Assembly: GCF_052049575.1 (NCBI RefSeq)
Contig: NZ_JBNGZQ010000001.1
Coordinates: forward strand, 40,209 to 104,208
Length of the DNA: 64,000 bases
Source of the DNA: Candidatus Pelagibacter sp.
GTDB taxonomy: Bacteria > Pseudomonadota > Alphaproteobacteria > Pelagibacterales > Pelagibacteraceae
Direction: 5' to 3'
In this document: positions 1 to 64,000 of the stretch, piece after piece
Numbering within the stretch: the stretch's first letter is position 1
Layout of the letters: the number at the start of each line of letters is the position of its first letter
Position numbers and translations under genes: made by a program
Notes under the pieces: model-generated
What the model saw: only the letters and a program-made list of their open reading frames with translations
Told to the model about the DNA's origin: nothing
Database searches by the model: none

Positions 1-289
1 TCCATCCTCCGATTTCTCTTGCAAGCCTGAGTGTTCTTAATGCTTCTTGTGAATTAAAACAGCCAGCAGTATTAGGCAAATAAGTTATTTTTTTTGGATC
101 TATATAATCCATTAATAAAGGTTTTTTTTTATCAGTAATATTTACTCTTCTAACTGCAACAGTCACAATATTAGCCCCAGATATTTTTATAGCCTTAGCA
201 CACTCTGACATATTTTTATATTTGCCAGTACCAACGATCAATCTCGAATTAAATTTTATCTTTGAAATTATTAGATTATCTTTTTTCAA
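1..289 (-). CDS. thiG: Thiazole synthase, 5' part only (runs off the window start)
   Basis: Not in the ORF track. Manual translation from TTG at 289 gives [26 protein letters not shown]...TVAVRRVN...YLPNTAGC...RTLRLARE, the ThiG N-terminal motifs. It starts 2 nt after the thiS stop. Confidence 0.93.
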
Positions 290-291
290 AA

Positions 292-504
292 CTAACCACC
301 TCCAATAAAGTGTACAATTTCAATTGTATCATTAACTTTTAAATTGATTTTATTTAGATTTTTTTTATCCACTATTTCTCTATTTAACTCAATGGCAACT
401 TTTTTCAAAGGGACTTTTAATTTTTTAACTAAGTCAGATAATTTAGTTTTATCATCAATTTTATTTATTTTACCGTTTATTTTTATTTTTATTTTTTTTT
501 TCAT
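292..504 (-). CDS. thiS: Sulfur carrier protein ThiS
   Basis: 70 aa, [10 protein letters not shown] motif, C-terminal IVHFIGGG, adjacent to thiG. Confidence 0.95.
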
Positions 505-520
505 CGTATATAAATGTTAA

Positions 521-967
521 ATGAACAATAAGATAATTATAATTAATGGTCCAAATCTTAATCTATTAGGAGAAAGAGAACAATCACAATATGGATCTAC
601 TACATTTGAAGATTTAAAAGAAATTTGTTTAAAAAAATCAAAAGAATTAGGTTTAGTAGCTGATTTTTCACAATCAAATATTGAAGGCGAAATAGTTAGC
701 TTAATACAAAACTCTAGAAAAAATTTTGATGGAATTATAATCAATGCTGCAGGTTTTACACATACCTCTGTGGCTATTAGAGATGCATTAAGTATTTTTA
801 AAAAACCAATTATTGAGTTACATATTTCAAATATATATAAACGTGAAGAATTTAGACATAAATCTTTGATAAGTGACGTAGTTACAGGTGGTATTTTTGG
901 TTTAGGTACTGATGGTTATATTTTAGCCATAATTTCAATGCAAAAGCTCTTACAAAATGAAAATTAA
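521..967 (+). CDS. aroQ: Type II 3-dehydroquinate dehydratase
   Basis: NGPNLNLLG.RE..YG, INAAGFTHTSVAIRDA and ELHISNIYKREEFRH motifs; conserved aroQ-accB-accC order. Confidence 0.97.
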   Translation: MNNKIIIINGPNLNLLGEREQSQYGSTTFEDLKEICLKKSKELGLVADFSQSNIEGEIVSLIQNSRKNFDGIIINAAGFTHTSVAIRDALSIFKKPIIELHISNIYKREEFRHKSLISDVVTGGIFGLGTDGYILAIISMQKLLQNEN

Positions 968-1388
968 TAAAAAGATCATCAAAGAACTTAGTGACTATTT
1001 AGAAGAATTTAATCTTACTGAGTTAGAGTATACCGAGAAAGATACTAAAATTAAAGTATCTAAAAATAATATTTCAGTAAATAGTCAGAATATTCCAAGT
1101 CCAAAAACTGATGTAAATAATTTGAATATTAATTTATCAGAGAAAACTAAAACAGGAGTTGAAGTTAAATCCCCAATTATAGGAACAGCATATCATGCAC
1201 CTGAACCCGGTGCAAAAAAATTTGTTGAGATTGGAAAAAAAATTAAAAAAGGCGACACGGTAATGATCGTAGAGGCCATGAAAACCATGAACCATGTACC
1301 ATCAACTGCAGATGGAGTTGTAAAAGAAATTTGTGTTGAAGATGGTCAACCTGTAGAATTTGGTCAAAATTTATTAATTCTTGATTAA
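957..1388 (+). CDS. accB: Acetyl-CoA carboxylase biotin carboxyl carrier protein
   Basis: EAMKTMN biotinylation motif, SPIIGTAY, GQPVEFGQ. Confidence 0.97.
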   Translation: MKINKKIIKELSDYLEEFNLTELEYTEKDTKIKVSKNNISVNSQNIPSPKTDVNNLNINLSEKTKTGVEVKSPIIGTAYHAPEPGAKKFVEIGKKIKKGDTVMIVEAMKTMNHVPSTADGVVKEICVEDGQPVEFGQNLLILD

Positions 1389-2725
1389 TGTTTAAAAAAA
1401 TTTTGATAGCTAACCGTGGTGAAATTGCGGTTAGAATTATAAGAGCCTGTAAGGAATGGGGGATTTCAACTGTAGCTGTTCATTCTGATGTAGATAAAGA
1501 AAGTATGCATGTAAGAATGGCAGATGAGAGTGTTTGTATAGGCTCTCATCAACCGGCAAATAGTTATTTAAATATCCCAGCCCTATTATCTGCTATAGAA
1601 ATTACCAATGCTGAAGCTGTACACCCTGGTTATGGTTTTCTCTCAGAAAATGCTAATTTTGCGAGAGTGCTTGAGGACAATAATATTAAATTTATAGGCG
1701 CATCATCAGAATTAATAGAGATGATGGGAGATAAGATTCAAGCAAAAAAAATTGCCAAAGAAAATGGTCTACCAGTTATTGAGGGATCTGAAGGTGGAGT
1801 TAAAGATGTTAAAGAAGCTAAAGAATTGTGCAAAAAAATTGGTTTTCCAGTTTTGATTAAAGCTTCTGGTGGTGGTGGTGGAAAAGGTATGAAAATCGTT
1901 TACAAAGAGGATGAATTTGAAACATTGTTTTCAACTGCAAAATCTGAAGCTCAAAAATATTTTGGAAATGATGAAGTATATATAGAAAAATTTTTTCAAA
2001 ATCCGAGGCACATTGAAGTTCAAATTTTAGCTGGAAAAAATAGAACTATTCATCTTTATGAAAGAGATTGTTCTGTTCAAAGAAGACACCAAAAACTAAT
2101 TGAGGAAACACCAAGCCCAGTTTTAACTGATGAGATAAGAACAGATCTTTTTGAAAAAACTGTAAATATGGTATCAAAAATTGGCTATATGGGTGCTGGA
2201 ACCGTTGAATTTATTTATGAGGATGGCAAATTTTATTTTCTTGAAATGAATACAAGAGTTCAAGTTGAACATCCTGTTACTGAAATGGTAACCGGTATAG
2301 ATATTATTAAAGAACAAATTTGGATAGCGTTTTCTGGAGAAACTGCTTTAAAACAAAGTGATATAAATCCAAGAGGGCATGCTATAGAATGCAGAATAAA
2401 TGCAGAGGATGCTAGTAAAAATTTCCAACCATCGCCTGGATTGATTGGCATGTGTCATCAACCATCGGGCTTCAGAACTAGAGTTGATGGTGCAATATAT
2501 CAGGGTTATAAAGTAACTCCTTATTATGATAGTATGATTTGCAAGCTAATTTGCCATGGTAGAAATAGATTAGAGGCTATTCAAAGGATGAACAGGTCTT
2601 TAGATGAGTTTGTTATAGAGGGAATTACCACAACAATCCCATTACATAAAAAATTGCTAAATCATAAGAAGTTTATCGAGTCTGATTTTAATGTTAGTTG
2701 GTTAGATAAAGATAAAATACTTTAG
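1388..2725 (+). CDS. accC: Acetyl-CoA carboxylase biotin carboxylase subunit
   Basis: KILIANRGEIA, HPGYGFLSEN, GGGGKGM, RDCSVQRRHQK, EMNTRVQVEHPVTE. Confidence 0.98.
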   Translation: MFKKILIANRGEIAVRIIRACKEWGISTVAVHSDVDKESMHVRMADESVCIGSHQPANSYLNIPALLSAIEITNAEAVHPGYGFLSENANFARVLEDNNIKFIGASSELIEMMGDKIQAKKIAKENGLPVIEGSEGGVKDVKEAKELCKKIGFPVLIKASGGGGGKGMKIVYKEDEFETLFSTAKSEAQKYFGNDEVYIEKFFQNPRHIEVQILAGKNRTIHLYERDCSVQRRHQKLIEETPSPVLTDEIRTDLFEKTVNMVSKIGYMGAGTVEFIYEDGKFYFLEMNTRVQVEHPVTEMVTGIDIIKEQIWIAFSGETALKQSDINPRGHAIECRINAEDASKNFQPSPGLIGMCHQPSGFRTRVDGAIYQGYKVTPYYDSMICKLICHGRNRLEAIQRMNRSLDEFVIEGITTTIPLHKKLLNHKKFIESDFNVSWLDKDKIL

Positions 2726-3126
2726 TAACAGCTGACAAGCCAAATATCGTAAACAGGATGATCGAAAGGTGCTATAGAGGGGCTTGATGAGAACATCCAA
2801 CCATTAAAAACAAAAACGTTATTTCTATCTTTTTTTGTTAAATCTCTTACTTGGATATATGCCTTAACCTCAGGATTATCATCAAATTTAGAGTCAGTAC
2901 ATTTAATACTTTTTATAGCTAAATCTTTATAAATAAATTCCTCATTATTGACTAATTTTATCAACTCATTTTTGGAACTAATCTTATCTAATATTTTTAT
3001 ATCAGTTTTATTTCCATCAAGGTTGATTTCAGCACTAGTCTTAAGTGTTATAAATATAAAAAATAAATATATAAATAAAAATAAATTTAGTTTATTTCCA
3101 ACTTTTATATTTTTTTTCAGTTGCAT
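2722..3126 (-). CDS. DUF2155-family exported protein
   Basis: LDKIS motif and C-terminal FNGWMFSSSPSIAPFDHPVYDIWLVSC, typical of DUF2155; hydrophobic N-terminus; usual position next to accC and NDUFA12. Confidence 0.8.
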   Translation of the reverse strand: MQLKKNIKVGNKLNLFLFIYLFFIFITLKTSAEINLDGNKTDIKILDKISSKNELIKLVNNEEFIYKDLAIKSIKCTDSKFDDNPEVKAYIQVRDLTKKDRNNVFVFNGWMFSSSPSIAPFDHPVYDIWLVSCY

Positions 3127-3451
3127 TTTTATTGTTCTTATTTGGATAGTAAGCTGAGTCAGTACCGGTCAAATTAGCTTGGTGAGGTTTTTGCCAATTA
3201 TGCTTCTCTAATTTATGAATATTTTCAATTTTATTTGGCATAAAATGAATCCAAGAATACCATTCAACTGGAATTTTTGATGCATCAATTTCATTCGCAT
3301 AAATTACCCACCTTTTTCCTTTTTTGCTTTGATAATATTTATTCCCATGTTCATCTGATCCGATCAATTTACCAAATAATATAGTTTTGATCCTAGTACC
3401 AATTGTATCTCGATTCCACCAGGTGAAAATTTTTTTTAAGAATGTCAACAT
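3092..3451 (-). CDS. NADH:ubiquinone oxidoreductase accessory subunit, NDUFA12 (17.2 kDa) family
   Basis: FTWWN, G.DEHGNKYY, RWVIY...DASKIPVEWYSWIH, W.KPHQANLTGT..AY.P motifs. Confidence 0.9.
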   Translation of the reverse strand: MLTFLKKIFTWWNRDTIGTRIKTILFGKLIGSDEHGNKYYQSKKGKRWVIYANEIDASKIPVEWYSWIHFMPNKIENIHKLEKHNWQKPHQANLTGTDSAYYPNKNNKNATEKKYKSWK

Positions 3452-3564
3452 GTAAAATTTAATAATTTCAATTTTAAATTGTATAATTTAAATTAGACTA
3501 AAATGTGTAAATGTATATAAGTAAAAAGATTCAAATTTCAAATTTAATTTAAGGATTATTAAAA

Positions 3565-4389
3565 ATGGCAAAATATCTTGTAGAAACTTATTATACATGC
3601 ACTTTTAAGGTAAATCATTATCTTGATGACATCAATGAAACTGAGCTAAAGAATCTCGAAAAAAGAGACGATGGGAAATTTGAAGTTCTAGACGTAAAAT
3701 TAGACAATCGAAAGACGAAAAGTCTTGATCCTGATAGTAAAAAAGGTGATCAAAATAAAAAAATTGATTTAGTTCCAACTCAAAATGAAAATAAAACTAA
3801 TAGTGTTGAAAAAATAGTTTCTCAATCTTTTGCGAAATCTGAAAATTCTGGAAAAAGATTTAGCATGCCTGATAGAAGGAAAGGATATATTCAAAAAGCA
3901 ACAATTGGTGACCATAAAGTTTATTTACATACTGGAGAGTATGAGGATGGTAAAATTGGAGAAATCTTTATTGATACAAGTAAAGAGGGAGAGCTAGTTA
4001 AAGCTTTAATGAATAATTTTGCTATCGCTGTTTCACTTGGTCTTCAATATGGAGTACCGTTAGACGAGTTTGTAAATGCATTTATAGGAACTAAATTTGA
4101 GCCCTCTGGTAAAGTAAATGGTAATGACAGAATTTTAAGTGCTTCCTCAATTCTGGATTATATATTTAGGGAACTAGCGATCTCATATCTAAACAGAGAA
4201 GATTTAGCACATACTCCCTCAATAGGTAATTTAGATGCCTCATCTGCAGATGAAAAAGGCTCTGATGAACAAAACCAATTACTAAAAATAGTAAAAGATA
4301 TAACGAGTAAAGGATTTGTAAGAAATAATTACAAAAAAAATCTGGTAGATTTATCAGATGTTAAAATTAGTCTTAAAGGTAAAAAATAA
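3565..4389 (+). CDS. Stand-alone protein carrying the C-terminal (TSCPD-type) domain of alphaproteobacterial class II ribonucleotide reductase, without the catalytic barrel
   Basis: Residues ~98-220 ([44 protein letters not shown]...[60 protein letters not shown]) match the NrdJ C-terminal region as I know it. At 274 aa it cannot be a full reductase. Confidence 0.8.
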
Positions 4390-6174
4390 TTATTTTTTAC
4401 TTTTTATAGACAAATTTAACTCTTTTAGTTGATTTTCACTTACACTAGAAGGTGCATTCATCATTAAATCCTGTGCATTTTGATTCATTGGAAACATTGT
4501 AACTTCTCGAATATTTTTTTCATTTGCTAGTAACATAATTATTCTATCAATTCCTGGGGCAATACCTCCATGAGGTGGAGCACCATAACTTAAAGCGTTT
4601 ATCATTCCACTAAATTTTTGATCAACTTCGGATCTAGAGTAACCTGCAACATCAAATAATTTATACATTAGATCTGGTATATGATTTCTAATCGCACCCG
4701 AAGATAATTCTATTCCATTACACACAATATCATATTGATATGCAAGTATATCTAATGGTTTTTCAAAATTAATTTTATTAATATCCCCTTGTGGCATAGA
4801 AAAAGGATTATGACTGAATTTAATTTTATTTGTTTGATTATCTATTTCATACATTGGATAATCTACAATCCAACAGAATGCGAAAACGTTTTCATCGATT
4901 AAACCCAAATCTTTTCCAATTTTATCTCTAGCTGACGCAGTTATCTTTTCTACCTCTTCTGATTTACCACAAGCAAGAAAAATACTGTCACCTACTTTTG
5001 CTTCAGTTTTAATCATTATTTCGTTTAGTGAGTCTTTTGAAAAAAATTTACCTACCGGCCCTTTCGCTGAAATTTCTTTCTCTTTTTCAATAGTAAAGTA
5101 AGCGAGTCCGGAAGCGCCTTGTTCTTTTGCCCATTTATCAATATTATCAAAGAAACTTCGCGGTTTATCTTTTGTATTTTTTGTAACAATGCACCTGACT
5201 TTAGATCCAGATTTAACAAGTTTTTTAAATATTTCAAAAGAAACATCTTCTCTCAAAAAAATTTCAGTAATGTCAGTTATAATTAATGGATTTCTTAAGT
5301 CTGGTTTATCTGTTCCATATTTAATCATTGATTCTTTATATGAGATTCTTGGAAACTGATTAAACAATAATTCTTTATTTGAAAATTTTTTAAATGTATT
5401 AACAAATAACTTCTCTACTACATTAAATACATCTTCTTGATCAACAAAAGACATTTCTAAATCTAATTGATAGAACTCCCCAGGACTTCTATCTGCTCTT
5501 GCATCTTCGTCTCTAAAACAAGGAGCAATCTGAAAATACTTATCAAAGCCAGAGACCATCACTAATTGTTTGAATTGTTGAGGTGCTTGTGGAAGTGCGT
5601 AAAATTTTCCTGGATTTAGTCTGCTCGGTACCAAAAAATCTCTTGCTCCCTCTGGACTTGATGAGGTCAAAATTGGTGTTTGAAATTCTAAAAATCCTAA
5701 TTTATTCATTTCATTTCTAATAAATGAAATTACTTTTGATCTTAATATAATGTTTTCATGAATTTTTTTTCTTCTTAAATCTAAAAAACGATACTTCAAT
5801 CTTATCTCTTCAGCATACTCTCTGTCAGAAAAAACTGGTAAAGGAAGTTCTTTACATTCACCAAGAACTTGAAAATTTTTGATTTCAACCTCAATTTCTC
5901 CAGTTTCAATATCCTTATTAATTGTGTCTTTTGATCTTTCAACTACTTTTCCATTAATTTTAATTACTGTTTCTAATTGTATTTTTTCCAGCTTTTTAAA
6001 ATGAGAATTTTCTTTATCGATAATACACTGTGTTATTCCGTAATTATCTCTTAAATCTATAAATAAAAGATTTCCATGATCTCTTTTTTTATTTATCCAG
6101 CCTGAAAGAATTACTTCATCTCCAACTTTTTCTTTTCTTAATTCGTTGCATTTATGAGTTCTAAATTTGCTCAA
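4390..6174 (-). CDS. aspS: Aspartate--tRNA ligase, probably non-discriminating (Asp/Asn)
   Basis: RDHG.L.FIDLRD, EGARDFLVPSR, FRDEDARADR, GGIAPGIDR. His in RDHG is the residue associated with non-discriminating AspRS. TTG start directly after the hda stop. Confidence 0.97.
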   Translation of the reverse strand: MSKFRTHKCNELRKEKVGDEVILSGWINKKRDHGNLLFIDLRDNYGITQCIIDKENSHFKKLEKIQLETVIKINGKVVERSKDTINKDIETGEIEVEIKNFQVLGECKELPLPVFSDREYAEEIRLKYRFLDLRRKKIHENIILRSKVISFIRNEMNKLGFLEFQTPILTSSSPEGARDFLVPSRLNPGKFYALPQAPQQFKQLVMVSGFDKYFQIAPCFRDEDARADRSPGEFYQLDLEMSFVDQEDVFNVVEKLFVNTFKKFSNKELLFNQFPRISYKESMIKYGTDKPDLRNPLIITDITEIFLREDVSFEIFKKLVKSGSKVRCIVTKNTKDKPRSFFDNIDKWAKEQGASGLAYFTIEKEKEISAKGPVGKFFSKDSLNEIMIKTEAKVGDSIFLACGKSEEVEKITASARDKIGKDLGLIDENVFAFCWIVDYPMYEIDNQTNKIKFSHNPFSMPQGDINKINFEKPLDILAYQYDIVCNGIELSSGAIRNHIPDLMYKLFDVAGYSRSEVDQKFSGMINALSYGAPPHGGIAPGIDRIIMLLANEKNIREVTMFPMNQNAQDLMMNAPSSVSENQLKELNLSIKSKK

Positions 6175-6837
6175 TTATTCTCCCAAAACTTCTTTAATAA
6201 TTTTAAAATCAATTGATTTTTTTTTTTTTAAACTTAATTGATCGATCTTATATATGAAATCATAAATTTTACTATATGATCTCTCAATTCTTTTAATGAT
6301 AAACCCAATGAATTTATCATCAAGAGAGATTTGTCGATCAGATAAATTTTTTAATATAATAGCAAATATCAACTCATCATCCGGTTTTTCGATATTTAAT
6401 AAAATAAAATTTTTTGCTCTAGACTTTAAATCTTTTAAATCAAAAGGAATATTAACTATTGATTTTGTAGATGTTATAATAATAAATTTATTATCTTGTT
6501 CAACTAAATTAAAAAGACTGTAAAGTAATTTTTCATTAACTTCTGAAGACAAATTTTCAATTACAATGTTTTCATAAATCTTTATTTTTTTTAAATCATC
6601 ATTCTGTAAAGATTTTCCCTCAAACTTGATACCTTTGTTTTTTTGTAAAAAAATATTCATGAGATGGGTTTTTCCAGAAAGCTTTTCCCCAGATACATTA
6701 ATGAAATTTCTCTCCCATTTCGGCCATTTGTTTAAAAAATCAAAAACATGTTTATTACTTTTTGAGAGATAGAAATCTTCATTTTTAAAATTTTTGTCAT
6801 GATCAAATTTGATTACTGTTTGATCTAAGTCTCTCAT
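6175..6837 (-). CDS. hda: DnaA regulatory inactivator Hda-like AAA+ protein
   Basis: Walker A-like GEKLSGKTHL, DLKSR, IERSY; usual position beside DUF2066 and purM. Confidence 0.8.
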   Translation of the reverse strand: MRDLDQTVIKFDHDKNFKNEDFYLSKSNKHVFDFLNKWPKWERNFINVSGEKLSGKTHLMNIFLQKNKGIKFEGKSLQNDDLKKIKIYENIVIENLSSEVNEKLLYSLFNLVEQDNKFIIITSTKSIVNIPFDLKDLKSRAKNFILLNIEKPDDELIFAIILKNLSDRQISLDDKFIGFIIKRIERSYSKIYDFIYKIDQLSLKKKKSIDFKIIKEVLGE

Positions 6838-7895
6838 TCAATTATCCAAACTTTTTTTTGCGTATTAAGATTATATTTTTTATTTTTCATTATATTAATA
6901 AAATTTTGGACTGTTCCATTAAATAAAACTTCGTAAAATATGAATTCTTTGTCAAATTTTTGTATAGAATAATCGCTTACCATATCTATTTCATTTAAAA
7001 ATAACTCAAAATTATTTGATTTTTTCAAATCTTCACTTTTAATCTTAATTGTAATTGGAACTTTTATTGAGGTATTTATTTCATTCAATTTTTTCCAAGT
7101 ATCTTCATATAGATTTTTCAAATTCTGGATTAAGAAATTAAGATCTTTTTCATTATCGATATTTATATTCTTAAAAGTATTATTTTTTATTATCTCATTT
7201 TCGTGATTGTAAATTTTTGTTAAAATTCTTAATTCATTATTACCCCTAAAAATTAGGGAAATAATAGAATTCTTTAAAAAGTATTTTTTTGTAATCTCAC
7301 TAAAATTATAAGTTTCTATAACGTCTAATTTTTTTTTTATAAGATTTAAGTCTTCAAGGTCCTCTGAGGGAAGTAAATAATTAATCAATTGATATCTTTT
7401 ATTTATTTTATTCCAATTAGCATAAATTGGATTATCTGAAAAAATTGAAAGATCATTTCCGTTTTCATCTATTATGATTGGAATAAATAAAAATTGCTCT
7501 TTAACTATTTGTGATGGAAAAATATTTTTTTTTTCTAAATATCTAAAAATTTTTTTTTTATTAAACGAAACACCAAGATTTACGTAATATTTTTGATCTA
7601 TAAATTTTTCCTCTTTAATCGAGAATGTTTCGATCATACCTTTGATTTCATTCAACCTTAAATTATCAATTTTTTTGAAGTCTTGGGATTTGATTAAAGA
7701 GTAGACTAATTCGAAAAAAGCTTTTTCAAACCCTAAATCAATTACCTTATTTTTATCAAAATTGATTTCAAATGGCTGAGTAATTTCAATACCATTGATT
7801 TCAAAAGATTTTGCTTTGACGGCCTCTGTGGAAAAAAAAAATATTATTAAAGCTAGAGTAGAAAAAAAAATATATAAACGTTTGATATAATACAT
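6834..7895 (-). CDS. Exported protein, DUF2066-like
   Basis: Signal-peptide-like N-terminus, AF..L and Y...L.V.F motifs; position between hda and purM. Divergent sequence. Confidence 0.5.
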   Translation of the reverse strand: MYYIKRLYIFFSTLALIIFFFSTEAVKAKSFEINGIEITQPFEINFDKNKVIDLGFEKAFFELVYSLIKSQDFKKIDNLRLNEIKGMIETFSIKEEKFIDQKYYVNLGVSFNKKKIFRYLEKKNIFPSQIVKEQFLFIPIIIDENGNDLSIFSDNPIYANWNKINKRYQLINYLLPSEDLEDLNLIKKKLDVIETYNFSEITKKYFLKNSIISLIFRGNNELRILTKIYNHENEIIKNNTFKNINIDNEKDLNFLIQNLKNLYEDTWKKLNEINTSIKVPITIKIKSEDLKKSNNFELFLNEIDMVSDYSIQKFDKEFIFYEVLFNGTVQNFINIMKNKKYNLNTQKKVWIIE

Positions 7896-7918
7896 ACTTA
7901 AATTTAAAACCTATATTA

Positions 7919-8947
7919 ATGAATAAAAATCTCTTTACCTATAAAAAAAGTGGGGTCAATATCAATGCTGCAGATAAATTTGTTAGTTTCATATCTAATA
8001 TTTCATCAAAAAAAAGAGGCAATAAAAAGAATGCTAATATTGGAGGATTTGGTTCCATCTCAGATTTGCCTAAAGATATAAAAAATCCGAAAATAGTGGC
8101 TTGTACTGACGGTGTTGGAACTAAAATTGAAATCGCAAATCTACTGAATAAATATGACACTATAGGAATAGATCTGGTTGCTATGAGTGTAAATGATTTA
8201 ATTGTACAAGGGGCAAAACCTTTATTTTTTTTGGACTACATTTCAATTAATAAAATTAACTTGAAAAAAATGAAATCAATAATTCGTGGGATAGTTAAGG
8301 GATGTGATATTTCACAATGTAGTTTAGTCGGTGGTGAGACTGCCGAAATGCCAGATACATACGAGAAAGGTAAATTTGATATAGCTGGTTTTGCAATTGG
8401 AATTGTAGATAAAAATAAAATACTTAATAAGAATAAAATAAAAAAAGGAGATCTAATTTTAGCTATTCCATCTAGTGGCTTACATTCAAATGGTTATTCA
8501 CTTGTAAGGCATCTATTGAAAGTAAAAAAAATAAATATTAAAAAAAATACTTTTCTCAAAAAAGAACTAATAAAACCAACTAGAATCTATGTAAAAGAAA
8601 TTTTAAATCTTGTAAAAAAAAATTTATTAAATGGTTGTGCAAATATTACTGGTGGTGGATTAGCCGATAATATTAGTAGAGTTATACCCAATAACTTGTG
8701 CGCAGAAATAGATTTGAATAAAATTAAACCTCTTAAGATTTTTAATTGGCTTAAGAAAAATAAGATAAGTGATAGGGAAATGCTTAAAACTTTTAATTGT
8801 GGAGTTGGATTTTGTTTAATAATAAATCCTAAAAATATAAAAAAAATTAATAAATTTTTTTTAAAAGAACATAAACCTTATATAATTGGAAAGATTTCTA
8901 AAAATAGAAAAAAAGTAAATCTTTATGGTAAAATTAACTGGCTATAA
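7919..8947 (+). CDS. purM: Phosphoribosylformylglycinamidine cyclo-ligase
   Basis: YKKSGVNI, TDGVGTK, GIDLVAMSVND, GGETAEMP, SSGLHSNGYSL, TFNCGVG. Confidence 0.97.
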   Translation: MNKNLFTYKKSGVNINAADKFVSFISNISSKKRGNKKNANIGGFGSISDLPKDIKNPKIVACTDGVGTKIEIANLLNKYDTIGIDLVAMSVNDLIVQGAKPLFFLDYISINKINLKKMKSIIRGIVKGCDISQCSLVGGETAEMPDTYEKGKFDIAGFAIGIVDKNKILNKNKIKKGDLILAIPSSGLHSNGYSLVRHLLKVKKINIKKNTFLKKELIKPTRIYVKEILNLVKKNLLNGCANITGGGLADNISRVIPNNLCAEIDLNKIKPLKIFNWLKKNKISDREMLKTFNCGVGFCLIINPKNIKKINKFFLKEHKPYIIGKISKNRKKVNLYGKINWL

Positions 8948-9506
8948 AAAAATTAAGACCGCAGTCTTTATTTCTGGCACCGGAAGCAATTTAAAGTATT
9001 TAATAAAATTTTCAAAAACAAAACAATCACCTATTTCTATTAATTTGATAATCTCAGATAACGCTAAAGCTAAAGGTTTAAAGCTAGGTAAAATATATAA
9101 AATAAAAAAAAAAGTGTTTAATTTTAGGAAAAAATATAAATTTGAAAATCAGATACTTTCTGTTTTAAAAGAGCATCAAATTAAGATGATATGCTTAGCG
9201 GGATTCATGAAAATTTTATCTAGGAATTTTATATCCAAATTTAAAGGTAAAATTTTAAATATTCACCCTTCATTACTTCCTAAATATAAAGGATTAAATA
9301 CTCATAAAAGAGCCTTAGATAATCACGAAAAATATTCAGGCTGCACTGTTCATTTTGTTAATACAAGACTTGATTCTGGTAAAATAATACTTCAAAAAAA
9401 AATTAGAATTACAAAAAATGAAACCAAAAGCTCTTTGGCAAAAAAAATATTAAAACAAGAACATAAAATTTATCCAAGAGCTATTTTAAAAGTTTTTAGT
9501 CTTTAA
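8925..9506 (+). CDS. purN: Phosphoribosylglycinamide formyltransferase
   Basis: ISGTGSNL, LAGFMKIL, NIHPSLLPKYKG, GCTVHFV..LDSG.II. Confidence 0.97.
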   Translation: MVKLTGYKKIKTAVFISGTGSNLKYLIKFSKTKQSPISINLIISDNAKAKGLKLGKIYKIKKKVFNFRKKYKFENQILSVLKEHQIKMICLAGFMKILSRNFISKFKGKILNIHPSLLPKYKGLNTHKRALDNHEKYSGCTVHFVNTRLDSGKIILQKKIRITKNETKSSLAKKILKQEHKIYPRAILKVFSL

Positions 9507-9906
9507 AGAAAAAATCGATTTCAATTTTAGCATTTTCAATACTATCTGATCCATGTACAGAATTTTTATCAATTGAAATTCCATATTTTTTTCTTATTGT
9601 ACCCTCAATAGCTTCTTTTGGATTTGTAGCTCCCATTAATTCTCTATTTCCTAAAACTGCATTTTCTCTCTCAAGAATCATAACAACTATTGGTCCTGAG
9701 GATAAATATTCACATAAATCATTATAAAACGGTTTAGTTTCATGAACTTTGTAAAATTTTTCTGCCTCTGATTTTTCGATTTGAATTTTTTTTTCTTTTA
9801 AAATTGAAAAACCTTTATTTTTAAATGTTTCCTTGATTTCATTTTCAAGATTTCTCTCTACTGCATCAGGTTTAATAATTGATAAAGTTTGCTCAATATT
9901 ACTCAT
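9496..9906 (-). CDS. ndk: Nucleoside diphosphate kinase
   Basis: EQTLSIIKPDAV, RELMGATNP, catalytic NSVHGSDS. Confidence 0.98.
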   Translation of the reverse strand: MSNIEQTLSIIKPDAVERNLENEIKETFKNKGFSILKEKKIQIEKSEAEKFYKVHETKPFYNDLCEYLSSGPIVVMILERENAVLGNRELMGATNPKEAIEGTIRKKYGISIDKNSVHGSDSIENAKIEIDFFFKD

Positions 9907-11353
9907 AATTATCCTCTATAAGTTTGTTTAACAGCCTCACCCCGTATCCTGTTGCACCACCAGAATTCAAGGCTCCACCATATTTAGAAAAAGCCATGCC
10001 AGCAATATCTAGATGGGCCCAAGGTGTTTTATCTAATATAAATCTTTGTAAAAATTGAGCAGCTGTGGTTGATCCTGCACCACCAACATAATTTATATTT
10101 TGCATATCTGCATTTTTAGAGTCAATTAATTTATCGTAATTTTTATTTAAAGGCATTCTCCAAACTTTTTCTTCAACTTTTTCACCAGCATCGATTAATT
10201 GTTTAGATAATTTATCATCATTAGAAAAAAGGCCTGCATATTCTGAACCAAGTGAAACAATAATTGCACCTGTCAAAGTTGCTAAATCTATAATAAACTT
10301 AGGCTTAAATTTTTTTTCTGTATAAGTAATTGCATCTGCTAGCACTAATCTTCCCTCTGCATCTGTATTTAATATTTCAACTGTCTTTCCGCTATAGGAC
10401 TTTACAATATCTCCTGGTCTTTGCGCATTACCTCCAGGCATGTTTTCTACAAGACCAACAACTCCAACTGCATTCACTTTAGCTTTTCTTAATGCTAAAT
10501 TTTTCATCAATCCTACAACAACTGCTGAGCCAGCCATATCATATGTCATGTCTTCCATAAATTTTGCTGGTTTCAAAGATATACCACCAGTGTCAAAACA
10601 GACACCTTTCCCGACAAAAGCTAGTGGTCTAGATTTATTTTTTAAACCATTCCACTCCATAGTTACAAGATATGAACCTCTAATACTTCCTTGTCCAACA
10701 CCAAGTAGAGTATTCATGCCTAATTTTTTTAATTTTCTCTCATCATAGATATTTATTTTTAAACCAAATTTTTTTAGAGAATTTATTCTTTTAGCATATT
10801 CATCAGGATGTAGTACATTTCCAGGTTCTGATACTAAATCCCGTGCATAAAAAGTACCTTCTTCAATCGCATTGAATTTCGCCCAGTCTTTTGATTTTGA
10901 TATGTTTTTACCAAATATGTTTATAGTTATATTCTTTGTATTTTTTTTTGATTTGTATTTTTCAAACGTGTAAGATTTTAATTTAATACCATGCAGAAAA
11001 TGTCCAATAATATTTTTTGACCGATTGATTGCAGTATCTGAGTTTATACTAAAATCTAACCTTTTAAATTCCTTAATGATTTCATAACAATCTGCACCTA
11101 AATTTTCTACACCAGAATGAGTAAGATTTTTTCTTAAAGAAACTAAAATAATTTTTCTTTTTGAGCTTATGTCAAATGTAATAATCTTTTTTTTAAGATC
11201 TCTTGTTTTTAATAAGTCAGAAACATAAGAATAATCAGAACTTGAAATACTTTTTTTTAAACTTGAAATATTGAAGTTTTCATCAATAAACAATATCAAA
11301 TTCTCGCTGGACTTATTAAAGACTTGTTTTTTAAAGTTTATTTTTATATTCAT
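9899..11353 (-). CDS. pepA: Leucyl (cytosol) aminopeptidase, M17 family
   Basis: VGKGVCFDTGGISLK, MTYDMAGSA, NTDAEGRLVLAD, DLATLTGA, WAHLDIAG. Confidence 0.97.
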   Translation of the reverse strand: MNIKINFKKQVFNKSSENLILFIDENFNISSLKKSISSSDYSYVSDLLKTRDLKKKIITFDISSKRKIILVSLRKNLTHSGVENLGADCYEIIKEFKRLDFSINSDTAINRSKNIIGHFLHGIKLKSYTFEKYKSKKNTKNITINIFGKNISKSKDWAKFNAIEEGTFYARDLVSEPGNVLHPDEYAKRINSLKKFGLKINIYDERKLKKLGMNTLLGVGQGSIRGSYLVTMEWNGLKNKSRPLAFVGKGVCFDTGGISLKPAKFMEDMTYDMAGSAVVVGLMKNLALRKAKVNAVGVVGLVENMPGGNAQRPGDIVKSYSGKTVEILNTDAEGRLVLADAITYTEKKFKPKFIIDLATLTGAIIVSLGSEYAGLFSNDDKLSKQLIDAGEKVEEKVWRMPLNKNYDKLIDSKNADMQNINYVGGAGSTTAAQFLQRFILDKTPWAHLDIAGMAFSKYGGALNSGGATGYGVRLLNKLIEDNYE

Positions 11354-11411
11354 AATTTAAATACAATCTGTGCGAGATAATGCTATATATGAGTAAAACA
11401 ATTATATTTCA

Positions 11412-12536
11412 ATGGAAAAATTACTATTTAGAAAACTAATCGCAGACATTTCATTTAGAGCTCTGGCTATAGCTTTTACAATAGGTTTAATTGTATGGAT
11501 TATTCAAGCAGTAAATTATCTAGATTTTGTTATAGACGATGGTCATAATTTCAAAATTTATTTTCTATACAATTTATACAATTTTCCTAAGATAATTCAT
11601 AGAATTTTACCATTTGTGTTTGCTATCTCCATCTTTTTTGAATTAATTAAATATGAAAAAAATAATGAGCTACTAATTTTTTGGACTAATGGAGTTTCAA
11701 AACAGAAATTTATAAAAAATCTAGTCAGTTTCACTCTAATCATAATGTTTATTCAAGTTTTAATTGGAAGTTTTATTTCTCCAAATAATCAATTTAAAGC
11801 AAGACTTATTCTCAAAAATTCAAATATGGATTTTTTACCTAATCTAATCAAACAAGGAAAGTTTATAGATACTATCTCTGGATTAACAATTTTTATAAAT
11901 CATAAAACAGATAATAATTCTTTTAAAAATATTTATATTCAAGAGGGTGAATTCGATGATTTTAAAGAAAATGATAGTCAAATAATTTATGCTAAAGAAG
12001 GTTTTTTAATAAATGAAGATAAAAAACTTTTTAGATTATTGAATGGAAAAATAATTAGTAACAATAATAATAAATTGATAAGCTTTACATTTGATAAGAT
12101 AGATTATGATTTATCAAAATTTTCGTCTAGATCAATTAAAAGACCAAAAATTCAAGAGATATCATCTATTAAATTAATTAAATGTTCTATAAGTTTGATG
12201 TCAGGAAAAAAATATATAGATGATTTATTTAGTTGTGAAATGAATAAATTTAAAAATTTTAATCAAGAATTATACAAAAGGTTTATTAAACCATTTTACT
12301 TACCAATTCTTACACTGGTATGTTGTTTTTTATTAACATTTTCAAAAGAGCAACATAATTACATATTAAAAACTATCAAGATTTTTATTTATGTTTTTTT
12401 AATTTTAGTCGTGTCTGAAATTTTCATGAGATACATTCAGGGTTCTTTAATATACTTAATCTTGTTTTTAGGTATACCTATTTTATTCTTTTTATTGCTT
12501 TATAATTTTCTTATAAAGAAGGTCAATAATGCTTAG
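11412..12536 (+). CDS. lptF: LPS export ABC transporter permease LptF
   Basis: 3 N-terminal TM helices, periplasmic beta region (G.F..TISGLTIFI), 3 C-terminal TM helices; order lptF-lptG-lptD. Confidence 0.85.
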   Translation: MEKLLFRKLIADISFRALAIAFTIGLIVWIIQAVNYLDFVIDDGHNFKIYFLYNLYNFPKIIHRILPFVFAISIFFELIKYEKNNELLIFWTNGVSKQKFIKNLVSFTLIIMFIQVLIGSFISPNNQFKARLILKNSNMDFLPNLIKQGKFIDTISGLTIFINHKTDNNSFKNIYIQEGEFDDFKENDSQIIYAKEGFLINEDKKLFRLLNGKIISNNNNKLISFTFDKIDYDLSKFSSRSIKRPKIQEISSIKLIKCSISLMSGKKYIDDLFSCEMNKFKNFNQELYKRFIKPFYLPILTLVCCFLLTFSKEQHNYILKTIKIFIYVFLILVVSEIFMRYIQGSLIYLILFLGIPILFFLLLYNFLIKKVNNA

Positions 12537-13608
12537 AACTTTTGATAAATATTTTGTGGGTTTATTTTTTAAAAAGTTGTTAATTCTTTCGCTTATTTTT
12601 TTTTCACTTATATTTATCCTCACTATTTTTGAAGAAATAACTTTTTTTAGCGATACTCAATCTTCCTTTTATATACCTTTCTTAGTTGCTGCACTTGATG
12701 TTCCCTCAGCACTACTTGAAATATTTCCTTTTATAATTTTAATAAGTACTCAACTCTTTTTTTTAGAAATAATTAAAAAAAAAGAAAATGAATTAATAAA
12801 AATTAATCAGCTGGATAATTTCTATCTAATTAAAATTTTAACATTAAGTGCATTCATTTTTGGGATTTTAATAATTTCAATTTATTATCCATTATCATCT
12901 AAACTTAAATTTATTTATTTTGACTTTAAAAATTTTTACTCAAAAGATGGTAAATATTTAAAACATCATGGAGAAAATGGATTGTGGATTAAAGATGAAA
13001 TAGATAATGAAATTTATATTATCAATGGTGAACTTGGTAAAACAAACTTTTTAGAAAATGTTTTTATTTCAAAATTTGACGAAAATTTTGAATTAATTGA
13101 AAATATTTCCTCTAAAAGAGTTGATATTAGTAAAAATTCGTGGATTATTGAAAAACCATATTTATTTAAGAACAACTTACAAATAAAATTAGAAAACGAC
13201 ATAATCATATTAAGTCATTTTAATATAAATAAAATAAACAGTACATTTAGAAATCTAAACTCTTTTAATATTTTTCAATTAATTGATGCCAAAAAAGAAA
13301 GTGAATTTTTGGGATATTCTTCACAAGATATCGATCTTCATCTCTTAAAGATCGGTGCAATACCCATTTATTTTAGTATAATGGTTGTTATATCATCAAT
13401 GATTATGTTGAATATAAAGAAAAATAAGCCTTATATATTTCATGTATTACTAGGAATAACTCTTTCTGTTGTAATTTACTATATTAATAATATTTTCAAT
13501 ATTTTTGGTTTAACTAATAAAATTCCAATTTACTTATCGGTATTTTTTCCAATAATTTTTTTAAGTGTTGTTTCAATAATAGGGTTGGTAAGAATAAATG
13601 AAGAATAA
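12529..13608 (+). CDS. lptG: LPS export ABC transporter permease LptG
   Basis: Same 3+3 TM architecture, NGLWIKD motif, follows lptF. Confidence 0.85.
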   Translation: MLRTFDKYFVGLFFKKLLILSLIFFSLIFILTIFEEITFFSDTQSSFYIPFLVAALDVPSALLEIFPFIILISTQLFFLEIIKKKENELIKINQLDNFYLIKILTLSAFIFGILIISIYYPLSSKLKFIYFDFKNFYSKDGKYLKHHGENGLWIKDEIDNEIYIINGELGKTNFLENVFISKFDENFELIENISSKRVDISKNSWIIEKPYLFKNNLQIKLENDIIILSHFNINKINSTFRNLNSFNIFQLIDAKKESEFLGYSSQDIDLHLLKIGAIPIYFSIMVVISSMIMLNIKKNKPYIFHVLLGITLSVVIYYINNIFNIFGLTNKIPIYLSVFFPIIFLSVVSIIGLVRINEE

Positions 13609-15958
13609 ATTAATAATAATTTTAATAATTCTTTTTCAGTTTTTATTTATCAATCAAATATTTTCAGAAGAAATACAATTTAATGCAAAAGAAATTGAAA
13701 TTATAGATGAAGGAAATGAAACTATTGCAAAAAATGGATCGGTATTTATTGAAAAAGATAAAATTTCTGTTGACGGTGCAATGATCAAGTATATCAAGAA
13801 TAAATCTTTACTGATTGTTAATGAAGGTAAAATTAAAAGAATTGAAGATAACTTAGAAATAACGTCTGAGATTATTGAATATAGTGTTGATCAATCAGAT
13901 TTGTATTTAAAAAATAATGTAAAGATTAATGACTTTACAAATAATCTGAAAATTAGCACTAATGAAATAAATTATAATCTGGAGAAGCAAAAAATTGAGA
14001 GTTCAAGTAAGTCTGAAATAAAAGATAACTTTGATAATATTTACCAAGTGAGTCAATTTGAATATGATATAAAGAATAAAATCGTTAAACTCAGAGATTT
14101 AGAAATTTTAGATGTCAGTAAAAATATATTTAAGATTGATCAAGCATTTCTTGATTTAGAGAAAAAAGAATTAATTGCAAAGGATGTTGGGTTAAACTTT
14201 AAAATTTTCAATGAATCAGAAAATGAACCCAGATTAAAAGGAAGAAGTTTGATTAGTAATAACGAAAATACAATAGTGAAAAAAGGAACTTTTACATTTT
14301 GTAAAAAAAGAGAGAAATGCCCTCCTTGGGAAATGAGCGCAGAAGAAATTAAACATGATAAAAAGAAAAAAACTATTTACTATAAAAATGCTAGTCTAAA
14401 AATATATGATAAAAAAGTATTTTATTTTCCAAAATTCTTTCATCCTGATCCGACTGTTGAAAGACAATCTGGATTTTTAATACCTAAAATTCAAGATAAT
14501 AGTACTACTGGTTTATCCCTCAATTTGCCGTATTTTATTGCCTTGGCAGAAAATAAAGATATCACATTAAGTCCAAGATTTTTTGCTGAGGATAAATTAT
14601 TAATTCAATCAGAGTTTAGGCAAAAAAATAAAAATTCAAATCATCAAATTGATTTAAGTCAATATGTTTCAAATAAAGAAAATACTAAAGGACATTTCTT
14701 TTATGATTTTAATAAAGATTATAAAAATGACATTTTTGATGAAATTGAATTTAATATTCAATTAGAGCAAGTTTCGGATGAAACATATTTGAAAGCCTAT
14801 AAAATTGAAAGTCCAATAATAAATAATACATCTAATCTTACAAACTCAGTAAACATTAATTTTGTAAACGAGAACGCATCATTAAATACAAATTTGGATA
14901 TTTATGAAGATTTAAGCAAAGAGGATAGTGACAAGTATGAATACGTACCAAATTTTAGTTTGTCAAAAATTATAAATGAAAATAACGCATTATACTCTAA
15001 AGGATATTATAAAAACTATGATACAAATATTACAGAAAAAGTTTTAATCAATAATTTTGAATTTGAGTCAAATCCAAGGTATTTGGATAATGGTATAGTA
15101 AATAATAACAAAATTTTAGTTAAAAATATAAATTCAAATGCAACTAATTCAAAAAATTTTAAAAATAAAAGTTCTTTTAATTTAACTCCCTCTTTTCAAT
15201 CAAATTATTCTCTTCCATTAATTAAAGAAACTATTAAATCAAATAATACTCTAACACCAAGGGTATCTCTTAGATTAAGTACACCTTACACAAAAGATGT
15301 TCGTAAAACAGATAGAAAAATTAGCTATGACAATATTTATGATTTAAATAGATTAGGGATAGATGAAGCTAATGAAGGAGGAATTTCATTAACATATGGC
15401 TATGAGTACTCAATAGTTGAAAAATCAAGCTCAGAGGAGAATTTAAAATTTGGGTTCGCCAATAATCTAAGGCTCGAAGAAAATAAAGATTTGCCTTTAA
15501 ATTCGAATTTAGGTGATAAAGTCTCAGATTTTGTGGGTATGTTTGAGTATAAACCAAATAAAAATTTGAAATTTGATTATGATTTCTCATATAAAAATAA
15601 TTTAAATGATCTTAATTATGAACTTTATGGATTTGAATTTTATCTAAAAAATTTGACTACAAAGTTTGAATATCAAAATGAAAACAATAGCAGTCTTAAA
15701 ACTTCATATCTTAAAAATGAAACTCGTTTTAATTTTAATAAAAAAAATAGTTTGATTTTTGAAACTAGAGAAAATAAGGAAAAAAGTTTTACAGAGTTTT
15801 ATAATTTAATATATCAATATGAAATTGATTGTTTAACGGCAGCTATAGAATACAATAAAGAGTATTATAATGATCAAGATCTAAAGCCATCTGAAAATCT
15901 TTTCTTTAAATTATCAATCATACCATTTGGTGGATTTAATACTCCTAGTTTAAAATGA
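13598..15958 (+). CDS. lptD: LPS assembly outer-membrane protein LptD (OstA)
   Basis: Signal peptide, OstA-like N-domain, FTFCK...CPPWEMSA, R.SGFLIP, PYF, C-terminal Y..DCL; 786 aa. Confidence 0.9.
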   Translation: MKNKLIIILIILFQFLFINQIFSEEIQFNAKEIEIIDEGNETIAKNGSVFIEKDKISVDGAMIKYIKNKSLLIVNEGKIKRIEDNLEITSEIIEYSVDQSDLYLKNNVKINDFTNNLKISTNEINYNLEKQKIESSSKSEIKDNFDNIYQVSQFEYDIKNKIVKLRDLEILDVSKNIFKIDQAFLDLEKKELIAKDVGLNFKIFNESENEPRLKGRSLISNNENTIVKKGTFTFCKKREKCPPWEMSAEEIKHDKKKKTIYYKNASLKIYDKKVFYFPKFFHPDPTVERQSGFLIPKIQDNSTTGLSLNLPYFIALAENKDITLSPRFFAEDKLLIQSEFRQKNKNSNHQIDLSQYVSNKENTKGHFFYDFNKDYKNDIFDEIEFNIQLEQVSDETYLKAYKIESPIINNTSNLTNSVNINFVNENASLNTNLDIYEDLSKEDSDKYEYVPNFSLSKIINENNALYSKGYYKNYDTNITEKVLINNFEFESNPRYLDNGIVNNNKILVKNINSNATNSKNFKNKSSFNLTPSFQSNYSLPLIKETIKSNNTLTPRVSLRLSTPYTKDVRKTDRKISYDNIYDLNRLGIDEANEGGISLTYGYEYSIVEKSSSEENLKFGFANNLRLEENKDLPLNSNLGDKVSDFVGMFEYKPNKNLKFDYDFSYKNNLNDLNYELYGFEFYLKNLTTKFEYQNENNSSLKTSYLKNETRFNFNKKNSLIFETRENKEKSFTEFYNLIYQYEIDCLTAAIEYNKEYYNDQDLKPSENLFFKLSIIPFGGFNTPSLK

Positions 15959-16887
15959 TTTTGAAAAAAATTTTTTTTTTAATTATAATTTACTTTCTAA
16001 CCACATGTATAAGTTTTTCAAAAATCAATTTGAAAATTGTAATGAAAATTAACAATGAGATAATTACAACTTATGACATTGAAAAAGAAAAAAACTATCT
16101 CTTAGCTTTAAATCCAAATTTAAAAGAAATTGATAAAAACCAATTAGGAATGATAGCAAAAAAATCTCTCACAAAAGAAGTCATTAGAAAGAATGAAATA
16201 TTAAAATATATTGAACTAAAACAAGAAAACCCTCAAATTGATAGTGTTTTAAATAGTCTTATTAAGAATTTAAATTTTACTGATAAAAATGAGTTCGAAA
16301 ATTATCTTAAAGAATTTGATATTTCAATTGATGATCTTAAAAAAAAAATTGAAATTGAAAATGAATGGAAAAATATGATCTATATAAAATATAAAGATAG
16401 TGTCAAAATCGATAATGAGAATTTAATGATTAAAATTGATAATATGATTCAAAATAGTTATGTTTTTGAATTTAATTTATCTGAAATTCTTTTCACAATA
16501 AATAATAATACATCTTATGAAGATGAATTAAAAAAAATTAAAAATAGTATTAAGGATATTGGGTTTGAAAATACTGCTAATTTGTATAGCATTTCTGACA
16601 GTTCAAAAATTGGTGGAAAAATAGGATGGGTTGCAAAAAAAAATCTATCGACGCCAATAGTTAATAAAATAATTGACTTAAAAAAAGATCAATATAGTGA
16701 ACCTATCAAAATAGGTAATGATTTTTTAATTTTAAGAATTAATGAAACAAGAAAAAAACCATTTAAAATGAATAAACAAGCTGAGTTAGATAAAATGATA
16801 ATGATTGAAACAACTAGCCAATTAGATAAATTTTCTAAAATTTTTTATAATAAAATAAAATTAAATGCAAAAATAAGTGAATTCTAA
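15955..16887 (+). CDS. surA: SurA-like periplasmic chaperone / peptidyl-prolyl isomerase
   Basis: Signal peptide, INNEIITTYDI, parvulin-like F...A..YSISDSS..GG.IGW; lptD-surA-pdxA-rsmA order. Confidence 0.8.
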   Translation: MILKKIFFLIIIYFLTTCISFSKINLKIVMKINNEIITTYDIEKEKNYLLALNPNLKEIDKNQLGMIAKKSLTKEVIRKNEILKYIELKQENPQIDSVLNSLIKNLNFTDKNEFENYLKEFDISIDDLKKKIEIENEWKNMIYIKYKDSVKIDNENLMIKIDNMIQNSYVFEFNLSEILFTINNNTSYEDELKKIKNSIKDIGFENTANLYSISDSSKIGGKIGWVAKKNLSTPIVNKIIDLKKDQYSEPIKIGNDFLILRINETRKKPFKMNKQAELDKMIMIETTSQLDKFSKIFYNKIKLNAKISEF

Positions 16888-17809
16888 TCCTATCTTAATA
16901 GTTCCTGGTGAGCCAAAAAGTATTTTTTTTGAAATTTTCTTTAAGTCAATAAAGATAACAAAAATCGATAGTCCATTAATTTTGATTTGTAATAAAAAAG
17001 ATCTTTATCAAGAAATTAAAAGATTTAATTTTAAACAAAGGATAGATGAACTTGATAAAAATTTTATAAATAAAAAAAAAATTAATAAAAAAAAAATTTA
17101 TTTTATAAATATTTCAGATAAAACATCCAAAGTTTACATACAAAAATGCTTTGAATTTGCTTTTTCTCTGTTGAAGAAAGGTTTTTCCAATAAGATTATT
17201 AATGGACCAATTAATAAAAAAAAAACTTTAAATAAGAAATATCTTGGTGTTACTGAGTATATATCTCACTCTTTTAACCAAAAGAAATTCGCAATGTTAA
17301 TTTACAACAAGAAACTCTCTGTTTGTCCTGTGACTACACATTTACCAGTAAGTCAAATCACAAAAAAGATAAATAGAAAATTAATAAAAGAAAAAATAAT
17401 TATTGTTAATAATTTTTATAAAAAGTTTTTAGGCTTTAAACCAAGGATAGCTGTTACAGGTCTTAATCCACATTGTGAAAGTGTACTTAAATTTAATGAG
17501 GACGAAAAAATTATTCTTCCATTAGTAAAATTATTGAAAGAAAAAATTAATGTTAAAGGTCCATTCCCCGCAGATACTATTTTTTTAAAAGATAACAGAA
17601 AAAAATTCGATGTGATAATAGGAATGTATCATGATCAAGTTTTAGGACCTATTAAAACTCTTTTTGAATATGATGCAATTAATATAACTTTAGGTTTACC
17701 TTTTTTACGAGTCACTCCTGATCATGGACCAAATGAAAAAATGGTTGGAAGAAATTTATCAAATCCAATTAGCTTAATAAAAGCATTAAAGTTTTTAGAT
17801 AATAAATGA
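16877..17809 (+). CDS. pdxA: 4-hydroxythreonine-4-phosphate dehydrogenase PdxA (divergent)
   Basis: GEP, TTHLP, GLNPHC, GPFPADT.F, MYHDQ, NITLGLPF.R..PDHG; GTG start. Confidence 0.9.
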   Translation: MNSNPILIVPGEPKSIFFEIFFKSIKITKIDSPLILICNKKDLYQEIKRFNFKQRIDELDKNFINKKKINKKKIYFINISDKTSKVYIQKCFEFAFSLLKKGFSNKIINGPINKKKTLNKKYLGVTEYISHSFNQKKFAMLIYNKKLSVCPVTTHLPVSQITKKINRKLIKEKIIIVNNFYKKFLGFKPRIAVTGLNPHCESVLKFNEDEKIILPLVKLLKEKINVKGPFPADTIFLKDNRKKFDVIIGMYHDQVLGPIKTLFEYDAINITLGLPFLRVTPDHGPNEKMVGRNLSNPISLIKALKFLDNK

Positions 17810-18594
17810 TTAAGGCTAAAAAAAGTCTTGGCCAAAATTTTTTGATTGACCAAAATATTATTAATAAAATTGTAAATTTAATTAACATCAAAGGTAAGAA
17901 TATTTTAGAAATTGGCCCGGGCACAGGAAATTTAACAAAAAAAATTTTAGAAAAAAAACCAGGCAATTTTATAGTTATTGAAAAAGACTTTAATTTGGTC
18001 AAATTGCTTAAAGAAAAATTTAATAAAAAAATAGAAATTATAAATGACGATATATTAAATGTTGAGGAAGATTCTCTTCACGATAATATATTAACTGTCT
18101 ATGGTAATTTACCATATAATATCTCTACAGAAATTTTAATTAAATGGATACTTAATATAAATAAAAAAAAAATTTGGTTCGATTGTCTTATACTTATGTT
18201 TCAAAAAGAAGTGGCAGATCGAATTATATCTGAATTTGATACAAAAAATTATGGTCGATTGGCAATTTTAGCAAATTGGAGATTAAAAATTAAAAAAATT
18301 TGTGACATATCCTCTTCCTGTTTTACGCCAAAGCCAAAAGTTGAAAGTTCGCTTCTATTATTTGAACCCAAAATTAATTTTGTAAAATTTCAAAGTCCTA
18401 AGCATTTAGAAAAAATAACCAGAGTTTTTTTTATGCATAGAAGAAAAATGATAAAAAAACCTTTTCTATCACTATTCAATAATAACAAAAAATTAGCATC
18501 AAAATTAGGAATTAACTTAGAATTGAGACCACAAAATTTGGACTTTGATACCTACTTTAAACTAACAAAAGAATATGAGTCTTTAAGAAGTTAA
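17806..18594 (+). CDS. rsmA: 16S rRNA (adenine1518/1519-N6)-dimethyltransferase
   Basis: [40 protein letters not shown]. Confidence 0.97.
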
Positions 18595-19215
18595 TTTTTC
18601 TACATGGTTTCTAATATACTCTAGATCATAATCCTTAGAACCATGATTAATTTCTGCGCTAATTAAATTTTTGATTTTTAAATAACATTTATTTAGATCA
18701 TCATTAATGACAACATAATCATAATTTATCCAATGGAGAACGTCTCGTTCAAATTGTTCAATCCTTTCTTCCACAATTAGATTTTCTTTTTTATGTCTGT
18801 TAGATAGTCTTTCAAGTAGAACTTTTTTACTCGGTGGCAAAATAAAAAAAGTAATTAGTTTGTAGTCTAGTTTTTTATTTTTTATCTGATCAGCTCCTTG
18901 CCAATCAATATCAAATAAAACATTTTTTCCTCTATTTAAGTTATTTATTACTGGAGTTCTTGTTGTTCCATAATAATTTTTAAAAACTTTTGCATATTCT
19001 AAAAATTCTTGGTTATTTATTAATCTTCTGAATTCTTTATCATTTACAAAATAATAATCTTTATGAGGAACTTCACCTGGTCTAGGTTGTCTTGTTGTGT
19101 GAGAAATCGAAACTTCAAAATTATCTTTTTTTGATAATAAATTTACTAAAGTTGTCTTACCTGCTCCGGATGGAGAAGACAGTATAACCATTATACCATC
19201 ATTATCTGAGGGCAT
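18583..19215 (-). CDS. gmk: Guanylate kinase
   Basis: [38 protein letters not shown]. Confidence 0.98.
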
Positions 19216-19223
19216 TAATATCT

Positions 19224-19463
19224 TTAGTTGGCTTTGCCTTCTATAAATTTGACCGCATCACCCACGGTTAAAATCTTTTCTGCTTCACTATCAGAAATTT
19301 CTGAGCCAAATTCTTCTTCAAAAGCCATCACCAATTCAACTGTATCTAAACTATCAGCACCTAAATCATCAATAAAGCTAGATTCCTCTGTGACTTTTGA
19401 CTCATCAATTCCCAAATGATCTGCAACTATTTTTTTAACCTTACTTGAAACATCTTCTGACAT
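19224..19463 (-). CDS. acpP: Acyl carrier protein
   Basis: [20 protein letters not shown] phosphopantetheine motif. Confidence 0.98.
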
Positions 19464-19513
19464 ATTGATCCTTTTTTAGTTATAAATCGTTAATAGTTTA
19501 ATTACTTAGATTG

Positions 19514-20251
19514 TCAAGCCATATACATGCCTCCATTTACATGCAATGTTTCTCCATTTATATAGTCTGATTGACTAGATGCTAAAAAAAGAACTGCATT
19601 AGCTATATCATCTGGTTCTCCTAATTTAGCAGAGGGTATTTTAGAAATAATGCTTTCTTTGAACTTTTCATCAATCTTATCTGTCATAGCAGTTTTAATA
19701 AATCCAGGAGAAATACAATTTACATTGATATTTTTTTTTGCATACTCAATTGCTAAACTTTTAGACATTGCAATTATTCCAGCCTTGGAAGCAGTATAAT
19801 TTGATTGACCCAAATTTCCTGTGTGACCTACTACTGAAGTAATATTAATTATTTTTCCTCTCTTGTTTTTTAACATCTTTTTAATAGCAAACTTACACAT
19901 GAGAAACGTTGATGTTAAATTAATTTCTATCACTCTTTTCCATTCATCTAAATTCATTCTAATAGCTAAATTATCTTGGGTTATTCCTGCATTATTTATT
20001 ATACAATCAAGGTTACCATCGAGTTCTTTTAAAGCATTTTCAATAAAAGTTTCTATATTATCAATTTGAGATATATCAAACTTTAGAATTTTCACATTGC
20101 TAAAATTTTTTTTTAATTCCTCTAATTTTTCTTCCTTTGTTCCTGATGCCAATACATTTACTCCTAGTTCATTTAATTTTTTTACAATAGAATTTCCAAT
20201 ACCACCTGTAGCACCCGTAACAATTATATTTTTATTTTTTAAATCATTCAT
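19514..20251 (-). CDS. fabG: 3-oxoacyl-ACP reductase
   Basis: TGATGGIG, NNAGITQD, NYTASKAG, PGFIKT.MT, NGETLHVNGGM; fabD-fabG-acpP order. Confidence 0.96.
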   Translation of the reverse strand: MNDLKNKNIIVTGATGGIGNSIVKKLNELGVNVLASGTKEEKLEELKKNFSNVKILKFDISQIDNIETFIENALKELDGNLDCIINNAGITQDNLAIRMNLDEWKRVIEINLTSTFLMCKFAIKKMLKNKRGKIINITSVVGHTGNLGQSNYTASKAGIIAMSKSLAIEYAKKNINVNCISPGFIKTAMTDKIDEKFKESIISKIPSAKLGEPDDIANAVLFLASSQSDYINGETLHVNGGMYMA

Positions 20252-21174
20252 ATTCTTAAGCTTTTTATATCTGATTCACTATTAATTGAAGTGATTTTTA
20301 CATTTTTATCTATTCTTTTAACTAATCCAGATAAAACTTTGCCTGGGCCAATTTCGATGAATTGACCAACACCATATTTTATCATATTAATAATACTTTC
20401 CCTCCACCTAACTTTTTTTTCTATTTGGCTAACGAGTAATTTTTTTAGGTCATCAATATTTGAAACTTTATCTGCAGTTACATTTGAAATTAACGTAATA
20501 TTAGACTCCCTAAAATTGATATTATCAAATTCCTTTTTCATTATTTCTGTTGCTTTGATCATTAAATCGCAATGAAAAGGGGCACTTACTGGAAGTTTGA
20601 TATTTTTTATATTTTCATTTTTTAAAAAAGCACTTATTAATTCTAAATCTTTAGTTCTTCCACTCAACACAATTTGTCCTTCAGTATTATCATTTGCGAT
20701 TTGTGCTTTAAAATTATTTTCATTTTCTTTTAAAATTTTTTCAATATTTTCAATTTTTATTCCTAAGACAGCCAACATCCCCCCTTCACCCTTTGGTACA
20801 GAATTTTGCATAGCGTTACCTCTCGTCTTTAGAATTTTAATTGTTTTATGAAAATCTAAATAACCAGCACATGATAGTGCTGAGTATTCACCTAAAGAAT
20901 GGCCTGCAAAATATTTTCCTTCGTCTAAATTTATATTGAATTCATTTTTGATAACCTGGTATATTGAGTAACTAACTAAAAAAATCGCAGGCTGTGTATT
21001 TATTGTAAGATCTAAATCCTTTTTTGGACCTTCGAGCACAATCTTTGAGATGTTTGCTTCTAAAACTTCATCTGCTTCATTAAATAATTTTTTTACAATA
21101 TCGTATTTTTCATAAAACTCTTTTCCCATTCCGACTATTTGAGAACCTTGACCAGGAAAAATTACTGAAAACAT
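20248..21174 (-). CDS. fabD: Malonyl-CoA:ACP transacylase
   Basis: FPGQGSQ, TQPAI, AGHSLGEYSAL, VSAPFHC, EIGPGKVLSGL. Confidence 0.98.
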   Translation of the reverse strand: MFSVIFPGQGSQIVGMGKEFYEKYDIVKKLFNEADEVLEANISKIVLEGPKKDLDLTINTQPAIFLVSYSIYQVIKNEFNINLDEGKYFAGHSLGEYSALSCAGYLDFHKTIKILKTRGNAMQNSVPKGEGGMLAVLGIKIENIEKILKENENNFKAQIANDNTEGQIVLSGRTKDLELISAFLKNENIKNIKLPVSAPFHCDLMIKATEIMKKEFDNINFRESNITLISNVTADKVSNIDDLKKLLVSQIEKKVRWRESIINMIKYGVGQFIEIGPGKVLSGLVKRIDKNVKITSINSESDIKSLRI

Positions 21175-21259
21175 TTAAAAATAAATTAAATTTTGTTTTT
21201 TTGCTATTGTAATTGATAAATTATAATAGTATATCCTCATTTTTTATTAAAGAAATAAT

Positions 21260-21622
21260 ATGAATTTATATGAACATACAATCATAGCTAGACAAGACGC
21301 TTCTCCATCAGAGATTAAACAATTAACTGAAAAGTATTCAAAAATTGTAGAAAAAAATGACGGTGAGGTAGTTAAAACTGAAAATTGGGGCCTTTTAAAT
21401 TTATCATATTTAATCAAAAAAAATAGAAAAGGAAGTTATATTCATTTTAAAATTAAAGGTGATGGTAAAGTAATCGAACAACTTGAAAAAAATGAGGCTA
21501 TAGATAAAAAATTATTAAGACATTTAACTGTAAAAGTAAAAAAATTTGATCTAAATACAAATTACTTCTCAAAAAATGAAGATACAGAAAAAATTGATAA
21601 AAAAGATAAAACAAAAAATTAG
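21260..21622 (+). CDS. rpsF: 30S ribosomal protein S6
   Basis: [14 protein letters not shown]...LSY.IKKNRKG.Y. Confidence 0.96.
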
Positions 21623-21624
21623 CA

Positions 21625-21897
21625 ATGCCTAAAAAACAAAGTGGAAATAAAAGAAATAAACAAAGTAATTTTGCTAAATTAAGTATCTTTCAACCAAATA
21701 GATATAAATTTAAAAAAACTTGCCCACTTTCTGTTAAAGGTGCCCCAAAAGTTGATTATAAAAATATTAAACTCCTTAAAAAATATGTTTCAGAAAATGG
21801 TAAAATTCTGCCAACAAGGATTACAAATGTGTCACAAAAGAAACAGAGAGAGTTATCTTTATCGATTAAAAGAGCAAGAAATTTAGCATTGATATAA
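21625..21897 (+). CDS. rpsR: 30S ribosomal protein S18
   Basis: [38 protein letters not shown]. Confidence 0.97.
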
Positions 21898-22355
21898 TGA
21901 AAGTAATATTATTAGAAAACTTAAAAAGAATTGGTTCTATAGGTGAAATAATAGATGTAAAAAGAGGTTTTGCTAGAAACTTTCTAATTGCAAATAAAAA
22001 AGCACTTTATGCTTCAAAAGAAAATATTAAAGAAGTAGAAAAAATAAAAAATGAGCTTTCAAAAAAAGACAACGAAAAAAAACAAGATGCTAAAAAAGTT
22101 GCAGAAAAAGTTAATAAAAAAGAATATAGCGTAAAAAAATTAAGCACTGAGAACAATGAGCTATATGGGTCTGTTAAACCAACAGAAATTTCAAAACTAA
22201 TTTTTGAAGAAAGCAAATTAGATATTAAACCTTCGATGATACAACCTTTAAAAGAGATTAAATCTTTAGGTAAATTCAAGGTAAAGATTTCTTTACACTC
22301 TGAAGTTGATGCTGAAATTATTATTAACGTTACATCTGCAGATTCTATTCAATAA
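21897..22355 (+). CDS. rplI: 50S ribosomal protein L9
   Basis: MKVILLE...G.IG.IIDVKRGFARNFL, LYGSV, IKSLG...V...LHSEV. Confidence 0.97.
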   Translation: MKVILLENLKRIGSIGEIIDVKRGFARNFLIANKKALYASKENIKEVEKIKNELSKKDNEKKQDAKKVAEKVNKKEYSVKKLSTENNELYGSVKPTEISKLIFEESKLDIKPSMIQPLKEIKSLGKFKVKISLHSEVDAEIIINVTSADSIQ

Positions 22356-22421
22356 TTATACAATTTAATCCACAGCTTTATTTTAAATTTTAATTAAAAT
22401 TATTTTCTATAAAATCATTTT

Positions 22422-23840
22422 ATGGAAAATAATTTAAGTATTGTTAAAAATAATTTTAAAGAATTACCAAACAATGTCGAAGCAGAACAAGCAGTAATTG
22501 GTTCTATTTTAGTAACCAACGAAATCTTTGATGATATAAATACTATCGTCTCAAATATAAACTTTTACGATCCTATGCATCAAAAAATTTTTAATGCGAT
22601 TGAAAGTATGATTTACAAAGGTTTACTTGCAAATCCAATAACTTTGAAAAATTATTTTGAAAAAGAAAAAGATGAGATTGATGTCCCTGAGTATCTTGTA
22701 AAAATCACAAAATTTTCTACATCAGCTAGACAGGCTATAGAATACTCAAAGATTATTTATGATATGTTTGTAAGAAGAGAGTTGATTAAAATTTCTGATC
22801 AAATAATTGATGATGCAAAAGAAAATGACTTGAATGTAAGTGGCCAGAACATAATTGAGAACTCAGAAAAGCTTCTCTACGATTTAGCTGAAAAAGGAAC
22901 TTTTAACTCCTCATTGATTAAATTTGATGATGCCATGAAACAAACTATTGAAATGGCCTCAGCTGCATATAAAAATGAAGGTGGTATTGTTGGTGTACCA
23001 ACTGGACTTCGAGATCTTGATGACAAACTTGGGGGACTTCACCAATCAGATTTGATAATAATTGCTGGAAGACCCTCTATGGGTAAGACTTCTCTTGCAA
23101 CAAACATTGCTTTTAATGCGGCACAAAATATTCAAGAGAGTGGTAAAAAATCATCAGTAGCTTTTTTTTCTTTAGAAATGTCATCAGAACAACTTTCAAC
23201 AAGAATTATTTCTGAACAAGCAAGAATTGGCTCTAATGATATTAGACGGGGCAGAATTTCAGATGAACAATTCGATCAATTTTTAGAAACATCAAAGAAT
23301 ATTTCTGAACTTCCTTTGTTTATAGATGAAACTCCAGCGATAAGTATTGCAGCAATGAGTAATAGAGCAAGACGAATTAAAAGATTACACGGTTTAGACT
23401 TAATAGTTGTTGACTACATACAATTGATGAAAGGTTCTTTAAATAATAAAGATGGAAGAGTTCAGGAAATATCTCAAATTACTCAAGGGTTAAAAGCTAT
23501 TGCGAAAGAATTAGGTGTGCCAGTTCTTGCATTATCTCAATTATCAAGGCAAGTTGAGCAAAGAGATGATCATAAACCACAACTATCAGATTTAAGAGAA
23601 TCTGGCTCAATAGAGCAAGATGCAGATGTAGTAATGTTTGTTTACAGAGAAGGCTATTATCTGCAAAGAAAAGAGCCAAGGGAAGCAACAGTGGAACATG
23701 CTGAATGGCAGGCAAAGATGAATGAGGTTGCACATTTGGCTGAAATTATCATTGGGAAACAACGACACGGCCCAATTGGTAAAGTAACTCTAGAGTTTGA
23801 GGAAAGATTTACAAAATTTAAAGATACTCAAAATAATTAA
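22422..23840 (+). CDS. dnaB: Replicative DNA helicase
   Basis: LPNNVEAEQAVIG, IAGRPSMGKT, SLEMS.EQL, VVDYIQLM, LSQLSR.VEQR, SDLRESGSIEQDAD; no intein. Confidence 0.98.
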   Translation: MENNLSIVKNNFKELPNNVEAEQAVIGSILVTNEIFDDINTIVSNINFYDPMHQKIFNAIESMIYKGLLANPITLKNYFEKEKDEIDVPEYLVKITKFSTSARQAIEYSKIIYDMFVRRELIKISDQIIDDAKENDLNVSGQNIIENSEKLLYDLAEKGTFNSSLIKFDDAMKQTIEMASAAYKNEGGIVGVPTGLRDLDDKLGGLHQSDLIIIAGRPSMGKTSLATNIAFNAAQNIQESGKKSSVAFFSLEMSSEQLSTRIISEQARIGSNDIRRGRISDEQFDQFLETSKNISELPLFIDETPAISIAAMSNRARRIKRLHGLDLIVVDYIQLMKGSLNNKDGRVQEISQITQGLKAIAKELGVPVLALSQLSRQVEQRDDHKPQLSDLRESGSIEQDADVVMFVYREGYYLQRKEPREATVEHAEWQAKMNEVAHLAEIIIGKQRHGPIGKVTLEFEERFTKFKDTQNN

Positions 23841-23859
23841 TTTACAATATATTGGATAA

Positions 23860-26244
23860 ATGATTGATCATTTATACCAAAATACAATCTTAAAAAATCC
23901 TAAATCTATCCTAATCATTTTATTAATCGCTTTAATTAGTTTTGGATATTACTCTAAAGATTTTAGGCTTGATGCATCATCTGAAACTCTGTTAATCGAA
24001 GGTGATCCTGATCTTAAATACTTAAAAGAAGTAACAAATAGATATGGTTCAAAGGAATTTCTTGTTTTAACACATACACCTAATGATGGAATGGTGACCG
24101 ACAGTGCTATTAATAATCTCCTTAGTTTAAAATATAAACTCCAAAGTTTAGATTGGGTACATAGTGTTATTACGCTTTTGGATATACCTTTATTAGATAA
24201 TTCTGATGCACCTCTTCAGGAAAGACTTTTAAATTTTAAAACACTTAAAGATGAAGATGTTGATAAAGAGAGAGGCTTTAGAGAAATTTTAGCAAGTCCA
24301 GTTTTTAGAAATTTTGTTATTAGTGAAGATGGCAAGACAAGTGGGATAATCGTAAACATTAAAGAAAATCAAAAATTGGAAGATATTGAAAGTATGTCAG
24401 ATAAGGAAATACAAATATTTAAAGATCAAATAAAAAAAAATAATCATAATAATATCTTAGAAATTAGAGAAGTGATCAAAAGTTACGATGACATAGGAAA
24501 GATTTATTTAGGCGGAATACCAATGATTGCTGATGACATGATGACTTTTATTAAAAGTGATATCATTGTTTTTGGTTTAGGTGTACTTGCATTTATTATT
24601 GTAACCTTATGGTTTGTTTTTAGAAATTTGATTTGGGTATTAGTTCCAATAAGTAGTTGTTTCTTTTCTGTTATAATTATGATGGGTCTTTTAGGCATCA
24701 TCGGCTGGAAAGTCACTGTAATTTCGTCAAACTTTATTGCACTGATGTTAATTTTAACTATGGCTATGAATATTCATATGAGCACAAGATTTATACAATT
24801 AAGAAAGATTTATCCGAACAAAAATAATAGTGAAATAATCTCTTTAACTACAAAAAAAATGTTCTGGCCAATCCTTTATACTGCTTTAACAACTATTATT
24901 GCTTTTTTATCTTTGATTTTTAGTGAAATTAAACCAGTTATAGATTTTGGTTTGATGATGACTTTTGGATTAATAACATCATTTGTTATTACTTTTACCC
25001 TGCTTCCAAGTTTATTAAGTTTTTTAAAAGATAATAGAACTTTTTTAAAAGAGGAAGTTGACTCCAAAATAACTTCTTTTTTAGGAAAAGTTTCTATTAA
25101 TTTTAAAAATCAAGTTTTTATAATAACTGGGATAGTAATTATTTTAAGTATAATTGGAATAAGCAAATTAGAAGTTGAAAATAGTTTTATAAATTACTTT
25201 AGTAAAAAAACAGAAATTTACAAAGGCATGAAATTAATTGATGAAAAATTGGGTGGAACAACACCCCTGGAAGTAATTTTAAAGTTTCCTAAAAAAAATG
25301 AGGAAAAATTAGAGGGCGATGATGATTTTGAAGATTGGGGTGATGAAGAAAAAAATGATGAGAAGTACTGGTTTACAAAAGATAAGATAGAGACGATATC
25401 TAAAATACATAACTATCTTGATAGTCTTCCTGAGATAGGAAAAGTTTTATCCTTTTCATCAATAGTTGATGTTGCAACTCAATTAAATAATAATAAACCT
25501 CTTGGGACTTTAGAGATGGGTGTTTTGTATACCAAAATTCCAGATAATATTAAAACTGAGATAGTTGACCCTTATATTTCAATAAAAGATAACGAAGCTC
25601 GAATAAGTCTAAGAATAATTGACTCTCAAAAAGATCTTAAAAGAAATGATCTAATCAAAAAAATAAACCATGATTTGCAAAATGAATTCGGATTAAACAA
25701 AGATAGATACAAATTAGCTGGAGTGATGATCTTATTTAATAATTTATTACAAAGTTTGTTTAAATCTCAAATTCTTACTCTGGGACTTGTCATGCTGGGT
25801 ATTTTTGGAATGTTTGTTATTTTATTTAAAAACATAAAATTATCTTTAATTGGAGTTGTTCCAAACTTTATTGCAGCATTCTTTATTTTAGGAATAATAG
25901 GTATGCTTGAAATCCCTTTAGATATGATGACTATCACAATTGCTGCTATTACAATTGGTATAGCTGTTGACAACAGCATACACTATATTTACAGATTTAA
26001 AGAGGAGTTCAACAAAATTAATGACTATAAAAAAACGTTAAAAACTTGTCATTCAACAGTTGGTGTTGCAATACTAAATACTTCTATAACAATAGTATTT
26101 GGTTTTTCTATTTTAGTTTTATCTAAATTCATACCTACAATCTATTTTGGAATTTTCACAGGATTAGCGATGTTATTTGCAATGATTTCTGTTTTAACTT
26201 TACTTCCATCCTTAATATTAGTTTTTAAGCCATTTGGAAAATAA
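23860..26244 (+). CDS. MMPL / RND-superfamily membrane transporter
   Basis: Two repeats of (1 TM + large periplasmic domain + 5 TM); GGIPMI, GGTTPLEV, GIAVDNSIHY. Confidence 0.85.
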   Translation: MIDHLYQNTILKNPKSILIILLIALISFGYYSKDFRLDASSETLLIEGDPDLKYLKEVTNRYGSKEFLVLTHTPNDGMVTDSAINNLLSLKYKLQSLDWVHSVITLLDIPLLDNSDAPLQERLLNFKTLKDEDVDKERGFREILASPVFRNFVISEDGKTSGIIVNIKENQKLEDIESMSDKEIQIFKDQIKKNNHNNILEIREVIKSYDDIGKIYLGGIPMIADDMMTFIKSDIIVFGLGVLAFIIVTLWFVFRNLIWVLVPISSCFFSVIIMMGLLGIIGWKVTVISSNFIALMLILTMAMNIHMSTRFIQLRKIYPNKNNSEIISLTTKKMFWPILYTALTTIIAFLSLIFSEIKPVIDFGLMMTFGLITSFVITFTLLPSLLSFLKDNRTFLKEEVDSKITSFLGKVSINFKNQVFIITGIVIILSIIGISKLEVENSFINYFSKKTEIYKGMKLIDEKLGGTTPLEVILKFPKKNEEKLEGDDDFEDWGDEEKNDEKYWFTKDKIETISKIHNYLDSLPEIGKVLSFSSIVDVATQLNNNKPLGTLEMGVLYTKIPDNIKTEIVDPYISIKDNEARISLRIIDSQKDLKRNDLIKKINHDLQNEFGLNKDRYKLAGVMILFNNLLQSLFKSQILTLGLVMLGIFGMFVILFKNIKLSLIGVVPNFIAAFFILGIIGMLEIPLDMMTITIAAITIGIAVDNSIHYIYRFKEEFNKINDYKKTLKTCHSTVGVAILNTSITIVFGFSILVLSKFIPTIYFGIFTGLAMLFAMISVLTLLPSLILVFKPFGK

Positions 26245-26250
26245 GAATAT

Positions 26251-26808
26251 ATGTTTGAAATAACTCTAGAATTTTTTGGAGAAATTTTTAATTTAATTTC
26301 TGCCATTGATTTAATCTATATATTAATAACTATTCTTTCACTAATAAAGTGCTACAGGAAAGGGTTTGTCTTGAGTATACTTTCAATGTCAAAGTGGTTA
26401 TTAGCATATATTGCAACATTGATACTATTTCCAAGATTAAAACCATATGTCAAAAATATTATAGATAGTGAATATGTGCTTGATGTAGGACTTGGAATAA
26501 CAATTTTTGTTATAGTAATTTTTTTAATATTGTTGATTAATAAAGGCATAAGTAGAGCAATCAAATATACTGGTATAGGAAGTTTAGATACTGTTTTTGG
26601 ATTCTTTTTTGGATTTATTCGAGCGTATATAATCTCCATATGTATATTTTCAGGAGTGCATATTGTGTATAATTATGACAAATGGCCAATAAATTTAAAC
26701 AAATCATACACCTTTCCATATCTCGAAAAAGGTAGTAATTACTTATTGAAAGTTTTTCCAAATGAAAAAACATATAAAGAATCTAAAGAAAAAATTGAAG
26801 ATTTATAA
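26251..26808 (+). CDS. cvpA: CvpA (colicin V production) family membrane protein
   Basis: DLI...I..LSLI...RKGFV..ILS and LD..FGFFFGFIRA motifs; directly upstream of purF. Confidence 0.88.
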   Translation: MFEITLEFFGEIFNLISAIDLIYILITILSLIKCYRKGFVLSILSMSKWLLAYIATLILFPRLKPYVKNIIDSEYVLDVGLGITIFVIVIFLILLINKGISRAIKYTGIGSLDTVFGFFFGFIRAYIISICIFSGVHIVYNYDKWPINLNKSYTFPYLEKGSNYLLKVFPNEKTYKESKEKIEDL

Positions 26809-28243
26809 TCCAAAATTGAATGAGGAGTGTGGTGTATTTGGGATTGCCAATGTAAAAGATGCTTCGGCTTTAACCGCTCTTGGGCTACACTCTCTACAAC
26901 ATAGAGGGCAAGAGGGCTGTGGAATAGTAACATTTGATGGAGAAAGATATTACTCGGAGAAAAGATTTGGGTTAGTTGGTGACAACTTTAATAAAGAAAA
27001 AGTCCTAGATAACCTTAAAGGAAATTTTGCAATTGGTCATAATCGATACAGCACAACTGGAAATAATACATTAAGAAACATTCAGCCTTTCTTTGCAGAT
27101 ACCAATGCTGGTGGGATTGGGGTTGCACATAATGGAAACTTAACAAATTCAATTTACTTAAGAAATAAACTTGTTGAAGAGGGAGCAATTTTCTACACAA
27201 CCTCAGACACTGAAACAATTGTTCAACTTATTGCAAAATCAAAAAGATTGAAAACTATTGATAAAATAATAGATGCGATATTTCAAATTCAAGGTGGATA
27301 TGCCCTTGTGATGTTAACTCAAAATTTACTGGTAGGAGTTAGGGATCCTTATGGGATTAGACCTCTAGTTATAGGAAAATTAAAAAATAGTTACGTTCTA
27401 GCATCTGAGACCTGTGCGTTAGATATTATTGGCGCAAAATTTATTAGAGAGGTTGATAATGGTGAAATTGTTTTAATTGAAAATGATAAATTAAAAAGTA
27501 TAAAACCTTTTCCAATTAAAAAAATCAGACCTTGCGTTTTTGAATACATTTATTTTGCAAGACCAGATAGCATTCTTAATGGAAAAACTGCATATGAACA
27601 CCGTAAAAATTTAGGTAAAGAATTGGCAAAAGAAAACGATATAAATGCTGATATTATTGTTCCAGTGCCAGACTCTGGGAACGCTGCAGCTTTGGGTTTT
27701 GCACAGCACTTAAATAAAAATTATGAACATGGATTAATTAGAAATCATTATGTTGGACGAACCTTTATAGAACCAAGTCAAAAAATAAGAAGTTTGGGGG
27801 TTAAACTAAAATTAAATGCAAATCAAACAACAATTGAAAATAAAAAGATTATTCTTGTTGATGATTCTTTGGTGAGAGGTACGACATCTCATAAAATTGT
27901 TAAAATGCTTTACGATGCGGGAGCAAAAGAAGTTCATGTTAGAATTGCTTGTCCTGAAATTAAACACCCAGATTTCTATGGGGTTGATACACCAACGAAA
28001 AAAGAATTGTTAGCTGCAAATAAAAATAATGATGAAATCTGTGAATATATTGGTGCTAAATCATTAAAATTTTTATCTATTCAAGGCATGTATAAAGCTA
28101 TTGGATTTGATAAAAGAAATGAAAATTATCCACAATTAACTGATCATTATTTCACTGGAGATTACCCTGTAAAACCTATAGATGAATTAGGTGACAGTAA
28201 AATAACTCAACTTTCTTTACTGAGCACAGCATCTAATAATTAA
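26795..28243 (+). CDS. purF: Amidophosphoribosyltransferase
   Basis: LNEECGVFG, LQHRGQEG.G, GHNRYST, AHNGNLTN, VPDSG, VDDSLVRGTTS. The ORF track starts at 26762; the in-frame TTG at 26795 gives an 11-aa propeptide and less overlap with cvpA. Confidence 0.97.
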   Translation: MKIYNPKLNEECGVFGIANVKDASALTALGLHSLQHRGQEGCGIVTFDGERYYSEKRFGLVGDNFNKEKVLDNLKGNFAIGHNRYSTTGNNTLRNIQPFFADTNAGGIGVAHNGNLTNSIYLRNKLVEEGAIFYTTSDTETIVQLIAKSKRLKTIDKIIDAIFQIQGGYALVMLTQNLLVGVRDPYGIRPLVIGKLKNSYVLASETCALDIIGAKFIREVDNGEIVLIENDKLKSIKPFPIKKIRPCVFEYIYFARPDSILNGKTAYEHRKNLGKELAKENDINADIIVPVPDSGNAAALGFAQHLNKNYEHGLIRNHYVGRTFIEPSQKIRSLGVKLKLNANQTTIENKKIILVDDSLVRGTTSHKIVKMLYDAGAKEVHVRIACPEIKHPDFYGVDTPTKKELLAANKNNDEICEYIGAKSLKFLSIQGMYKAIGFDKRNENYPQLTDHYFTGDYPVKPIDELGDSKITQLSLLSTASNN

Positions 28244-28246
28244 CTT

Positions 28247-28804
28247 ATGAAAAAAGTAAGTTTTACAGAAATGAAAAATGGAACCAAAGAAGATTATCTC
28301 TTTCTTGATAAACATGAAAAAGATTTTGCAAGTAAAACAGCTGATAGAATTTTAAAATTTATGGCTGGTCTCACTGAAACTTTAGAAGGTTACCAAGTTT
28401 CAAGGCTAGAACATTCGCTTCAAAGCGCATCAAGAGCTTATAGGAATGGAGAAAGTGATGAAATGGTCGTAGCTGCTTTATTGCATGATATTGGTGACGA
28501 GCTAGCCCCAATGAACCATTCAGAATATGCTGCAGCGATACTTAAACCATATGTTTCAGAAAAAACTCATTGGATTGTTGAGAAACATGGTGAGTTTCAG
28601 ATGTATTACTACGCTCACCATTTAGGTGGAAACAAAAATAAAAGAGACGAATATAGAAATCATAAATATTATCAGGACACAGTAGATTTTTGTGAAAAAT
28701 ATGATCAAAACTCATTTGATCCAAATTATAAATCGTTACCACTAGATTTCTTTAAACCCTTTGTAAAAAAAGTTTTTTCAAGAAAACCTTACTCTTCACT
28801 GTAA
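28247..28804 (+). CDS. HD-domain metalloprotein, PhnZ/TmpB/MIOX-like diiron oxygenase or phosphohydrolase
   Basis: RLEHSLQSA, AALLHDIGD, NHSEY, KHGEF and YDQ give the H...HD...H...H...D ligand series. Confidence 0.75.
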   Translation: MKKVSFTEMKNGTKEDYLFLDKHEKDFASKTADRILKFMAGLTETLEGYQVSRLEHSLQSASRAYRNGESDEMVVAALLHDIGDELAPMNHSEYAAAILKPYVSEKTHWIVEKHGEFQMYYYAHHLGGNKNKRDEYRNHKYYQDTVDFCEKYDQNSFDPNYKSLPLDFFKPFVKKVFSRKPYSSL

Positions 28805-28829
28805 AATTTTATAGGCTATATTCTCAAAG

Positions 28830-30125
28830 ATGACTATTTCTAAAGAACAAATAATTAAATACTTTAAATCTGGAATAAAAGAAAAAAAAGATTTCAAGAT
28901 TGGTATTGAACATGAGAAATTTTTATTTGATAGCAAAAACAACAAAAGAATTGATTACTCAAAAGTAAAGGAAATGTTTTCAGCACTTAATGAATTTGGT
29001 TGGAGTCCAATTAAAGAAGGTAAAAATATTGTTGGTTTAAACAAAGGAGGTAAAAACATTACTCTCGAACCAGGTAACCAAATTGAACTATCTGGAGAAA
29101 AACTTAATAATATTCACGAGGCATGCGCTGAGTCTTATGATTATTTGTTTGAACTTAAACAAGTCACAAAAAAACTTAACATAAAGATTGTAAGCACAGG
29201 TTTTGATCCTATTTCAAAGCTTGAAGAAATCCCTAATAATCCCAAACAAAGATACGAACTAATGACTAAAGATATGCCATTAGGAGGAGAATTAAGTCTA
29301 GATATGATGTATAGGACTTGTGGTACTCAATTAAACATTGATTATTCTTCAGAGGAAGATTTTTTTAAAAAATTTAAAATAGTAAATTCAATAGTTCCAA
29401 TCTCAATTGCTTTATTTGCTAATTCTTCAATAGTTGAAAAAAAAAAGAGCAATTACTTATCTTATAGATCCAAAGTATGGCAAAATACTTCGCGTGGAGG
29501 GCTTCCAAAATTATTTTTCGAAAATTTAAATTTTGAAAAATATGCTGATTTTATAATCGATTTCCCAATTTTATTTATACAAGATAAACAAAATTATTTG
29601 TCAGGAAATAAATACACTTTTAAGGATTTTATGAATGGTAAGATAGGTGAAATAAAAAATCGTCTTCCGACTGAGAGTGATTTATCATTACACTTAAGTA
29701 CAATATTTACTGAAAATAGATTGAAAAAATATATTGAATTAAGGTCAATGGATACATGTGGATGGGATTGTCTTTGTGCTGGGCCTGCATTTTTTATTGG
29801 TTTGTTATATGGGAATTTAGAAGAAGTTTATAATTTAATTTCCTTATGGGATAAAGATAAAATAATTAATGCTTATCTAGATGCTCCTCAAAAGGGTTTT
29901 AATACTCAATTGATGGGTAAAGACCTTTTTTACTGGGCTTCAACTTTGCTAGAAATCTCAAGAAAAGGATTGAATAATAGAGATATACTAAATAAAAGCG
30001 GAAAAAATGAAACTTTGTTTTTAAATCATTTGCAAAAAGTTATTGATAATAAAACTACGAATGCAGATCATATGATTGATAAATTTTCTAAAAATGAAGA
30101 TTTAAAAGATTTGTATGACAAATAA
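28830..30125 (+). CDS. gshA: Glutamate--cysteine ligase (alphaproteobacterial/plant type)
   Basis: IGIEHEKF, ITLEPGNQIELSG, MMYRTCGTQLNIDY, ALFANS, IELRSMD. Confidence 0.93.
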   Translation: MTISKEQIIKYFKSGIKEKKDFKIGIEHEKFLFDSKNNKRIDYSKVKEMFSALNEFGWSPIKEGKNIVGLNKGGKNITLEPGNQIELSGEKLNNIHEACAESYDYLFELKQVTKKLNIKIVSTGFDPISKLEEIPNNPKQRYELMTKDMPLGGELSLDMMYRTCGTQLNIDYSSEEDFFKKFKIVNSIVPISIALFANSSIVEKKKSNYLSYRSKVWQNTSRGGLPKLFFENLNFEKYADFIIDFPILFIQDKQNYLSGNKYTFKDFMNGKIGEIKNRLPTESDLSLHLSTIFTENRLKKYIELRSMDTCGWDCLCAGPAFFIGLLYGNLEEVYNLISLWDKDKIINAYLDAPQKGFNTQLMGKDLFYWASTLLEISRKGLNNRDILNKSGKNETLFLNHLQKVIDNKTTNADHMIDKFSKNEDLKDLYDK

Positions 30126-31041
30126 AATTGTTGCTATACAAGGAAATCACCCTTCTAAACTAAATCCAAAAACAGATACAAGTGTTTTTTTAGCCAATGA
30201 AATTCAAAAAAAGAAATATAGAATTTTTTATTATGATCCTAAAGATTTATCTATTGTAGATTCAAAAGTTATAGCAAAAGGTTTTTTTATTAAGTTTAAT
30301 TATAATGATAAAAAATTTTACAAAATCTTAAAAAAACAAAAGTTAAATCTTATCAAATGTAAATATATCTTAATAAGACAGGATCCTCCTTTTAATCTAG
30401 AATATATATCTACAACTTTTATTCTTGAGACAATTAAGGACAAAGTAAAAATTATAAACAATCCCACCTCAATCAGAAATATTTCTGAAAAACTTTATTC
30501 AGTCAAATATCTAAGATTTATGCCTGATACAATTTTTACTCAAAATATTAATGAAATTAAAAATTTTTTTAAAAAGAATAAAAGTGTAATTTTAAAACCT
30601 ATCCACAGCTTTAGTGGAAACGATATTCATTTACTTAATAAATTTAAATTAAACTTTGTAAAAAAATTTATTAAAAAACATGATCATATAATGTGTCAAA
30701 AATATCTACCTAAAATTAGCAAAGGGGATAAGAGAGTATTTTTGATTAATGGAAAAATATGTGGTGTGATTTCTAGAGTACCTAAAAAAGGATCATTTCT
30801 AAGTAATATGAGTAAAGGAGCAGCACCAATAAATATTCAATTAACAAAATTAGAAAAAAGAATATCAAATATAATTGCAAAAGATTTAAAGAAAGAAAAA
30901 ATTTATTTTGCTGGGATCGATTTTATCGATCAAAAACTAAATGGTGATATCAATGTTACATCTCCAACTGGATTAAAAACTTTATTCGATATATCTAAGA
31001 TTAATCTTGCCAAAATTTTTTGGAAAGATTTAAAAGTATGA
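30115..31041 (+). CDS. gshB: Glutathione synthetase
   Basis: RQDPPFN..YI, IINNP.SIRN.SEK, GDKRVFLING, SNM..GA, AGIDFI, INVTSPTG. Confidence 0.95.
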   Translation: MTNKIVAIQGNHPSKLNPKTDTSVFLANEIQKKKYRIFYYDPKDLSIVDSKVIAKGFFIKFNYNDKKFYKILKKQKLNLIKCKYILIRQDPPFNLEYISTTFILETIKDKVKIINNPTSIRNISEKLYSVKYLRFMPDTIFTQNINEIKNFFKKNKSVILKPIHSFSGNDIHLLNKFKLNFVKKFIKKHDHIMCQKYLPKISKGDKRVFLINGKICGVISRVPKKGSFLSNMSKGAAPINIQLTKLEKRISNIIAKDLKKEKIYFAGIDFIDQKLNGDINVTSPTGLKTLFDISKINLAKIFWKDLKV

Positions 31042-31898
31042 AAAATTTAACAGATCAGCAAAAAGGATCACTGCTTGCTTTCGTAGCTGTAATGTTTATT
31101 ACACCTGACTCTTTATTTATCAGACTTTCTAATATCGATACTTGGGGTCTTGTTTTTTATCGTGGAATAATTCCATTCTTAACAGTTTTTTTTGGAATGC
31201 TATTAATTTATAAATTAAATTTTTTTAAAATACTTTTTACAAGTGGTTATCATGGTATAATTTACGTGGCTACTTTTAGTATTACAAACATTACATTTGT
31301 AGTCTCTATTCAAAATACAAATGTAGCAAATACTTTAGTAATGATAGCAACCGCACCAATGTTATCAGCAATACTTGGTGCCATCGTTTTAAAGGAACCC
31401 CCTGACAAAAAAACTTGGCTTTCAATAATTGTTACTTTTTTTGCAATTATCTATATTTTTTTCGATTCTCTTAAATTAGGTAACTTTTATGGAGATATCT
31501 TAGGATTTATCACTGCAATTGGTCTTGCCGTAGGTGCTATTACAATCAGATCTGCAAAATCCAAAAATTTAGTTCCAGCAGCAGTAGTAGGCAAACTATT
31601 TGTTGCCACTTTCGCTTTATTCTTTATTGAGAGTTTTGCTCTTTTAGAAAAAGACCTGATTATAGTGCCTTTAATGTGCATTTTGTGTGTTGCTATACCT
31701 TTTGTCTTAGTGACTATTGCTCCAAGGTTTATCCCCGCTGCAGAGGTTAACTTGTTTTTTTTGCTAGAAACCATAATAGGTCCTATTTGGGTTTGGTTGA
31801 TTATTAAAGAACAACCAAGTATTGAAACTCTTTATGGTGGGATTGTTATTATAACGACCATTGCAATTCACTCTTTTTTAAAGCTTAAAAATTCTTAA
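31038..31898 (+). CDS. DMT/EamA-family transporter
   Basis: About 10 TM helices in two EamA repeats; TAPMLSAILG.IVLKE, IPAAEV.L..LLE. Start moved to ATG 31038, which overlaps the gshB stop (ATGA). Confidence 0.85.
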   Translation: MKNLTDQQKGSLLAFVAVMFITPDSLFIRLSNIDTWGLVFYRGIIPFLTVFFGMLLIYKLNFFKILFTSGYHGIIYVATFSITNITFVVSIQNTNVANTLVMIATAPMLSAILGAIVLKEPPDKKTWLSIIVTFFAIIYIFFDSLKLGNFYGDILGFITAIGLAVGAITIRSAKSKNLVPAAVVGKLFVATFALFFIESFALLEKDLIIVPLMCILCVAIPFVLVTIAPRFIPAAEVNLFFLLETIIGPIWVWLIIKEQPSIETLYGGIVIITTIAIHSFLKLKNS

Positions 31899-31956
31899 GC
31901 TTGTCACAATTAAGACTTGATTTAATAATACATCGCGAATACTTACGGCTGATTTT

Positions 31957-33297
31957 ATGGATAAAGTTTTAAAAAATTCGTGGGCTCTATTTTTGGGCAT
32001 GGGATGCATAATGATGGCCTATGGTTTTCAAGGATCTTTACTTGGAGTTAGAGCTGTCCAAGAAGAATTTAGTCTTACTTCCACCGGCTTTATGATGTCA
32101 GGATATTTTGTTGGTTATTTCATAGGAGCTGCAACTATACCAAAAATTATTTCCAGAGTTGGACATATAAGAGTTTTTGCTGCATTTGCTTCTTTAGCAT
32201 CATTAATAATTTTAATTCATTCAATATTAGTAAATCCTTTTATATGGTTTTTACTCAGAGTGCTTACTGGAATAAGTATGGTTTGTATTTACACTGTTGC
32301 AGAGAGTTGGCTAAACGATAGATCAAGTAACAAAAATAGAGGAAGTGTTTTATCTGTTTATATGGTCGTTCTTTATGGAACAATGGGAATTGGAATGTTC
32401 TTGCTTAATTTTAGTAGTCCTAAAAATTTTCAACCATTTATTTTAGTTTCTGTAATTACTTCAGCAGCACTGATTCCTATTTTGCTAACTAAAAAAAAAC
32501 CACCTACTTTTAAAAGTATTAAAGCTATGAACCTTAAAGAACTTTATCATGCTTCTCCATTTGGTATGGTAAGTTCTCTTTTTTATGGGACTATTCAATC
32601 TGCATTGTTTACTTTATTGGCTGTTTATGCAACATCAATGAATTTTACTATACTAGAAATTTCAATTGTGACTTTCCTTTTAGCAGTCTCAGGAGCAATA
32701 GCTCAATTTCCAATAGGAAAAATATCCGATATGTATGATAGAAGAAAAGTTATTGTTTTTAGCACGTTTGGTGCTGCAATGTTTTCAATTTTTGCAATAT
32801 TGGTATCAAGACAAATGTATTTACCTGGAAGCCTTGCAACTAGCAAAACATGGTTTTACGTTTTTTTTATTTTATTTTCTTTTTGTAGCTTGCCTATGTT
32901 TTCATTAATTTTAGCTCATACGAATGACTACATATCAAAAGATAAATTTGTTGCTGCTGGTGCAGGACTACAGTTTGCATTTGGATTAGGTGCTATGAGT
33001 GGGCCATTTTTGTGCTCAATATTTATGGACTTAGTCGGATCAAATGGATTTTTTATATTTTTATTTTTCTTTCATTGCGTTATAGGTTTTTTTGGTATTT
33101 ATCGAATGAAAGTAAGACAGAGTGTTGATAACCCCGATTCCCAATTTGTTGCTATGCCACAAACAATTACTCCAGCTGGAATAGAGTTAAATCCAATAAC
33201 GGAACATATTGAAGAACCCTACTCAGACAAAGTAAAAGAAATATTAGAGAGAAAAGGTGTTAAATATAAAAAAGATGAAGATCAAATGAAAGCTTAG
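31957..33297 (+). CDS. MFS transporter, YcaD-like
   Basis: About 12 TM helices; MSGYFVGYF.G, VGHIRVFAAFASL, AESWLN, QFPIGKISD.YDRR. Confidence 0.88.
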   Translation: MDKVLKNSWALFLGMGCIMMAYGFQGSLLGVRAVQEEFSLTSTGFMMSGYFVGYFIGAATIPKIISRVGHIRVFAAFASLASLIILIHSILVNPFIWFLLRVLTGISMVCIYTVAESWLNDRSSNKNRGSVLSVYMVVLYGTMGIGMFLLNFSSPKNFQPFILVSVITSAALIPILLTKKKPPTFKSIKAMNLKELYHASPFGMVSSLFYGTIQSALFTLLAVYATSMNFTILEISIVTFLLAVSGAIAQFPIGKISDMYDRRKVIVFSTFGAAMFSIFAILVSRQMYLPGSLATSKTWFYVFFILFSFCSLPMFSLILAHTNDYISKDKFVAAGAGLQFAFGLGAMSGPFLCSIFMDLVGSNGFFIFLFFFHCVIGFFGIYRMKVRQSVDNPDSQFVAMPQTITPAGIELNPITEHIEEPYSDKVKEILERKGVKYKKDEDQMKA

Positions 33298-33929
33298 TTT
33301 AGGTTTTCAATATATTTAGACATTTTATTTAAAACACCTCTTTTCGAAAGTTTGTCAGTTCTAATTAAAATTGCATCTTTGACTTTAACAAGTGGACTAT
33401 TTTTTCTTGTTTTATCCATTTTTGTTCTATTTTTTAAGGATTTTTTTACTTCTTTTAATGGCACTGACTTTTTTAAATCTAACCATCTTCTGTAACTAGA
33501 AACACTTAAATTACATTTGAAATAAAAAGCTAGGTCGTATTTTGGATTTTTAGCCAATATTTTACTTGCTATATCTCTACCCTCTATACAAATCTTTTTA
33601 TTCTTTTTGATCAATGCCTTTTGAAATGTATTTATTATTTTCCGGATATTTCTATTTTTAGCTAAAATAGCAACATGGTTACTAATTTGTTGTGAGTGTA
33701 AATTTAATTTAACTATTTTTTTATAGGAAATACTTTTAAATCTTTTTTTTAAGAAATTAACAATATCTTTGGGATTATTTTTGATTATTTCTTTACTTGC
33801 ATATCTATACAATAATCCTGAATTGATAAGTAACAGTTTATATTTTCTAGAGATGAGCTTTGCTGCAGTACTTTTTCCACTGGCTGACTCCCCGTCACAA
33901 GCAATTATTAATTTTTTAAATTTTTTCAT
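33294..33929 (-). CDS. cmk: Cytidylate kinase (divergent)
   Basis: DGESASGKST P-loop, SGLLYR, EGRDI, YFKC...S.YRRW, R...D..R..SPL....DA..I.T. Confidence 0.78.
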   Translation of the reverse strand: MKKFKKLIIACDGESASGKSTAAKLISRKYKLLLINSGLLYRYASKEIIKNNPKDIVNFLKKRFKSISYKKIVKLNLHSQQISNHVAILAKNRNIRKIINTFQKALIKKNKKICIEGRDIASKILAKNPKYDLAFYFKCNLSVSSYRRWLDLKKSVPLKEVKKSLKNRTKMDKTRKNSPLVKVKDAILIRTDKLSKRGVLNKMSKYIENLN

Positions 33930-34102
33930 GCAACTTTAATAATATTTACGTTCGATTTATGCAAAAAGATTATGAATTTTGTTATTTTTAACAAGTATTA
34001 ATCACTTACAGGTTGAAACTCAAAATAAGCACTAAAGAGCTAAAGCGAAGATTGAAACATTGAAAAAATATAAAATATTTGTTCTTATACACGAATAAAA
34101 AA

Positions 34103-34840
34103 ATGCCTAAAAAAAAAATTAAACAAAAAAAAATAAAAAAAAAAATTGGGGTTGCGAAGATCGCTAATTTTTCTACTAAATCCTTTTTAAGTAATGCAAT
34201 TTCTAATTACAAAAAAAACAAAGAAATTAATAAAATCAAAGCTATTAAATTAGAAAAACTACAAGAAAAAAATCAAATCCTTAAAGAAAGAAAAGATCTT
34301 AAAATTTGGGAAGAAAGACTCATTAAAGAAAGCAATAAATTAAAATTTAATGAAGATGAATTAAGATTGAAAGAAAAAGAAATTAAGATTAAAGAGGACG
34401 CTCAAAAGTTAGAGTCAACTAGATTAATGAAAAAAGATGAAGAGTTAGTACTTATAAGTAAAGAACTAAGAGCTAAAGAGAAAGAACTAAAATTAAGAGA
34501 AGAGTCTCAAAATAGAAAAGATATTGATTTAAAGGTTCGAGAAGAAGAGCAAAAAAACTTTGAACTTAAAGAAAAAAGAAGAAAAGAAAGAGCCTTAAAA
34601 ATGATTAAAGAAGAAGAAGAAAAACAAAAAGAACTTGAGTATATTAAAATAAAAGAATGGGAAGAAAAATTTGATAGAGAACAAAAAGCAAAAGAACATA
34701 GAGAAAATTTAAGAGAAGAGAGATTAAGACAAAGAGAATTAGAAAAACTTAAATCATTCGAAAAAACTGAAAATCCTGTTGACAAAAATCTTTCCTCAGG
34801 ATTAGAAAAATTTGAAGTAGATGTTACAAAAGAAAATTAA
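34103..34840 (+). CDS. Hypothetical Lys/Glu-rich coiled-coil protein
   Basis: Long open frame (TTG at 34079 in the ORF track, or ATG at 34103). Basic N-terminus followed by 12 uninterrupted heptads. No recognised family. Confidence 0.6.
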   Translation: MPKKKIKQKKIKKKIGVAKIANFSTKSFLSNAISNYKKNKEINKIKAIKLEKLQEKNQILKERKDLKIWEERLIKESNKLKFNEDELRLKEKEIKIKEDAQKLESTRLMKKDEELVLISKELRAKEKELKLREESQNRKDIDLKVREEEQKNFELKEKRRKERALKMIKEEEEKQKELEYIKIKEWEEKFDREQKAKEHRENLREERLRQRELEKLKSFEKTENPVDKNLSSGLEKFEVDVTKEN

Positions 34841-35958
34841 TTTTTCTGAATAGGAAAATAATCTTTTAAATCACCTTCCCTATAAACATCAGCTGTACAA
34901 CAATGAATACCGCCGCCAAAGGCATAAGCATCTCTTAATTCGACAGGAACAACTTCCATTCCTAATTTATCTAATTGTTCAGCTTGGTAAATTTCACTTT
35001 TTTCGACGCAAACTGTTTTTGGATCAAGAACTAAAACATTCATAGATAACCATACTGATGAGTAACAAAGTGGTGGTGGTTCATTATGTGCTGGCTGAGC
35101 GCTATCAATTATTTTCCATCCATTGTCCTCAAATAGTTTTCTTTGTTCTTTTGGTAGTCTTCTTTGAGGATTATTTATAATTAAACCTTCTTTAATGGGT
35201 GTAAAAGTTGCATCAATATGAATTGGATATGGATCACCTGGAAAATTTACAGCATGAACTCTATGATCTTTAAAATGTCTTCTTAACCAATCAATTCCTT
35301 TTAAATTTGTTGTAAAACCATGTTGTACAATTAAGTCCTTTCCGAACCTCAAAACATCTGCAGCATCAAATAAAGGTTCCTCTTCTGTTGTTACAAAGAA
35401 TTTTTCTTCAGTCCATTTAAGTCTTTTTTGAATACCGATCTTGTCTGACAAATAATCTTCACGATAATCTGCGTCTGTTAATCTTGGTTTTGGTGCAGTT
35501 TCATGACGCATATTCTTGTCTATTTCAAAATATTTTTTAATCAGCGGTCTATAATTTAGATATTCAAACCATCTACATCTATAGCTCATTGTTGCTTCAA
35601 GCATTTCATTTCCAACTGTAAGTATAATATCTCTAGCTGGCATACATCCAAACATACTATCAACCTTCCAATCGGGAGTAGAAATTTTTTGATTATGATT
35701 TAGTGGAACTGGTCGGTCAACTTTAATGCCTCTTTTTTCCAAGATTGAAGCAAAATTATTTAATAACTCATTTGCTTTATCAACTGTATCTTTAGTACGA
35801 GGTCCATGAGAACCTTTCATATCTGAGTCTTCTGGTACTTTAGCATCTAAAGCAGGTTCTGGTGCAGGTATACAACAACCGTCTGCTTTTCCAACTATAA
35901 CATGTTTAAGTGGATCCCATTCGTTCCAACTATTTACAATAACTTTGTCCTTACTCAT
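34837..35958 (-). CDS. Amidinotransferase, glycine amidinotransferase (AGAT)-like
   Basis: SWNEWDPLKHVIVG, RDIILTVGNEMLEATM..R.RWFEY, APKP, EPLFDAAD, HIDATF, WLSMNVL and GGGIHCCT.DV.R.G, all collinear with AGAT. The Asp-His-Cys catalytic triad is present. Confidence 0.9.
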   Translation of the reverse strand: MSKDKVIVNSWNEWDPLKHVIVGKADGCCIPAPEPALDAKVPEDSDMKGSHGPRTKDTVDKANELLNNFASILEKRGIKVDRPVPLNHNQKISTPDWKVDSMFGCMPARDIILTVGNEMLEATMSYRCRWFEYLNYRPLIKKYFEIDKNMRHETAPKPRLTDADYREDYLSDKIGIQKRLKWTEEKFFVTTEEEPLFDAADVLRFGKDLIVQHGFTTNLKGIDWLRRHFKDHRVHAVNFPGDPYPIHIDATFTPIKEGLIINNPQRRLPKEQRKLFEDNGWKIIDSAQPAHNEPPPLCYSSVWLSMNVLVLDPKTVCVEKSEIYQAEQLDKLGMEVVPVELRDAYAFGGGIHCCTADVYREGDLKDYFPIQKN

Positions 35959-35967
35959 GTTTCAAGA

Positions 35968-36873
35968 TTAATTTAAAGCTATAAATCTTTTATTCCATCG
36001 CATTAACAAACTGTAATAAATTAATGAAATAAATAGAAAAAATCCTCCGACTATAGTGTAAGTATCAGGCACTTCATTTATGCCTAAGATAGGTAACCAA
36101 ACCCAAAAAATTCCACCAATAACTTCAGTCAATGATAGTAATGTTAATTCTGCAGCAGGAATAGCTTTCGAACCAATAGAATATAAAATTAGCCCTAAAC
36201 AAACTAATGTTCCATGTAAGGAAAATAATGCTCCATTATAACTTGTTGAAAAGAATACTTGTTTAGTGCTCAAAAGCATTATAGCTGCAAAAACAAAACA
36301 AAAAAAACCTGAAAAAGCAACAGTTGTAAACTTTGGGGTTTGTGTTCTCCACCTAAGAGTTACAGAAAAAATAGAAAATCCAATTGATGAAAGCATTCCA
36401 AAAATAAAACCAACGAGAGAATTTGATCCAGTACTTCCAAACGCCATAATTATAATTCCTATCGTTGCAATAAAAATAGATATCCAAACATTTAATGAAA
36501 TTTTTTCTTTGAGAAATAAAAAAGCAAGAAGTGCAGTAAAAAAAGGCATTGCTGCCAAGCAAAGCAAAGTGATTGCAGCTGACGCATTGGTAATTGAGTA
36601 AATAAAACTTATCATCGCAATTCCTAATCCGGTTCCACCAATAATTCCTGAGTATCCCATTTTTAAATAATTTTTATAAAATTTGATCCCCTCCTCAAAA
36701 TAAAGATAAAGATTTAAAAGAATAAAAATTGTTAACCCTCTACCAAAAATATACTGCCATGGTACCTGGTTAGGATTATCCATATATCTCACAACAAGAG
36801 GGCCAAAAGACCATAAAATTCCTGCGAACAAAACTACTGGAACTGCGATTTTTGGATTTTTTAATTCAAGCAT
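35968..36873 (-). CDS. DMT/EamA-family transporter
   Basis: About 10 TM helices; AMPFFTALLAFLFLKEKI, IPAAELTLLSLTE; ends 9 nt before the amidinotransferase start. Confidence 0.87.
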   Translation of the reverse strand: MLELKNPKIAVPVVLFAGILWSFGPLVVRYMDNPNQVPWQYIFGRGLTIFILLNLYLYFEEGIKFYKNYLKMGYSGIIGGTGLGIAMISFIYSITNASAAITLLCLAAMPFFTALLAFLFLKEKISLNVWISIFIATIGIIIMAFGSTGSNSLVGFIFGMLSSIGFSIFSVTLRWRTQTPKFTTVAFSGFFCFVFAAIMLLSTKQVFFSTSYNGALFSLHGTLVCLGLILYSIGSKAIPAAELTLLSLTEVIGGIFWVWLPILGINEVPDTYTIVGGFFLFISLIYYSLLMRWNKRFIALN

Positions 36874-37015
36874 CTGGGAAGATTAAATCTAAAAATTTAT
36901 AACTACAACAAAAATGAGATAGCTTTAATCTTAAATTTAACTTTTCCATTTAAAGTTGTGTTCAGCCTATTTCTATTCTTGAATGGTTTTTATTTGTCAT
37001 GTAATTAAAATTAAT

Positions 37016-37414
37016 ATGGATTTAGAAGTGCTAAGTATTGCTGCAAACACAGATAACAATCGAAATATTGAGAACCGGACACATGTCTCAAAGTTAAAAA
37101 ATTCAGTGTGTGGGGATGAAATGCAAATAGAGCTTATATTAAAAAACGAAAAAATTTTAGACTTTGGTTATCAAGGTAAATCTTGTGTATACTGCCAGGC
37201 ATCAGCCAGTTTATTATCGAAAATTTCTATAAATAACCAAAAAGAAAAAATTAACGATTTATGTGATAAAGCTGAATTATATTTTAATGATGATGTGAAA
37301 ATTATAGATAAAAAATGGAATTCTTTGAAAAAATTGATTAAGAAGAAAAATATCAATAAAAAAGATTGTATATTGTTACCTTTCAAAACTTTAAAAAAGA
37401 TAGTATCAAGTTAA
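37016..37414 (+). CDS. NifU/IscU/SufU-like Fe-S scaffold domain protein
   Basis: NSVCGDEM, G.SCVYCQASAS and K.DCILLP give the three scaffold cysteines. Start placed at ATG 37016 (ORF track: 36983). Confidence 0.78.
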   Translation: MDLEVLSIAANTDNNRNIENRTHVSKLKNSVCGDEMQIELILKNEKILDFGYQGKSCVYCQASASLLSKISINNQKEKINDLCDKAELYFNDDVKIIDKKWNSLKKLIKKKNINKKDCILLPFKTLKKIVSS

Positions 37415-37417
37415 ATT

Positions 37418-37882
37418 ATGGGTAATTTTAAACAATCTTTTTTAGCTGGTTTATTTTCAATAATTACAATAGGAATTTTAACATTCCTTACTTATAGAAC
37501 TGAGTTTGGGATCTTTCTATTAGCCTCATTTGGATCATCTATGGTTTTACTTTATGGATATCCTGAAAGTCCATTTGCCCAACCAAAAAATGTTTTTTTC
37601 GGTCATTTAGTTACTGCCATCGTAGGTTTACTTTTTTTAAACTTTGTTCCATTGCCAATCTTTTTAACTATACCATTGGCAGTAGGAGTTGGGGTTGGAT
37701 TAATGATCCTATTAAATGTTACTCACCCACCTGCAGGTGGTAATCCAATAATAGTTATTATTGGTAGTGTCTCTTTTGATTACTTGCTAAGTCCTGTAAT
37801 ATCAGGATCAGTTATAATTATTATTTTTGCAATAATTATTAACAAATTTATTTTGAAAAAATCTTATCCAAGCCAAAAATAA
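37418..37882 (+). CDS. HPP-family membrane protein
   Basis: LASFGSSMVLLYG.PESPFAQPKN...GH and THPPAGG signature. Confidence 0.92.
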   Translation: MGNFKQSFLAGLFSIITIGILTFLTYRTEFGIFLLASFGSSMVLLYGYPESPFAQPKNVFFGHLVTAIVGLLFLNFVPLPIFLTIPLAVGVGVGLMILLNVTHPPAGGNPIIVIIGSVSFDYLLSPVISGSVIIIIFAIIINKFILKKSYPSQK

Positions 37883-37966
37883 TTTTTTATGAAATTATAA
37901 AATTATTTTCAATAAGTAGACCTATTAATATTCCTATTGCTAACGCTATAATTAATTTCTTCTTAT

Positions 37967-39034
37967 TCACTTTTTTAGTACTGGAGATTTTACACCTTTA
38001 ACACCTGATGAAGATAATTTTGATTTCATACTTTGCTTAAGATTTTCCCAAAGCTTAGCCATTCCTAAAGGTTCATAAATCATAAATACTATCATCAATA
38101 GGCCAAATATTACCTGTTCGATTGATGAAATAATTGTAGCATCAATAGCTCCGTGAAATACATTGTTTCCTATAGCATTTAAAAGAACTGGAAAAAGCAA
38201 AATAAATGCTGCCCCTATAAAAGCACCATTAATAGTCCCAAGTCCGCCAAGAATGCACATGAATAAAATTTTAAAAGATAACTTAATATCGAAAGCAACT
38301 GGCTCTAAAGATTTTAGATAACAAAATGCAAAAAGAGCACCAGCTACACCACAATAAAATGCACTAATAGCAAATGCTTGAACTTTAGTTCTTAATAATG
38401 AAACTCCCATGGACTCAGCAGCAATATCCATATCTCTAACTGCCATCCAATTTCTGCCTGTACTTCCTCTTGCCATATTCATAGCTAATAAAGTTAAAAT
38501 TGTGGTAACAGCTAAACATACAAAATACATAGCTAATGGTGTTGTAAATGGTTTTCCTAAAATAACTATATCTTGTGCAGTTATAATCCCTGATGAGTCA
38601 TAGTTTTTAAACCATCCAAATTTATCTATCATCCATATAATAAAAAACTGTGAGGCTAATGTTGCTACCATAAGATAAATTCCTCTAACTTTTAAACTTG
38701 GTAAACCAAACAAAATTCCAAAAGCTGCAGCAATTAAACCCGAAACTATTAGTGAGCCAACGAAACCAAGATCAGGCACTCGTAAAATAAGGTTAAACAT
38801 AGCAAAAGCACCTGCAGCCATAAATCCAGCAGCACCCAAAGCTAATTGACCCGTATAGCCCATTACAATTTGTTGTCCTATAGTAGCTAAAGCCAAGCAA
38901 AGCCAAGGGATTAATATAGAGGTGTACCAATATTCTGTTTTAATAAATGTCGGTATTATTAATACACTTAAAACCATACAAACAGCTAAGTTGATCAGGT
39001 CTTTTTTTGTGTAAGTCATAAAAATTGGTTTCAT
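37967..39034 (-). CDS. Liv-type (HAAT) ABC transporter permease, LivM-like
   Basis: GYTGQLALG.AGFMA.GA, GLPSLKVRGIYL.VATLA, GR.WMAVRDMDIAAESMG, LGGLGTINGA..GA. Confidence 0.92.
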   Translation of the reverse strand: MKPIFMTYTKKDLINLAVCMVLSVLIIPTFIKTEYWYTSILIPWLCLALATIGQQIVMGYTGQLALGAAGFMAAGAFAMFNLILRVPDLGFVGSLIVSGLIAAAFGILFGLPSLKVRGIYLMVATLASQFFIIWMIDKFGWFKNYDSSGIITAQDIVILGKPFTTPLAMYFVCLAVTTILTLLAMNMARGSTGRNWMAVRDMDIAAESMGVSLLRTKVQAFAISAFYCGVAGALFAFCYLKSLEPVAFDIKLSFKILFMCILGGLGTINGAFIGAAFILLFPVLLNAIGNNVFHGAIDATIISSIEQVIFGLLMIVFMIYEPLGMAKLWENLKQSMKSKLSSSGVKGVKSPVLKK

Positions 39035-39037
39035 AAA

Positions 39038-39946
39038 TTAAACTCTCCTAATAATTTTTTCTCCAAATAAACCTTCCGGTCTATATAATAAAAAGAAAAT
39101 CGCTAATACATATGGCGCCCATCCCTCAATGGCACCTCCAAAAAACGGTCCGATATAAACCTCTAATATTTTTTCTACTGCACCAATAATTAAACCACCA
39201 ATAATTGCCCCTGGAATAGAGGAAAAACCACCAATAATTAAAACCGGCAAAGCTTTTAATGCAAGATCAACAAGAGCAAATTGAACACCAGCTCTAGCTC
39301 CCCACATACATCCTGCAACTAAAGCTACCACACCTGCAGCAGACCAAACTAATAACATTATATGTTTTAAAGGAATTCCTATAGAGCTTGCTGCACCTGC
39401 ATCATCTGCAACAGCTCTCAAACCTAATCCAATTTTTGTGTATTTAAATAATAAAAACAGACCAATAATCATTATTGCTGCAACTACCCCAGCAGTAATA
39501 TCAAGTGCGCTAATAAATAATTTTAAATTATCTGCAATCCATGGCACTGGAAAATCTCCTATGCCTAAATCTAATCTTCTTACTTCCACTCCCCATGCTG
39601 CTTGAGCAAGTCCTTCTAAAACATATCCTAAGCCAATTGTGGCCATTAATACTGTATCTTCGCTGGCATTCATTAAAGGTCTTAAAACCAATCTCTCAGT
39701 ACATAAACCAACCACTACCATCAAAAGGGCTGCTAAAATAAAAGCGAGTACAAAAGGTATATTGAAATCTTGCATGAAACCACAGAAAGCAAGAACTGAG
39801 AAAAAAACCATGGCTCCTTGTGAAAAGTTAAATGTTGCTGACGCTTTAAAAATAAGAACAAAGCCTAGAGCAACTAAAGAATACATTGTGCCAGCAAGTA
39901 GACCGCCAACCAGAACTTCCATAAAAAATAGTAATTCATTTGCCAT
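39038..39946 (-). CDS. Liv-type ABC transporter permease, LivH-like
   Basis: G.MYSLVALGFVLIFKAS..FNFSQG, TKIGLGLRAVADD..AA.SIGI, IIGGFSSIPGAIIGG. Confidence 0.92.
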   Translation of the reverse strand: MANELLFFMEVLVGGLLAGTMYSLVALGFVLIFKASATFNFSQGAMVFFSVLAFCGFMQDFNIPFVLAFILAALLMVVVGLCTERLVLRPLMNASEDTVLMATIGLGYVLEGLAQAAWGVEVRRLDLGIGDFPVPWIADNLKLFISALDITAGVVAAIMIIGLFLLFKYTKIGLGLRAVADDAGAASSIGIPLKHIMLLVWSAAGVVALVAGCMWGARAGVQFALVDLALKALPVLIIGGFSSIPGAIIGGLIIGAVEKILEVYIGPFFGGAIEGWAPYVLAIFFLLYRPEGLFGEKIIRRV

Positions 39947-39955
39947 ATTATAATC

Positions 39956-40750
39956 CTAGTGTTCTACTCCTAAGTAAGCATCTATTACTTTTTGGTTTGA
40001 CATTATTTCATCTGGTGTTCCATCACCAATAACCTTGCCATAATCAAGTACAACCACTCTATCAGATATATCCATTACCACTCCCATATCATGCTCGATT
40101 AAAACCATTGTTGTGCCAAGTTCATCATTTACCTTTAAAATAAATCTACACATATCTCTTTTTTCTTCGACATTCATCCCTGCCATCGGCTCATCCAATA
40201 AAATTATTGAAGAGTCGGTTGCAAGAGCTCGACCTAACTCAACTTTTTTTTGTAACCCATAAGGAAGTTTTCCAACAGGAGTATCTTTAATGTCTTCTAT
40301 CTCTAAAAAACTTATTATTTCTTCTGATCTCTCTCTATTTAATTTTTCCTCTTTTTTTACTTTTGGAAGTTGTAAAGCTACCTCAAGGAAATTTGTTTTT
40401 GTGTGAAGTTTTCTACCTACTAGAATATTATCAAGTACTGACATTCTTTTGAAAAGAGCTAAGTTTTGAAATGTTCTAGATAGACCCATTTGAGCCATGA
40501 TATTCGGGGTTATATTAGGTACTATTTGTCCTCTAAAAGATACAGTTCCTTGTTGAGGCTTATAAATTCCATTAATACAGTTTAACATTGAGCTTTTTCC
40601 AGCTCCGTTAGGTCCAATTATTGCTCTAACCTCGTGCTCAAGAACATTAAATGAAGTATCGGTAATAGCCTTAACACCTCCAAAAGCGAGTGAAATATTA
40701 TTTACCTCTAATATTGGCTTTCCTATTTTAAACTTTCTTTCGTATGCCAT
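39956..40750 (-). CDS. Liv-type ABC transporter ATP-binding protein, LivG-like
   Basis: GPNGAGKS, RTFQN, LPYGLQKKVELGRAL, LLDEPMAG, IEHDM, V..AYLG. Confidence 0.95.
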   Translation of the reverse strand: MAYERKFKIGKPILEVNNISLAFGGVKAITDTSFNVLEHEVRAIIGPNGAGKSSMLNCINGIYKPQQGTVSFRGQIVPNITPNIMAQMGLSRTFQNLALFKRMSVLDNILVGRKLHTKTNFLEVALQLPKVKKEEKLNRERSEEIISFLEIEDIKDTPVGKLPYGLQKKVELGRALATDSSIILLDEPMAGMNVEEKRDMCRFILKVNDELGTTMVLIEHDMGVVMDISDRVVVLDYGKVIGDGTPDEIMSNQKVIDAYLGVEH

Positions 40751-40752
40751 AT

Positions 40753-41568
40753 TTAATTTATTTTTTTACTTAAACTTTCTTCTTTAAGAACATCTCTAAA
40801 GTTTTTTCTACCTTTTTTTGATATGCCTAAGTATAATTCTTTCACTTTATCATTGTTTAATAAACTTTGCGCAGTCCCCTCGAGCATGACTTTTCCAGTT
40901 TCAATGATGTAACCATAATCAGAATTTTTTAATGCAATATTAGTATTCTGTTCAGCAAGCAAAATACTAACTCCTTCTTTTTGATTTAATTCTTTTACAA
41001 TATTAAAAATTTCAGCAACTAATTGAGGTGCCAAACCCATTGTTGGCTCGTCTAGTAATAACATTTTAGGTTTTGCCATCATTGCTCTTGCAACTGCAAT
41101 CATTTGTTGTTCTCCGCCTGATGTAAATGCTGCTTGACTTTTTCTTCTTTCTTTAAGTCTTAAAAAATAAGTATAAATTTTCTCTAATTCTTGATCAATA
41201 TCTCCTTTAGATAATTTTCTTGAATAAGCTCCAGAAATAATATTTTCCTCAACAGTTAAATGACCAAAGCATCTTCTGCCCTCTAATACTTGTACCATTC
41301 CAAGACCAACCATTTGAGATGGGTTTTGTTTTTCAATTGAATTTCCATCATAATCGATTGATCCTTTTGTAACTTTGCCTCTTTCGGAGGCTAACATAGT
41401 TGAGACAGCTTTTAATGTAGTACTTTTACCTGCTCCATTTGCTCCTAATAACGCAACTACTTTTCCTTTGGGAACTTTTAAAGAAACATCATGTAAAGCT
41501 AAAATAACGTTATCATACATTACCTCAATATTTTTTATATCAAGAATGTTTACAGAATTATTACTCAT
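40753..41568 (-). CDS. Liv-type ABC transporter ATP-binding protein, LivF-like
   Basis: GANGAGKSTTL, EGRR.F..LTVEEN, SGGEQQM, LLDEPTMGLAP, LLAEQN. Confidence 0.95.
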   Translation of the reverse strand: MSNNSVNILDIKNIEVMYDNVILALHDVSLKVPKGKVVALLGANGAGKSTTLKAVSTMLASERGKVTKGSIDYDGNSIEKQNPSQMVGLGMVQVLEGRRCFGHLTVEENIISGAYSRKLSKGDIDQELEKIYTYFLRLKERRKSQAAFTSGGEQQMIAVARAMMAKPKMLLLDEPTMGLAPQLVAEIFNIVKELNQKEGVSILLAEQNTNIALKNSDYGYIIETGKVMLEGTAQSLLNNDKVKELYLGISKKGRKNFRDVLKEESLSKKIN

Positions 41569-41596
41569 TAATTTTTTTACTTTAAATTTTATTTAA

Positions 41597-41631
41597 AGGG
41601 GGAGTTTAAATTGATTATCTAAACTCCCCCT
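41597..41631 (-). terminator. Stem-loop between the solute-binding-protein gene and the downstream ABC genes (terminator or mRNA-stabilising hairpin)
   Basis: AGGGGGAGTTTA (41597-41608) is the exact reverse complement of TAAACTCCCCCT (41620-41631): 12-bp stem, 11-nt loop, 30 nt after the SBP stop. Confidence 0.75.
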
Positions 41632-41661
41632 CCAACAGATATTAATTTATCTCTAAATTAA

Positions 41662-43002
41662 TTATCCACATTTTTTCGGTGTAATGTTGTTTTCTTTAGC
41701 AAATTTTGCTGCAGAGTCTTCAACTAAACCTCTAATAAATTTAGGGTCTAATGGAGCTTCCCAACCAGTTACCTGATTGAATTTTTTTCCATCCCACTGC
41801 ATTACAGCAAATTTACCGGCACCTTCATGGTTTGCACATGAAATAGCAAATGGAGCTAACATTCCTCCAACTCCAAGCTCAGTAAGTCTAGCTTCAGTCA
41901 TGTTTAAAGCCTCATAACCATCTCTAAACTCAGCACCAGTTACTGCTTTACCAACTTTGTTATGCATCTTTTGAGCATTTTTCAAAGCCTCAATCCACAT
42001 AACTGCAGCACCCAGTCCTCTATTCCAGTATACTGAACCAATTCTATTTGGATCAGCTAAATTTCCTTTTCCAGAACCATATACTTTGTCTTTGATGTCT
42101 TTAACTAATGGATATTCTCCTGGTAAAGCGTTAGCAACAGCATAAGTTCCTATCGCAGCATCACCTGCTGGATACATATCCTCCTCGGCAGCACCGAATG
42201 TTACGTACATCATTCTATCCCTTGGGAAATTAATTCTAGCAGCATTAGTCATTGCTGTTGAATTCATTCCAGAACCTGCTCCCCAGAAAGTAACCCAATC
42301 AGGATTTTCTCTTCTGATTTGCAGCCACTGAGATTGTTGCTCTAGACCTGGAGGCGGAATTGAAATTTCAACTAATTTCATTCCCCAGTCAGAAGTTATT
42401 TTTCTCATTGCCGGTAATGGCTCTCTTCCGTAAGCAGAGTCAATGTGTAAGTGAACGATCTTTTTACCTTTCATCTTATCAATTCCGCCTTCGATCTCAG
42501 CCATAAATTTTAATTTAACAGCTATTTGTGACCAGTAGTGACTTGCAGCATTAAATACCCAAGGCCATACTCTTCCATCAGCACCGTCAGTTCTTCCATA
42601 ACCATATTGAGCTAAAACAACATTGTCTTTTGCCATACGGTTAATAACTGCATATGCTCCTGGTGTTCCTAAAGTATCAAACACGACTATTCTTTGACCA
42701 TCTTTTTCAAGTAGTCTCTGGTAACACTCAACTGTTTTCACAGCATTGTACTCAGTTTCACATTCTTGCCACGTAAGCATAACTCCATTCACTCCGCCTG
42801 TCATATTGACGTAATTCATGTAGTCAATCTGAGCCCCATAGTAACCAGTCCCCATTGCTGAATAAGGTCCAACACGGCTACTAGCTACAGGAAAGTATTG
42901 AGTTTCTGCTCCAAATACTTTTTGAGGTAAAGCGAGTGAAGAAAATAAAGCTACTACTACTGTTAAAGTAGATGCTAGCCTTTTTAACATTTTTGTTAAC
43001 AT
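41662..43002 (-). CDS. ABC transporter solute-binding protein, class I Liv-like fold, ligand unknown
   Basis: Signal peptide; R.GPYSA.G, GGVNGV.L...ECETEY....VECY.RL, YGRTD..DG.V.PW.F, LEQ.SQWLQIRR..PDWV; first gene of the ABC operon. Confidence 0.88.
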   Translation of the reverse strand: MLTKMLKRLASTLTVVVALFSSLALPQKVFGAETQYFPVASSRVGPYSAMGTGYYGAQIDYMNYVNMTGGVNGVMLTWQECETEYNAVKTVECYQRLLEKDGQRIVVFDTLGTPGAYAVINRMAKDNVVLAQYGYGRTDGADGRVWPWVFNAASHYWSQIAVKLKFMAEIEGGIDKMKGKKIVHLHIDSAYGREPLPAMRKITSDWGMKLVEISIPPPGLEQQSQWLQIRRENPDWVTFWGAGSGMNSTAMTNAARINFPRDRMMYVTFGAAEEDMYPAGDAAIGTYAVANALPGEYPLVKDIKDKVYGSGKGNLADPNRIGSVYWNRGLGAAVMWIEALKNAQKMHNKVGKAVTGAEFRDGYEALNMTEARLTELGVGGMLAPFAISCANHEGAGKFAVMQWDGKKFNQVTGWEAPLDPKFIRGLVEDSAAKFAKENNITPKKCG

Positions 43003-43468
43003 TTCTACCCCTCTTAATTAAAGTTTAAAAAAATAATTATAAACATATGCAGCAAGATTGTGCAAATTTTAATCATTCCAATTAGCATTAGATCTCTTTT
43101 GCACAAACTTATGATAGCTTTTTTACAACCCTTAGATGAAATAAAACTTCAGATTGAAAAAAAATTGATTTTCTTAATTTTTGCTGTTTTGCATTAGGTA
43201 AAATTTCTATATTTGTTTGTCTTAGTGTTGATTTGGTAATTTAATTTAATTTCACCTACTCTCTGGCATAAAATAACTTAACATAACTCATCAAATATTG
43301 TTTAAACTTTAATTATTCAGCAAATCCTTAACAATTATTATTTTTGCAAAGATTTTTTATGAATTAATTTTTTAAAAAGTCTTACCCATTTCAAAAATAA
43401 TTCGTTGCTTGAGATCCTAAAATAATGTTAGATGCGATTAATAAATATATAAATATACAGGAGATTAA

Positions 43469-44668
43469 ATGAAGATACTATGCGTATTATATGATGATCC
43501 AAAAGGTGGAATGCCAAAATCATATGCACTTTCAGAATTACCTAAGATAGAAAAATATCCAGATGGGATGACTTTGCCATCACCTAAAGGAAGAGACTAC
43601 ACTCCAGGACAATTACTAGGATGTGTATCTGGTGAACTTGGATTAAGAAAATTTTTAGAAAGTAATGGTCATGAGTTAGTTGTGACTAATAGTAAAGATG
43701 GGGATGGATGTGAAGCTGACAAACATATTGTTGATGCAGACATTGTAATTTCACAACCGTTCTTTCCATATTATTTAACTAAAGAGAGAATTGCCAAAGC
43801 TAAAAATTTAAAAATGGCAATTACAGCAGGTATTGGTTCAGACCATGTTGATTTACAAGCTGCAATGGATAACAAGATTGATGTTGTAGAAGTTACTTAT
43901 TGTAATTCAAGATCTGTAGCAGAACACATTGTAATGATGATTGTTTCAATGGTAAGAGATTACCACAATCAACATAGAATTGTTAATGAAGGTGGCTGGA
44001 ATATTGCTGATGCTGTTCAAAGATCATATGATGTTGAAGGTATGCATATTGGAACAGTCGCTGCAGGACGTATTGGTTTGGATGCATTAAGAAAAATGAA
44101 ACCATTTGATGTTCATTTACACTATTTTGATAGACATAAATTACCTGACTCTGTTGAAAAAGAATTAAACCTTACATTTCATGAGTCTGTGGAGTCGATG
44201 GTAAAAGTTTGTGATGTGGTGACAATTAATTGTCCTCTACACCCTGAAACTGAGAACTTATTTGATGAAGCAATGATAAGTAAGATGAAAAAAGGCGCTT
44301 ATATTGTAAACACTGCTAGAGGAAAAATCTGTAATCGAGATGCTATTGCAAAAGCATTAAAGAGTGGTCAATTAAGTGGTTATGCTGGAGACGTATGGTT
44401 TCCTCAACCAGCACCAAATGATCATGTATGGAGAAGTATGCCGCATCATGGTATGACGCCTCATACTTCTGGAACATCTTTAACTGCACAATCAAGATAT
44501 GCTGATGGTGTAAGAGAAATATTAGAGTGTTTCTTTGAAGGTAAAGAAATAAGAAACCAGTATTTAATTGTTAAAGATGGTCAGCTAGCTGGTATGGGTG
44601 CTCACTCATATAGTAAAGGTTCAGCTACTGGTGGATCTGAAGAAGCAGCAAAATACAAAAAAAAATAA
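43469..44668 (+). CDS. fdh: NAD-dependent (metal-independent) formate dehydrogenase
   Basis: KILCVLYDDP, LLGCVSGELGLRKFLE, GIGSDHVDL, VTYCNS.SVAEH, AAGRIG, YFDRH, VNTARG, GDVWFPQP, MTPH.SG; AGGAG ribosome-binding site before the ATG. Confidence 0.95.
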   Translation: MKILCVLYDDPKGGMPKSYALSELPKIEKYPDGMTLPSPKGRDYTPGQLLGCVSGELGLRKFLESNGHELVVTNSKDGDGCEADKHIVDADIVISQPFFPYYLTKERIAKAKNLKMAITAGIGSDHVDLQAAMDNKIDVVEVTYCNSRSVAEHIVMMIVSMVRDYHNQHRIVNEGGWNIADAVQRSYDVEGMHIGTVAAGRIGLDALRKMKPFDVHLHYFDRHKLPDSVEKELNLTFHESVESMVKVCDVVTINCPLHPETENLFDEAMISKMKKGAYIVNTARGKICNRDAIAKALKSGQLSGYAGDVWFPQPAPNDHVWRSMPHHGMTPHTSGTSLTAQSRYADGVREILECFFEGKEIRNQYLIVKDGQLAGMGAHSYSKGSATGGSEEAAKYKKK

Positions 44669-44683
44669 TTCTCAATTAAATTG

Positions 44684-44717
44684 TTAAAGGTGGCTACTGA
44701 AAAGTAGCTACCTTTAA
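44684..44717 (+). terminator. Intrinsic terminator-like hairpin after fdh
   Basis: TTAAAGGTGGCTACT-GAAA-AGTAGCTACCTTTAA: 15-bp stem with one G-U pair and a GNRA loop, 15 nt after the stop. Confidence 0.85.
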
Positions 44718-44756
44718 AATCTGGACTTATCATAACGAATTTGTTTATGATATTTA

Positions 44757-45332
44757 ATGAAATATTTTTTCATAATTTTCTTATTTTTAATTAATATAAA
44801 TTTTTCATATTCTGCTCAAAAAGATAAGGCATATTTTGCTGGGGGATGTTTTTGGTGTGTTGAGGAGTCATTTGAAAAATTAAAAGGTGTAGAAGAGGTA
44901 ATTTCTGGTTATTCTGGGGGTATTACTGAAAACCCTACTTACAAAGAAGTTACGTATGGAAATACTGGTCATTTTGAAGTTGTAGAAATAATCTATGATA
45001 AAAAAGTTATTTCATTTAAAGAATTATTAGAAAATTTTTGGGTTAATATTGATCCATTTGATGCTTATGGTCAATTTTGTGATAAAGGATATAGTTATAG
45101 ATCAGTTGCATTTTATCAGAGCGATGAGGAGAAAAGATTAATAGAAAAAGATATCAAAAAATTAGAAAATAAATTCAATAAAAAAGTTGTGACTTACATT
45201 AGAAGCTTTAAAAAATTTTACAAAGCTGAGGAATATCATCAAGATTTTTATAAAATTAAGTTTGAGCGATATCTTAGATATAAAAAAGCTTGTGGAAGAG
45301 AAGAATTGCTTAAAAGAATCTGGAGTCAGTAA
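44757..45332 (+). CDS. msrA: Peptide-methionine (S)-S-oxide reductase with N-terminal signal peptide
   Basis: FAGGCFWCVE, SGYSGG...NPTY.EV, GH.EVV, GQFCDKG.SYRS, AEEYHQDFY. Confidence 0.95.
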   Translation: MKYFFIIFLFLININFSYSAQKDKAYFAGGCFWCVEESFEKLKGVEEVISGYSGGITENPTYKEVTYGNTGHFEVVEIIYDKKVISFKELLENFWVNIDPFDAYGQFCDKGYSYRSVAFYQSDEEKRLIEKDIKKLENKFNKKVVTYIRSFKKFYKAEEYHQDFYKIKFERYLRYKKACGREELLKRIWSQ

Positions 45333-45338
45333 ATTTTT

Positions 45339-46793
45339 ATGAAGAATATTATGAATTGGAATTTCGATAACTCTTATTCAAGACTGTCTAATGCTTTTAA
45401 AGAACATATTGAACCTATTGCTGTTAAAAATCCAGAATTAGTTTTGATAAATGAAGATTTAGCTAAAGAATTAGACCTGGACTTTTCCAAAATTGATAAA
45501 AAAGAATTAGCAGCTTTATTCACTGGGAATATTCTTCCAAAAGGAAGTAATGCCATTGCGCAGGCTTATGCTGGTCACCAGTTTGGGCATTTCACAATGT
45601 TAGGAGATGGAAGAGCAGTTTTAATAGGGGAACATTTAACAAGAAATAATAAAAGATACGATATCCAATTTAAGGGTTCTGGAAAAACTGCATTTTCAAG
45701 AGATGGTGATGGTAGAGCTGCATTGGGTCCGATGTTAAGGGAGTATATAATTAGCGAAGCTATGCATAAGCTTGGTATTCCTTCAACAAGAAGTTTAGCC
45801 GTAGCAAAAACAGGTGAAAACGTAATACGAGATACTCCATTACAAGGTGCTGTTTTAACTAGAATTGCTTTAAGCCATATTCGAGTTGGGACTTTTCAAT
45901 ATATTGCAGCAAGAGAAAAAAAAGATGAGTTAGAAACTTTATTTAATTATGTAATTCATCGACATTACCCAGAGTTAGAGAATTCAAAAAATAAAGCACT
46001 AGATCTTTTAACTGTTCTTATAGATAAACAAATTGATCTTGTCATTAACTGGATGCGTGTTGGTTTTATTCATGGTGTTATGAATACTGACAACATGGCT
46101 GTTTCTGGTGAAACAATAGATTATGGACCTTGCGCATTTATGGATACATATGATCCAAAGACTGTTTTTAGTTCAATAGATCGATTTGGAAGATATGCTT
46201 ATTGTAATCAGCCTAATATAACAAAATGGAACTTAGCTAGATTTGCAGAGTGTTTAATACCTCTTATTGATCAAGATGAGAGTAAAGCAATTAAAATAGC
46301 TACAGAAACTATTAATTCTTTTGGAAAAAAATATGAAAAAAAATGGTTAGATATGATGCGAAATAAATTAGGTTTACTTGGTAAAGAAGAAAAGGATAAA
46401 TCTCTTATTCTGGATTTATTAACGTGGATGCATGAAAAAAAAGCAGACTATACAAATACTTTCTGTCATTTAATGGGAATTGAGCCAGAAAAAAACAGGA
46501 TATACGAGGATATGGAATTTTTAAATTGGAAGCTTAGATGGAAAGAAAGATTAAAAACTTTTAACAATTCACCAAAAAAATATGAAAAATTAATGAGTAG
46601 TTTTAATCCACTTGTAATACCTAGAAACCATAAAGTCGAAGAAGTATTAAATGAGGCAAATAAAGGTAATCTTGAGCCATTAAGTTCATTTTTAGAAGTT
46701 TTAAGTGATCCATACAACAGGAAGAAAAATATTTCCAAATATCAAATTGTAACAGGTGTTGAAAAAGGATATCAAACTTTTTGTGGAACTTAA
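45339..46793 (+). CDS. selO: Protein adenylyltransferase SelO (YdiU)
   Basis: AQAYAGHQFG, LGDGRA, KGSG.T.FSR.GDGRA.LGPMLREY, GFIHGVMNTDN, IDYGPCAF, C-terminal TFCGT. Confidence 0.95.
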   Translation: MKNIMNWNFDNSYSRLSNAFKEHIEPIAVKNPELVLINEDLAKELDLDFSKIDKKELAALFTGNILPKGSNAIAQAYAGHQFGHFTMLGDGRAVLIGEHLTRNNKRYDIQFKGSGKTAFSRDGDGRAALGPMLREYIISEAMHKLGIPSTRSLAVAKTGENVIRDTPLQGAVLTRIALSHIRVGTFQYIAAREKKDELETLFNYVIHRHYPELENSKNKALDLLTVLIDKQIDLVINWMRVGFIHGVMNTDNMAVSGETIDYGPCAFMDTYDPKTVFSSIDRFGRYAYCNQPNITKWNLARFAECLIPLIDQDESKAIKIATETINSFGKKYEKKWLDMMRNKLGLLGKEEKDKSLILDLLTWMHEKKADYTNTFCHLMGIEPEKNRIYEDMEFLNWKLRWKERLKTFNNSPKKYEKLMSSFNPLVIPRNHKVEEVLNEANKGNLEPLSSFLEVLSDPYNRKKNISKYQIVTGVEKGYQTFCGT

Positions 46794-46809
46794 ATTTGAG
46801 ATAAATTAA

Positions 46810-47526
46810 ATGCGAAAAGAGTATAAGATTATAATTTCATCTTCATCCCAAAATTTTTTTTTGAGTTTCTACTTACTTTTAAAATATTTCATTAGTAAGA
46901 AGTTAAACAGAAAAAAAATTAAAAAAGGAAAGCTTTCAAAAGAATATAAAGAATTTATCCAAAAAAATTTACAAATTGGTGAAGATTGGTTTACACATAA
47001 TATAAATAATTTGGATTTGATCTTTAAAAAAAAACAACTTTATAACAAAGAATTATCAGTGCTAGAAATTGGAAGTTATGAGGGGAATTCGTCAGTATTT
47101 TTTTTAAAATATTTTCCAAAAATTAAATTAACATGTGTCGATACTTTTGAGGGATCAATTGAGCAAGATAATCAAAATTTTGATAAAGTATTTGAAAATT
47201 TTAAATTTAATACTAAAAATTACAAAGATCGGGTTGAAGTTTTTAGATTAAAATCTAAAGAATTTTTTAAAGATACCAATAATTCTAATTTTGACTTAAT
47301 TTATATAGATGGCTCACATTACGCTAAAGATGTTTTTGAAGATGCAACAAATTCCTTCAAAGTTCTTAATAAAAATGGTTATATTATTTTGGATGATTTT
47401 CTGTGGGATTTTTATGAAAATATAAATGATAATCCAATAGGTGGGATTAAACTATTTATTAAAAAAAACTTTTTTAAGTTAAAAATAATCTCAATTGGAT
47501 ACCAGATTATTATTCAGAAAATATAA
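46810..47526 (+). CDS. Class I SAM-dependent methyltransferase (Methyltransf_24-like)
   Basis: VLEIGSYEG.S, LTCVDTF.GS, FDLIYIDGSH, G.IILDDF.W. Confidence 0.82.
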   Translation: MRKEYKIIISSSSQNFFLSFYLLLKYFISKKLNRKKIKKGKLSKEYKEFIQKNLQIGEDWFTHNINNLDLIFKKKQLYNKELSVLEIGSYEGNSSVFFLKYFPKIKLTCVDTFEGSIEQDNQNFDKVFENFKFNTKNYKDRVEVFRLKSKEFFKDTNNSNFDLIYIDGSHYAKDVFEDATNSFKVLNKNGYIILDDFLWDFYENINDNPIGGIKLFIKKNFFKLKIISIGYQIIIQKI

Positions 47527-47568
47527 TTAAAAAAAATTAATTAGAAAATTTTTTGCATTAAGAGTTTT

Positions 47569-48672
47569 TTATAACACGTAAGGCTCTGGTCTTGCTTTTG
47601 CACCTAATACTCTTTCTACTGCCATATTTGAAATATCAATCGATTGATAAGAGCCTGTTGTAATTAGCTCTGTTAAAGCTCTTCCAATTCCTGGTGCTTG
47701 CATTAATCCTCTTCCAGTAAAACCAGTTGCTAAGTATACGTTTTCAAATTTTGGATGTTTTCCTACTACAGCATTATTATCTAATCTATTACAATCATAA
47801 TAACCTGCCCAACCACCAGTTAATTTCAATTCTTCAAATGCTGGGATTCTTTTAGCTAAAGCAGGCCAAACTAATTCCTCAAAATCGTCCCAGGCTGGTT
47901 CGAGATCTGTAGCATCAAAAACTGATTTTGGTGAACCAGCTAAATACTCTTTACCTTCAGGTCTCCAATAAACTCCTGTTGTTAAATCTCCTGTTAATGG
48001 CATTTCAGGAATGTGTTTTGGACACTTAACTCTAAAAACTGTATGCTTTTGAGGCTCTACTGGAATATCCTCCAATAATTCCTTTGTCCAACATCCAGCA
48101 GCAGATACTATTGTTTTAGCATTTATTTCCGATAAAGATTTAACTTCTCCTTTGATAAATTCTGCTCCTTGCTCTATAGCTTTACTTTTTAATGCTGTAT
48201 GAAAAAGAAAAGGATCTATCCATCCTTCACTTTTATTATCAGTAAATGTTGCGGTTTCTATTCCTTCTTTATTTATATAAGGAAAAAACTTATCTAACTC
48301 AGAACCTTTGATATTCTTTGTTCCAGCGTCACATGCTTTATGATTTTCGAGAGCCCTATATTGTTCCTCTGCATGTTCTGGGCCAAACATTAATAGATAT
48401 CCATTTGGTACCATGCTTGCAGTAGGATTAGGATTTTTTTCCGTTTTGAGCAACTCTGGTATTTGAAAAATAAATTCTCTTGCAAATTTACCAAGTAAAA
48501 TATTTTCCGTTTGAAAAAATTGTCTTCTAAAACCGCCAAGAGATAACGGAAAGGAAGCTGATTTATAGGTTGGGTCTCTCTCAATTACTTTAACTTTTCT
48601 TCCCTCTTTAGATAGGAAATAAGCAGTTGCTGCACCAATTATTCCCCCACCAACTATAACAACATCATCCAT
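47569..48672 (-). CDS. FAD-dependent oxidoreductase, DAO / sarcosine oxidase beta / FOXRED1-like
   Basis: DVVIVGGGIIG, IERDPTY..AS..LS.GG.R.QF...ENI, EGWIDP, WAGYYDCN..DNNAVVG.HP, TGFTGRGLMQAPGIGR. Confidence 0.88.
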   Translation of the reverse strand: MDDVVIVGGGIIGAATAYFLSKEGRKVKVIERDPTYKSASFPLSLGGFRRQFFQTENILLGKFAREFIFQIPELLKTEKNPNPTASMVPNGYLLMFGPEHAEEQYRALENHKACDAGTKNIKGSELDKFFPYINKEGIETATFTDNKSEGWIDPFLFHTALKSKAIEQGAEFIKGEVKSLSEINAKTIVSAAGCWTKELLEDIPVEPQKHTVFRVKCPKHIPEMPLTGDLTTGVYWRPEGKEYLAGSPKSVFDATDLEPAWDDFEELVWPALAKRIPAFEELKLTGGWAGYYDCNRLDNNAVVGKHPKFENVYLATGFTGRGLMQAPGIGRALTELITTGSYQSIDISNMAVERVLGAKARPEPYVL

Positions 48673-49140
48673 TTAATTTAGCACCATTAAGTTATAGTTA
48701 AGAAATAAAGCATAGAAACACCAAAGTAAATATGGAATCATTAAGTAATAACTTACAAAATTGACACGTTTAAATCTAATAATTAGAATAATTATCAAAG
48801 TTATCAAAATAACTAAAACGACTAATGCAAAAAATATTTGATGTAATCCAAAAAAAACAATACTCCAAGTTGCATTAAAAACTATATGTATAAAATAAAT
48901 ATAAATTGTATTTATATCTCTTTTTTTACTGTGCCAAAAGAACCAAATAGCTAATGTCATCATTATGTAAAGTGTCGTCCAAACTGGAGCAAATATCCAA
49001 TCTGGTGGATTATAATTTGATTTAATAAGCCCAGAGTACCAAGGCTCTTTGAGGCTTATAGAGACTAAACCACCGGTAAATGATGCAGAAAAAGTGACAA
49101 TTGAAAAAAGAATTAATGAATAAAATTTATTTTTTAGCAT
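48673..49140 (-). CDS. tspO: Tryptophan-rich sensory protein TspO/MBR
   Basis: WY..L.K..YNPPDWIFAPVWT.LY, N..WS..FFG, L..PYL.W...A..LN. Start placed at ATG 49140 (ORF track: 49155). Confidence 0.93.
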   Translation of the reverse strand: MLKNKFYSLILFSIVTFSASFTGGLVSISLKEPWYSGLIKSNYNPPDWIFAPVWTTLYIMMTLAIWFFWHSKKRDINTIYIYFIHIVFNATWSIVFFGLHQIFFALVVLVILITLIIILIIRFKRVNFVSYYLMIPYLLWCFYALFLNYNLMVLN

Positions 49141-49164
49141 ATTAGTATTATACATCTTTATAAT
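49141..49164. promoter_or_regulatory. Divergent promoter region tspO / SDR; candidate sigma70 -10 for a leaderless tspO mRNA
   Basis: Minus-strand TATAAT (49152-49147) lies at -12 to -7 from the ATG at 49140. The region is AT-rich, so chance matches are possible. Confidence 0.4.
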
Positions 49165-49926
49165 ATGAATAAAAAAACTATTTGGATCACAGGTGGTAGC
49201 ACAGGAATTGGTAAAGCTTTAGCAATAAAATTTGCTAAAGAAGGTTGGAATGTTGCAATATCTGCAAGACGTGAAAATTTACTAAAAGAAACTTGTGGAG
49301 AACATGAAAATATTAGTTCTTTTCCACTGGACGTAACTGATAAAAATAAATGTAAAGAAGTTTTTCAAAATATAGTAGATACTTTTAAGAATGTAGATAT
49401 TTGTTTTTTCTCAACTGGTACATGGGATCCAAAGAAAGAAAAAGATATTGATGTTGAACAAATTGAAAATGTATTTAAAGTAAATTTTTTTGGAACATTA
49501 AATAGTGTTAAAGCTGTAGAGAAATATTTTAAAGATAAAAAAAGTGGAACTATCACAATAGTCTCCTCTATTGCGGGTTACCGAGGATTACCTAATTCAA
49601 CTGGATATGGGCCATCTAAATCAGCTTTAAATAATTTAGCTGAAAGCTTATATTTTGATTTTGGTAGATCAAATGTTCGAGTATGTCTTGTCTCACCAGG
49701 TTTTATTAAAACACCAATGACTGACAAAAATGATTTTAAAATGCCTTTCTTAAAAACTTCTGAATATGCTGCAGAAAAAATTTATGATGGTTTAGTAAAC
49801 AAAAATTCTTTTGAAATTCATTTTCCAAAATCTTTAACAATTATATTGAAAATTTTAAGTTTCTTACCAAACAAAATTTATTTTGGATTAATTGGAAAAC
49901 TTACAAAATACCAAAAAAAAAATTAA
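49165..49926 (+). CDS. Short-chain dehydrogenase/reductase
   Basis: ITGGSTGIG, ISARR, VNFFG, SSIAGYRGLP, YGPSK (YxxxK), PGFIKTPMT. Confidence 0.93.
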   Translation: MNKKTIWITGGSTGIGKALAIKFAKEGWNVAISARRENLLKETCGEHENISSFPLDVTDKNKCKEVFQNIVDTFKNVDICFFSTGTWDPKKEKDIDVEQIENVFKVNFFGTLNSVKAVEKYFKDKKSGTITIVSSIAGYRGLPNSTGYGPSKSALNNLAESLYFDFGRSNVRVCLVSPGFIKTPMTDKNDFKMPFLKTSEYAAEKIYDGLVNKNSFEIHFPKSLTIILKILSFLPNKIYFGLIGKLTKYQKKN

Positions 49927-50471
49927 TCTTTTACAAAAACTACGGTTAATTCTGCTACTTTGAATCCAAATTTAGTCATTGTAGCCCTATTAATTGCTAC
50001 ACGTTCATCTTGTTTGAAAATCCAATCATCAAAAGTTATTTTCATTTCTTTACCTTTGACCGGAACTAACAAAACATATTCAAATTTAAAAGCTGGACCA
50101 TATGAATATCCTTTCGCTTTACCAACAACATCTCCTGCAGTACCCTCATAATTATTTTCATCGATTTTGGTGATCTGCCATTGTCTAGTTTGAATTTCCC
50201 CATCATCCCAATTAAATTTTTCGTCGAGTATCAATTGTTTACCGTCCCATTTTCCATTTAAATTTGCAGAAAATTGTCTTGTGACTTTTCCAGATCTATT
50301 TTGAAGCACCCCCCAAGCTTTTACATTGCCTGACAAATAATTTTCAATAATCAATCTAGGTTCTTTATTTTTAAAATCTTCTGGTTTCATAGCGCTGTTT
50401 TTTGAGCAGTTTGTAATTAAGAAAAGAAAAATTATCAATAAAATTGATTTGCTATTTTTAAGTTTAATCAT
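49923..50471 (-). CDS. DUF3833-family lipoprotein
   Basis: Lipobox-like LITNC, YLSG.VKAWG....RSG.VTR.F, L.EKF.WDDG, YEGTAGDVVG.A.G, FDDWIF...E..AINRA.MTKFG. Confidence 0.88.
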   Translation of the reverse strand: MIKLKNSKSILLIIFLFLITNCSKNSAMKPEDFKNKEPRLIIENYLSGNVKAWGVLQNRSGKVTRQFSANLNGKWDGKQLILDEKFNWDDGEIQTRQWQITKIDENNYEGTAGDVVGKAKGYSYGPAFKFEYVLLVPVKGKEMKITFDDWIFKQDERVAINRATMTKFGFKVAELTVVFVKD

Positions 50472-50487
50472 TCGTTTCCTTTAAAGA

Positions 50488-51666
50488 TCATTTATTTTGA
50501 AGTGAAAATTGAATTAAATCTATATTTTTTGATTTAAATCCTGCCTCACAATAAGAAAGGTAAAATTCCCACATTCTTTTAAAAGTCAAATCAAAACCTT
50601 GTTTCTTAATTAAATTCCACTTCTTATTAAATTCATTTCTCCATATTGCTAATGTATCAGAATAATGATCTGCATAAGAGTCATATGACTTTATAGCTAG
50701 ACCATTTTCTGAAACATATTTATTAATAATATTCTTACTTGGTAAAAATCCTCCAGGAAAAATATATTTTTGGATGAAATCTGTCTTATTTTTATATCGG
50801 TCAAACATATTATCATCTATTGTGATAGCCTGAATAGCAGCTCTCCCATTATCTGATAGATTATCTTTAATAGTTTTAAAATAACTTTCTAGGTAATTTT
50901 GTCCAACAGCTTCTATCATTTCTATTGAAGCTATTGAATTATATTTATTTTTTAAATCTCTATAATCTTTAATTTCAATGTTTACTTTTTCATTTAGACC
51001 ACATTCATGAATTCTTTTTTTAGCATATTCAAATTGTTTTTTTGATATAGTAATGCAATCTAATTTAACATCATATTTTTTTCCTAAATATTCTGCAAAA
51101 CCACCCCAACCACATCCAATCTCTAAAATTTTGTCACCATTATTTGGTTTAATTAAATCAATTAATTTTTGATATTTATTATTTTGTGCGTTAGACAAAT
51201 CTTTATTCTTCTCATCAAATATTGCACTTGAATAAGTTAAAGTTTTATCAAGCCATAGTGCAAAAAACTCATTGCCTAAGTCATAATGTTTTGAAATATT
51301 ATCCTTACTTCGACCTCTGGTGTTCTTAATAAATAAATTTCTTGCATAGTTGATTACTGGAAAATCTAATAGACCAGAAAATTTATAAATTATTTTGATA
51401 TTTCTTGCAGTAATTTCAATCAGGTTTGAAAGATTATCAGTTTCAAATTCATCCTTCATATAAGATTCTGCAAAACCAACACTTCCTCCTTTTATTAGGT
51501 TGAAAGTAAAATTTGGTTTTTTAATTTTTAAAACTGATTTTAAAGGACTGCTAGGGTTTCCAATTTTTAATAATCCACCGTTATATTTTGTGATCTCTAA
51601 ATACCCATACTTTATATCTTTTAAAATTTTGAAGACAATTTGATCTGAAAAATTATATAAGCTCAT
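50488..51666 (-). CDS. cfa: Cfa-family SAM-dependent fatty-acyl methyltransferase (cyclopropane synthase or UfaM-like)
   Basis: NISKHYDLGNEFF.LWLD.TLTYSSA, LEIGCGWGG, SIEMIEAVG, FIQKYIFPGG.LPS, RMWEFYL.YCEAGF. The exact chemistry cannot be decided from motifs. Confidence 0.85.
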   Translation of the reverse strand: MSLYNFSDQIVFKILKDIKYGYLEITKYNGGLLKIGNPSSPLKSVLKIKKPNFTFNLIKGGSVGFAESYMKDEFETDNLSNLIEITARNIKIIYKFSGLLDFPVINYARNLFIKNTRGRSKDNISKHYDLGNEFFALWLDKTLTYSSAIFDEKNKDLSNAQNNKYQKLIDLIKPNNGDKILEIGCGWGGFAEYLGKKYDVKLDCITISKKQFEYAKKRIHECGLNEKVNIEIKDYRDLKNKYNSIASIEMIEAVGQNYLESYFKTIKDNLSDNGRAAIQAITIDDNMFDRYKNKTDFIQKYIFPGGFLPSKNIINKYVSENGLAIKSYDSYADHYSDTLAIWRNEFNKKWNLIKKQGFDLTFKRMWEFYLSYCEAGFKSKNIDLIQFSLQNK

Positions 51667-52427
51667 TAATTCTCAAAAGTAATATTGTTTTTAATTTTAA
51701 GTTTTTTTTTTACAAATTTTATTCCTTTAAGCCATAATTTAAAGGCTTCAAAATGTATCGCCGATATAACTTTAAATGTCATTAACGGGTGTTTTATGTA
51801 TGATTTAAGTAATTCTGTGGTTGTAAATTCTGCCCTTTTTCCTTCTTGTGATGCAAATAAGATTTTTTCATTTTGCTGATATTGATCAATTATGACTGAA
51901 ATCTTTTCAGAGGGTTTTAAGATTCTAAAAAAATAATTACAATTCATTTCAATAAACGGAGACACATGAAATTTTTTGAAACAGTTGTGTTGTAACATGT
52001 TATTTTTCTCTACTCTAAAAATATAAGTATGTTGTTCTCCAAAAGTATTTTTTACCTCATATAATATCGAAATTAAATTTTCATTATGATCATAAACAAA
52101 GAAAACACTAAGAGGATTAAACACATAACCAAAAATTCTTGGATAGCACAAAAGCTTTATTCTTATATCTTTTGAAAAAATATTATTTTCCTCTAAATTT
52201 TTTTTCACCCATTCAGTCAAAGATGAGCCATCTCTTTGACCATGATCTTTGTCAAAAAAACTAATCAGATTAAACCGATTATATGAGAAAAAACTTATAT
52301 TTTTATTCAGATTATTTAGATCAGATAAATCGATTAATAATGAAAATACACTGTACTTAAAATAATGTTTTTTTGGTTTAAATCTTTTGTGTATTACCGT
52401 TCCATTGTAAATTGAGCTAGTCATCAA
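51666..52427 (-). CDS. DUF1365-family protein (UfaO-like)
   Basis: H.RF.P..H.F.Y, PRIFGYVFNPLSV, YEVKNTFGEQH.Y, K.FHVSPF, IH.EAFKLWLKG. Confidence 0.92.
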   Translation of the reverse strand: MMTSSIYNGTVIHKRFKPKKHYFKYSVFSLLIDLSDLNNLNKNISFFSYNRFNLISFFDKDHGQRDGSSLTEWVKKNLEENNIFSKDIRIKLLCYPRIFGYVFNPLSVFFVYDHNENLISILYEVKNTFGEQHTYIFRVEKNNMLQHNCFKKFHVSPFIEMNCNYFFRILKPSEKISVIIDQYQQNEKILFASQEGKRAEFTTTELLKSYIKHPLMTFKVISAIHFEAFKLWLKGIKFVKKKLKIKNNITFEN

Positions 52428-53658
52428 GGTTTTTTAGCATTTCAATTGATGATTTTATTCCATCTTCATGAAAACCGTAACCAAAATAACTACCGCAAAA
52501 AAGAATATTTCTTTTATTTTGCAAATTTTTAAGCTTAATTTGATAATCTAAAGCAGATTGATCAAAATATGGGTGGGTGAATTTAACTTTTTTTAAAATT
52601 TTTGTTTCATCAATATCGAGGTATGGATTTAGTGTAAGAAATATATTTTTCTCACATTCTAAATTTTGAAGTAAATTTAACCAATAAGTGATTGAATTTT
52701 TTTCAATTTCATTTTTCTGCATAGATGAGTTCCAAGCACACCAGGCATTCTTGTTTTTTGGCATAACTGTCTCATCTGTGTGTATATAAGCCAAATTTTC
52801 TTTATAACTAAAATTTGACAAAACTTCTTTCTCTTGATCAGTTGGATTTTCAATCATTGATAATGCCTCGTCCGCATGTGTTGCAATAATTACTTTGTCG
52901 TAATCAAAAAATTCATTTTTTCCACCATAATACAAATCAATACCATTTGATTTACTAATGATTTTATTGACTTTATAATTCTTAAAATATTCTCCACTAA
53001 TTTTTGATAGAATAGTTTTTACATATGACCTGCTTCTATTTGAAACTGTGTACCACTGTGGTCTATTTTTAAGTTTAAATAATCCATGATTTTGAAAAAA
53101 TTTTAAAAAGAATTTTAAAGGCATCTTATTCGCAGCATATGGCGGCATCGACCAGATTGCTGACACCATAGGTATTAAATGATAATTGATAAATTCTTTT
53201 GAAAGATTATTTTTAATCAAATAATCACCCAATGTGATGTTCTCATTTATATTATCTAGCTTGTCGGATTTTTTATAAAATTTTATAATATCAAAAAACA
53301 TTTTTAAAAATTTAATATTAAATAAATTCATCTTGTTGGAAAAAATTCCATTTAATCCTTTTCCACAGTATTCGAAGTTTGTATCCTTTACTGATACAGA
53401 GAAAGACATGTTGCTTTTTTCAATTTCAATTTTATTTTCATTAAAAAAATTAATTAAATTTGGATAAGTTTTAAAGTTAAATACAATGAAGCCTATATCT
53501 ACCGATACTTTTTTGGTTCCAACTATTAGATCAATTGTGTGTGAATGACCACCAAAGTGATCTTCTTTTTCAAATAGATCAACATGATTATTTTTTGAAA
53601 GATAATAAGCAGCACTTAATCCTGAAATGCCTGAACCAACTACAGCAATTTTCATCAA
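52417..53658 (-). CDS. FAD/NAD(P)-binding oxidoreductase, amine-oxidase-like (UfaD-like)
   Basis: KIAVVGSGISGL, GGHSHT, VDIGFIVFN..TYPN, S.MSFS, SAIWS, FF.NHGL, IATHADEAL, TYWLN.LQ, CGSYFGYGFHEDG. Confidence 0.9.
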   Translation of the reverse strand: MMKIAVVGSGISGLSAAYYLSKNNHVDLFEKEDHFGGHSHTIDLIVGTKKVSVDIGFIVFNFKTYPNLINFFNENKIEIEKSNMSFSVSVKDTNFEYCGKGLNGIFSNKMNLFNIKFLKMFFDIIKFYKKSDKLDNINENITLGDYLIKNNLSKEFINYHLIPMVSAIWSMPPYAANKMPLKFFLKFFQNHGLFKLKNRPQWYTVSNRSRSYVKTILSKISGEYFKNYKVNKIISKSNGIDLYYGGKNEFFDYDKVIIATHADEALSMIENPTDQEKEVLSNFSYKENLAYIHTDETVMPKNKNAWCAWNSSMQKNEIEKNSITYWLNLLQNLECEKNIFLTLNPYLDIDETKILKKVKFTHPYFDQSALDYQIKLKNLQNKRNILFCGSYFGYGFHEDGIKSSIEMLKNLDD

Positions 53659-53661
53659 TAA

Positions 53662-56532
53662 TTATGCTGCATCTTCTTTAAATTCATCCATGCTTGGACA
53701 TGTACAGAAAATATTTTTATCACCATAGACATTGTCTACTCTTGCAACTGGTGGCCAAAATTTATTTACTTTTAAAAATTTAGCTGGATAAGCAGCCTCT
53801 TCTCTAGAATACTTGTGTGTCCAATTATCAGAGGCTAACTCAGTATCAGTATGAGGAGCGTTTTTAATTGGATTATCAACTTTATCAAATTTACCAGTTT
53901 TAATTAGATCAATTTCTTGTTTAATCTTAATTAAGGTGTCACAAAACCTATCTAGCTCTGACAGGTTCTCACTTTCTGTAGGTTCAATCATCATTGTTCC
54001 AGCCACAGGCCAAGACATTGTTGGTGCATGAAAACCAAAATCAATTAATCTTTTTGCGATATCTTCCTCAGTGACTCCCGTTTCTGATTTGATTGACCTA
54101 ATATCAATAATACATTCGTGAGCAACATTACCATTTGAACCTTTGTATAAGATTGGATAATGATCTTTCAGTCTTTCAGCAATATAATTTGCATTTAGTA
54201 TCGCAACTTTAGAAGCTAGTTTTAATCCCTCTGATCCCATCATTTTTATATACATCCAAGAAATTGATAAAATACTTGAGCTTCCCCATGGAGCAGCAGA
54301 CACAGCTCCAATTCCAGTCGCTGGACCACAATCTTTAACAACTGGATGATTTGGCAAATAAACTTGTAGATGTTTTTTACATGCAATAGGTCCCATACCT
54401 GGTCCACCCCCACCATGAGGGATACAAAATGTTTTATGTAAATTTATATGACAAACATCCGGACCAAAATTTCCAGGTTTGGCTATACCAACTAGTGCAT
54501 TCAAATTTGCCCCATCCATATACACTTGCCCACCATGTTTATGAATTAGTTCACATATATCCATGATTTTTTCCTCAAACACTCCATGAGTAGATGGATA
54601 TGTGACCATCAAAGCTCCTAAATTTTCTGAATGAAGCTCCGCTTTTTTCTTTAAATCATCAAAATCAACATTACCTTCTTTATCACAATTAACTACAACC
54701 ACTTTCATTCCAACCATTTGTGCACTAGCAGGATTGGTTCCATGTGCAGAGCTTGGTATTAAACATATGTTTCTATTTTTTTCACCCCTATCTAAATGAT
54801 ATTTTCTAATTACCATTAGTCCTGCATATTCGCCTTGAGCACCTGCATTTGGTTGAAGTGAAACTCCCGAAAAACCAGTAATTGATCTTAACCAGTTTTT
54901 TAAATCGGTAAATAATGTCCTATATCCCTCCATCTGCTCAATAGGTACAAATGGATGGGGCTCAGCTAATTCTCTCCATGAAATAGGTATCATTTCTGCG
55001 GTGGCATTTAATTTCATCGTGCAAGAGCCTAACGCTATCATGGTTCTGTTAAGAGCTATATCCTTGTCCTCTAATTTTTTAAGGTATCTAAGCATTTCTG
55101 TCTCAGAACGGTATGAATTAAAAACAGGATGTTCTAAATATTTAGAAGTTCTCAATAAACTTTTTGGTAAATTGGGTAAACTTACTGTTGGATCCTCTTT
55201 TTTTATAGACTCTGCTGCATTAAAAATTTTTAACAGTTGATTTACTCTATAAACATTTTTTTTCTCATCAAAAGAAACAGCAAGCATTTCAGAGTTTACT
55301 TTTCGAATATTAACTTTTTGATTTAAAGCATTTTTATAAATTTGATCAGTCTTTTCTTTAGTAATAATTGTAACAGTATCAAAAAAGTAATCAGAATATA
55401 TTTCATATCCAGATTGTTTTATTTTATCAGCAAAATTTTTTGCTAATTGAGAAACTCTCTCAGAAATTTTATTAATTCCATCTGGACCATGATAAATGGC
55501 ATAAGCTGCTGATACTATAGCTAACAACGCTTGAGCTGTACAAATGTTACTTGTAGCTTTGTCTCTTCTAATATGCTGCTCTCTAGTCTGTAGTGACAAT
55601 CTATAAGCCTTGTTTCCATGTCTATCTACTGAAACACCAACTATTCTACCTGGCATAGATCTTTTGTATTCATCTTTTGTTGCAAAAAATGCAGCATGTG
55701 GTCCGCCATAACCCATTGGAATACCAAATCTTTGTGAACTACCAACTGCAATATCAGCCCCAAGTTCTCTCGGCGTCTTAAGTTTAGCAAGCGCAAGAAG
55801 ATCGCAAGCTAAAATAGCTTTACCATTTTTTTTATGAATTTTACTTATTGCCTCGCTTGGATCTTTAATATCTCCTAAGGTTCCAGGATACTGTAATATT
55901 CCACAAACAATATCCTCTTTTAATTGTTCTAAAACTTTGTCTTCATTTCCAACAAGAACTTTGAGACCCATAGGCTCTGCTCTAGTTCTAATAACCTCAA
56001 CAGTTTGGGGGTGGCAATTTTCTGAGACAAAAACTAAATTACTATCACTTTTATCAAGTCTATAACTTAAACCCATAGCTTCTGCTGCAGCTGTACCCTC
56101 ATCCAATAAAGATGCATTTGCAATATCCATTCCTGTAAAATCAACAATCATTTGCTGAAAGTTTAAAAGCATCTCCAGTCTTCCTTGAGCCACTTCTGGT
56201 TGATAAGGCGTGTATGATGTGTACCAGCCTGGATTTTCCAATATATTTCTTAAAATTACGTAAGGTGTGTATGTACCATAATAGCCCATGCCAATAAAAT
56301 TTGAGTAAATTTCATTTTTTTTAGAAATTGCTTTTAATTTTCTTAATGCTTCGTATTCTGAATTAGACTCACCAATATTAAGTTCACCCTTAAACTGTAT
56401 TTTTTCTGGAACTGTATTATCAATTAAATCATCTAATGATTTATAATTTAATTTTTTTAACATTTTAGATTGATCATCTTCAGATGGACCAATGTGTCTT
56501 TTTATAAAATCTTTTTCGGAATTATGTAACAT
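53662..56532 (-). CDS. gcvP: Glycine dehydrogenase (decarboxylating), single-chain P protein
   Basis: FIKRHIGP, YTPYQPEVAQGRLE, NASLLDEGTAAAEA, QRFGIPMGYGGPHA, LGSCTMKLNA, PLP-lysine motif HINLHKTF. Confidence 0.98.
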   Translation of the reverse strand: MLHNSEKDFIKRHIGPSEDDQSKMLKKLNYKSLDDLIDNTVPEKIQFKGELNIGESNSEYEALRKLKAISKKNEIYSNFIGMGYYGTYTPYVILRNILENPGWYTSYTPYQPEVAQGRLEMLLNFQQMIVDFTGMDIANASLLDEGTAAAEAMGLSYRLDKSDSNLVFVSENCHPQTVEVIRTRAEPMGLKVLVGNEDKVLEQLKEDIVCGILQYPGTLGDIKDPSEAISKIHKKNGKAILACDLLALAKLKTPRELGADIAVGSSQRFGIPMGYGGPHAAFFATKDEYKRSMPGRIVGVSVDRHGNKAYRLSLQTREQHIRRDKATSNICTAQALLAIVSAAYAIYHGPDGINKISERVSQLAKNFADKIKQSGYEIYSDYFFDTVTIITKEKTDQIYKNALNQKVNIRKVNSEMLAVSFDEKKNVYRVNQLLKIFNAAESIKKEDPTVSLPNLPKSLLRTSKYLEHPVFNSYRSETEMLRYLKKLEDKDIALNRTMIALGSCTMKLNATAEMIPISWRELAEPHPFVPIEQMEGYRTLFTDLKNWLRSITGFSGVSLQPNAGAQGEYAGLMVIRKYHLDRGEKNRNICLIPSSAHGTNPASAQMVGMKVVVVNCDKEGNVDFDDLKKKAELHSENLGALMVTYPSTHGVFEEKIMDICELIHKHGGQVYMDGANLNALVGIAKPGNFGPDVCHINLHKTFCIPHGGGGPGMGPIACKKHLQVYLPNHPVVKDCGPATGIGAVSAAPWGSSSILSISWMYIKMMGSEGLKLASKVAILNANYIAERLKDHYPILYKGSNGNVAHECIIDIRSIKSETGVTEEDIAKRLIDFGFHAPTMSWPVAGTMMIEPTESENLSELDRFCDTLIKIKQEIDLIKTGKFDKVDNPIKNAPHTDTELASDNWTHKYSREEAAYPAKFLKVNKFWPPVARVDNVYGDKNIFCTCPSMDEFKEDAA

Positions 56533-56912
56533 TAGGTATTATTCTCCTTTGCAAATTTATCATAGTCATCTTTGTTCATTAAAGAGTCCATTTCAGATTT
56601 ATCTTTTATTTTTAATTTGAAGAACCAAGCAGAATTTTCAGGATCTTGATTTATTTTTGATGGATCATCCACAATCTCTTGGTTTGTATCAACAACTTTA
56701 CCACTCACTGGAGTATAAACATCGCTTGCAGCTTTAGTAGACTCTACAACTCCTGCTGTTCCATCTTTTTCTACACTAGAACCTTTTTCTGGAAGCTCTG
56801 CAAACACAATATCTCCTAGCATTTCCGTTGCATGCTTTGTTATCCCAATTGTTGCAACATCACCTTCTAATTTAATCCATTCATGCTCTTTAGAATATTT
56901 TACTTCACTCAT
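56532..56912 (-). CDS. gcvH: Glycine cleavage system H protein
   Basis: [20 protein letters not shown], lipoyl motif [12 protein letters not shown]. Confidence 0.98.
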
Positions 56913-58015
56913 TAATTTACTCCTTTTACGTAACTTTTTTTATAAAATGGTAAACTGCAAATGTTTGCTGCATATTTTTTACCTCGTACCTCTAAGAATA
57001 CTTTAGTGTTTTTTTTTGAAAATTTATTTTCCACATAGCCCATTGCTACAGGTCCATTTACACTTGGCCCAAATGTGCCACTAGTAATTTCTCCAATATG
57101 AACATCTGATTGGTTGAATATTTTTGTTTTCTCTCTGGCAATTATTCTTCCCTCAGGTTTAATCCCAACTCTTATTTTGGTGACACCGTCATTTAATTGT
57201 TTAATAATTATGTCCGAACCAATGAAGTCACCTTTGGAAATTCTTTCTTTTGAAATTGCCCATTTCAAATTCGCTTCAACTGGAGTTTTATCTTTATCAA
57301 GGTCATGACCATACAAGCATAAGCCAGCTTCTAATCTTAGAGTATCTCTTGCTCCTAAGCCTGCTAATTTAGATCCTTTATTAATAAATTCTCTGGTCAA
57401 TTTTTCTGCAAAATTATTTGGAATTGATATTTCAAAACCATCTTCACCTGTATACCCGGATCGAGTAATGTATACTTTGTGATTGTCAAATAAGAACCAG
57501 CTTCCAGACATAAAATTTAAATCTTTTACTCCATCAATGACATCATTTAGGATTTGCGATGATTTAGGTCCCTGAATTGCAATTAAAGATCTGTTTTCAT
57601 CCAAAACCATTTTATACTTTTCGTTTAACAATTCCTTTAAAATTTTAAAATCATTGTCTTTACACGCTGCATTAAGAATTATTAAAAAGCCTTCATCAAT
57701 TTTTGTAATGATTAAATCATCTTGTATCCCAGCATCTTTATCCATTAGGAAGCTGTATTTAGAATGATTTAGTTTCAAATTTTTCAAATCTAATGGAAAA
57801 ATTTTTTCTAAATCTTTAATTAATTCATCGCCACCATAAATAAATAATTGACCCATATGTGAAACATCAAAAATACCAGAGTGATTTCTTGTAAATTTAT
57901 GCTCCTCCACAATACCTTCAGAATATTGGATTGGCATCTGATAACCTGCAAATTCAACAAACTTTGCGTTACAATCTTGATGTAATTGATAAAGCGATGT
58001 TTTTTTTGTTTCCAT
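56912..58015 (-). CDS. gcvT: Glycine cleavage system aminomethyltransferase T
   Basis: [49 protein letters not shown]. Confidence 0.98.
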
Positions 58016-58029
58016 ATTAACTCTTTATA

Positions 58030-58178
58030 CCCATCTGTATATTTGCCTGAGAGTTTTGCTCCTTCGGCGAGAATTAAATCTCTTTCCAGAGTTAATATGT
58101 TACGGTCCTTTTTGCCTGAGAGATTCCCGGGTAGTTGCTCCTTCGGCGCTACGATAATCTGTAGTCTCTCCCGTAAAG
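58030..58178 (-). ncRNA. Tandem glycine riboswitch in the gcvT leader
   Basis: The minus strand carries two aptamers, each with GGA(G/A)AGA...CGCCGAAGGAGCAA...CTCTCAGGCAA. Aptamer 1 spans ~58178-58099 and is closed by TTACGG/CCGTAA; aptamer 2 spans ~58092-58030. It ends ~15 nt before the gcvT ATG. Confidence 0.95.
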
Positions 58179-58180
58179 CA

Positions 58181-58209
58181 ATAGTCCTATAAGTAACTTA
58201 AAATGTCAA
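58181..58209 (-). promoter_or_regulatory. Candidate sigma70 promoter for the riboswitch-gcvTHP transcript
   Basis: Minus-strand TTGACA (58209-58204, overlapping the DMT stop codon), 17-nt spacer, then GACTAT. The -35 is perfect and the -10 is weak. Confidence 0.35.
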
Positions 58210-59084
58210 TTGGAAACGATTGCCTTTGGTTTTTTTAAAAGGGTATAAAACTGAAGTAATACAGCAAAAAGTATTATTGCTCCTCCTATCAACCCATATA
58301 ATGATGGTATTTCGCTCACAAAAAGAAAAGCCCAAATAGGACCTAGAACAGACTCAGATAACATGATTATTCCAACCATTGCAGAAGGTGTTGTTCTTGC
58401 ACCAATTGTTATAAATATAAAACCAAAACCTATTTGAAAAAATCCAGCTAAAAAACCTAAAAAAATATCATGAGGTGAAATCATTATAGTTGGTGAAAGT
58501 GATAAACCAATAAGACATGAACTTACACCTGCAACAAACTGTGCTGGGACCATATCAACTGATGGAAATTTTCTAACGATCATTATTAAAACTGCAAAAG
58601 TAATTGGCATTGTGAAAGCTGCTAAATTTCCAGATAATTCTCCTGGAGATAATGAATTTCCAACCATTAACAGCACACCAGACATTGCTAAAATAATTGA
58701 AATTAACGTAATTAAATTTATTTTTTCTTTTAAGAAAAAAAAACCAAATATTGCTAAAAATAAGATTTGAAGTGATATGATGAAGTTAGTATTAGCAACA
58801 GTGGTGTTATACATGGCAAAAACATAACCACAGAAACCAATAGATAATATTAATCCACCAATAAAACCTGGTAATCCAGAGTCATAAAACGATTTTAAAA
58901 CTTTACTTTTATAAGTGATTATCAAAAAAGTTAAAACCGTAAGAGAGAAAAATAAGGATCTCCAAAATAATATCTGCCATAAAGTTGCACCTTCAAAAGA
59001 TTTAACTATTAATCCACCAAAGCTTAAACTAAGAGCACCAAAAAATATCAGTAATGGACCGGGTAAACTTTTTAAAATATTCAT
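58206..59084 (-). CDS. DMT/EamA-family transporter
   Basis: About 10 TM helices; QILFWRS, TTVANT, FGFFFLKEKI, ESVLGPIWAFLFVSE; start shares a base with the pxpC stop. Confidence 0.87.
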   Translation of the reverse strand: MNILKSLPGPLLIFFGALSLSFGGLIVKSFEGATLWQILFWRSLFFSLTVLTFLIITYKSKVLKSFYDSGLPGFIGGLILSIGFCGYVFAMYNTTVANTNFIISLQILFLAIFGFFFLKEKINLITLISIILAMSGVLLMVGNSLSPGELSGNLAAFTMPITFAVLIMIVRKFPSVDMVPAQFVAGVSSCLIGLSLSPTIMISPHDIFLGFLAGFFQIGFGFIFITIGARTTPSAMVGIIMLSESVLGPIWAFLFVSEIPSLYGLIGGAIILFAVLLQFYTLLKKPKAIVSN

Positions 59085-60028
59085 TAAATTTGTGAAATTA
59101 AATTTTGAGTCTCTAAGTCATACAATTTAAAAAGAGTTTCCGCACTACTTAAATCGACCTCCTGAAATTTAACTCTGGAGCCAGGAGTTAATTGAACCAA
59201 TTTGTCATAATCAGCACTTACAACGACGCCGATTTTAGGATACCCCCCTATAGTACCATGATCTGAGAGCATGATTATTGGATTGCCATCAGCCGGCACT
59301 TGTATCACGCCCTTAATTAAGCCTTCAGATCTAATATTAGTATCAACTATATTTTCTATTTTTTTTCCCTCTAATCTCATTCCCATACGATCAGATAATT
59401 TAGAGACTTTAAACTCATTTTTAAAAAAAATTTTTTTACCCTCTTCAGAAAAATAATTAAAATTTGTTCCTTTAATTACTCTAATATTTTCTATTTTTGT
59501 ATTAACATAATTTAATTTTCTATTCACGAAGTTATCATTAATATCTTTGATTGTAATTTTTTGGTTATCAGATAATTTTTCTCCATTGTTAGATCCTATC
59601 TTTGCTTTAGTATTAGTTGAACAACTAGACCATTGAAATTTTAAATCAAATGTACCACTGATTGCTAGATATCCATAAACAGATTTATTAGTTGATATAA
59701 TATCTAACTCGTCACCATTTTTTAGAATAAATGATTGATAACATTCTCCATCAATTAAATTATCACCATTTTTAATTTTAAAACTGACATCACCAGTAAT
59801 AGCAATATTAATTTTATCTCCATGATATTTTAAATGAGGGCCCTGATATGCAAATTCTATTACTGGGTCATCATGATCATTGCCAGTAAGTTTATTAGCC
59901 AATAAATAATTTCTATTATCCATAGCTCCACTGAACGGGACACCTATATGATAGAGATTGTTCCTTCCAAGATCTTGGAAAGTTGAATTAATACCTGCCC
60001 TTATAATTTCAAAATAATTTTTATTCAT
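59084..60028 (-). CDS. pxpC: 5-oxoprolinase subunit C (AHS2 family)
   Basis: STFQDLGR, GAMD...Y.LAN.L.GN, YGYLAISG, SDRMGMRL.G, G.IQVP.DG.PII...DH.TIGGYPKI. Confidence 0.88.
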   Translation of the reverse strand: MNKNYFEIIRAGINSTFQDLGRNNLYHIGVPFSGAMDNRNYLLANKLTGNDHDDPVIEFAYQGPHLKYHGDKINIAITGDVSFKIKNGDNLIDGECYQSFILKNGDELDIISTNKSVYGYLAISGTFDLKFQWSSCSTNTKAKIGSNNGEKLSDNQKITIKDINDNFVNRKLNYVNTKIENIRVIKGTNFNYFSEEGKKIFFKNEFKVSKLSDRMGMRLEGKKIENIVDTNIRSEGLIKGVIQVPADGNPIIMLSDHGTIGGYPKIGVVVSADYDKLVQLTPGSRVKFQEVDLSSAETLFKLYDLETQNLISQI

Positions 60029-60695
60029 GATAATTTTGATATTTTTCTTTACTAATTCTTTTGAATGTAACTAAATCGCCCGGATTGATTAAATTGGGTT
60101 CTTTTTCTTTAGTGCTATCAAAAATATTTAATGGAGTATTTCCAATGATATTCCATCCCCCAGGGCTTTCAAAAGTGTAGATATTGGCAAATTGCTCAGT
60201 CAAACCAATTGAACCCTTTGGAACCTTAACCCTAGGAGTATCAAGACGTTTTGCTCTAAGATTTTCATCTAAATCTCCAAGAAAAGGCATTCCTGCGATA
60301 AAACCTGTCATATAACAAAAAAATTCTTTTTCAAAAAAACTCTCGTATATTTTTTCCTCTTTAATCTTAAGTTTTTTTTCTAACCTTTTTATATCTAGAG
60401 AAAATTCTTTCTCACAGCAGACAGGAATTTCAAATTTTTTGTTTTGAATACTATCACCTTTGTTAATCTCAATATTATCAATTATCTTTTTAAGTTTATT
60501 AAAATTAATTTTTTTAAGATCAAAAGAAATAATTAATTTATTGTAAGATGGAGTAATATTGTTTACTCCTGAAATATTTTTTTTTTGAATAGTTTTAAAG
60601 TATTTGATTACTTGTGTGTTAATGTCTTTATTTACATCTTTACCGAAATCACAATATAAAGCTGCGTCACCAAGATTTGATATATTTTTTATCAT
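60021..60695 (-). CDS. pxpB: 5-oxoprolinase subunit B (AHS1 family)
   Basis: LGDAAL..DF, PSYN.L, GF..G.PFLG, R...PR..VPKGSIG, YTFESPGGWNIIG.TP. Confidence 0.9.
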   Translation of the reverse strand: MIKNISNLGDAALYCDFGKDVNKDINTQVIKYFKTIQKKNISGVNNITPSYNKLIISFDLKKINFNKLKKIIDNIEINKGDSIQNKKFEIPVCCEKEFSLDIKRLEKKLKIKEEKIYESFFEKEFFCYMTGFIAGMPFLGDLDENLRAKRLDTPRVKVPKGSIGLTEQFANIYTFESPGGWNIIGNTPLNIFDSTKEKEPNLINPGDLVTFKRISKEKYQNYHE

Positions 60696-60699
60696 GCCA

Positions 60700-60708
60700 T
60701 GTTATACT
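60700..60708 (+). promoter_or_regulatory. Candidate extended -10 promoter element for pxpA
   Basis: TGtTATACT (TG 60700-60701, hexamer 60703-60708), 8 nt before the ATG at 60717; no Shine-Dalgarno sequence in between. Confidence 0.45.
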
Positions 60709-60716
60709 GAAGAATA

Positions 60717-61496
60717 ATGAGTATTGAAATTAATATAAATTGTGATTTAGGCGAGAAATCTAAATATCATTCTAACAAGCATGATCCTGACTTACTTGAA
60801 ATAGTTAATTCGGCAAATATAGCATGTGGTTATCATGCAGGTGATGAGGAAACTATGAATCAAGTTGTAGAAATATCAAAAAAAAATGGTGTCAGTATAG
60901 GAGCACATCCATCTTTTAATGATCCTGAAAATTTTGGTAGAGAACGAATGAATTTATCCTCTTCTGAATTAGAAAAATTAATAACTGATCAATATGAAAT
61001 TCTTCAAACAATTTCGTCTAATCATGGTGAAAATGTAACTCATATAAAACCACACGGAGCTTTAAATAATATGGCATGTGAGGATATTGATTTAGCAACG
61101 ACATTAGCAAAAGTAATTAAAAGAATAAATCCAGAGTTAATTTATTTAGTACCGACTGGATCTAAAATGGAACAAGCTGCTAAAAAATTAGATATGAAAA
61201 TTGCTTGTGAAATATTTGCTGACAGAAATTATGAAGATGATGGAAATCTTGTATCAAGAAAAAAACCTCATGCTTTAATCACTGACCCAGAACAAGCAAA
61301 AAAACACGTATTAAAAATGGTACAAACTCAGTCACTTAATTGTCACAGTGGGAAACAAATACCTTGTGAAATCGATTCTATATGTATACATGGCGATAAT
61401 ATTAGTTCATTAGAAACAGCTAAATCTGTTAGAAAAAATTTACTGGATAATGGACTTAAATTAGAAACATTAAATAAAATGAAAAAATTTATATGA
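60717..61496 (+). CDS. pxpA: 5-oxoprolinase subunit A (LamB/YcsF family)
   Basis: INCDLGE, SANIACGYHAGD, IGAHPSF.D.ENFGR, HIKPHGALNN, EIFADRNY..DG.LVSR, SICIHGD. Confidence 0.95.
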   Translation: MSIEININCDLGEKSKYHSNKHDPDLLEIVNSANIACGYHAGDEETMNQVVEISKKNGVSIGAHPSFNDPENFGRERMNLSSSELEKLITDQYEILQTISSNHGENVTHIKPHGALNNMACEDIDLATTLAKVIKRINPELIYLVPTGSKMEQAAKKLDMKIACEIFADRNYEDDGNLVSRKKPHALITDPEQAKKHVLKMVQTQSLNCHSGKQIPCEIDSICIHGDNISSLETAKSVRKNLLDNGLKLETLNKMKKFI

Positions 61497-61981
61497 TTAA
61501 AAATTTACTTATTTCACTATTTATTTCTACTTTAGTAGTCTCAAGCTCATATGCTGCAGGATCGAGCGATAGTGGTTCCTCTAAAACTAAAACAAAATAT
61601 GATATGGCTGTTACACATATTAAAGCAGCAAAAAATTTCGAAAAAAAAAATAAGATAGATAAAGCAAAAAAAAGATACGAAAAAGCGAAAAAATTATTGG
61701 TTCAATCTAACAAAAATTTTCCAAATAAACCTGACACATTAAATTATCTTGGTTTTACAACTCGAAAACTTGGTGATTTTGAAAATGGGGAAAAATTTTA
61801 TTTACAGGGATTAAAAATCGATCCAAAACATATAGGTATAAATGAATACCTTGGTGAACTATATGTGGCTACAAACAGACACAATCTTGCAGTTGAGAGA
61901 CTTGAAGTTTTAAAAGATTGTAATTGTAAAGAATATGACCAGCTAAAAGCAGTTATAGCTGGTGAAAAATCAAAATATTAA
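61493..61981 (+). CDS. Exported tetratricopeptide-repeat protein
   Basis: Signal peptide; TPR-like DTLNYLGF..RKLG......FY..GLKIDP.H....EYLGELY; ATGA overlap with the pxpA stop. Confidence 0.8.
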   Translation: MIKNLLISLFISTLVVSSSYAAGSSDSGSSKTKTKYDMAVTHIKAAKNFEKKNKIDKAKKRYEKAKKLLVQSNKNFPNKPDTLNYLGFTTRKLGDFENGEKFYLQGLKIDPKHIGINEYLGELYVATNRHNLAVERLEVLKDCNCKEYDQLKAVIAGEKSKY

Positions 61982-61991
61982 TTACTAGTAA

Positions 61992-62023
61992 TAGACAATA
62001 GGAAACTAACAATTATAATTGTT
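61992..62023 (+). promoter_or_regulatory. Candidate sigma70 promoter with its -10 embedded in a perfect 16-bp palindrome
   Basis: TAGACA (61992-61997), 16-nt spacer, TATAAT (62014-62019), inside AACAATTATAATTGTT (62008-62023). Confidence 0.5.
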
Positions 62024-62043
62024 TTTTTTAAAATGATATTACC

Positions 62044-62655
62044 TTGTTAGAAGAATCACTCATACTCTTACAGATCATATTTATTGATATTATCTTGGCT
62101 GCAGATAATGCAATCATAATTGGTTTAATCGCTGCAAATTTTGTACCTAAAAATAGAAAATTAATCATTTTTTGGGGTGTAGTCGGTGCACTTGTCTTTA
62201 AAGTTTTATTTGCTGTTTTTGCTACTTACCTTTTTCAATTTTATTGGGTTAAAATAATTGGTGGTCTTCTTTTAATCTGGATTGTTAATGATTTAAGAAA
62301 AGATTTATTTGAAATTAAAAAGATAAAATCACCTACTAAAAAATCAAAAGAGCCCTCTTTTATTAAAAGTATTTATAAAGTCCTTTTTGCAGACATAACT
62401 ATTAGTTTTGATAACGTCATTGGGGTTGTGGGTGCTGCAAAAGGAAATTTTGGGTACATGATGTTTGGACTTATCTTGTCAGTTGTTTTGACTGGTGCAT
62501 TAGCTACCTATCTAGCTAATTATATTCAAAGACATCTTTGGATTGCCTATATTGGTTTAGGTTTTATTTTGCTTGTTGCTTTACAGTTGATTATTGGTGG
62601 ATTAAATGATTATGGTGTTTTATCAATTAATGAAACCTTTAAAAAATACTTCTAA
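62044..62655 (+). CDS. TerC-family integral membrane protein (YjbE-like)
   Basis: IDIILAADNAIIIG, R...IFWG..GA, GGLLL.WI, ADITISFDNVIGV.GAA; TTG start. Confidence 0.88.
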   Translation: MLEESLILLQIIFIDIILAADNAIIIGLIAANFVPKNRKLIIFWGVVGALVFKVLFAVFATYLFQFYWVKIIGGLLLIWIVNDLRKDLFEIKKIKSPTKKSKEPSFIKSIYKVLFADITISFDNVIGVVGAAKGNFGYMMFGLILSVVLTGALATYLANYIQRHLWIAYIGLGFILLVALQLIIGGLNDYGVLSINETFKKYF

Positions 62656-62664
62656 TCAAAAAAA

Positions 62665-63522
62665 TTGCCACTTAAACACTTACTCGTTTTAATTTTTATA
62701 ATGATAGCTCATGGAAGTGCGTTTCCTGTAGCTAAGTTAGCTCTTAATAATTCTGTTCCACCCATCTTAATGGCCTCATTAAGAATGGGATTGGTCTTTT
62801 TGTTACTAATACCTTTTTTGAAATTTAAACTCCCAAATAAAAAATTTTACAAACCATTGATTTTATTTTCAATATCTATGGGTGTTTTAGTTTATGTATT
62901 TATGAATCTATCATTATTTCATTCCTCAATAATTGCTCCTATAATTTTAGGATCTCAACTTGCAATACCGTTTGGAATACTTGCAAGTGCTTTTATCTTA
63001 AATGAAAATATAAGTAAAAATAAATGGATTTTGATTTTCACCTCCTTTATTGGAATAGTCATAATCTTTTTTGATCCTAAATTGACAGAAAACTATTTAG
63101 GTCTATTTTTTGCAAGTCTTATGGCTTTATTTTTTGGACTAGCACAAGTTTATTCTAGGCAGCTAAAAGAGTTGCCAATAAGTATGATAAATGCAAGCAC
63201 TGGTATTTTTGGTTTTATAATACTCATAATTATTTCAGTTTTCATTGAGGGTAATGTTAAAGAAAATATTGAACAAATAAATTTTAAATCTTGGATACTT
63301 ATATCTTACCAAGCAGTAATAGTATCTTTATGTGCCCACCTGCTGATGTTTTATCTCTATAAATTTTATACTGTTGGTAAGATTTTTCCTTTTTATTCCC
63401 TATTTCCAATATTTGGAATTATTCTCACTTATATAGTTTTCGGTGAAGTGCCGACTATTTTGTTCATATTGGGTGGGATAATAGTAATTACTTCAGTGTT
63501 TTTTCTACACAAAATTAAATAA
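62665..63522 (+). CDS. DMT/EamA-family transporter (different subfamily from the other three)
   Basis: About 10 TM helices; PPIL.ASLR, QLAIPFG.L.SA.IL.E.I, L.PIFG......VFGE.P; TTG start. Confidence 0.85.
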   Translation: MPLKHLLVLIFIMIAHGSAFPVAKLALNNSVPPILMASLRMGLVFLLLIPFLKFKLPNKKFYKPLILFSISMGVLVYVFMNLSLFHSSIIAPIILGSQLAIPFGILASAFILNENISKNKWILIFTSFIGIVIIFFDPKLTENYLGLFFASLMALFFGLAQVYSRQLKELPISMINASTGIFGFIILIIISVFIEGNVKENIEQINFKSWILISYQAVIVSLCAHLLMFYLYKFYTVGKIFPFYSLFPIFGIILTYIVFGEVPTILFILGGIIVITSVFFLHKIK

Positions 63523-63597
63523 TTTGCTTATTGCAACTTTTTATAAATCAGTTTTAATTTAGTTTTTAAAAATTGTTAACAATAAAAGAGGATAATA

Positions 63598-64000
63598 ATG
63601 AAAAAACTATTTGTGGCTGCATTTATATTTGTTTCTACTTTTACAACAAATGTTTTTGCAGAAGTAAAAATGGGAATTATATTAGGATTTACTGGTCCAA
63701 TTGAATCCCTTACGCCAGCGATGGCAGCATCTGCTGAGCTTGCTTTTAAAGAAGCCTCAGACTCTGGATCATTACTTGGTGGTGAAAAAATTTCAGTTGT
63801 AAGAGCAGATTCAACTTGTGTTGATTCAGCTGCAGCAACAGCAGCAGCCGAAGGTGTAATTGCAAAAGGTGTTGCGGCAATTATGGGAGCTGACTGTTCA
63901 GGTGTAACGGGTGCTATTGCATCTAATGTTGCGGTGCCAAATGGTGTTGTAATGATTTCACCTTCAGCAACATCTCCAGGTTTAACAACTCTTGATGATA
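63598..64000 (+). CDS. Liv-type ABC solute-binding protein, 5' part (runs off the window end); candidate 5-oxoproline-binding protein
   Basis: Not in the ORF track. AGAGGA ribosome-binding site at 63587-63592, then ATG 63598: MKKLFVAAFIFVSTFTTNVFA-EVKMGIILGFTGPIESLTPAMAASAELAF...RADSTCVD...IMGADCSGVT...MISPSATSPGLT. Signal peptide plus class I SBP motifs; ligand is inferred from context only. Confidence 0.88.
   Translation, partial: MKKLFVAAFIFVSTFTTNVFAEVKMGIILGFTGPIESLTPAMAASAELAFKEASDSGSLLGGEKISVVRADSTCVDSAAATAAAEGVIAKGVAAIMGADCSGVTGAIASNVAVPNGVVMISPSATSPGLTTLDD

Follow-up and report, generated by a model that had tools for sequence, protein, structure and literature searches.

The open reading frame at positions 3565..4389 (+; stop codon included) of the window, the 64,000-nucleotide stretch of Candidatus Pelagibacter sp. 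DNA analysed here, encodes a non-catalytic, nrdJ-derived protein of 274 aa. This relic is probably a selected remnant of nrdJ that serves as a binding/adaptor module and continues a second function of the NrdJ C-terminal domain. It is best explained as what is left, at the original locus, of the gene for a class II (B12-dependent) ribonucleotide reductase (RNR) in the ancestor of the Pelagibacteraceae: the catalytic part of ~900 residues has been lost, as has the C-terminal tail with its zinc finger and redox cysteines, and the cysteine-free TSCPD ('IscU-like') domain has been kept together with the following S-K-G-F-x-R helix of NrdJ, both now lying between a lineage-specific N-terminal module of 52 aa and a short new C-terminal end. 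As few free-living bacteria are as abundant or as streamlined as SAR11, a 274 aa protein that they keep universally is notable.

Homology, locus and ribonucleotide reductase content

The ORF begins with an ATG, 9 nt 5' of which a Shine-Dalgarno sequence (AAGGA, 3551..3555, +) can be read directly from the DNA. The encoded protein carries a Pfam TSCPD domain (PF12637) at aa 110-205 (E=8e-13; 48.9 bits, above the gathering cut-off of 22.8), and the NCBIfam model of alphaproteobacterial NrdJ, PRK07562 (1222 positions), matches aa 59-263 with its positions 932-1133 (E=6.4e-69), the score of 232.7 bits lying below the PRK07562/NF005736 whole-protein cut-off of 1737. In BLASTP, the relic was 48-53% identical to four full-length NrdJ proteins of Pelagibacterales, aligning with their residues ~902/960-1123 of ~1200: relic aa ~98-263 correspond to residues ~960-1123 of alphaproteobacterial NrdJ, with the SKGFVR segment at aa 248-253. 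These matches bear out the original prediction of a 274 aa ORF that follows the NrdJ C-terminal domain up to and including SKGFVR.

The same prediction held that neither the catalytic barrel nor a tail rich in Cys was present and that a single Cys remained in the N-terminal part, and this is what we found. PF02867, the ten-stranded catalytic barrel, has no match in the relic, whose alignment to NrdJ begins past the barrel; intact NrdJ relatives carry the finger loop of this barrel (N-P-C-x-E, with the thiyl-radical cysteine) as NPCSE at residue ~469. The zinc finger and the redox Cys pair are absent as well, the relic stopping 11 aa beyond the equivalent of NrdJ residue ~1123: full-length relatives possess a Cys-rich tail ('...CPECGSFTLVRNGTCLKCDTCGATTGCS') that is missing here, and in NrdJ of the sister family (f2) its CxxC...CxxC..C pattern occupies residues 1167-1193. 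The sole Cys, C12, is invariant among orthologues, and aa 13-274 are Cys-free. The lack of cysteines is real, but it is not special to the remnant, as full-length NrdJ of the sister family is also Cys-free between residues ~890 and ~1166. Members of the TSCPD family are described by Pfam as having conserved cysteines, including that of the eponymous T-S-C-P-D motif; in the relic this motif reads TSILD or SSILD, leaving it without the conserved cysteines. The relic cannot reduce nucleotides and, lacking a Cys pair, is also unable to shuttle reducing equivalents. The core is predicted to be neither redox-active nor an Fe-S protein, because it is Cys-free and its TSCPD motif has become TSILD. Thousands of metagenomic clusters are >86% identical to the relic, almost all of them exactly 273-275 aa in length, and databases name such proteins 'ribonucleotide reductase' or 'ribonucleoside-diphosphate reductase alpha chain': these names are misleading and could inflate the B12 dependence inferred in surveys of marine metagenomes.

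Divergent to the relic lies a gene of the NDUFA12 family (3092..3451, -; PF05071, E=5.6e-22), a DUF2155 gene (PF09923, E=3e-25) is a further neighbour, accC, accB and aroQ are found upstream, and the convergent aspS downstream (4390..6174, -) abuts the relic stop codon with its last base. In the sister family, NrdJ of 1194-1203 aa occupies the identical slot (x in aroQ-accB-accC-DUF2155-NDUFA12 / x / aspS), with aspS again convergent after full-length nrdJ; the NDUFA12 neighbour is likewise present beside this full-length nrdJ, beside a relic in family f9 and beside a dead NrdJ in genome G357. The original prediction placed the ORF in the NDUFA12-DUF2155-accC neighbourhood that full-length nrdJ has in many alphaproteobacteria, and this holds true. 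Since full-length nrdJ lies in exactly the same slot in the sister family, in-situ truncation is the parsimonious history of the relic.

The proposal that the B12 enzyme was deleted and this domain kept agrees with the synteny and also with the RNR content of the genome. No NrdJ barrel was found in this 99.8%-complete, highly streamlined genome of 1.19 Mb, nor in any of the family members (f1) tested (9/9); its only RNR barrel is that of class I NrdA of the PRK09102 type (1006 bits), next to which NrdB is encoded, and one TSCPD domain is present. Class I NrdA and NrdB are both encoded in 9/9 Pelagibacteraceae genomes, and NrdJ without NrdB in 10/10 genomes of the sister family. The SAR11 cell makes its deoxyribonucleotides with class I NrdAB. 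SAR11 NrdA has no ATP cone (it starts at position 7 of the PRK09102 model) and bears a C-terminal CLSC tail of its own; the nrdAB operon is situated on a different contig from the relic. Amongst 91 Pelagibacteraceae genomes the relic is present in 89, spanning five genera, with its frame intact and 60-100% identity, and both genomes lacking it owe this to assembly gaps (one contig edge, one missing region).

NrdR is encoded in the genome (found by phmmer), and nrdAB has a pair of NrdR-box-like sites with a spacing of 31 bp; of four genomes of the sister family that were scanned, two show tandem NrdR-box sites at nrdJ, spaced by 31-32 bp, and tandem boxes were found at the relic in none of the 9 genomes scanned from 5 genera. 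The relic therefore looks, from its upstream DNA, to be uncoupled from the dNTP regulon. Its 113-bp intergenic region contains no NrdR-box pair and a promoter-like TTAATA-17-TATAAT (10/12; 3459..3487, +), sites of this kind not being enriched over shuffles in the AT-rich DNA here. A riboswitch or other Rfam element was not detected near nrdAB or the nrdJ of the sister family.

Modules, selection and predicted structure

The relic is made up of three modules and two variable linkers, for which the dN/dS values are approximate because dS (~1.2) is near saturation: ~0.035 for the N-terminal module (aa 1-52; 3565..3720, +), ~0.45 for the low-complexity linker 1 (aa 53-97; 3721..3855, +), ~0.016 for the Cys-less TSCPD/'IscU-like' core (aa 98-218; 3856..4218, +), ~0.49 for linker 2 (aa 219-236; 4219..4272, +) and ~0.023 for the C-terminal module (aa 237-274; 4273..4386, +). 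By these values, all three modules are under strong purifying selection. This pattern, together with conservation in five genera, excludes neutral evolution, which had been named beforehand as one of two outcomes that would count against a retained function. A remnant without function, or a pseudogene still on its way to decay, is in keeping with the origin of the relic as a gene fragment; however, an intact frame in 89 genomes of 5 genera, dN/dS of ~0.02-0.04 for the modules and ~0.47 for the linkers, the streamlining of the 1.19 Mb genome and parallel retention in other families leave this explanation with hardly any probability.

The core stems from NrdJ residues ~960-1080 and is 87% identical between genera, compared to a mean of 14% for linker 1. 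Sixty-seven of its 121 positions are conserved to at least 90% and identical in SAR11 cores and those still embedded in NrdJ, and 40 positions are invariant, many of them polar or charged (R98, R104, R105, Y108, Q110, K111, K118, E125, E133, D137, K140, E141, Q161, E168, N187, D198 and E203). To judge by these residues, a small-molecule site would fit as well as a protein interface. The C-terminal module is composite: its first half comes from the S-x-G-F/Y-x-R motif of NrdJ, and its last ~14 aa are SAR11-specific and stand in place of the NrdJ linker and Cys-rich zinc finger, an HMM of the module matching the f9 relic and the NrdJ of the sister family over the SxGFxR part only.

The N-terminal module is lineage-specific, with Y10, T11, C12, K15, H18, R34, D36, G37, R49, K50 and T51 invariant. 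It has no Pfam family, and a search for its source or a paralogue, covering the genome and the f2 and f9 loci, gave none (best E=0.48); to speak of a new N-terminus, as the original prediction did, is fair for these 52 aa, for which no relationship with NrdJ, the rest of the genome or Pfam could be detected. Two candidate origins were rejected: descent from the NrdJ N-terminus, suggested by a 'Y..FK...DG' resemblance, received an hhalign probability of 0.4%, and descent from the last barrel strands, suggested by a resemblance to 'KANALYRDGSK', was abandoned as the likeness is missing in other genera.

An AF2 model built from 56 diverse sequences (a shallow alignment of 20 sequences gave pLDDT 42) shows a good core, predicted as beta-beta-beta followed by helices (pLDDT 81-93), and an N-terminal module predicted as beta-hairpin, helix and beta-hairpin (pLDDT 64-70). 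The linkers (pLDDT <50 for linker 1, ~43 for linker 2) and the arrangement of the modules are of low confidence.

Parallel derivatives and candidate functions

In at least seven other alphaproteobacterial families, the core persists within NrdJ derivatives that are truncated or catalytically dead, and these retentions are independent events. Family f9 has a relic of 276-278 aa in the same slot, with an unrelated, helical N-terminus, in genomes with class I NrdA only; f25 (526-527 aa) and f107 (613 aa) retain nothing but the core and part of a decayed barrel; and the long derivatives of f63, f129, f139 and f168 (848-1067 aa) are without the NPCxE finger loop. When five long derivatives were compared with intact NrdJ, the barrel was 10-35% identical and the core 74-80%. 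The only element that all derivatives share is the core; their host genomes rely on class I NrdA of the PRK09102 type. Most derivatives outside SAR11 keep the zinc-finger tail and an AAFR patch in the core, both of which are lost in SAR11; the SAR11 relic belongs to the two most strongly reduced forms, and no other form has its N-terminal module. The short matches in the search of representatives, most of which come from full-length NrdJ cut off at a contig end, were not counted as stand-alone proteins. A search for related loci in genome contigs yielded Pelagibacteraceae only. The domain is missing in 131 of 401 alphaproteobacterial genomes, hence its function is not universal.

Because the same core persists in dead NrdJ of several lineages, an old, retained function is likelier than an invention of SAR11. 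A function of the kept domain, as proposed in the original prediction, is supported, whilst the newness of this function in SAR11 is the part that has become less likely. We would put somewhat better than even chances on the wider proposition that the Cys-free C-terminal domain has its own cellular function, which depends neither on ribonucleotide reduction nor on redox shuttling or B12, that it is retained whenever the enzyme dies, and that the 'NrdJ' genes of several lineages are pseudo-enzymes. On our preferred reading of the relic, the invariant, largely polar surface of the core would carry a function that the NrdJ C-terminal domain already had beside catalysis; class I RNR would have made the B12 enzyme dispensable, the second function would have saved the domain from loss, and the new N- and C-terminal modules may stand in for the barrel as the attachment of the core. 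The binding or adaptor role without catalysis is suggested by what the protein cannot do.

Alternatively, the relic could be an accessory or regulatory subunit of class I RNR, its core docking on the NrdA barrel and modulating the activity or assembly of an NrdA that lacks the ATP cone. The same short NrdA of the PRK09102 type accompanies the relic or dead NrdJ in all lineages that have one, the barrel fold is common to class I and class II alpha subunits, and NrdJb is tightly bound to NrdJa near the rim of the active site (PMC4520616). Co-occurrence with some RNR is, however, trivially expected; PRK09102-type NrdA occurs in 185 of 401 genomes, many of them without TSCPD (e.g. G162-G169, G186, G194-G197), so that NrdA does not need the domain; NrdA has its own CLSC tail; and the relic lies outside the nrdAB operon and, unlike nrdAB, has no NrdR boxes. 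We therefore regard this possibility as rather unlikely, and the earlier suggestion of a 'partner of another reductase' is weakened, the same NrdA doing without TSCPD in many genomes and the relic having no NrdR boxes. The partner role in its classical form, an ordinary split class II RNR with the relic as NrdJb and NrdJa encoded elsewhere, has known precedents in which NrdJb carries the TSCPD domain (PMC4520616, PMC9669993) and was the other outcome named beforehand as contrary. It is excluded for practical purposes by the genome-wide search, in which the only barrel was that of class I NrdA accompanied by NrdB, the 99.8%-complete genome and 9/9 family members being without an NrdJ barrel, and by the lack of the C-terminal cysteines that are the function of NrdJb.

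The relic could also be a sensor or carrier of a small molecule or metal, with an IscU-derived pocket perhaps completed by C12 and H18: membership of the TSCPD family, related to IscU by Burnim et al. (PMC9669993), the many invariant polar residues and the invariance of C12 and H18 in the new module are consistent with it. Yet neither the relic nor its active NrdJ ancestors retain any of the cysteines that ligate the cluster in TSCPD/IscU, genuine NifU_N/SufU-type scaffolds are encoded elsewhere in the genome, and the f9, f25 and f107 derivatives do not have the SAR11 N-terminal module, which places C12 and H18 outside the shared function; we think this role improbable. A function tied to the divergent neighbour, for example the NDUFA12-family/DUF2155 pair (complex I accessory or assembly factors), and not to nucleotide metabolism, would agree with the divergent arrangement of NDUFA12 and nrdJ or relic kept in SAR11, f2, f9 and f168, but such adjacency may be nothing more than inherited gene order and divergent genes cannot be co-transcribed, making this very improbable indeed.

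The SAR11 relic and its parallels are natural separation-of-function variants, in which the domain is set apart from catalysis and, in SAR11, also from the redox tail. As they isolate the domain, the question of its function becomes directly testable through interactors, ligands and structure; if the proposed independence from RNR is true, the partner would reveal a link between RNR and another cellular process.

Relation to known systems

Long class II RNR C-termini have been described as containing an IscU-like domain without a reported role, followed by a Cys-pair zinc finger (Burnim et al. 2022, PMC9669993), and in one cluster four equivalent cysteines are present in 253 of 600 sequences (Burnim et al., PMC9669993). 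The separate NrdJb of Pseudomonas aeruginosa works via its C-terminal redox cysteines by thiol-disulfide exchange (Crona et al. 2015, PMC4520616). Across the literature on TSCPD, the IscU-like domain, 7B9P, Pelagibacter RNR and Caulobacter nrdJ, these two studies were the only sources of functional data. A PDB sequence search with the relic protein and with the 56-sequence profile gave no match, because the sole solved alphaproteobacterial NrdJ structure (7b9p/7b9q) comes from a truncated construct of 925 residues that ends just before the TSCPD domain.

Structural similarity of the domain to IscU/SufU (NifU_N, PF01592) has been reported (PMC9669993), but the core of the relic has no Cys ligands, IscU having three Cys plus Asp/His. 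PF01592 did not match the relic at E<=1, in hhalign the core reached a probability below 1% with the IscU/SufU proteins of these genomes, its beta-hairpin and first helix being placed opposite 'GCGSAIASSS' of IscU, and Foldseek of the whole AF2 model against the PDB returned nothing significant, IscU being among the weak matches (best E=0.77). Compared to NrdJb of P. aeruginosa, the relic is alike in being a separately encoded protein of ~230-280 aa with a TSCPD/IscU-like domain, and differs in having neither an NrdJa partner nor C-terminal redox cysteines.

The closest known system is the IscU-like/TSCPD domain at the C-terminus of NrdJ itself, of which the relic is a direct homologue and, by synteny, a direct descendant (core identity 69-71%). 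Like its alphaproteobacterial parents, the relic has none of the TSCPD cysteines; unlike them, it stands alone without barrel or zinc finger, has new N- and C-terminal modules and is free of NrdR-box control, and its core has different fixed residues at nine positions, among them the 143-146 patch (ELVK in SAR11, AAFR in NrdJ). With the dead or truncated NrdJ of f9, f25, f107, f63, f129, f139 and f168 it shares the same core, kept after catalysis was lost, whereas the N-termini are unrelated, being helical in f9 and a decayed barrel in the others.

A stand-alone NrdJ domain in the nrdJ slot

The 274-aa ORF at window 3565–4389 (+), hereafter the relic, starts with an ATG that follows a Shine-Dalgarno sequence (AAGGA) 9 nt upstream, and carries a single Pfam domain, TSCPD (PF12637; aa 110–205, E=8e-13). 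Residues 59–263 follow positions 932–1133 of PRK07562, the alphaproteobacterial model (length 1222) of the B12-dependent class II ribonucleotide reductase (RNR) NrdJ, with E=6e-69 and a score of 233 bits, the model's cut-off being 1737. The match to the NrdJ C-terminal domain claimed in the original prediction is thus borne out, as are the SKGFVR segment (aa 248–253) and the sole cysteine (C12). The neighbourhood is also as stated there: divergent NDUFA12-family and DUF2155 genes lie 5' of the relic, accC, accB and aroQ farther out, and the convergent aspS (4390–6174, minus strand) downstream. The relic stop codon (4387–4389) directly abuts the end of aspS with zero intergenic spacer (window 4387–4392), nor could a terminator-like hairpin be detected at this junction. 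Close relatives (80–97% identity) without exception carry the label Pelagibacteraceae / Candidatus Pelagibacter (SAR11), and metagenome data contain thousands of relic clusters at >86% identity, nearly all of 273–275 aa.

In the host genome (two contigs, 1.19 Mb, ~29% G+C, 99.8% complete) the only RNR barrel is that of a class I NrdA (646 aa; 1006 bits on the PRK09102 model; C-terminal end ...CLSCQ), with NrdB (341 aa) encoded directly 3' of nrdA, on the other contig than the relic. A search for a separate NrdJ catalytic domain found none, and a split NrdJa/NrdJb enzyme is refuted by this lone class I barrel with its adjoining NrdB. The whole genome holds one TSCPD domain only; a weak NifU_N match (PF01592, E=1.2e-7) was seen in a 143-aa frame at window 37028–37240 (+) (contig C1:77236–77448), the main SufU/IscU-type gene lying at C1:23560–23934.

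In an order-level sample of 151 genomes, a stand-alone 273–294-aa relic frame was found in 89 of the 91 Pelagibacteraceae genomes (5 genera); both absences are assembly artefacts, with a contig start cutting the NDUFA12 gene in G083 and the entire neighbourhood missing from G138. In the sister family with full-length NrdJ (f2), the best relic match sits within a ~1200-aa frame, and at four loci aroQ-accB-accC-DUF2155-NDUFA12, with DUF2155 and NDUFA12 directed away from NrdJ (1194–1203 aa), are followed by that gene and a convergent aspS: the window shows exactly this order, with the 274-aa ORF occupying the nrdJ slot. The relic aligns to residues ~960–1123 of f2 NrdJ (48–53% identity), an enzyme with zero cysteines between ~890 and ~1166 and a Cys-rich C-terminal tail (CxxC...CxxC..C) that is absent from the relic. 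The enzyme swap between the two families is clean, with NrdA and NrdB but no NrdJ barrel in 9/9 Pelagibacteraceae genomes and NrdJ without NrdB in 10/10 f2 genomes. We infer that the relic arose by truncation of nrdJ in situ.

NrdR is encoded in the same genome (C2:149499–149957, E=3e-33), and two NrdR-box-like palindromes, ACATAATATTTAGTAT and ACACAACATATAGTTG (L004:5304–5319 and 5335–5350, contig C2), each matching at 13/16 positions and exactly 31 bp apart, lie upstream of the class I nrdAB genes. No 16-mer of the 64-kb window reached 13/16, and a box pair 5' of the relic was absent in this genome and in eight other Pelagibacteraceae genomes (5 genera), the scan, which used a consensus reportedly that of Rodionov and Gelfand from 2005, being only indicative. 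For f2 nrdJ, tandem sites with 31–32 bp spacing at about -160 to -200 were seen in two of the four scanned genomes (G006, G004), one site of at least 12/16 in G002 and none in G054. As nrdAB is boxed and the relic region lacks the pair, the relic seems no longer to belong to the dNTP regulon.

Modules and selection

When 20 orthologues from 5 genera are aligned, three conserved modules stand out, with two linkers of variable, low-complexity sequence between them. Within-genus Nei-Gojobori estimates gave dN/dS values, approximate since dS is near saturation (~1.2), of 0.035 for the N module (aa 1–52), 0.016 for the TSCPD or "IscU-like" core (aa 98–218) and 0.023 for the C module (aa 237–274), against 0.45 for linker 1 (aa 53–97) and 0.49 for linker 2 (aa 219–236); the corresponding mean identities between genera are 57%, 87% and 67% for the modules and 14% and 33% for the linkers. 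Even with dS near saturation, modules and linkers differ robustly, and this difference, together with the conservation across the family, refutes a neutrally evolving remnant.

The N module, with invariant residues Y10, T11, C12, K15, H18, R34, D36, G37, R49, K50 and T51, could not be related to any part of NrdJ (hhalign probability 0.4%); it lacks a paralogue in the genome, a counterpart in the loci of f2 or of a further family, f9, and a Pfam family, in agreement with the new N-terminus originally proposed. In the C module, the first half (...TSKGFVRN..L) is the S-x-G-F/Y-x-R motif of NrdJ itself, and the last ~14 residues are SAR11-specific. An AF2 model (56-sequence alignment) shows the core as three strands followed by helices (pLDDT 81–93) and the N module as hairpin-helix-hairpin (pLDDT 64–70).

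Recurrent retention of the core

Three scans over 401 alphaproteobacterial genomes identified a relic match in 270, nearly always within a 1200–1360-aa frame, NrdJ above the PRK07562 cut-off in 248 and PRK09102-type NrdA in 185; the core without an intact NrdJ occurs in at least 17 genomes, which belong to 8 families. One of these is the Pelagibacteraceae (f1), whose 274-aa form joins the new N module to the core and the SxGFxR motif and has no zinc finger. Two genera of f9 encode a 276–278-aa form in the same syntenic slot (L029:9132–9962 (+); L152:1399–2235 (+); L153:1354–2190 (-)), adjoining NDUFA12 and independent of that of SAR11, in which an unrelated helical N-terminus precedes the core, an SKGYIR motif and a kept zinc-finger tail (CxxC...CxxC); these genomes are small (1.4–1.6 Mb), AT-rich and have class I NrdA only. 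Five proteins from f63, f129, f139 and f168 (848–1067-aa frames) lack the NPCxE finger loop, their barrels being 10–35% and their cores 74–80% identical to intact NrdJ, whilst f25 and f107 (526–613 aa) combine a partial, decayed barrel with a more diverged core and lack both the SxGFxR motif and the zinc finger. The eight long NrdJ-derived open frames of these six families (L030:4509–7118; L147:2535–5081(-); L148:2014–4752; L149:1991–5038(-); L150:2141–5344; L155:406–1986; L157:1453–3294(-); L158:1360–2943(-)) are probably pseudo-enzymes that databases would name NrdJ.

The sole element common to the forms of all eight families is the core. In intact enzymes it is conserved at least as much as the barrel (93–100% against 79–94% identity in f2; mean core identity across 36 other lineages 84%). 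Such recurrent retention in dead derivatives is the main argument that the function of the core is independent of catalysis, and it indicates that SAR11 kept an old function rather than inventing one: the non-catalytic role originally proposed for the kept domain is supported, its newness less likely.

Fixed differences between the SAR11 core and NrdJ-embedded cores are confined to nine positions, and four of these form one patch, aa 143–146 (window 3991–4002), reading ELVK in SAR11 and AAFR in NrdJ. KEGAAFRS is retained in all three scorable zinc-finger lineages (f9, f129, f168; G461 of f63 was unscored) and three of the four lineages that lack the finger have an altered patch; judging from these few lineages, the patch may be the docking site of the zinc-finger tail, in which case the remaining invariant surface (67/121 positions) may carry the shared function.

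Separately, P0122 (349 aa) and P0131 (294 aa), both small metagenomic proteins, each contain two tandem TSCPD-like cores, with a Cys-rich tail in one and none in the other. G188 (f40, 1.1 Mb) has a hit to the NrdJ model with E=2.9e-239, yet gave no match to the relic or TSCPD region, and may represent the converse case of NrdJ without the IscU-like domain.

Function and comparison with class II C-termini

The evidence supports a selected, non-catalytic, non-redox remnant of nrdJ, in line with the original prediction that the enzyme was deleted and this domain kept in frame. Redox and Fe-S roles are ruled out because no cysteines are available. An accessory of class I RNR has less support, and the relic is not an obligatory class I partner since many genomes with PRK09102-type NrdA have no TSCPD domain at all; a small-molecule or metal binder and a function linked to the NDUFA12 neighbour are likewise less supported. 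Most likely, the relic would act as a binding or adaptor module, carrying on a second function of the NrdJ C-terminal domain.

The domain retained by SAR11 is without an experimental structure: the only solved alphaproteobacterial-type NrdJ (7b9p/7b9q; 925-residue construct, residues 1–921) ends just before the IscU-like domain and thus also lacks the zinc finger, which explains why PDB sequence searches with the relic gave no matches. Foldseek of the relic model against the PDB returned nothing significant (IscU entries only at E~0.8–1), and hhalign against genuine IscU/SufU of the sampled genomes was not significant either, so that the "IscU-like" label derives from the Pfam match together with the published work. 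There, long class II C-termini are described as an alpha+beta domain whose structure resembles that of IscU, with no role reported, followed by a zinc finger with a redox cysteine pair (Burnim et al. 2022, PMC9669993). In P. aeruginosa, the separately encoded C-terminal part, NrdJb, uses C-terminal cysteines for thiol-disulfide exchange and binds NrdJa close to the rim of the active site (Crona et al. 2015, PMC4520616). Compared with the long class II C-termini, the SAR11 relic has dispensed with the zinc-finger and cysteine-pair part and retains the IscU-like part.

Follow-up and report, generated by a model that had tools for sequence, protein, structure and literature searches.

In the window analysed here, a stretch of 64,000 nucleotides from a Candidatus Pelagibacter genome, a gene for an EamA-family permease is followed directly by a gene for an amidinotransferase of the arginine:glycine amidinotransferase (AGAT) type. 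We believe the chances are about even that this pair is a SAR11 operon that scavenges N-amidino-glycine compounds, yielding glycine or sarcosine together with arginine. An earlier note on this DNA had proposed a salvage module; that proposal gains from the catabolic partners of the locus and from the absence of biosynthetic clusters, while the altered acceptor pocket is a weak argument. New here are the near-core status of the amidinotransferase, its linkage to EamA in 72 of 72 loci, a modular operon with creatinase and threonine aldolase, and the absence of the examined homologues from biosynthetic clusters. We found no paper on this amidinotransferase gene in SAR11, in keeping with the note, which knew of no description.

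The gene pair and its transcription

The features to which we refer are these.

35968 to 36873, minus strand: EamA/DMT-family permease of 301 aa, the upstream gene of the pair (Pfam EamA and TIGR00950)
34837 to 35958, minus strand: AGAT-like amidinotransferase, 373 aa, member of a tight marine alphaproteobacterial clade
35959 to 35967, minus strand: 9-nt spacer separating the EamA stop from the amidinotransferase start
35218 to 35235, minus strand: 300-flap and catalytic His, D242-P-Y244-P-I246-H247 (human D298-P-N300-P-M302-H303)
34900 to 34902, minus strand: codon of Cys353, equivalent to the human catalytic Cys407, which carries the amidino group in AGAT
36874 to 36982, no strand: AT-rich intergenic region of 109 nt, shared by the pair and a divergently oriented NifU-like gene, where the promoter of the pair presumably lies

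Both reading frames and the spacer were found as the note had them, on the same strand and 9 nt apart. A sequence scan for promoters and terminators, which is uninformative in such AT-rich DNA, returned no terminator-like site between 34500 and 37200, and promoter-like matches upstream of the pair at a frequency not above that in shuffled sequence. Because the spacer is free of terminator-like sites, the two genes probably share a single transcript. A regulatory RNA upstream of the pair was considered and set aside, as no Rfam family matched at the gathering threshold or at E<=1. The window has one riboswitch, of the glycine class, at a distance of 21 kb from the pair.

The amidinotransferase and its active site

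The 373-aa protein matches the human AGAT chains 1jdx and 1jdw at E values of 7e-85 to 1e-84 over residues 8-368, with 42% identity in BLASTP and 44% when aligned globally; SxtG (7e-63), HsvA (7e-59) and StrB1 (5e-51) come next. Pfam detects only its C-terminal ADI-superfamily stretch, and it is the full-length homology to solved amidinotransferases that places the protein in the AGAT-type family. A sister relationship with animal AGAT finds no support in the tree. Databases mislabel this family as 'serine/threonine protein kinase'.

The protein contains the motifs LFDAAD, GDPYPIHIDAT, NNPQRR and GGGIHCCT, and the alignment bears out the note's reading of an intact catalytic triad, with human D254, H303 and C407 corresponding to D198, H247 and C353. 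The triad residues are kept in 120-121 of 121 clade homologues, and the G-x-x-H-C-x-T motif in 120 of 121. Also retained are the substrate-anchoring residues, namely the Arg322 equivalent that the note had pointed out (R266) together with D110, D249 and S300/S301 (human D170, D305 and S354/S355).

The flap is changed from DPNPM to DPYPI, as the note described, with N300 replaced by Y244 and M302 by I246; W408 of human AGAT is altered as well, to C354. The SAR11 enzyme therefore lacks the Asn300 and Met302 of the human protein, a feature that is not universal, since CyrA differs too, and FPGDPYPIHID is present in 117 of the 121 clade homologues. The note had read these changes as an altered acceptor pocket. 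As an argument for an acceptor other than glycine they are weak, because the strict arginine:glycine enzymes CyrA (EC 2.1.4.1) and AoaA are also altered there, carrying Phe and Ser at the 300 and 302 positions (PMC4887976, PMC3684758).

The permease

Pfam EamA (1.8e-16, residues 10-144) and TIGR00950 (1.6e-15, residues 77-282) both match the 301-aa protein, whose second EamA repeat is too diverged for Pfam. With an EamA domain and a roughly 10-TM, 300-aa architecture, it has the features of the EamA/DMT family. Among proteins of solved structure just one is related to it, the choline importer LicB, and that match is weak, at E 6e-4. The protein presumably transports a guanidino substrate or product of the amidinotransferase. 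Characterised EamA-family proteins are mostly exporters, and this counts against the salvage reading.

Distribution of the pair

The amidinotransferase is near-core in Pelagibacterales and rare in other Alphaproteobacteria. Of 61 relatives, 51 have it, as do 20 of 21 high-quality Pelagibacterales genomes; its homologues number more than 2370, with 75-87% identity across SAR11, Rhodobacterales and Rhizobiales. In Pelagibacteraceae, all 72 loci whose upstream DNA extends far enough have an EamA gene upstream on the same strand, so the pairing is no product of chance; the EamA proteins of these loci are 65-99% identical. The unit of EamA and amidinotransferase is a near-core SAR11 pair and no rarity of the present genome.

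Outside Pelagibacteraceae, in the second SAR11 family, Rhodobacterales and Rhizobiales, the amidinotransferase gene is solitary, neither a transporter nor a creatinase being linked to it, which implies a core role independent of the operon and counts against the salvage reading. No conserved neighbourhood was found among 8 loci outside SAR11. The EamA-like gene of the second SAR11 family adjoins genes for an Fe-ADH, a dienelactone hydrolase and a beta-lactamase-like protein, and is uninformative. An apparent joint loss of both genes in G008 was discarded as evidence, as the flanking HPP gene lies at a contig start.

Gene neighbourhood and operon partners

The 15 kb around the pair hold purF, HD, gshA, gshB, a second EamA gene, an MFS gene and cmk, along with a K/E-rich ORF, a NifU-like gene, HPP, a Liv-type ABC system and formate dehydrogenase. 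In agreement with the note, none of the genes in this 15 kb is of PKS/NRPS, aminoglycoside, methyltransferase or guanidino-kinase type, and no GAMT, the partner expected for creatine biosynthesis, lies within 10 kb of the pair. The note had named a consistent location of homologues in biosynthetic clusters as grounds against its idea, but a neighbourhood survey of 80 plus 8 SAR11 and 8 non-SAR11 loci encountered zero PKS, NRPS or aminoglycoside genes; the cluster location typical of secondary-metabolite amidinotransferases is thus not seen.

The genes that optionally join the pair are degradative. In 23 of 72 loci the space between EamA and the amidinotransferase is occupied by a true creatinase (1chm, E 1e-159), the only gene ever inserted there; in same-genus genomes with both genes, it abuts the amidinotransferase in 11 of 11, at 8-16 nt. 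Another 27 of the 72 counts concern an L-threonine aldolase (E 3e-107), which in those loci lies directly downstream of the amidinotransferase, no more than 1 nt away. The locus is thus modular, and its optional partners are all catabolic, yielding glycine or sarcosine. One genome, G004, carries a divergent copy of the amidinotransferase in an osmolyte-catabolism island with BHMT-like, DMG/sarcosine-dehydrogenase-like, Rieske and DddP-like genes. A GAMT candidate beside that copy was rejected, the methyltransferase there being METTL27-like and not GAMT-like.

Neither a true creatinase nor a threonine aldolase was found in the genome to which the window belongs; its sole M24 creatinase-like gene resembles the ectoine hydrolase DoeA and was dropped as a creatinase candidate.

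A proposed salvage pathway

We infer the substrate, the direction of the reaction and the direction of transport from genomic context, and the pathway may be pictured as follows. The DMT permease would import guanidinoacetate, possibly creatine. The AGAT-like enzyme would then run the known ping-pong transamidination in its reverse sense: the guanidino compound would hand its amidino group to Cys353, freeing glycine (or sarcosine, with creatine as the donor), and the amidino group would be moved to ornithine from the ArgJ pathway to form arginine. Guanidinoacetate is a documented amidino donor in the reverse reaction for both human AGAT and CyrA (PMC4887976), and the genome search found ArgJ and ArgG, hence the cell's own synthesis of ornithine and arginine. 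The gain would be threefold. The cell would obtain glycine, which SAR11 requires as a conditional auxotroph, using glycine betaine and sarcosine (PMC9321204); it would obtain ready-made arginine at no cost in carbamoyl phosphate, aspartate or ATP; and it would retain the two amidino nitrogens, whereas creatinase-type hydrolysis would turn them into urea, a loss in a genome where no urease alpha subunit was found. A creatinase and a creatine-to-glycine route have been noted in SAR11 (PMC3686209).

At the same time, some points weigh against salvage. Arginine demand would cap the glycine yield, because no arginase proper of the rocF type was found in the genome. Our literature search returned no demonstration of guanidinoacetate availability in seawater. 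Finally, the common theme of the operon partners leaves the direction of a reversible enzyme unfixed.

No marine heterotroph is more abundant than SAR11, whose growth is shaped both by scarce nitrogen and by a need for glycine. If the salvage reading is true, compounds of the creatine type excreted by animals and algae would be turned into glycine and arginine, a new entry on the short list of SAR11 substrates, and SAR11 would be tied to the marine creatine and guanidino pool. The enzyme would be the first of the AGAT family with a catabolic or salvage role in primary metabolism, and the annotation of a mislabelled family would gain.

Alternative explanations

The amidinotransferase might instead be a forward, biosynthetic AGAT that makes guanidinoacetate and ornithine from arginine and glycine, with EamA exporting the guanidinoacetate or the cell using it otherwise. 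We consider this unlikely, although it has substance: all characterised members of the family work physiologically in the forward direction, human AGAT is the nearest enzyme of solved structure, CyrA, which is strict for arginine and glycine, is likewise aromatic at position 300, and many characterised EamA proteins export. Nevertheless, forward synthesis would use up glycine, and SAR11 is a conditional auxotroph for this amino acid (PMC9321204). It would also lack a nearby methyltransferase or guanidino kinase, the methyltransferase in G004 being METTL27-like, and the optional creatinase and threonine aldolase are degradative; synthesis paired with creatinase would be futile.

Distinctly unlikely is a natural partner other than glycine and guanidinoacetate, with specificity set by the clade-specific DPYPI flap. 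The candidates would be taurine/taurocyamine, beta-alanine/3-guanidinopropionate, GABA/4-guanidinobutyrate and lysine/homoarginine. The flap is unlike that of human AGAT and invariant in the clade (117/121), flap residues tune the specificity of CyrA and matter in AmtA (PMC4887976), and a KEGG-based preprint on bloom MAGs lists GATM as a taurine-to-taurocyamine enzyme (10.1101/2024.12.10.627767). The genome has two agmatinase-family ureohydrolases, and since one is GpuA/GbuA-like (3nip, E 4e-80), guanidino acids would be part of its metabolism. However, the inserted creatinase acts on N-methyl-guanidinoacetate and the downstream partner makes glycine, which argues for a glycine scaffold, and the alpha-carboxylate-binding residues R266 and S300/S301 are retained.

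It is quite improbable that the SAR11 enzyme interconverts creatine and ornithine with sarcosine and arginine. We know of no amidinotransferase with a secondary amine as acceptor; DDAH, of the same superfamily, cleaves N-methylated guanidines, and DDAH profile matches to the amidinotransferase are weak. Creatinase as the sole insert between transporter and enzyme is cited for this activity. Were it real, the protein would be the 'unidentified enzyme' of North Pacific communities that made 13C3,15N1-creatine from glycine-betaine-derived sarcosine (PMC9321204), and might account for that unexplained isotope-tracing result, the formation of creatine from sarcosine. SAR11 without creatinase, the present genome included, could then use creatine and keep both amidino nitrogens.

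Very improbable, lastly, is a substitute for arginase that turns arginine into ornithine by using glycine as a catalytic carrier, after which a ureohydrolase would hydrolyse the guanidinoacetate or the cell would export it, so that the pair would serve arginine catabolism: the genome does lack a rocF-type arginase and has the two agmatinase-family enzymes, but the GpuA/GbuA-like one is unlinked to the pair (on another contig, beside an aldehyde dehydrogenase) and has no known guanidinoacetase activity, the route would be costlier than a single arginase, and the creatinase and threonine aldolase linkage would be unexplained.

Comparison with known systems

Vertebrate AGAT (GATM, EC 2.1.4.1) is alike in full-length homology, in the Cys-His-Asp triad and in the equivalents of Asp170, Asp305, Arg322 and Ser354-355, and the human enzyme can also run in reverse, taking guanidinoacetate as the donor (PMC4887976). 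The SAR11 enzyme differs in carrying DPYPI rather than DPNPM and Cys for Trp408, and in having no mitochondrial presequence; its gene lies in a probable operon with a DMT permease, with no GAMT or creatine kinase gene nearby, and its proposed physiological direction is the reverse one.

CyrA and AoaA, compared here by published description, share membership of the bacterial AGAT family, an aromatic residue at the Asn300 position (their Phe245) and a residue other than Met at 302, but they belong to PKS/NRPS clusters, where the SAR11 clade loci are never found. AmtA (the Pseudomonas arginine:lysine enzyme), StrB1 (inosamine-phosphate) and HsvA are of the same fold family and share the chemistry of reversible transamidination (PMC4887976), yet are more distant in sequence, use other acceptors and stand in a biosynthetic or virulence-factor context.

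The creatinase route assumed for SAR11 subgroup Ia converts creatine to sarcosine and urea, the sarcosine then being oxidised to glycine. Substrate class and end product are common to this route and the proposed transamidination; whereas hydrolysis frees urea, transamidination would keep the amidino nitrogen as arginine.

Gene pair and its surroundings

The ORF map, together with the EamA and AGAT matches, confirms the two-gene, single-strand unit described in the earlier note, with 9 nt separating the permease ORF from that of the amidinotransferase:

34837..35958, minus strand: AGAT-type amidinotransferase, full-length, 373 aa, matching solved AGAT structures
35968..36873, minus strand: EamA/DMT permease, 301 aa (Pfam EamA, 1.8e-16; TIGR00950, 1.6e-15)

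Among solved structures, the amidinotransferase matches human AGAT (1jdx/1jdw, E 7e-85 to 1e-84), SxtG (7e-63), HsvA (7e-59) and StrB1 (5e-51), and it is 42% (BLASTP) or 44% (global alignment) identical to human AGAT. Every motif quoted in the earlier note is found in the sequence. In the alignment, human D170, D254, H303, D305, R322, S354/355 and C407 are kept as D110, D198, H247, D249, R266, S300/301 and C353, while N300, M302 and W408 are altered to Y244, I246 and C354, respectively.

The 15 kb around the pair encode purF, an HD protein, gshA, gshB, a second EamA, an MFS transporter, cmk, a K/E-rich ORF, a NifU-like gene, HPP, a Liv-type ABC system and formate dehydrogenase; biosynthetic, methyltransferase and kinase genes are absent from this flanking DNA, so the claim that the pair has no biosynthetic-type neighbours holds. 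The lysine/glutamate-rich ORF (34079-34840, plus strand, 253 aa), a probable coiled coil lacking a Pfam match, is convergent with the amidinotransferase gene, whose stop lies within a 4-nt overlap of the two; the ORF keeps its position in many relatives, and the version in G013 is 63% identical. The second EamA permease, 26-31% identical to that of the pair, and the MFS transporter lie after gshA-gshB in the same orientation (31020-33297, plus), an order also kept in relatives.

Operon architecture

We sorted 80 Pelagibacteraceae loci by tblastn; denominators of 72 or 65 count loci with enough readable DNA. A same-strand EamA gene lies upstream of the amidinotransferase in all loci with sufficient upstream DNA (72/72). 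In 23 of the 72 the two are separated by a 405-aa gene for a true creatinase, which matches 1chm, the Pseudomonas enzyme, at E 1e-159. In 27 of 72 the amidinotransferase is followed, at no more than 1 nt, by an L-threonine aldolase of 349 aa (1v72/7yvr, E 3e-107 to 1e-102). Both flanks are readable at 65 loci: 32 show the bare pair, as in the window, 14 both inserts, 12 the aldolase alone and 7 the creatinase alone. True creatinase occurs in 13 of 61 relatives, and lies 8-16 nt from the amidinotransferase in all 11 same-genus genomes carrying both.

In the relative G004, the amidinotransferase is missing from the native locus, where EamA and threonine aldolase are directly adjacent, and a 75% identical, divergent copy is found in an island with BHMT-like, dimethylglycine/sarcosine-dehydrogenase-like, carnitine-monooxygenase-like Rieske, SET, METTL27-like methyltransferase and DddP-like genes (loci L123, G004:C2:18000-29000, and L026, G004:C4:91000-105000). 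In the second SAR11 family the amidinotransferase lies beside rodA-pbp2-mreCD-mreB genes and an FAD monooxygenase, and a 41-44% identical EamA relative is located elsewhere among uninformative neighbours. At non-SAR11 loci the gene is solitary.

Distribution and phylogeny

The amidinotransferase is single-copy in the window's genome (1.19 Mb, 99.8% complete, SAR11-type) and present in 51 of 61 relatives, including 20 of 21 high-quality genomes, with both families of the order represented. One sister genus (two complete 1.2-Mb genomes) lacks it along with the EamA orthologue and HPP. Across the class it is rare. Of 397 good alphaproteobacterial genomes, just 12 yield a match, and outside the window's genus copies above 60% identity are confined to seven (71-79% identical to the SAR11 protein). 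Over 2370 homologues that are 75-87% identical occur in a large protein collection; they come from Rhodobacterales, Rhizobiales and unnamed marine bacteria, and some belong to clusters of thousands of members. Clustering at 50% merges the entire clade, the next full-length relatives being 40-47% identical.

In a maximum-likelihood tree the SAR11-type clade is tight, human AGAT is not its sister, and the copies from Rhodobacterales and Rhizobiales fall between those of the two SAR11 families. This placement, the patchy distribution and an adjacent transposase suggest lateral transfer among marine Alphaproteobacteria; the transposase, of the IS1595 family, directly adjoins the orthologue in the non-SAR11 genome G115 (L116, 8597-10003). 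JGI names the family glycine amidinotransferase and NCBI names it serine/threonine protein kinase (for example clade members P0015, P0017, P0047 and P0080); the clade's sequences offer no support for the kinase name, which is an annotation error.

Full-text searches found no paper discussing this gene in SAR11, in line with the earlier note. A SAR11 creatinase and creatine-to-glycine route have been mentioned (PMC3686209); the text of Sun et al. 2011 mentions neither creatine nor amidinotransferase.

Metabolic context

The window's genome encodes ArgJ and argininosuccinate synthase, so ornithine is available as an intermediate. It lacks the urease alpha subunit, true creatinase, threonine aldolase and a BHMT-like gene, and has two DMG/sarcosine-dehydrogenase-like genes. 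Of its two agmatinase-family enzymes, both encoded outside the window, the GpuA/GbuA-like ureohydrolase (G000:C2:427048-427866; L111, 1477-2463) lies directly upstream of an aldehyde dehydrogenase and best matches 3-guanidinopropionase and guanidinobutyrase (3nip, 4e-80; 3nio, 1e-76); it is a second indication that guanidino compounds are part of the metabolism encoded by this small genome. The other, an agmatinase (G000:C1:535046-535834; L112), adjoins a match to 1,9-bis(guanidino)-5-aza-nonane synthase (NF002699, 5e-175), which suggests an agmatine-based homospermidine route. A glycine riboswitch aptamer (RF00504, 65.8 bits; window 58093-58183, minus), 21 kb from the pair, probably controls minus-strand glycine-cleavage genes, judging by position.

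Proposed role and alternatives

Overall, the enzyme represents a separate clade within a known family; its operon is new, and so, probably, is its physiological role. The favoured explanation, about as likely as not, is that the two genes serve to salvage N-amidino-glycine compounds. The permease would import guanidinoacetate, perhaps creatine, and the amidinotransferase would carry the amidino group via Cys353 onto ornithine, giving arginine plus glycine or sarcosine. The cell would thereby gain glycine, on which SAR11 depends (PMC9321204), avoid paying for the final three steps to arginine, and retain nitrogen that would be lost as urea if creatinase acted. The earlier note's interpretation is partly supported: the invariant EamA pairing and an operon that recruits solely degradative, glycine- or sarcosine-yielding genes speak for salvage, and the altered acceptor pocket is a weak argument. 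Against salvage, characterised EamA proteins are mostly exporters, the enzyme occurs alone in other lineages, and the stoichiometry would be bounded by arginine demand.

The forward AGAT reaction with product export, compatible with an exporter family and set among degradative operon partners, is unlikely. Somewhat less likely is a different amine/guanidino pair, such as taurine/taurocyamine, with the flap setting that specificity. It is improbable that the enzyme interconverts creatine and ornithine with sarcosine and arginine; creatinase is the sole gene seen to intervene between permease and enzyme, and Boysen et al. observed 13C3,15N1-creatine from glycine-betaine-derived sarcosine in communities with SAR11-dominated bhmt transcription, which they explained by an unidentified enzyme or reversible creatinase (PMC9321204). 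Arginase proper is absent from the window's genome, and a role as its substitute, with glycine as carrier, is very improbable.

Comparison with characterised amidinotransferases

The salvage reading would run AGAT in reverse, established chemistry for human AGAT and CyrA, since both naturally take guanidinoacetate as amidino donor (PMC4887976). The flap FPGDPYPIHID is kept in 117 of 121 clade homologues and is thus a clade signature. The corresponding segments are D-P-N-P-M in human AGAT, D-M-H-P-M in AmtA and D-I-F-P-S in CyrA; CyrA/AoaA is strict for arginine:glycine, and changes at Phe245 or Ser247 broaden its specificity (PMC4887976, PMC3684758). The Asn300 and Met302 positions are indeed changed, as noted earlier, yet by this comparison the altered flap, taken alone, does not mean that the acceptor differs: CyrA carries an aromatic Phe at flap position 300, as the SAR11 enzyme carries Tyr, and its glycine specificity is a precedent for an aromatic residue there.

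Follow-up and report, generated by a model that had tools for sequence, protein, structure and literature searches.

A predicted furan fatty acid gene cluster in Candidatus Pelagibacter and its relation to described ufa systems

Known ufa systems and layout of the Pelagibacter locus

Three proteins define the bacterial pathway to furan fatty acids (FuFA): UfaM is Cfa-like, UfaD is an NAD/FAD protein resembling phytoene desaturases and UfaO is a DUF1365 protein (PMC7380195). In Rhodobacter sphaeroides, RSP1088 and RSP1087 are dispensable for FuFA synthesis. The ufaM gene of Halomonas, expressed in Escherichia coli, gave rise to 11-methyloctadec-12-enoate, and the Halomonas cfa gene to cy17:0 and cy19:0 (PMC12089945). 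The bicarbonate ligands of E. coli Cfa are C139, E239, H266, I268 and Y317 (PMC3132707, citing Courtois and Ploux 2005).

We analysed a stretch of 64,000 nucleotides from a Candidatus Pelagibacter genome (order Pelagibacterales, the SAR11 group), referred to here as the window. Five ORFs and the upstream gcvP gene, all intact, were found at positions 49165-56532 of the 64-kb window (Table 1). Both the ORFs and the domain matches agree with the initial annotation, which described FAD-dependent, DUF1365, Cfa-family and DUF3833 genes on the minus strand and a convergent SDR gene. The distance of 3 nt from gcvP that it gave for the start of the cluster holds if ufaD starts with TTG, but the more likely ATG lies 6 nt behind the gcvP TAA codon. 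The ufaD/ufaO and ufaO/ufaM junctions overlap or abut. A gap of 16 nt follows ufaM, with the ribosome-binding site AAGGAAA in front of the DUF3833 gene, which converges with the SDR gene in a 4-nt overlap.

Table 1 Features of the ufa-like locus (positions in the window)
Feature	Position	Strand	Supporting match
SDR, RSP1087 type, accessory	49165-49926	+	adh_short, E = 5e-45
DUF3833 lipoprotein-like gene, RSP1088 type, accessory	49923-50471	-	PF12915, E = 1e-60
ufaM-type gene, predicted CMAS-family SAM-dependent fatty-acyl methyltransferase, 392 aa	50488-51666	-	PF02353 full length, E = 4e-83
ufaO-like gene, DUF1365 protein, 253 aa, likely ATG start 52424	51666-52427	-	PF07103 full length, E = 8e-78
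ufaD-like gene, predicted FAD-dependent fatty-acyl desaturase, 413 aa, likely ATG start 53655	52417-53658	-	NAD_binding_8 (PF13450) and Amino_oxidase (PF01593)
gcvP, upstream neighbour, outside the pathway	53662-56532	-	TIGR00461, 1444 bits
Glycine riboswitch preceding gcvT-gcvH-gcvP	58093-58183	-	RF00504, 65.8 bits, E = 2e-11

Assignment of the proteins to the pathway

The UfaD-like protein, which carries the motif GSGISG, is the sole match of Roseovarius UfaD in the genome (34% identity over the full length) and retains 73 of the 92 positions with 90% or more conservation among 32 homologues from Alphaproteobacteria. Among solved structures, LkcE is the nearest to it (E = 2e-28). It has the NAD/FAD-binding, phytoene-desaturase/amine-oxidase-like features of UfaD and is encoded beside ufaO; a ufaD gene lies directly upstream of the DUF1365 gene in all 29 loci of the class Alphaproteobacteria and in all nine loci of the order. 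The DUF1365 gene itself is present in a single copy. All 36 positions with at least 90% conservation in 32 homologues from outside the order are retained in its product, which, with its DUF1365 domain and its gene adjoining ufaD, corresponds to UfaO; its enzymatic role is predicted. Comparison of DUF1365 with the PDB sequences gave no match. A structure model of the UfaO-like protein was of moderate quality (pLDDT 68, pTM 0.72), and the fold search with this model produced nothing at E ≤ 0.001, with a weak resemblance to calycin/FABP-like barrels.

The methyltransferase encoded in the cluster (in-cluster CMAS) has the Cfa fold, as indicated by its SAM motif ILEIGCGWGG and by matches to the Cfa chains in PDB (E = 3e-56), although it did not reach the cut-off of any Cfa equivalog in NCBIfam. 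Its identity to UfaM synteny orthologues encoded next to photolyase genes in Rhodobacteraceae is 37-40%, in comparison with 27-29% to the other paralogues of these bacteria. The UfaM side of the phylogenetic tree was made up of 21 in-operon CMAS genes and three photolyase-adjacent genes of Rhodobacteraceae; the latter, syntenic with RSP2143-2144, served as the UfaM anchor in place of the RSP2144 sequence. A protein search with Roseovarius UfaM returned proteins from the Roseobacter group only and none from R. sphaeroides. With this anchor, the phylogeny proposed as a check of the initial annotation placed the in-cluster CMAS on the UfaM side, with a 100/100 split between it and both E. coli Cfa and a second CMAS paralogue of the same genome. 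An AU test did not reject a tree in which the CMAS clade of the order was forced together with the Cfa group (p = 0.54); this constraint is also satisfied by a basal placement on the UfaM side, and the test leaves the clade either inside or at the base of that side. At the bicarbonate site, the in-cluster CMAS keeps E239, I268 and Y317 but departs from the Cfa ligands at S139 and Q266; S139 (for C), A240 (for H) and Q266 (for H) form the signature of the UfaM clade. S139/Q266 is a clade marker and no proof of the product, because plant cyclopropane synthases with the same signature make cyclopropane rings.

The two accessory genes are, judged by similarity and gene neighbourhood, conserved companions of the pathway genes, as had been proposed in the initial annotation, and their homologues are clustered with ufa genes in Rhodobacteraceae as well. 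The DUF3833 protein is 31% identical to the DUF3833 protein of the Roseovarius operon. Its N-terminus, MIKLKNSKSILLIIFLFLITNC, resembles a lipoprotein signal with a lipobox, in which N at position -1 is atypical. A single insignificant match (E = 0.66) was obtained for it in PDB. The gene was kept in all ten genomes of the family tested and, in three genera, is not linked to the ufa genes. The SDR is the best match of the Roseovarius operon SDR in the genome (38% identity vs at most 26% for the other SDRs), and an SDR gene adjoins ufaO or ufaM in 8 of the 29 alphaproteobacterial loci.

When the five proteins of the rpoE-chrR-linked Roseovarius operon and the Roseovarius UfaM were used as the reference, each found its best or only match of the genome inside the cluster, and the reciprocal-best-hit check supports the orthology of UfaD, UfaO and UfaM. 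To the nearest experimentally anchored lineages, the proteins are only 29-40% identical. The order ufaD-ufaO-ufaM is the commonest one in Alphaproteobacteria (21 of 29 loci), and within Pelagibacterales the triad is retained even where its surroundings vary. Of 301 Pelagibacterales genomes, with sizes of about 1-1.5 Mb, 252 encode a DUF1365 protein, as do all ten genera sampled. The cluster is thus present, but the rarity implied by the initial annotation does not hold to the same extent, since the pathway was found in 49 of 91 alphaproteobacterial families. Of the published primers for R. sphaeroides and R. palustris, one matched the fetched loci exactly, solely in three Rhodobacteraceae, and the rest need one to three mismatches. 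The reading of the locus as a ufa-like cluster is supported by domains, reciprocal best hits, gene order, methyltransferase phylogeny and conserved residues. These data support the genes of the window as predicted orthologues of the published UfaD, UfaO and UfaM of the FuFA pathway, together with its usual companions, and make the cluster a new and well-supported example of an already known pathway.

Predicted function and alternative readings

It is likely that the cluster is the FuFA pathway of this organism and that it acts on acyl chains already present in membrane phospholipids. The chemistry of each step is taken from the literature (PMC7380195), and we infer that the SAR11-like proteins catalyse the same reactions as the published enzymes. 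The in-cluster CMAS of the UfaM type would use SAM to convert cis-vaccenate to the trans methyl-branched monoene 11Me-12t-18:1, which the FAD enzyme of the UfaD type would turn into the conjugated 11-methyl-10,12-diene with O2 as electron acceptor. The DUF1365 protein of the UfaO type would then introduce one oxygen atom from O2, and closure of the furan ring would give a monomethyl FuFA of the 9M5 type, which may quench singlet oxygen and radicals in the membrane. A FabA score above the curated cut-off points to a route to cis-unsaturated acyl chains and hence to substrate supply.

We consider it unlikely that the modification of membrane acyl chains by the cluster ends before the furan or yields another product, such as methyl-branched or conjugated-diene acids only, non-C19 chains, or cyclopropane/cyclopropene-type lipids as in the plant FAD-oxidase-CMAS fusions. 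Such an outcome would be compatible with the S139/Q266 pair shared by the UfaM clade and the cyclopropane-forming plant enzymes and with the long branch and possibly basal position of the CMAS clade of the order; moreover, the mechanism and the reductant of UfaO have not been established even in model organisms (PMC7380195). On the other hand, UfaO retains every highly conserved position (36/36), ufaO is always accompanied by ufaD and ufaM in the order, and all three bacterial UfaM-type enzymes tested yield a methyl-monoene and no ring. Cyclopropanation is, besides, probably already covered by a separate Cfa-type gene, the second CMAS paralogue, which lies outside the window (G000:C1:567580-568767) and was absent from the initial annotation. 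That this paralogue is instead a FufM-like furan methylase, so that dimethyl furan acids of the 9D5 type would be formed as in R. palustris, is improbable. For this product R. palustris relies on a CMAS paralogue that has diverged from UfaM (RPA0924, 26% identity), and the second paralogue of the Pelagibacter genome is approximately 32-34% identical to UfaM-type proteins. Nevertheless, the four bicarbonate ligands that E. coli Cfa provides by side chains are all present in it, it falls with that enzyme and not with the UfaM side in the tree, its best family is the Brucella-type cyclopropane synthase (514 bits, near the cut-off of 600), and it is missing in three genera that retain ufaD-ufaO-ufaM. 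The enzyme from this separate gene probably forms ordinary cyclopropane acids alongside the FuFA pathway. The suggestion that furan or other modified fatty acids are made rather than plain cyclopropane lipids was therefore too strong: with a Cfa-type paralogue that has the full bicarbonate site, cyclopropane and methyl/furan lipids are probably formed side by side in this organism, neither replacing the other.

The regulatory setting bears on a further alternative. Neither an ECF sigma factor nor a ChrR cupin was found in the genome, tblastn searches of the genome with Roseovarius RpoE and ChrR gave no match, and the sigma-70-family genes of the whole genome are two only, with frames of 615 and 302 aa. 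The rpoE-chrR pair of the σE-ChrR regulon, which induces the pathway in Rhodobacter and is typically divergent from the ufaD operon, is accordingly missing from this genome. The promoter scan revealed no recognisable promoter, and promoter-like sites were fewer than in shuffled controls. The genes could hence be regarded as a leftover of the photo-oxidative stress regulon of Alphaproteobacteria, silent or in decay, that contributes nothing after the loss of its regulators. We find this hardly credible in view of the intact ORFs, the retention in 252 of 301 genomes and all ten sampled genera of a strongly streamlined order, the conserved positions kept in UfaO (36/36) and UfaD (73/92), and the conserved junctions of the kind seen in translational coupling.

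If the cluster is the FuFA pathway, as we prefer, it presumably acts as a direct scavenger, in a genome without the signalling partner σE-ChrR. Co-transcription of gcvP and the ufa genes is possible: no terminator-like site was detected at the gcvP-ufaD junction, the nearest one lying approximately 120 nt upstream within the end of gcvP, and the junction is conserved in two genera. A more far-reaching proposal, which we regard as rather doubtful, is that the pathway is a constitutive, regulator-free core membrane antioxidant; that in the genus of the window it forms the tail of the glycine-riboswitch-controlled gcvT-gcvH-gcvP operon, which would tie a SAM-dependent lipid to glycine/one-carbon supply; and that, in view of its abundance, the group is a major source of furan fatty acids in the ocean food web that has so far gone unrecognised.

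Our literature search yielded no report that connects SAR11 to furan fatty acids. Should these lipids be formed, a scavenger of singlet oxygen and radicals would be built into the membranes of the most abundant heterotrophs in sunlit ocean waters. This would bear on the light tolerance of proteorhodopsin-bearing cells, on where the furan fatty acids that become enriched along the marine food chain come from and on the reading of marine lipid biomarkers, because 11-methyl-18:1 and cy19:0 share one formula. As the lineage is without σE-ChrR, it would also provide a natural test of direct protection by furan lipids versus a role as a signal only. In annotations, the ufa genes routinely appear as 'cyclopropane fatty acid synthase' or 'unknown function', and one published paper counts such genes in HTCC1062 as cyclopropanation genes. 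Their re-annotation is therefore warranted.

Comparison with known systems

The genes RSP1091-1087 and RSP2144 (UfaM) of R. sphaeroides resemble those of the window in that the homologues of UfaD, UfaO, DUF3833 and SDR are clustered, and the methylase of the window falls into the same clade as the photolyase-adjacent genes of Rhodobacteraceae. In contrast to the window, in which ufaM is the third gene, the third operon gene in Rhodobacteraceae encodes an MFS transporter and UfaM is encoded elsewhere, beside photolyase. The Rhodobacteraceae operon is also divergent from rpoE-chrR (the σE-ChrR singlet-oxygen regulon), whereas the genome of the window is without this pair. The Rhodobacter model of the initial annotation thus applies to the genes, which are ufa homologues, but not to the layout: R. 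sphaeroides UfaM is encoded outside the operon, and the window has the layout of R. palustris and Halomonas (PMC7380195, PMC12089945). RSP1089 was considered as a Cfa homologue and rejected, as its relatives in Rhodobacteraceae carry an MFS_2 transporter of matching size, from which the assignment in R. sphaeroides itself is drawn.

The experimentally proven genes RPA2571-RPA2570-RPA2569 (ufaD-ufaO-ufaM) of R. palustris CGA009 agree with those of the window, according to the published gene order, in identity, arrangement and common strand, and a further gene follows them. R. palustris differs in possessing FufM (RPA0924), which leads to a dimethyl furan acid, and the cluster of the window in abutting gcvP and in its convergent SDR gene. 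The marine Halomonas sp. YLGW01, likened to the window by its published description, has consecutive ufaD/ufaO/ufaM and a separate true cfa, which is the two-paralogue arrangement of the window (PMC12089945), but belongs to the Gammaproteobacteria and has a large genome.

E. coli Cfa (PDB 6BQC) and the in-cluster CMAS share the fold, the SAM motif and the N-terminal lipid-binding domain at 33% identity. They differ in the replacement of C139/H240/H266 by S/A/Q and are separated by the 100/100 split, the second paralogue being the Cfa-like one. The plant cyclopropane synthases (Sterculia, cotton GhCPS) combine a UfaD-like FAD-oxidase domain with a CMAS bearing C139S/H266Q; unlike the cluster of the window, they are single fused polypeptides without a DUF1365 domain and their product is a cyclopropane (PMC3132707).

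Genes of the cluster and their conservation

The R. sphaeroides pathway begins with UfaM (RSP2144), which methylates cis-vaccenate in phospholipids; UfaD (RSP1091), a phytoene-desaturase-like NAD/FAD protein, then forms a conjugated methyl-diene, and the DUF1365 protein UfaO (RSP1090) incorporates oxygen from O2, yielding the furan fatty acid 9M5-FuFA. RSP1089, RSP1088 and RSP1087 are dispensable (PMC7380195). The ORF list and Pfam and NCBIfam scans confirmed the gene cluster proposed in the initial annotation, with all reading frames intact. The ufaD-like gene has a TTG 3 nt and an ATG 6 nt past the gcvP stop codon, the ATG being the likelier start. A clear ribosome-binding site precedes the DUF3833 gene, whose product has a lipoprotein-like signal. 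The host genome (1.19 Mb, two contigs, 99.8% complete; G+C of the window region about 26–37%) also encodes FabA, so that cis-unsaturated acyl chains are available as the substrate. Near-identical proteins occur by the thousands in ENA, JGI and Tara assemblies; this, the size and base composition of the genome, its two sigma factors and the glycine riboswitch ahead of gcvT all indicate SAR11/Pelagibacterales.

Features of the ufa region and of the loci compared (first six rows from the ORF list and Pfam/NCBIfam scans)
Feature	Location	Strand	Remark
gcvP	window 53662-56532	-	
FAD protein, NAD_binding_8 + Amino_oxidase (ufaD-like)	window 52417-53658	-	
DUF1365 protein (ufaO-like)	window 51666-52427	-	
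CMAS-family methyltransferase (ufaM-type)	window 50488-51666	-	
DUF3833 protein	window 49923-50471	-	
SDR	window 49165-49926	+	convergent
TspO/MBR tryptophan-rich sensory protein	window 48673-49155	-	directly beyond SDR
DAO-type FAD oxidoreductase	window 47569-48672	-	beyond SDR, with TspO
Methyltransf_24-family class I methyltransferase	window 46810-47526	+	238 aa; adjoins DAO gene
Glycine riboswitch aptamer (RF00504)	window 58093-58183	-	65.8 bits; upstream of gcvT-gcvH-gcvP
Terminator-like site	window 53797-53782		within gcvP end
Cfa-type CMAS paralogue	G000:C1:567580-568767		window's own genome
ORF, 399 aa	G000:C1:568797-569996		= L006:10797-11996
ORF, 97 aa	G000:C1:570026-570319		= L006:12026-12319
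Photolyase	C2:415482-416885		window's own genome
MFS_2 transporter	L009:3260-4588; L007:3173-4369		third gene of ufaD operon, Rhodobacteraceae
photolyase-ufaD-ufaO-ufaM	L077-L079		genomes G022, G190, G004

Of 301 genomes of the order Pelagibacterales, 252 have DUF1365 (188 of 214 if only high-quality genomes are counted), and each of the ten sampled genera has it. Two genera, that of the window and one more, keep the entire block gcvT-gcvH-gcvP-ufaD-ufaO-ufaM-DUF3833/SDR/TspO-DAO, and ufaD-ufaO-ufaM also occurs in a second family. DUF3833 is kept across the first family, even if unlinked from ufa, and is absent in the second. Of the positions with 90% conservation or more outside the order, UfaO keeps 36/36 and UfaD 73/92. 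Three further genera of the family have a photolyase gene immediately 5′ of ufaD-ufaO-ufaM in the same orientation, which recreates the σE-regulon association of photolyase and ufa without σE.

The window's genus likewise keeps the DAO-TspO/SDR/DUF3833-ufaM-ufaO-ufaD block, of which TspO-SDR recurs in a second genus. As TspO is elsewhere linked to porphyrin and photo-oxidative biology, this neighbourhood may be functional. The DAO-type oxidoreductase gave weak ThiO-like matches, below the cut-off.

Among solved structures, UfaD is closest to the amine oxidase LkcE (E = 2e-28), and the methyltransferase matched solved Cfa and mycolic-acid methyltransferase chains. Sequence searches found no solved relatives of DUF1365 and DUF3833. 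The AlphaFold model of UfaO (pLDDT 68, pTM 0.72) is antiparallel β with a long C-terminal helix; the fold search with it gave nothing significant, with weak likeness to fatty-acid-binding and calycin-like barrels.

Assignment of the in-cluster methyltransferase

The photolyase-adjacent CMAS of Rhodobacteraceae served as the UfaM reference, being taken as its orthologue by synteny with RSP2143-2144. The in-cluster protein is 37–40% identical to these genes vs 27–29% to other Rhodobacteraceae paralogues, whereas the genome's second paralogue shows the reverse (32–34% and 44%, respectively); the two proteins are 33% identical to each other. The Brucella-type Cfa model scored 514 bits with the second paralogue and 254 bits with the in-cluster enzyme. 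Phylogeny including E. coli Cfa, a check suggested in the initial annotation, placed the in-cluster CMAS on the UfaM side of a 100/100 split in maximum-likelihood trees, together with nine in-cluster genes of the order, 21 in-operon genes of the class and three photolyase-adjacent Rhodobacteraceae genes. The Cfa side comprises E. coli Cfa, the genome's second CMAS and the remaining Rhodobacteraceae paralogues. The AU test showed only that a basal position on the UfaM side is possible for the clade of the order.

The bicarbonate ligands of E. coli Cfa are C139, E239, H266, I268 and Y317 (PMC3132707). All are kept in the second paralogue. On the UfaM side, the window's CMAS and almost every other member instead carry S (or A/G) at position 139, with A at 240 and Q at 266; one locus of the class (L043) retains C139. 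These substitutions are a clean marker of the UfaM clade. However, the same S/Q substitutions occur in the cyclopropane synthases of cotton, fusions of an FAD-oxidase domain to a CMAS domain that still produce cyclopropanes (PMC3132707); the signature alone is therefore no proof of the product. In E. coli, Halomonas ufaM yielded 11-methyloctadec-12-enoate and Halomonas cfa cyclopropanes (PMC12089945).

The Cfa-type paralogue is present in 47/48 genomes of the window's genus and missing from three genera with the ufa triad. A DHDPS-family gene lies upstream of it, and two ORFs without a Pfam match lie directly downstream.

Regulation

The genome contains only two σ70-family genes and no ChrR cupin, and RpoE, ChrR and the MFS transporter gave no tblastn match in it. 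Its photolyase gene lies apart from the ufa cluster. A glycine riboswitch aptamer precedes gcvT-gcvH-gcvP. The scan revealed no terminator-like site at the gcvP-ufaD junction, the nearest being about 120 nt upstream, and no enrichment of promoter-like sites. Transcription of the riboswitch-controlled gcv operon may read through into ufa, but tiny intergenic spacers are usual in such genomes and this idea is speculative.

Comparison with known ufa systems

In R. sphaeroides, the pair RSP2143-2144 codes for a photolyase and a homologue of Cfa, and RSP1091-1087 are divergent from rpoE-chrR (PMC3546557). When its sequence served as a DNA search pattern, a published primer matched three other Rhodobacteraceae but not R. 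sphaeroides. The Roseovarius conchicola locus reads ufaD-ufaO-MFS_2 transporter-DUF3833-SDR, divergent from rpoE-chrR; a second Rhodobacteraceae genome has the identical order, and in the same genomes a CMAS gene lies immediately 3′ of photolyase, as in RSP2143-2144. In the Rhodobacter-type operon, position three is thus most likely taken by a transporter gene, not by a methylase gene, and, judging from these relatives and the fitting length, the dispensable RSP1089 is probably such a transporter. In tblastn searches, the Roseovarius operon proteins and UfaM had their best or only matches within the window cluster (UfaD 34%, UfaO 29%, DUF3833 31%, SDR 38%, UfaM 40% identity).

No paper linking SAR11 with furan fatty acids was found in the literature searched, in agreement with the initial annotation, which knew of no such case; one paper counted HTCC1062 genes of this kind simply as cyclopropanation genes. 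The furan-pathway interpretation is supported: judged by its genes, the ufaD-ufaO-ufaM pathway is complete and conserved here and is accompanied by the genes usually found with it, and furan fatty acids are its predicted products. It is a known pathway, not a new system, and is common in Alphaproteobacteria, with DUF1365 in 49/91 sampled families; what is unusual here is just its host and the lack of the regulators. Among 29 alphaproteobacterial loci, ufaO follows ufaD in all, and a CMAS gene with UfaM type as its best reference follows ufaO in 21, so the layout of the window is canonical, as proven in R. palustris. The window cluster has CMAS as the third gene where the Roseovarius/Rhodobacter-type operon has MFS_2, and shares its gene order with R. 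palustris, in which the three ufa genes are consecutive (RPA2571-2570-2569; PMC7380195), and with marine Halomonas, in which ufaD, ufaO and ufaM are consecutive and cfa is separate (PMC12089945).
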